From Tubiluchus corallicola (Eukaryota > Animalia > Priapulida), in assembly GCA_030141605.1 (NCBI GenBank), contig JAQGDQ010001879.1:1-22557 (forward strand): a stretch of DNA of 22,557 nucleotides, given 5' to 3'. How positions within the stretch are numbered: position 1 is the stretch's first letter; every line of letters starts with the position of its first letter. The position numbers and the translations under genes are program-made. The notes under the pieces were generated by a model. It made no database searches, was not told the DNA's origin, and saw only the letters and a program-made list of their open reading frames with translations. Positions 1 to 22,557 of the stretch are shown here, in pieces.

Positions 1-620
<620 letters not shown>

Positions 621-1255
621 AAAATGAAAAAATATATGTAAGAGAAACTCGTGTTAATGTAACCTGAAATATGACGAATTCAAGTTTTTACCTTGAAAAA
701 TTTAACCGGCCACAGGAATTTCCATGCAATAGTTTCTATATAAGAAAAATACCCATTTGAAATACGCCAATTAAGCTAGTATGCAGCCGCATGTACAAAG
801 TTAGTGCAGTGGACAAAAGGTATAACAGGAGAATATACTTTAAACGTTTATTGATACAGAAGTTTCCACAGAAATATAGGTGAAATGATGTCTGCGTATA
901 ACGTCTTGTAAAACCCAACTGGTAGTACAGAATATAGCAAAACTAGAGCAACAGATCACTATTAGGTTAAACCCATTTTTAGAATAGGTAACAGATAGAT
1001 AGAAGCCATATGTACTACAGTAATAGCGGTTTTACAGGTTATTGCAAATTAAATGTATTTCTTATGATTTTCAGTCGTTCACAACGACAAAGGCTAAGGC
1101 TGCGTTACAAAGTGGCCATTATTGGCACCTGGGTACGTACTAAAAGGCCTTAGAGAAAACTTTGTCCCTCCAAGAGATATAAATCAACAATATTATGTAG
1201 TTCACCCAGTGTCTTAGTGTTGTCTTAATTTGTTTTGAACGAATAAAGATGTATG

Positions 1256-1375
1256 GATTGCTTTGTGCTGCCATCTATTGACTGTAGCAGTCAGTTACGA
1301 GTGATTGTGTTTGTAGATTGCTTTGTGCTGCCATCTGTTAACCGCATGTGTCACTTCCCAGTGACTGCGTTTTTT
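1256..1375. repeat. Diverged 60-bp tandem duplication (2 copies)
   Basis: GATTGCTTTGTGCTGCCATCT starts at both 1256 and 1316, with weaker similarity after it. Confidence 0.75.
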
Positions 1376-1951
1376 GTGCTGTGTAACTAGCGATATTTTC
1401 TGCTATTTCAACTTTCCCTTCTACGATTTCGTTTCTGTGTCGTGTGCACAGTTTCTGTACTCAAAGAGTGACTGTGTTAGGAAGTAGCAAAATGCTGTAA
1501 TGTATTGGTTTAAAAAGTATTAAATTGAATTGACGTACAGTAGGAAAAAAGACAAAAATCGATTTTATGCAGTTGATTACGAGAAAATGCTCAAGGAAGA
1601 AGATAAACGAAAAAGAAAAAATCAGATACAATTTTTTGTCTATGGCTCAAGTTTGAGAGACTGATGTATTCACGAAATTATTATTTTTATCCTTGTGGTA
1701 TTTTTTTGTTTTTGGTAAGTCCGCAGTACGAATTTGTCCAATTTCTGCGTTTTTGTTGCTTTTGCTACTTTAATTTTGTCATACCACTCACGGAAATTTC
1801 AAACAACGTTATAAGTTTTAAAAATGGTAGATTTTTCCATTAAAATAATTTACTTATTAAATAGTGCCTTTACAATGTTTAAAACATTTTGCTTGCTAAA
1901 TTTTTGCCCTTAAAGCTGTGAAAATATTGAACACTGGCTGGATTTTCTTAA

Positions 1952-2408
1952 CCCTTTTAGTCCCAAATAATTTTTTTAATAAGAAAATTTTTTTTGGCTT
2001 GCTACATTTGTTCAGTATGTCCATCTTGTTTACACATAATTGTTTTTTTCTACCTGTGCCCGTGTGCTAAATATAGCCTGTATCCCACGGGATACATTGA
2101 GATTCAATGGAAGCATGAAATGTGCTTCATTTTGCAACTGCTGATAATTTTTTAAAGTATTTAAGACATTTAGCATGCATGCTATGCTGATCTGTACAAA
2201 GTCGTCTCTAAAGTACTGTACCTTGCGCAGTTTTTTACGCTCCGTAGATTTTCTAGTTTGCCATTTTATCACCATTTTTAGTCTATTGTTATTGGCTTAA
2301 ATCAAAATAACTATTAACAGATCAAATAACCGTCAGTTTTAAAATTTTATTAATTTTAAAGGCAGAAAATATTCTCGTATCCCACGGGATACAACGGGTA
2401 TGAAAGGG
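1952..2408 (+). mobile_element. Non-autonomous piggyBac-like MITE, copy 1 (457 bp)
   Basis: TTAA at 1948-1951 and 2409-2412; ends CCCTTTTAGTCCC...GGGTATGAAAGGG (imperfect 13-bp TIR); near-identical to 10225-10678 and 14455-14912. TTAA TSD with CCC...GGG ends is the piggyBac signature. Strand is arbitrary. Confidence 0.9.
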
Positions 2409-2559
2409 TTAATCAGTTTATAGTGTGAATTAAAAATGGCACTTCTTATAAAAACAGACTCTTTTCAGAGAGAAAGTATTAACACAGAATGAATATACAG
2501 AGCTTTTCAAAATTATTGAAAATGGCTTTACAATGTGCCATTTTGAAGGAAATAGATCC

Positions 2560-2950
2560 TTATTTATTTATTTTATTTTGTAATCTTCAGAGTACAATAC
2601 ACGAGTGACAAGGCAGTTGAAAAGTGAAATAAAATCATAAATGACTACTACAAAACAGTGCAGATTAAAACAAAGTGATGATAATAATATAAGTAGAAGA
2701 TTACGGTAAAAAACACAAAGACTTAGAATAACTGCTTACACGTGTCTGTTAAACAGCAAAAATTTGCTAAAATCAACATGACATAGCCGTTTTTTAAAAC
2801 AATTTTCTGTTGCCAGCATCACCAGTTGGAGCGTCATTCACATGTGATGGTAGTATATTCCATAAAGTTACAACGCTGAAGAAATGTTTGACGCAATTAA
2901 GTGAGCTTTCTTCGCCTCTAATTTCAAATGGTGGCCCCTTGTAGCATATC
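2560..2950 (-). mobile_element. CR1-clade LINE 3' remnant
   Basis: Minus-strand translation with frameshifts: ATRGHHLKLEAKK / LNCVKHFFSVVTLWNILPSHV / ENCFKKRL, matching the CR1 ORF2 C-terminal pattern TRGH..KL...FFS.(R)VV..WN.LP; (AAAT)n-like tail at ~2561-2580. Confidence 0.75.
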
Positions 2951-3011
2951 ATATTGCCCAACATTAGGGTAAATTCTGCACTTCTGATTGGCTAAACGCA
3001 AGAGTTTTTCT

Positions 3012-3068
3012 TTATTATTATTATTATTATTATTATCGTCGTCGTCGTCGTCGTCGTCATTATCATTG
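3012..3068. repeat. Compound (TTA)n-(TCG)n microsatellite
   Basis: Directly visible. Confidence 0.95.
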
Positions 3069-3484
3069 TAATGTGTACGCTCAAACCAAATTTGCGTTCC
3101 CATATCTATGTTAGTTTATTCTGCAAAAATACAAATTTTCTGTAGTCTACAATTACTACATCTACAAATCTAGTGAAATAAAAGTGCTAGAAAATAAGTG
3201 CTACAGATTACTATGTTACACTAAAAAGCTAAAATGCATACATATATTGTTGGTCCAATATTGAGTCGAGAAAAAGCCAGAATGTCAGTAAAAGGTAGCA
3301 GTATAATTATAAGTTAATTTTTAAATGTAACAGAGACGTGTGTACTTAACAAGTTCCACCTATACAATGTCAGAGTAGAAAAAGTAGTCTAGCTTGTTGA
3401 ACTACAGTCTAATATATTGTGGCGTCTAATGCATATACTACCTTGAGAAGGGGTAATGGACCAAAACATTTGTACCTGCAACAA

Positions 3485-3486
3485 TC

Positions 3487-3543
<57 letters not shown>

Positions 3544-3890
3544 TATTGCTGATTTATAAAGCGCTTTATACTTGTAAAAATACGATGTAATGACGCTGAA
3601 CATGCATAAATGAAATTAAAAGTGCAAGGTAATGGTAACTGAATCTAGTAAATAAAAAGTGTTACATGCATAAAGGTAAAATCATTAAAAATTGCGATAT
3701 TCTAAAATCTGCCACAAATTAAATGCTAATCTAAATAGTTTTGGTAAATATTTAAAATCTTCAAATCGTCTTACGTTGTTGCGAGTTTAATAGTTGGTAG
3801 GAGATTCCTAAAGTGTGGGGGCAGCTGATTTTGAAAGCCCAACACCAAATGTAGCTTTGGTTGTAACACTTGGGGTTTCTTACAGAAGTG
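3485..3890 (-). mobile_element. Degenerate L2/CR1-group LINE 3' remnant with (AAT)n/(AATGAT)n tail
   Basis: Minus-strand fragments TKATFG..SAAPTL / NLLPTIK / KLFRLAF resemble the L2 ORF2 end (AAP.LWN.LP...LF..AF); 3' end AAAGCGCTTTATAAAT followed by the microsatellite at 3485-3545. Confidence 0.55.
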
Positions 3891-3909
3891 GTTCGTTACT
3901 GCGGCGTAG

Positions 3910-4120
3910 GGAGTAGCTAGGGTGTAGGATGGAGTAGCTAGGGTGTAGGATGGAGTAGCTAGGGTGCAGGAGGGAGTAGCTAGGGTGTAGGAGGGAGTAG
4001 CTAGGGTGTAGGAGGGAGTAGCTAGGGTGTAGGATGGAGTAGCTAGGGTGTAGGAGGGGAGAAACTAGGGTGTAGGATAGAGTAGCTAGGGTGTAGGAGG
4101 GAGTAGCTAGGGTGTAGGAC
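3910..4120. repeat. G-rich 21-bp minisatellite, ~10 copies (GGAGTAGCTAGGGTGTAGGAK)
   Basis: Directly visible; gives rise to the LHPSYS(L/I) repeat ORF at 3880-4155. Confidence 0.97.
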
Positions 4121-4624
4121 GTAACCATTTTTGTGTAAGGGTGGAGCGGAGCCATTTAAAGACTTGAAAACAATTAAACTGCGTACGGAAGACTTCTATT
4201 TTATGCCTCGTAGCAGCTCATACAATTTTTGATGAGTTAATGCTACTGAATTTGCTGAGTATGCCTGACGCCGTTAGCTAGGTTTATAACAGCAAATCAG
4301 GCGCGCCATTGGTTAAAACTTAAAAGGCGTCATTGCCTAATGTAAAGACACTACAAGAAGCGACTTATCTGCTGCGCAAGTGTAGTCAAGTTAAAATGTA
4401 AATTTAAACATTTTTTGCTATTTTCATGAAGATTAGTGTAAATGAAGTGTTGGACCTCAGATTTAAATGCCGCGCAACAAACACATCCCGTATACGTCGT
4501 ATAAAACCCGCCTTAAAGTCACTGATTAGTGATAACATATGGTGATTGTTTTTAAAAAACTGTGCAGCTTACAAGCTCAAAAAGTTCTTGAATTTAGTGG
4601 GGTACTGCACATGTCGAAAATTCA

Positions 4625-4845
4625 TCAAAGTTCACAAATCGGCAAGCGGCCAGAATCACAGTCGACGTCATTCCATTGAAAACCGTGATCGGATCTTAAT
4701 TCTACGCAGTCTTCGATACCATCACTGTTATTCGGCTCTTCATCGGCCCAGTTATGATACTGGAAATATTGTCCAGTGCCGTGCCAGTAGAAATAGTCTG
4801 TCCCCTTACTTCGTTTTCCACCGGTCCAGAACGAGTAGCCATTGG
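4625..4845 (-). CDS. C-type lectin gene 1, exon 2 (C-terminal half of the CTLD, EPN + WND)
   Basis: Acceptor TTACAG|; phase-1 translation (A)NGYSFWTGGKRSKGTDYFYWHGTGQYFQYHNWADEEPNNSDGIEDCVELRSDHGFQWNDVDCDSGRLPICEL*, TGA at 4627-4625. Not in the ORF track. Confidence 0.93.
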
Positions 4846-5016
4846 CTGTAATTAAACAATCAATTAATCATTATAATCTTAATGTCAAGATTAATGATGA
4901 TGTTATTAAGTATTAATGATATTAATTATTGTTAATTATCATCGTATACAATTTATGATTTAAGTGTTCACTGCATATGACTTGTTCAATGAATAAAACA
5001 ATTTTTGTCGCATTTC

Positions 5017-5073
5017 TTATATATATATAATATATAATATATTATTATATATAATATATATATATATATATAT
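5017..5073. repeat. (TA)n-rich microsatellite in the lectin 1 intron
   Basis: Directly visible. Confidence 0.9.
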
Positions 5074-5079
5074 TAATTC

Positions 5080-5700
5080 TTTATTTGTCATTAAAATGGT
5101 TCACTCATTATAATAAAATTGAGTTATCCTCAGCGTAATGTTAAAATAACACTGTTCAAGACAAATGCGTCCAGTGCATACTAAAAAAACTAAAGTGCAA
5201 AACTAAGGCCTAATTATATACAATAAATGAACATATTTACAAACACAATATTAGAATATTTTTACAAAGCAATATTACAAAAATACATTAAATTTTACAT
5301 GACATATTTTACACTATATATACATTTGACATGACACAATTAACAGAAACATGCTTTACATTACATAAATTTCACTCATTACATTTACACTATTTATACA
5401 TTTGACATTACGAAACTAACATAACACGTATTACATTACGTAATTTTTTTTAAAATGTTTACATTTTTAATCGTTATATGGAGTCAGGGGCGGGGGTAGA
5501 TGAAAGTGGAGTCTGTGTAATTAGTATCAGATGCACAATGTGGAAGTTGAAACCTGTTATATTGATATTCTTTTAATTTCTCTTTAAAGTGGTGGAGAGA
5601 TTCTATTAGTTTTATTTCACTGGGTAGTAAGTTCCATAAATGTATGGCCTGTTTTGATATAGGAATTTACATCATTCTTTGTTATAAAAGCGAGTTTGCA
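5080..5700 (-). mobile_element. CR1/L2-group LINE 3' remnant
   Basis: Minus strand ~5665-5560 reads ISKQAIHLWNLLPSEIKLIESLHHFKEKLKEY, the WN.LP..IK...S...FK.KLK ORF2 C-terminus; extent of the 3' UTR is approximate. Confidence 0.65.
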
Positions 5701-6107
5701 GTCCAAAAGTTGTAGGTGATCGTATCGACAAGTGTCATTATCAATGCTAGAAATTTAGCCAAAAGAAATAATCAGTATATTTATGACACTGCGATTATCA
5801 AGACTCAGAATATCGTTACAAAATCGAAAGAGTGAAATTTTACTTACCAGTATACAAGTAGTAAGATCCTAGAAAGAGATTTTATAAAGAAAGCGTAAAT
5901 AAATTTGTACTTTATACGCAAGATTTAGGGGGAAAATCACAGCCATAAGCAAACGTTCACAGCTATTGTAATAAGCGTGTATTGGCTTAATTTCTAGCAT
6001 TGATTGTGTGGAAACGATCGTCTGCACTCCGTGTTGATACCTAGAGGCTGACTCTTTCATGTATAAACTGTAGTAGAATCGTATCTCCTTGGCAAACTTC
6101 TTACGAT

Positions 6108-6536
6108 CAGGATCGGATTATGACATTTTGGGGCCCCTAGGCTAATGAAATTGCCCTCTCAGATGTAGGCCTCTTTTATCTTAGATAAGAGGCTTCAAAC
6201 AATGGCCCTTTGTCTCAAATCTAGGGCGTCAAACAGGGGCCCTTATCTCAAATTCAGGGCGTCAAACAGGGGCCCTTATCTCAAATTCAGGGCGTCAAAC
6301 GGATGCCCTTTATTTCAGTAAAAGACTTCAAACAGAGCTCTTTAACTCAAATAAGGGTGACTTCTTTAAAACTGGGTATTCGGACTCCAGGGTGTCCCTT
6401 TTTTAAAGTGGAAATTTTATTTTAAGTTAACTGAATTATTAAACTTGTTGTATTTGAAAATCTTTTAGCAGGGCCCGTCAAACTTGAGGGACTTTAGGCT
6501 GCAGCCTATACTAGCCTATAGAATAATCCATCTCTG
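6108..6536. mobile_element. Old hAT-like MITE with internal 33-bp tandem repeat
   Basis: Imperfect TIR CAGGATCGGATTAT...ATAATCCATCTCTG; flanking 8-mers CTTACGAT/TTTGTGAT differ by three transitions (possible decayed 8-bp TSD); internal unit AAACAGGGGCCCTTATCTCAAATTCAGGGCGTC at ~6197-6300. Confidence 0.55.
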
Positions 6537-6695
6537 TTTGTGATAATGGTTTGTGAGGCATAATGGTTAGTTGTTATGCTTTGAAACAAAATTCACACAT
6601 AACCAATCAGGATTGTGTATTCGAGAAGAGTAAATGTTTTAATCTACCGTGCTCTTCCTAGGAATTTAACAGTGTTATGTAATGCTTAGCAGTTG

Positions 6696-6805
6696 TCTTT
6701 ACAGTTCAGCAATCGTTGCATTAATAATTAATTTTCAGCTCGCACAAGAGAGTGAGTGCATGCATTAAAGAGTGAGAGAGAGAGAGATTATTATTATCAT
6801 CATAC

Positions 6806-6887
<82 letters not shown>

Positions 6888-7033
6888 TCATCATCATCCA
6901 TCATCACCATCACCACCACCACCATCACCACCATTACCATCATCATCACCATCACCATCATCATCACCATCATCATCATCATTCTTTACAGTTCAGCAAT
7001 CGTTGCATTAATAATTAATTTTCAGCTCGCACA
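6696..7033. repeat. Exact 51-bp direct repeat (6696-6746, 6983-7033) enclosing (GA)n, (ATT)n, (CAT)n and (CAC)n simple repeats
   Basis: TCTTTACAGTTCAGCAATCGTTGCATTAATAATTAATTTTCAGCTCGCACA occurs on both sides of the microsatellite block. Confidence 0.93.
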
Positions 7034-7073
7034 TTAGTTTTCTATAAATATTAGTAAGGCCTCCTTTTCTTAC

Positions 7074-7614
7074 CGTTCTCATTCAACTCGAACGTTTTAT
7101 GAATCAAGCCCAAAATGGAGTAGTGCTCAAAGGCATTTTCGATACTCAACAGCTTTGCTCCAAGCATACTGCACTTGCTATTGGCGGTTGCCCACGTGGT
7201 CATGTCTGAACTTCCTGTAAGAATCTTGTAACATCCCCCGGCGGCGTAGTCGAATTCTCCTGGACAGGAGTTGCACGAGCAGTTCGAATCTGGTAACTCG
7301 TTTCTTGCTCTCCTTACTTGAACTTGTATCGGTATTGCAGCTACTTCATTGATAGGATCAACCCATTTCTCTGCCATATCAGCCATATCATCCCAAGGTT
7401 CAGCTTTATCATCCCAAGGTTCAGCTTTATCACTCGAAGGTTCAGGTTTATCATCCCAAGCTTCAACTTCATCATCCCAAGGTTCAGCTTTATCATCCGG
7501 AACCAGAAGTTCAGCCATTCCGGTCAAATGCTCTTCCTCTTTGAGGATGGAAGATTCGTGTGAGCCTAATAAAAAGCTCAGAGCGCAAAGTGTTATAATC
7601 ACCGTCTTCTCCAT
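7074..7614 (-). CDS. C-type lectin gene 1, exon 1 (signal peptide, acidic heptad-repeat pro-region, RRAR site, N-terminal half of the CTLD)
   Basis: MEKTVIITLCALSFLLGSHES signal; DDKAEPW repeats; CP.EF.Y..GGCYK...TW..A...C...GAKLLSIE...E CTLD pattern; donor G|GTAAGA after 7074 (541 nt, phase 1) is in frame with exon 4845-4625. Joined product ~253 aa. Confidence 0.93.
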
Positions 7615-8959
7615 TATAAGACACAGGCTGGTTTCTTGTAGCGACGCGAAAGCTAGTAGGCAAAAGTTAAGTAGGCCTTATCGTGCTTGTAGGAGCACCT
7701 TTATTTGCTATTTATGTTTAACACACTGATAAAGTAAGCATTAACTTACTGATAAAATTGACAGTTCCTAGTATTGTAAGTAAACCGTTAGTCATAAGTC
7801 ATAAGTCATTTATTTCACCTTACACATTTACAATGGTTAAATATACAATATCTAGTGAAAGGGCCTACAATGGGTATAATACAAATAAGAAATACTGCAC
7901 AGGAAAAGCCTCAAGCACTGTTCACTTATACACGAAGGTAAATGTGTTGCGGGCAATCAAAAAGCAGGGCTTGTTAGATTGTCCCACACAGTGAAAGAAA
8001 AAAATAGTAATGGAGATAATCTGAAAATTTAAAGTGAATCGTGATAAAAAAACATTAGTGCTTAAAATGGAATGATGTAATGAATGAAGCTCATATATGG
8101 GATGATATAAAAGATAGAAAGACTATTATTTTTTAATAGTATGTAAAATTAAAATAACGTTTGTTGGACTTACCATGTAATAGCATTAGGGAAGTGTACT
8201 GTAGACTACATTAGGGTAGGGAAGTTTAAATATGATGTTTGCTCAGAGTTGCACGATATGATTAGACTTTAGCAGTTGATGACGCCGTTATATAATGTCA
8301 GAAGAACATTGACGCATATTGAATGTTCCTGTGGACTTTAGCACTGCATAATTGTATTGTTTAGGAAACAATTTGATGATATACATTTTGTTATGCAGTT
8401 GTGCCATAATGAATGTTTTTTTGAGACTTAGACTTAGCAGAAAGTTGTAGTATCTTGGGCAGGTGCTGCCATCTTTTGGTTGTTTGCCTGTAAAATTAAT
8501 TTACCTATTTCTTAAGTTGTTTACTCTACTATCTATTTACTTACCATTTGCTGGGTTTCAACTAGAGTTAATGAGGTGTAACAGGAGTCCTGGCTATTGT
8601 ATGTTGGGCAGTAGTAGTTCAGGTTTCAAATTTCATAATGTAGTTTAAGGTATGCTGGCTACAAATTATATTTTGTGGTTTTTTATTTACCTAAACTGAG
8701 GTTAGTGCTTTAAATTTAATTTTTGTTGTAGTGTAGTGAATTATTAAGTTCTAAATGTTGCTTTTTACTTTTATTATTTCAGACTGAAATTTATGTTGAA
8801 ACCCCCCCCCCCCTCTGCACCAGCTTCACTTCTTCTTTTTTTTGATAATAAAGGAAATCAACCTGTACCAAAGTGTTCATCATTTTTTTATTGAGGTTAT
8901 GGGTTACAGACAGACAGACAGACAAACTGGACGAAACAATAATAGTGAACGATAAACCA

Positions 8960-9675
8960 TGTTGTTGAATAAGAAAATTTTATGCGTTTAATTATGTAGC
9001 TGGAATTACAATATCGTTAGATTGTTTGAAAATCCAGTCAAGATAAATGTAAAAAAATACAATACCAGACATAATGAATATATACCAAGACGTTGTAGAA
9101 CAAATATGGCGAAACACTTCATTAGCTATATGGGACCAGTCCTATGGAATAGACTAAGCCGCAATTCAAAATGTAGTCACTCCCTTTCAACTTTAAAAAA
9201 ACTGTCAGAAAAGAAATATTTCAAAAGTATTGAGAGTAACACAGTTTGATAATGGTAATAACCTGCATTCTTTTTCCACAGTAATCTTAATAAAACGTGA
9301 CTATGCTCAACAGGTTACTGAACACTTTATAATCATGATCACAGTTTTTCTTAGTTCTCGCTCCATTTCATCTTTCATTCACTACTCCCCCCCACACTTT
9401 TATGTATATATTATTATTATTTCAATTATTAATCACTTTTTTAAGATTTCCACGTACTGTTTGGCCTGTCAAGCTATGCTTTTAGGCTCAAACTGTATGC
9501 ATCAAAATTATTCTGTAATGTAATTTGCACATGTATATGCTGCATAAGAATCTCTTTTGTAACTTTCTGGATAATATTGTATTTATATTTATATTTACTT
9601 CAGTGAAATTTATCTGTATTTTTATTATAACTGTTAGATGCAGAGTGGAAATAAATAAACTTATACTTATACTTA
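8960..9675 (+). mobile_element. CR1/L2-group LINE 3' remnant
   Basis: ORF 9022-9249 YNTR...RTNMAKHFISYMGPVLWNRL...SLSTLKK matches the ORF2 C-terminus; AT-rich 3' UTR ends AATAAATAAAC(TTATAC)n at ~9650-9675. Boundaries approximate. Confidence 0.7.
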
Positions 9676-10224
9676 TTGTGACTGGATACCACATATTTAT
9701 GAACCATTGCCGCTTATTAACCATTACGTTAATATTTGTTGTGGAATAACCAGTAATGGTTTATTAACTTCTAGTGTTCACAGTCATAATGTAACGATAT
9801 TGTTAATTCTAACAAAAGTAGAGTTGATACAATTTGTACCTCCCTTCTGTGATATGGTACAGCTGGTACAGGATGAGAGTTTATGCCTGCTGTGCCAAGC
9901 TGAGCCTGTAACGCCATTAGCAGAACGTATAAGTTCTAATTGCTAGGTCTTGAGTTCAAGTCTGGACTGACTCAAAAATTTACAGTATTTTTTTCTATCG
10001 TCAACTTATTAGTCGTTACAATAATGGTTCAGAATACAAGATGATTTGATTTATTTTTCGTTCATTAAATTATAACCAGAGATTAATTAAATGTTTATAG
10101 AAATAATTCTCAATAGTTCATTAATTTCTGGTTGTAACTCATTGAATGAAAAATAATTTTCCTTCATTTTGCATTTTTATCTTAACTATGTCAGCCTGGT
10201 GCACCTTTGGTCAGACCTAATTAA

Positions 10225-10678
10225 CCCTTTCAGTCCCAAATTGTTTTTTAATAAGAAAATTTTTTTTCATCTGGTACTTTTGTTCAGTATGTCCATCTTG
10301 TTTACACATAATAATTATTTTTTTTCTACCTGTGCCCGCATGCTAAATATAGTCTGTGTCCCACGGGATACATTGGGATTCAATGGAAGCATGAAATGTG
10401 CTTCATTTTGCAACTGCTGATAATTTTTTAAAGTATTTAAGACATTTAGTATGCATGCTATGCTGATCTGTACAAAGTCATCTCTAAAGTTCTGTACCTT
10501 GCGCAGTTTTTTTATGCTATGTAGATTTTCTAGTTTGTCATTTTATCACCATTTTAGTCTATTGTTATTGACTTAAATCAAAATAACTATTAACAGATCA
10601 AATAACTGTCAGTTTTAAAATTTTATTTATTTATTAAAATATTCTCGTATCCCACGGGATACAACGGGTATGAAAGGG
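10225..10678 (+). mobile_element. Non-autonomous piggyBac-like MITE, copy 2 (454 bp)
   Basis: TTAA at 10221-10224 and 10679-10682; CCCTTTCAGTCCC...GGGTATGAAAGGG; colinear with copy 1. Confidence 0.9.
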
Positions 10679-11089
10679 TTAAAGGTCTTGCATACACTAC
10701 GTGAACATTTATTTGTGTATTCTCGGAAGTTGCACATTCCCGCTCATATGTTTCCCAATCCATACTTTTTCCTGTTCGAATGACACAATTTATGTAGTAG
10801 ACATAATAATTACTTTACGTAGTGCTACTTGTCAAATCATGACCATAGTACATAAACCAATTTATTTAGCAGACATAGTAACTATTTTTTACATAGTGTT
10901 TCTTTTGTTGCCCAATTATTACTATAGTTCATTTACCAGTTTATGATTAGGTTCCACATCCAGCCGCCAACATCACGCCTACTGTAGGCGGTTATGGCAT
11001 GACAGGAATCTAGCTTATTATTACTTAAAGGTAGATCTTTAAAGCACAAGAAAACGCTCTTCAAAGCACAATCAACCACTAAAATATCG

Positions 11090-12350
11090 AATAAGCTATT
11101 AACGTGACTCGAACAAATATCTTTACCAAAAAGTACCACAATGAAAACGTCTACATAATAAGAAAGGTATCCAAAGATAATAAGCTATTAACGTGACTCG
11201 AACAAATATCTTTATGAAAAAATACCACAATGAAAACGTCTACATAATAAGAAAGGTATCCAAAGATAATAAGCTATTAACGTGACTCGAACAAATATCT
11301 TTATCAAAAAAAGTACCACAATTGAAACGTCTACATAATAAGAAAGTAATCCAAAGGTAATCAGCTATTAACATGACTCGAACAAATATCTTTACCAAAG
11401 AAGTACCACAATGAAAACGTCTACATAATAAGAAAGTAATCCAAAGGTAATCAGCTATTAACATGACTCGAACAAATATCTTTACCAAAGAAGTACCACA
11501 ATGAAAACGTCTACATAATAAGAAAGTAATCCAAAGATGATAAGCTATTAACGTGACTCGAACAAATATCTTTACCAAAGAAGTACCACAATGAAAACGT
11601 CTACATAATAAGAAAGTAATCCAAAGATAATAAGCTATTAACGTGACTCGGACAAATATCTTTATCAAAAAAAGTACCACAATGAAAACGTCTACATAAT
11701 AAGAAAGTAATCCAAAGGTAATCAGCTATTAACGTGACTCGAACAAATATCTTTACCAAAGAAGTACCACAATGAAAACATCTACATAATAAGAAAGTAA
11801 TCCAAAGATGATAAGCTATTAACGTGACTCGAACAAATATCTTTACCAAAGAAGTACCACAATGAAAACGTCTACATAATAAGAAAGTAATCCAAAGGTA
11901 ATCAGCTATTAACGTGACTCGAACAAATATCTTTACCAAAGAAGTACCACAATGAAAACATCTACATAATAAGAAAGTAATCCAAAGATGATAAGCTATT
12001 AACGTGACTCGAACAAATATCTTTACCAAAGAAGTACCACAATGAAAACGTCTACATAATAAGAAAGTAATCCAAAGATAATAAGCTATTAACGTGACTC
12101 GAACAAATATCTTTACCAAAGAAGTACCACAATGAAAACGTCTACATAATAAGAAAGTAATCCAAAGGTAATCAGCTATTAACGTGACTCGAACAAATAT
12201 CTTTACCAAAGAAGTACCACAATGAAAATGTCTACATAATAAGAAAGTAATCTAAAGATAATAAGCTATTAACGTGACTCGAACAAATATCTTTATCAAA
12301 AAAAGTACCACAATGAAAACGTCTACATAATAAGAAAGTAATCCAAAGAT
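11090..12350. repeat. 90-bp minisatellite, ~14 copies
   Basis: Unit TAAGCTATTAACGTGACTCGAACAAATATCTTTACCAAAGAAGTACCACAATGAAAACGTCTACATAATAAGAAAGTAATCCAAAGATAA repeated head to tail with few variants. Confidence 0.98.
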
Positions 12351-12400
12351 ATAGATACATTGTATTAATAAAGTAAAGTCAACAGACTTCTAAGTAAGGC

Positions 12401-12618
12401 TCAGTAAATTTCACAAATTGGTAAACAGTAGTAATCACAAACATAGTCATTCCATTCCCAATTATACCTGCTTTGTAATCCTACACAGTTTTCTTTTTGA
12501 CCTTCGTAGTTATTTGGTTCTCCAGGTGCCCAGTTTTCATATTTGAAATACTTTCCAGTAGCACTCCAATAGAAGCTGTTTCCTGAACTACGTTTTCCGC
12601 TCGTCCAGTAATTGTACT
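12401..12618 (-). CDS. C-type lectin gene 2, exon 2 (C-terminal half of the CTLD, EPN + WND)
   Basis: Acceptor TTTCAG| (alternative in-frame acceptor would start the exon at 12624); (E)YNYWTSGKRSSGNSFYWSATGKYFKYENWAPGEPNNYEGQKENCVGLQSRYNWEWNDYVCDYYCLPICEIY*, TGA at 12403-12401. Not in the ORF track. Confidence 0.93.
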
Positions 12619-12652
12619 CTGAAACTGAAATTTATACGTAATCAGATACTAG

Positions 12653-13285
12653 TATAGGTTTTATATGTCAAATGTAGACCGACGTTAACTCAAATGTAGA
12701 TTTAGGTAATTCAAATGTGTCTTGGTAACTCAAATGTAGACTTTGGTAGTTCAAATGTGTTAACAATGGTTTTCAAGAATTCTTAAGCATTTTTGGTAAG
12801 TCAAATGTAGACACGTGTCAAGTCAAATGTGACATTGGTATCTCAAATGTGGATAGGTGTCAAAATAATAACTTTATAGGTCTACTAATAGTTCACTAAT
12901 ATTCTGTAAACTTTACATACCATTGGAACTATTAGAGAAAACAATACATTCTTAAAATAAGTAATGTTTCTTGAGAGAAACTAATTCCTTAATGCAGCGC
13001 TAATGCATTACTTAAAAAACTAATTAGTGATTCACTGTTCATTGGGAAGTGATGCTGCCGATAGCACCATGACCATAAAATGTAATTTTAATTTCGTTTT
13101 ATCTTTTCGTAATTTGCACTTAAATGAGTTGATTACCGATTTATTCAAAGTACCGCATCTACATTTGACTTACCTAAGTCACATTTGAGTTACCAAAACA
13201 CATTCGAAATTCCTATGTCTACATTTGACTTACCTAAGTCACATTTGAACTTTCCTGTGTCTACATTTGACGTGTAAAACCTATA
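12653..13285. mobile_element. Non-autonomous TIR element (MITE/small foldback) in the lectin 2 intron, superfamily unassigned
   Basis: 27-bp inverted ends TATAGGTTTTATATGTCAAATGTAGAC / GTCTACATTTGACGTGTAAAACCTATA (2 mismatches); repeated subterminal TCAAATGT motifs on the left and ACATTTGA on the right at ~20-bp spacing. Confidence 0.85.
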
Positions 13286-13655
13286 AAATTGAGACTCAGT
13301 AATGTAATTACTAGAACGTTTGACAATCACGTACATTTATATGTGGCATCTTTCATATAACAAGTCCATATATGTAATAAAATAAGGGCAGTGTAACATT
13401 AAGGCTCTTGAAAAAATTGAAACACATTCGTGAAAGTTATGATTAATATAGAATTTGAGACTTTAAAATGGCTAACAGCCAGTCTGTGAACGGAAGTCTC
13501 TTTTCTTTGTAAGAAAAACTTTTTAAAATGAGAATGTGCTTGATTTATCCAGACGTAATTCATGCTACTCTTGTAGGCCAAATTGGTAGCCAGTCAATTT
13601 CGTTTAATTGTACTGCAGTCGTTTCGTTTTTTGTTAAAATTGATTATTTTCTTAC

Positions 13656-14106
13656 CCTTTGGGTTGGTTCTGGACGTTTCGTAAATTAGGCCCAAAACGG
13701 AGTAGTGCTCATAGGCACTTTCGATGCTTATCAGCTTTGCTCCGTGACTTCTGCATTTGCTGTCAGCTCCAGACCATGTGGTCAAATCTCCAGTTCGTGT
13801 CAGGATCTTGTAACAACCCTCTCCATTGTAATGAAATCCCCCTGGACATGGGTTATACCGATTTCCCGCTTTTGCTTCTAATAACTGCTCCTGTGCCTCT
13901 TTTGGTTGTACTTCTGATGCGTCATTTGACTCTTTGGTGTCGTCTTCATTTGTTGAGACAACCGTGTTCAAAATATCAGCATCACCATCACTTTTTTCCA
14001 ATTGTTTATCAGTATTTTTTTCTTGATTTAAAGCAGAACATTTGCAAAAAGCGAATAAAACGAATAAAATACCGATACCGCAAAATAAACTCAATTTCTT
14101 TCCCAT
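13656..14106 (-). CDS. C-type lectin gene 2, exon 1 (signal peptide, acidic pro-region, N-terminal half of the CTLD)
   Basis: MGKKLSLFCGIGILFVLFAFCKCSA signal; CPGGFHYNGEGCYKIL...TWSGADSKCRSHGAKLISIESAYEHYSVLGLI, paralogous to gene 1; donor G|GTAAGA after 13656 (451 nt, phase 1), same intron position as gene 1. Joined product ~222 aa. Confidence 0.93.
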
Positions 14107-14174
14107 TTTGCAGTTAGTTGTGACATACGTTCATATACGTAGAGATATAAATAAGTTTGTTGTCTAGTAAGTTG

Positions 14175-14201
14175 TTTATATACGCGTGTCAAGCAGGAAG
14201 T
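14175..14201 (-). promoter_or_regulatory. Candidate TATA box of lectin 2 with adjacent ETS-like site
   Basis: Minus-strand TATATAAA at 14182-14175, ~70 nt upstream of the ATG; CAGGAAGT at 14194-14201. Motif match only. Confidence 0.4.
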
Positions 14202-14454
14202 TGCCTCGTTTTGTCAGTCAAAGTTGTCTCATTTTGCTAGACAAATAAGTTGTCAGTGTGATGAAAGAATTCCTTCTTAGATTCTTAACGTCGAATGTCT
14301 TTCTGATCTGCACTACTTTGAGGTCAACGACGGATGTCGTGTTGTTGTTTCTCAGCTTGACAGCATGAAATATTTTCCTGTCAGGTTTATGACCCCTTTA
14401 ATAATCGTTTTAGATCTTGTGCCTAAGAAGAATAAGTGCACCAACCTTGATTAA

Positions 14455-14912
14455 CCCTTTCAGTCCCAAATTATTTTTTTAATAAGAAAAATGTTTTTGG
14501 CTTGGTACTTTTGTTCAGTATGTCCATCTTGTTTACACATAATAATTACTTTTTTCTACCTGTGCCCGCGTGCTAAATATAGCCTGTATCCCACGCGATA
14601 CATTTGGATTCAATGGAAGCATAAAATGTGCTTCATTTTGCAAATGCTGATAATTTTTTAAAGTATTTAAGACATTTAGTATGCACGCTATGCTGATCTG
14701 TACAAAGTCGTCTCTAAAGTACTGTACCTTGCACAGTTTTTATGCTATGTAGATTTTCTAGTTTGTCATTTTATCACCACTTTTAGTCTATTGTTATTGG
14801 CTTGAATCAAAATAACTATTAACAGATCAAATAACTGTCAGTTTTAAAATGTTATTAATTTTAAAGGCAGAAAATTTCTCGTATCCCACGGGATACCACA
14901 GGTATGAAAGGG
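14455..14912 (+). mobile_element. Non-autonomous piggyBac-like MITE, copy 3 (458 bp)
   Basis: TTAA at 14451-14454 and 14913-14916; CCCTTTCAGTCCC...AGGTATGAAAGGG; colinear with copies 1 and 2. Confidence 0.9.
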
Positions 14913-15281
14913 TTAAATTTTGGCATCATAAGTGTAAATACAACAATGTTATTGGGAAATTCAGTAAGTAAAGAAGTTCATTGATATCAACTGATATTTG
15001 GCATATGTGATAAAAGTATCATGATAAAATATCTATAGGACATTTTGTAAATAATAACTTCATTTGCTATCTGCTACCTTGTGCTAATTTTTTATTTACT
15101 GTAAATTTATTTTGCATGTTTATGTGAAAGCCTAGAGATATCCAGTAATTAAAAAAACGAGTTATGAACCTTTTCAATACTGGAACTACTAACGACTGCA
15201 GGAGGCACATTTTATGAACTCTTTAGTTGTTTTCTGCAACTGTATTCCATTATACAAAGATTATAACGACAAACATCTTGT

Positions 15282-15638
15282 TGTGTCTCTGAAGACAATG
15301 GAGTGTGCCCCAAGAGAGTCAGTTATTGATCACATTGATGGAGCTGCAGCGTCGACTGTGGCTGAGCAGTCCGATCCTTGAACGTCTCCAGGGCCCACGC
15401 CCTGGTGTATGGAGATCCTGAGTTGCCCAGACAACAGGAACCCCCTCTCTTCCTCCCTGGTGTAGTCTAATGGAAAGCGGAGCGATACGTTTGGCACCAG
15501 GTTGGCTGCAAGAGCTGCCGGTGTCAGTGAGCATGCTGCACTGGTCCGCCTTCGGGACTCCACTCCTGATTTGGAACGTTGCTTAACTTCGGTGATCAGA
15601 CGAGAACCGGTGTTTTCAACGTGATTTGGCCATAGTAC
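15282..15638 (-). mobile_element. SINE-like element: truncated 5S rRNA head plus RTE-LINE-derived body and tail
   Basis: GC-rich island; 15637-15576 is 5S-like; the 3' part encodes SRIGLLSHSRRC (RTE ORF C-terminal motif); short CAA-type tail; candidate 8-bp TSD CATCTTGT at 15274-15281 and 15639-15646. Confidence 0.75.
15576..15637 (-). pseudogene. 5S rRNA-derived fragment (approximately nt 1-62; box A only, no box C)
   Basis: CTATGGCCAAATCACGTTGAAAACACCGGTTCTCGTCTGATCACCGAAGTTAAGCAACGT matches the 5' half of invertebrate 5S rRNA, then similarity stops abruptly. Confidence 0.88.
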
Positions 15639-16084
15639 CATCTTGTACTACGTAGAGGAAAACTACAACATCTTGTAATTTTCCTCTAATTCTCTGATAA
15701 ATGTGATTTTTTGTTTCATTTTCACTCATCAGCATTTGCAAGACGCTGTGTGTGTTTATGGTTCATGTCTTGTACATGTAACGATCTTGCATCAACCAGT
15801 ACATCTTACTCAAATCTTAAAAGACCTCGTTTAAAGAAATTTTCTATCCCCTTTTGCATTGCATATGATTAATTTTCTTTTGTTTTTTTTGAGTCACTAT
15901 TACATTTCTTCAGTTCTTCGGTTATTATTTCATCGCTCAAAAGTGTGGCGTCTTCACTTTCTTGATTTATTTACAGTTTTGTGTTGTTCAGGACCTATGA
16001 GACAAAGTACTAATGAAATGCTCTTGATATCAAAAAGCAGATACTACTTTGCCAAAAGAAGGTGACTTGACAACAAGTATAATT

Positions 16085-16630
16085 CCCCCTTTTGTTTAGT
16101 TTCGAGCGTTTATACTAATTATGGCCGCATTACAGTAGTTTTCCTAGGCACCTTCGATGCATAGCAATTTTGCTCCCACACTTCTGCTTTTATTGTCAGC
16201 TCCAAACCACATTTTCAAGTCTGCAATCTACTTCCTCTTAAAATCTTATAACATTCGCCTGTAACATACTGAAATGCTGACAGTAGTTTTCCTAGGTACC
16301 TTCGATGCATGACAATTTTGCTCCCACACTTCCGCTTTTATTGTCAGCTCCAAACCACATTTTCAAGTCTGCAATCTACTTCCTCTTAAAATCTTATAAC
16401 ATTCACCTGTAACTTACTGAAATCCTGACCGACATGAGTTCAGAAATTTTATAGCCTTTCATTTCCAGCTTTTGTTTTTATCAATTTTTCTGTTGCTTCT
16501 GTAACTGAGCTTCTAGCTGCATTGTTTTTAAAGGAAGACAGGATGATTTTTCATATACAACGCCATTTTCAGTTCCGATAAAAAGTATACGTTTTAACAC
16601 AATTAATACTGCAAAAGCATTTCTGATAAT
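16085..16630 (-). pseudogene. C-type lectin pseudogene (exon 1 remnant) with internal 148-bp tandem duplication
   Basis: Minus strand: EATEKLIKTKAGN / NSCRSGFQ*VTGECYKILRG / DLKMWFGADNKSGSVGAKLSCIEGT*ENY aligns with lectin 2 exon 1; stops and frameshifts; 16132-16279 duplicated at 16280-16427. No convincing exon 2 found. Confidence 0.85.
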
Positions 16631-17196
16631 TAAATTACAGATTAGAGACTATTGATGACGTCACAAACTAACATAATTTTCATAAGCAAAAATGTTCCAC
16701 GAGCGTGTTGCACGTGTTTGCGAAAGCGAAAATTGAAGTACAGTGCTTGGTCACACTTCACACTCACGCACAGGACGTCTCTCGTAGATCAGGGGCCTTG
16801 GCATTGCTATACATTTATTATATTGTAATGTTATTTAATAAAAGTGTTATTCCACAAACAAAGTCTTGATAGCTTTGCCATTACTCAAACGTTTATAAAC
16901 AGCTACACACACTGCCTACACACGTACTACCACTATACCACAGACTTAATAATTTTACTCATTGTAATGATTACATCATTCAAGTATGCTGTATTTTAAA
17001 GCACAAGAAATATTCTCCATAAATAAAGCTTTAAAAATTCTTCTTGAATTTATATACAATTTGCGTACTGCCAATAAACAAACAAACAATTTTTAAATAT
17101 TGAACAATCTATTTTATAAAGCCAAGTGACTTAGTACAGAAATGGTGCATCACTTAGTAAAATACAGAAATCGCAAAATGGGAAAGTTTTTGCGAA

Positions 17197-19461
17197 TTTT
17201 GCGTGTCTCAGTTTGAACCTTTGAGTGTCTCAGTTTGAACCTTTGCATGTCTCACTTTGAACCTTTGCGTGTCTCAGTTTGAACCTTTGAGTGTCTCAGT
17301 TTGAACCTTTGCATGTCTCAGTTTGAACCTTTGCGTGTCTCAGTTTGAACCTTTGCGTGTCACAGTTTGAAACTTTGCGTGTCTCAGTTTGAAACTTTGA
17401 GTGTCTCAGTTTGAACCTTTGCGTGTCTCAGTTTGAAACTTTGAGTGTCTCAGTTTGAAACTTTGCGTGTCTCAGTTTGAACCTTTGCGTATCTCAGTTT
17501 GAACCTTTGCGTGTCTCAGTTTGAAACTTTGAGTGTCTCACTTTGAAACTTTGAGTGTCTCAGTTTGAACCTTTGCGTGTCTCAGTTTGAACCTTTGCGT
17601 GTCTCAGTTTGAACCTTTGCGTGTCTCAGTTTGAAACTTTGAGTGTCTCAGTTTGAACCTTTGCGTGTCTCAGTTTGAACCTTTGCGTGTCTCACTTTGA
17701 ACCTTTGCATGTCTCACTTTGAACCTTTGCGTGTCTCAGTTTGAACCTTTGCGTGTCTCAGTTTGAACCTTTGCATGTCTCAATTTGAACCTTTGCGTGT
17801 CTCACTTTGAACCTTTGCGTGTCTCAGTTTGAACCTTTGCATGTCTCACTTTGAACCTTTGCATGTCTCACTTTGAACCTTTGCGTGTCTCAGTTTGAAC
17901 CTTTGCCTGTCTCAGTTTGAACCTTTGCATGTCTCAATTTGAACCTTTGCGTGTCTCACTTTGAACCTTTGCGTGTCTCACTTTGAACCTTTGCATGTCT
18001 CACTTTGAACCTTTGCGTGTCTCAGTTTGAACCTTTGCGTGTCTCAGTTTGAACCTTTGCGTGTCTCACTTTGAACCTTTGCATGTCTCACTTTGAACCT
18101 TTGCGTGTCTCAGTTTGAACCTTTGCATGTCTCAGTTTGAACCTTTGCATGTCTCAATTTGAACCTTTGCATGTCTCAGTTTGAACCTTTGCGTGTCTCA
18201 GTTTGAACCTTTGCATGTCTCACTTTGAACCTTTGCGTGTCTCAGTTTGAACCTTTGCGTGTCTCAGTTTGAACCTTTGCATGTCTCAGTTTGAACCTTT
18301 GCGTGTCTCAGTTTGAACCTTTGCATGTCTCAGTTTGAACCTTTGCATGTCTCAGTTTGAACCTTTGCGTGTCTCAGTTTGAACCTTTGCGTGTCTCAGT
18401 TTGAACCTTTGCATGTCTCAGTTTGAACCTTTGCGCGTCTCACTTTGAAACTTTGCGCGTCTCAGTTTGAACCTTTGCGCGTCTCACTTTGAAACTTTGC
18501 GTGTCTCAGTTTGAACCTTTGCGTGTCTCAGTTTGAACCTTTGCGTGTCTCAGTTTGAACCTTTGCATGTCTCAGTTTGAACCTTTGCGCGTCTCACTTT
18601 GAAACTTTGCGCGTCTCAGTTTGAACCTTTGCGCGTCTCAGTTTGAAACTTTGTGCGTCTCAGTTTGAACCTTTGCATGTCTCAGTTTGAACCTTTGCGT
18701 GTCTCAGTTTGAACCTTTGCGTGTCTCAGTTTGAACCTTTGCATGTCTCAGTTTGAACCTTTGCGTGTCTCAGTTTGAACCTTTGCGTGTCTCAGTTTGA
18801 ACCTTTGCGTGTCTCAGTTTGAACCTTTGCGTGTCTCAGTTTGAATCTTTGCGTGTCTCAGTTTGAACCTTTGCGTGTCTCAGTTTGAACCTTTGCGTGT
18901 CTCAGTTTGAACCTTTGCGTGTCTCAGTTTGAACCTTTGCATGTCTCAGTTTGAACCTTTGTGCGTCTCACTTTGAAACTTTGCGCATCTCAGTTTGAAC
19001 CTTTGCGCGTCTCACTTTGAAACTTTGCGCGTCTCAGTTTGAAACTTTGAGTGTCTCAGTTTGAACCTTTGCGTGTCTCAGTTTGAACCTTTGCGTGTCT
19101 CAGTTTGAACCTTTGCATGTCTCAGTTTGAACCTTTGCGTGTCTCACTTTGAAACTTTGCGCGTCTCAGTTTGAACCTTTGCGTGTCTCAGTTTGAAACT
19201 TTGTGTGTCTCAGTTTGAACCTTTGCATGTCTCAGTTTGAACCTTTGCGTGTCTCAGTTTGAACCTTTGCGTGTCTCAGTTTGAACCTTTGCATGTCTCA
19301 GTTTGAACCTTTGCGTGTCTCAGTTTGAACCTTTGCGTGTCTCAGTTTGAACCTTTGCGTGTCTCAGTTTGAACCTTTGCGTGTCTCAGTTTGAACCTTT
19401 GCGTGTCTCACTTTGAACCTTTGCGCGTCTCAGTTTGAAACTTTGTGTGTCTCACTTTGAA
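17197..19461 (+). repeat. 21-bp tandem array, ~108 copies (TTTGCGTGTCTCAGTTTGAACC-type unit); left arm of the foldback
   Basis: Directly visible; variants GCGT/GCAT/GAGT/GCGC, CAG/CAC and AAC/AAA. Confidence 0.98.
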
Positions 19462-20415
19462 TTACTGGAAATGCCAAAATTTCTTCGCTTCATTTCTGAA
19501 TTCCTCCAGCTTTGCTGTATAGATGAACACATTCGCCAATGAGTTGCAATATGCTGGTAAGTGAAACCAGTAAAAGTTGTTCCTGTTAATGGCGTATGTG
19601 TCGCCGTGCATGAACCATGAAAACAAGGACACAATCATTGGGACGTAACACACATAAAACATGGCGATTACGATTCCTAAAGTCGTTACCGGTTTGAGTT
19701 TTGCTCTTAATTCAGATGTCCTATTTCTGGCAGCATCTTCTGGTTGGCTTCTCTGAAGTGTCCTGGCAGTGTTCCGTATTTCACGCCCGTGTTTCAGGGC
19801 AGTTCTTAACATCCTTACATAAAAATAAACAAGTATGGACCATATTATTGGAACATATACTGCATATCCAATGCAAAAATGTTGCATGAATATCCCATTA
19901 GGAGAGGGTAAACATTCGTTTGAAGGTTTCTGATCGTTCACATACACTACGAAAGTGCTGATTGTAATTACAAATAAAAACGTCAGAACCAAAGCTATGT
20001 AGATCTTTAGTTTACGATCCGTGAATAACCTGTGATAGTGGAATGGATATACAATGCTAACGAAGCGCTCAGCAGTAGCAAGAACGTAAAAGAACACAGA
20101 GCTAGTAATGCACTGCATTGGAATGAGATACAAAATGCCACAAAGAATGACACTTCTGCTCTGTGGTTCCGTAATTTCAAATGCAGTGGTTTGTATAATC
20201 AAGAAGAACCCAGCTAGCAGATCAGCAATGGAAAGACTGCACAGAATGTAGAAGAGTGGCACGTGCAGGTTGTGCGATTTGATGATGACCACGACGACGA
20301 AAGCATTGAAGATGATGATGGCGATGCCCAAAACTATAGAGAAAATGTCGAGTGTTACTCGAAGTTGAAGATCATCAATTTCAGTGCTAACATTAACAGA
20401 GTTATTTTTCTCCAT
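19462..20415 (-). CDS. Class A (rhodopsin-like) orphan GPCR, single coding exon, 317 aa
   Basis: Seven hydrophobic segments; N-terminal NNS/NVS sequons; TM1 FN, LHVPLFY..SLSIADL (TM2), AERF..IVYPFHY (TM3/ICL2), FYVCYVP (TM6), NSLANVFIY (TM7), helix 8 EEFR. Confidence 0.95.
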   Translation of the reverse strand: MEKNNSVNVSTEIDDLQLRVTLDIFSIVLGIAIIIFNAFVVVVIIKSHNLHVPLFYILCSLSIADLLAGFFLIIQTTAFEITEPQSRSVILCGILYLIPMQCITSSVFFYVLATAERFVSIVYPFHYHRLFTDRKLKIYIALVLTFLFVITISTFVVYVNDQKPSNECLPSPNGIFMQHFCIGYAVYVPIIWSILVYFYVRMLRTALKHGREIRNTARTLQRSQPEDAARNRTSELRAKLKPVTTLGIVIAMFYVCYVPMIVSLFSWFMHGDTYAINRNNFYWFHLPAYCNSLANVFIYTAKLEEFRNEAKKFWHFQ

Positions 20416-20969
20416 TCCTCAATTCTAGACTGCATGCGCTAATAGGAAAAAAGTAAAGATTTCCTATTTCAGAATTGTTGCATAAATTCGAATGAATGTA
20501 CATTCATCACACGCTCCTCTACCCGATAGCTGGTCAGATAAATGGAAATCATCATTACCCATGTATCACCTATTATACACAATGTTCTCTTGTCAGTGTT
20601 GTGATGTATTGGCTTAGCTAATGAAATGTTTGTCCATCCATTATACCTGTACTGATCCAGACTAGGTGTTGACAAAAAAGATCCAGGATGTTTTCTGGGA
20701 AACGTCAGGAGAAGCAAATAAATTTTTTAGGTCAGGGTTTATTTGCTGAATTGTGACAGCAAATATGTAAACTATACCAGTTTGTCATCAAACAGTTTTA
20801 TAAAAAGGATTAATATATATGTGTTTAATAGTTGAGTAAACTCACAAGAAAAGCAACATTCAGCAATCCATATTAGTCAGAATTGCACTAGTTTTCATAT
20901 TAAATTAGCACAATAAAGAGAAATAATGTGAATGTATGAAGAAGTTTTACATCTAAAACAAATTCTCAG

Positions 20970-20971
<2 letters not shown>

Positions 20972-21041
<70 letters not shown>
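20972..21041. repeat. (TA)n microsatellite
   Basis: Directly visible. Confidence 0.98.
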
Positions 21042-21045
<4 letters not shown>

Positions 21046-21327
21046 TATTGATCATAAAATTGTCATAAATAATACCGTCCATATGAAGTTCCATTCTGTT
21101 AGAGAAATTTCGTAAACATGTACAACACATGAAAGTTGACCAAAGTTTGCAAAGTGTGCTAATAACATATTAAGAAGTAATATACTTTTGCGACTATTAC
21201 ATCTATTGTAGACCGACAATGAGCAGTTGTATTGATATAATAATGCCTGCGAAAGTAAATGATGCAATATTTCGAAACAAGCTGAGAAAAAACAACAAAA
21301 AGATCTGACGTGATGAACCTTGTATCC

Positions 21328-22557
21328 CAAAGGTTCAAACTGAGACATGCAAAGGTTCAAACTGAGACACGCAAGGTTCAAACTGAGACACGCAAAGGTT
21401 CAAACTGAGACACGCAAAGTTTCAAGGGTGAGACGCGCAAAGGTTCAAACTGGGGCAGCGCAAAGTTTCAAAGTGAGACGCGCAAAGGTTCAAACTGAGA
21501 CATGCAAAGGTTCAAGCTGAGACACGCAAAGGTTCAAACTGAGACACGCAAAGGTTCAAACTGAGACATGCAAAGGTTCAAACTGAGACACGCAAAGGTT
21601 CAAACTGAGACACGCAAAGGTTCAAACTGAGACATGCAAAGGTTCAAACTGAGACACGCAAAGGTTCAAACTGAGACACGCAAAGGTTCAAAGTGAGACA
21701 TGCAAAGGTTCAAACTGAGACGCGCAAAGTTTCAAACTGAGACGCGCAAAGGTTCAAATTGAGACGCTGAGACGCGCAAAGTTTCAAAGTGAGACGCGCA
21801 AAGGTTCAAAGTGAGACATGCAAAGGTTCAAAGTGAGACACGCAAAGGTTCAAACTGAGACACGCAAAGGTTCAAACTGAGACACGCAAAGTTTCAAAGT
21901 GAGACGTGCAAAGGTTCAAAGTGAGACGCGCAAAGTTTCAAAGTGAGACGCGCAAAGGTTCAAACTGAGACATGCAAAGGTTCAAACTGAGACACGCAAA
22001 GGTTCAAACTGAGACACGCAAAGGTTCAAACTGAGACATGCAAAGTTTCAAAGTGAGACATGCAAAGGTTCAAACTGAGACGCGCAAAGTTTCAAAGTGA
22101 GACGCGCAAAGGTTCAAACTGAGACATGCAAAGGTTCAAACTGAGACACGCAAAGGTTCAAACTGAGACACGTGTTTAAACTGAGACATGCAAAGGTTCA
22201 AACTGAGACACGCAAAGGTTCAAACTGAGACACGCAAAGGTTCAAACTGAGACATTCAAAGGTTCAAACTGAGACACGCAAAGGTTCAAACTGAGACACG
22301 TGGTTCAAACTGAGACATGCAAAGGTTCAAACTGAGACACTCAAAGGTTCAAACTGAGACACGCAAAGTTTCAAACTGAGATGCAAAGGTTTAAACTGGA
22401 TACGCAAAGGTTCAACTGAGACACGGGAATTTTCTAACTGAGATAATCAAAGTTTCAAACTGAGACACGCAAAGGTTCAAACTGAGACACTCAAAGTTTC
22501 AAACTGAGACACGCAAAGTTTCAAACTGTGACACGCAAAGGTTCAAACTGAGACACG
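21328..22557 (-). repeat. 21-bp tandem array, at least ~58 copies, reverse complement of 17197-19461; right arm, cut off by the window end
   Basis: Unit CAAAGGTTCAAACTGAGACACG-type; degraded at ~22370-22450. Confidence 0.98.

What the first reader, a model, noticed from the sequence alone, without database searches (positions are those of the whole stretch)
17334..22557. The two arms carry rare unit variants in mirror order, predicting the hidden right terminus
Seen: the GTCACAG variant (A17362) pairs with CTGTGAC (T22529), and the GCGTATC variant (A17491) pairs with GATACGC (T22401). Coordinate sums are 39891 and 39892, and the intervening AAA/AAC and GAGT/GCGT variants follow the same order. 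GAGT units are mostly outer and GCGC units mostly inner in both arms. Inference: these are homologous ends, not two unrelated satellite patches. The right array should end near 22695, followed by something like CGCAAAATTCGCAAAAACTTTCCCATTTTGCGA.
Basis: partly seen in the sequence, partly recalled or inferred. Interest (0 to 1): 0.72.

Follow-up and report, generated by a model that had tools for sequence, protein, structure and literature searches.

The report
Mirror repeat arms around receptor gene
In an animal genome, two mirror-image copies of the same 22-base repeat array bracket an intact receptor gene; they likely come from one local inverted duplication rather than from an abundant jumping gene, and the predicted matching far end was not supported.

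Summary
All 56 right-arm units in the window align in mirror register with left units 7-63, with one unit gap and 96% identity (0 of 500 block shuffles reach the score). The left arm has 40 extra inner units. Between the arms lies a complete, intronless 317-aa rhodopsin-type GPCR ORF whose stop codon abuts the left array. Public-run contigs suggest the 22-bp array is largely confined to this locus, show no second GPCR copy, and show one unbroken contig across the proposed terminus at 17160-17197. That argues against independent insertions of an abundant element and against the predicted mirrored terminus. The right end could not be read: no genome is held and the window ends in the array. Best reading (0.45): a local inverted duplication, likely a staggered-break inversion of the 1.87-kb gene segment. 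Close rival (0.37): a lone foldback-type transposon carrying the gene, like Drosophila Ssk-FB4. No target duplication, transposase or parent gene was found or testable. This scan noted similar foldback-like builds in other animal genomes.

The parts
17198..19461 (+). Left arm: tandem array of 103 units of 22 bp
17330..18587 (+). Part of the left arm (units 7-63 plus 4 nt) that is the mirror partner of the visible right arm; 96% identical, one unit gap
18584..19461 (+). Inner 40 units of the left arm (64-103) without a partner in the right arm; likely an internal expansion (self-match at offsets of 24-25 units)
19462..20415 (-). Intact intronless ORF, 317 aa, rhodopsin-family GPCR; its TAA abuts the left array directly
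   Evidence: (PF00001, E 4.7e-30, profile 2-260 of 260); junction bridged by an X2 contig
20416..21327 (.). Upstream spacer of the GPCR (913 nt from ATG to right arm), with an (AT)34 microsatellite at 20974-21041
21314..21337 (.). 8-bp fold-back stem with 8-nt loop at the right arm's inner junction (21314-21321 pairs with 21330-21337)
   Evidence: may be chance (BLAST E 8 for this 8-mer match)
21328..22557 (-). Right arm: inverted copy of the array, 56 units plus 4 nt, cut by the window end; carries 24 private differences and 10 inserted bases against 5 private differences in 102 left units
17066..17197 (.).

Best explanation
The two arms are inverted copies of one 22-bp minisatellite array that bracket an intact GPCR ORF seen in only one copy, and they likely arose in one local break-and-repair event, most likely a staggered-break inversion of the 1.87-kb gene segment that copied the array to its far end. 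Shown: mirror homology over 56 units, 96% identity, 40 extra inner units on the left, and a complete ORF whose stop codon abuts the array. Roughly estimated: the array is largely confined to this locus. Inferred: an array of about 63 units first lay 0.9 kb upstream of the gene. Breaks staggered across the array plus a break just after the stop codon inverted the gene segment, and fill-in left one array copy on each side in opposite orientation. A template switch that inserted an inverted copy of the array would leave the same picture. Inferred: the left arm then grew by internal duplications, and conversion within each arm spread different variants without losing register. Inferred and untested: with no canonical poly(A) hexamer for 2.6 kb, a transcript would carry the left array as its 3' UTR, and recombination between the arms could flip the gene.
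For: Mirror colinearity. Variant 5A is shared at 12 aligned units (15 left, 14 right; p 6.5e-8) and 13C at 10 (14 left, 11 right; p 2.8e-7), while 6C is shared at only 2 (3 left, 10 right). The arms are therefore diverged copies, not one read folded back. Locus restriction: de Bruijn simulation of the window's arrays alone predicts 47-634 single-copy depths at 17202-17235 over 18 parameter settings. X1 shows 238-281 if the flank contig (178.8) is the per-copy depth, or 477-562 at half that. X2 gives only 32-34. No second GPCR copy at 80% identity or more in X2 or X3; the only other contigs laid inside the ORF are short matches to a GAT-rich patch at 20279-20328. No similar gene piece in the window's left 17 kb. 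One unbroken contig over the left flank. The closest homologues end at the same column or one residue earlier, so the ORF is not truncated. The staggered-break model and duplications of 46 bp to about 1.9 kb are described in PMC1885836 (passages).
Against: The build (long inverted arms made of short tandem units, unequal lengths, variable middle) is typical of foldback transposons (PMC4079207, PMC3169594, PMC3573991; passages). A small foldback-like MITE at 12653-13285 shows such elements exist in this genome, and its units weakly resemble this unit (14 of 400 shuffles reach the score against the non-array window; ungapped profile test not significant, 5875 of 20000). X2 depth is 9.2-13.2 on the left flank but 4.7-5.6 in the interior, and the simulation fits all five bins best at half depth. 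Both would suit one haplotype carrying the flank twice as a long outer domain, although X2 depth also falls steadily towards the window end. A break exactly at the stop codon needs luck or selection. The right inner junction (21328) was not checked in reads.
Confidence: 0.45

Rival explanations
1. A lone or very low-copy, transposase-less foldback-type transposon: the arrays are its terminal inverted repeats and the GPCR is captured cargo (Pack-TIR type, like Drosophila Ssk-FB4). The parent gene would be lost or long diverged.
For: The architecture matches FB, Tetris, Tm1 and Galileo, including arms that differ in unit number. Whole-gene capture by FB4, with loss of the 3' end, is documented, and FB4 has only six full-length copies in the fly reference (PMC8277862). 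Both inner junctions cut mid-unit. A foldback-like MITE with weakly similar units lies 4 kb away. The X2 flank-to-interior depth near 2:1 and the half-depth simulation fit would suit a hemizygous element with a long outer domain. Tm1 has only 7-bp non-inverted ends, so a missing mirrored terminus is not fatal.
Against: No sign of many dispersed copies, no second GPCR copy in X2 or X3, no shared inner domain between the arms, and no ORF of 80 aa or more with a transposase match among the 5 ORFs scanned against Pfam. The MITE's units face the opposite way relative to its ends and its termini do not match.
Confidence: 0.37
2. Assembly or library artefact: the right arm is the other haplotype's allele of the same array, joined in reverse near a contig end, for example at the palindromic (AT)34 tract or by a chimeric read.
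For: The window ends inside the right arm. X2 depth falls towards it, and the right arm has many private changes clustered near the end. Alleles of one minisatellite would align colinearly with patchy differences (my knowledge).
Against: The 1.87-kb spacer is not self-mirrored except for the AT tract. The arms differ by recurring, patterned alleles, which a fold-back read of one molecule cannot give. An X2 contig bridges the stop-codon junction. The artefact would need a second haplotype with a different 290-bp segment and its own AT tract.
Confidence: 0.1
3. Two independent insertions of one multicopy repeat-carrying element, in opposite orientation on either side of a resident gene.
For: A shared variant order would follow from a common donor.
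Against: Array depth is roughly explained by this locus. The two inner ends share no terminal sequence. The left outer end is covered by one contig.
Confidence: 0.05

Closest known systems
Inversions with inverted duplications at both breakpoints, by staggered breaks (Ranz et al. 2007, PMC1885836; passages read)
   Same: Inverted duplicate of one sequence bracketing a unique segment; the inferred original duplicate (about 1.4 kb) is within the reported range of 46 bp to about 1.9 kb.
   Different: There the duplicates are mostly genes or non-repetitive DNA at the ends of large, outgroup-proven inversions. Here the duplicate is a minisatellite array, the segment is 1.87 kb, and no outgroup was available.
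Ssk-FB4 and animal Pack-TIRs (Tan et al. 2021, PMC8277862; passages read)
   Same: A membrane-protein gene between long, internally repetitive inverted arms, with the 3' side cut short.
   Different: Ssk-FB4 has a known parent gene, target-site duplications at three loci and a dispersed FB4 family. Here no parent or dispersed family was seen and the target duplication could not be tested.
Foldback-like transposons Tetris (PMC4079207), Tm1 (PMC3169594) and Galileo (PMC3573991); passages read
   Same: [quoted passage not shown]
   Different: Those have modular arms (flanking, outer and inner domains or terminal motifs), 7-10 bp target duplications and multiple copies. Here the visible arms are pure array, end mid-unit on the inside, and enclose an intact host-type gene.
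Rhodopsin-family (class A) GPCR, Pfam PF00001
   Same: Full-length 7tm_1 match; N38, D66, the ERF motif, C169 and a TM7 NVFIY motif are kept, in line with close homologues; best solved relatives are 5-HT1 and adrenergic receptors.
   Different: The best homologue by E-value among 1.84 billion representatives is only 30% identical and unnamed. The TM4 tryptophan kept by all 7 aligned homologues is Leu144 here. The ligand is unknown.

Membership tests
Foldback-type DNA transposon | Long inverted arms containing tandem units | tested here: met
Foldback-type DNA transposon | Target-site duplication flanking both ends | not testable with these tools
   Right end lies outside the window; no genome held
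Foldback-type DNA transposon | Dispersed copies or empty sites | tested here: inconclusive
   Depth fits about one locus but cannot exclude a few copies; no empty-site branch in the left-flank contig
Foldback-type DNA transposon | Shared non-repetitive terminal domain ending near 17160-17197 | tested here: not met
   One unbroken contig in X1 and X2, no second contig at 85% or more over 17083-17184; very short or filtered termini are not excluded
Foldback-type DNA transposon | Transposase in the element or a related autonomous partner | tested here: inconclusive
   None between the arms; the rest of the genome could not be searched
Pack-TIR (Tan et al. 2021) | Non-TE sequence between inverted arms | tested here: met
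   GPCR ORF and spacer
Pack-TIR (Tan et al. 2021) | Parental copy of the captured sequence | tested here: not met
Staggered-break inversion with inverted duplication | Inverted duplicate of one sequence at both ends of a unique segment | tested here: met
Staggered-break inversion with inverted duplication | Segment inverted relative to an outgroup or ancestral allele | not testable with these tools
   No related animal genome is searchable; right flank unseen
Class A GPCR (PF00001) | Full-length 7tm_1 match above the curated cut-off | tested here: met
   105.4 bits against a cut-off of 30.5, profile 2-260 of 260

The most novel reading that the evidence does not exclude
A foldback transposon, or a pair of arms acting as one, has taken over the genome's only copy of an intact GPCR gene: the receptor now sits in a mobile or invertible cassette, uses a 2.3-kb satellite as its 3' UTR, and its two arms stay in unit-by-unit register while each arm homogenises its own variants.
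Probability: 0.15. Interest if true: 0.65.

Novelty: new member of a known kind. Interest (0 to 1): 0.38.

Why it matters
The locus is a readable record of how a minisatellite array evolves after duplication: 56 units in mirror register let one separate shared variants from variants spread within one arm, and show a one-sided gain of 40 units. If the transposon reading holds, it would be a second animal example beside Ssk-FB4 of a whole protein-coding gene carried in foldback arms. Three paper searches found no report of a GPCR in such a setting (open-licence library only). If the local-duplication reading holds, it is an ordinary rearrangement with a neat signature.

Tried and rejected
No whole genome is held, so the next 200 bp could not be read. 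The proposed terminal 23-mer had 0 matches in metagenome contigs. The unit 20-mer had 0 matches in viral contigs and 3 single matches in metagenome contigs, none in an array; I treat these as chance. No RNA holder was listed and nothing was laid from X6: no evidence on expression either way. X3 has no contig over 16964-16980 and 17083-17184, nor over parts of the interior, and X5 has next to nothing; these holes are not used as evidence. X1's left-flank contig ends at 17225, two bases before the simulated 17227; this could mean a second array end sharing only 2 nt beyond the array, another haplotype or an error branch, so I give it no weight. A fold-back read artefact centred on the spacer was rejected. 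Truncation of the GPCR by the array was rejected. Rfam gave only weak matches far below gathering scores. The protein atlas gave no answer, so the animal group is not identified. A viral-contig search with alignment A1 could not run. The word-index protein search gave 2 distant hits. Earlier findings by place, by sequence and by the first word set gave nothing relevant.
Full report
Setting. The window is AT-rich, microsatellite-rich DNA with MITE-like repeats and a rhodopsin-type receptor ORF, so an animal genome. No whole genome is held. The animal group was not identified: the five closest homologues are unnamed Logan or ENA proteins.

Observation. The coordinates are exact, and each of the four rare motifs occurs once. 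I split both arrays into 22-bp units: 103 on the left (17198-19461) and 56 plus 4 nt on the right (21328-22557, inverted, cut by the window end). Left units 7-15 match right units 1-9, with the first 111 bases identical. No shuffle reached this score (0 of 20000, also when only the outer 25 left units were shuffled). The best ungapped diagonals were not reached by 2000 global or 2000 block shuffles. GAGT units are outer and GCGC units inner in both arms.

The mirror is longer than reported. A gapped unit-level alignment places right units 1-56 on left units 7-63 with one unit gap (score 76.9; reversed order 31.2; 0 of 500 block shuffles, maximum 32.2). Without the first nine units, 28 variant alleles are shared in register against 5-19 in 46 slid registers. 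Right units 10-36 lie on the same diagonal as units 1-9, so they were not fitted by the gap, and 5A (p 4e-5) and 13C (p 2.5e-3) still agree. Nucleotide identity is 96.2% excluding gaps; aligned unit pairs average 95.2% against 90.8% for random pairs. The arms differ in a patterned way: in right units 10-36 six carry 6C and six carry 20A, where the left partners carry none and two, none shared. Left units 64-103 have no partner and match earlier left units at offsets of 24-25. The right arm has 24 private differences and 10 inserted bases against 5 on the left; some may be consensus errors near a contig end, which I did not test.

The middle. The 1866-bp spacer holds an intronless 317-aa ORF on the minus strand. 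It matches PF00001 over profile positions 2-260 and is nearest to 5-HT1 and adrenergic receptors among solved structures. Its TAA abuts the left array. Homologues P0004 and P0005 end at the same column or one earlier, so the protein is not cut short. An X2 contig bridges that junction; X2 is from the sample that may be the window's source, so this checks the assembly but is not independent. X3, from another study, matches the window without a difference in three contigs totalling 1007 bp. No second GPCR copy at 80% or more was laid in X2 or X3. None of 11 poly(A) hexamers occurs in the left array; the first canonical one lies 2.6 kb past the stop.

The predicted terminus. The extrapolated array end is 22693, unseen. 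The proposed mirrored terminus could be tested indirectly. In X1 and X2 one contig runs unbroken from about 16931 into the array, and the depth over 17083-17184 equals that contig's depth alone (178.8 and 9.21). An identical second end would branch the graph near 17170, and a similar one would be laid as a second contig. Neither is seen.

Copy number. I simulated the k=31 graph of the window's two arrays and laid the pieces as the tool might. Over 18 settings the predicted summed depth at 17202-17235 was 47-634 single-copy units. X1 shows 238-281 or 477-562, depending on whether 178.8 or half of it is the per-copy depth. Best fits need about one locus; the most restrictive setting would allow 5-10 times the window's content. 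X2 falls below the window-only best fits. The tool warns that summed contig depth is no copy number, so this is a rough bound: not an abundant family, but a few small copies are possible. The half-depth fit is the better one, and X2 depth is about twice as high on the flank as inside, which leaves a hemizygous element with long outer domains open. X2 depth also declines steadily (13.2, 9.2, about 7.5, 5.6, 4.7) towards the window end.

Mechanism. Shown: two diverged inverted copies of one array around a gene seen once. Inferred: a single local event. Staggered breaks across an array plus a break after the stop codon, followed by inversion and fill-in, give exactly flank, array, inverted gene, inverted array. 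This model is described for Drosophila inversions, with duplicates up to about 1.9 kb (PMC1885836; passages). A template switch would give the same picture; microhomology-mediated inverted insertions are described in yeast (PMC11724301; abstract only), and an 8-bp fold-back stem sits at the right inner junction, though it may be chance. This reading needs no lost parent gene and no lost family, so I put it first (0.45). The foldback-transposon reading is close (0.37), because this build is typical of such elements (PMC4079207, PMC3169594, PMC3573991; passages) and whole-gene capture is known from Ssk-FB4 (PMC8277862; passages). A neighbouring foldback-like MITE has weakly similar units, but the test was chosen after seeing the match (8 of 3000 against the MITE alone; 14 of 400 against the non-array window) and the orientation is opposite. 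Artefact 0.10; independent insertions 0.05.

Novelty. Both leading readings are known kinds. Searches for a GPCR captured in foldback arms, or inverted minisatellite arms around a gene, listed nothing relevant (listings only). The scan's own notes list six foldback-like builds in other animal genomes; they are unchecked and not used as support. No supplements were read. Verdict: observation confirmed and extended, homology of the arms supported, predicted terminus not supported, mobility unproven. Interest 0.38.

Noticed in passing
window 12653-13285: Small foldback-like MITE: inverted ends of about 28 bp flanked by TA or TATA, each arm with 6-8 degenerate tandem units of 19-22 bp around a shared ACATTTGA core; units weakly resemble the 22-bp unit of the finding.
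   Followed up: partly
window 1948-2412, 10220-10682, 14451-14916: Three copies of a 465-bp MITE, about 94-95% alike, bounded by TTAA and CCCTTT...AAAGGG ends; resembles piggyBac-type MITEs (label recalled, not tested).
   Followed up: partly
window 16777-16960 and 16995-17048: Two dispersed high-copy repeats in the left flank, with sharp ends in read contigs at 16959-16960, 16995-16996 and 17048. The start of the second also appears near 11039, just before the 90-bp array.
   Followed up: no
window 11090-12351: Another locus minisatellite: 14 copies of a 90-bp unit, 94% alike, with alternating variants. Smaller arrays lie at 3908-4119 (21 bp), 6191-6300 (33 bp) and 16132-16429 (148 bp).
   Followed up: no
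window 7051-7677, 13594-14130 and 16132-16429 (minus strand): Open frames of 208 and 178 aa without Pfam match share a 73%-identical 181-bp stretch (7092-7272 and 13674-13854), and the 148-bp repeat at 16132 looks related by eye; possibly repeated exons of one gene family.
   Followed up: no
window 6696-6746 and 6983-7033: A perfect 51-bp direct repeat brackets an (ATC)n microsatellite, like a local duplication around an inserted simple repeat.
   Followed up: no
window 19986 (GPCR residue 144): The TM4 tryptophan kept in all 7 aligned homologues is leucine here; the X2 and X3 contigs over this place show no difference from the window.
   Followed up: partly
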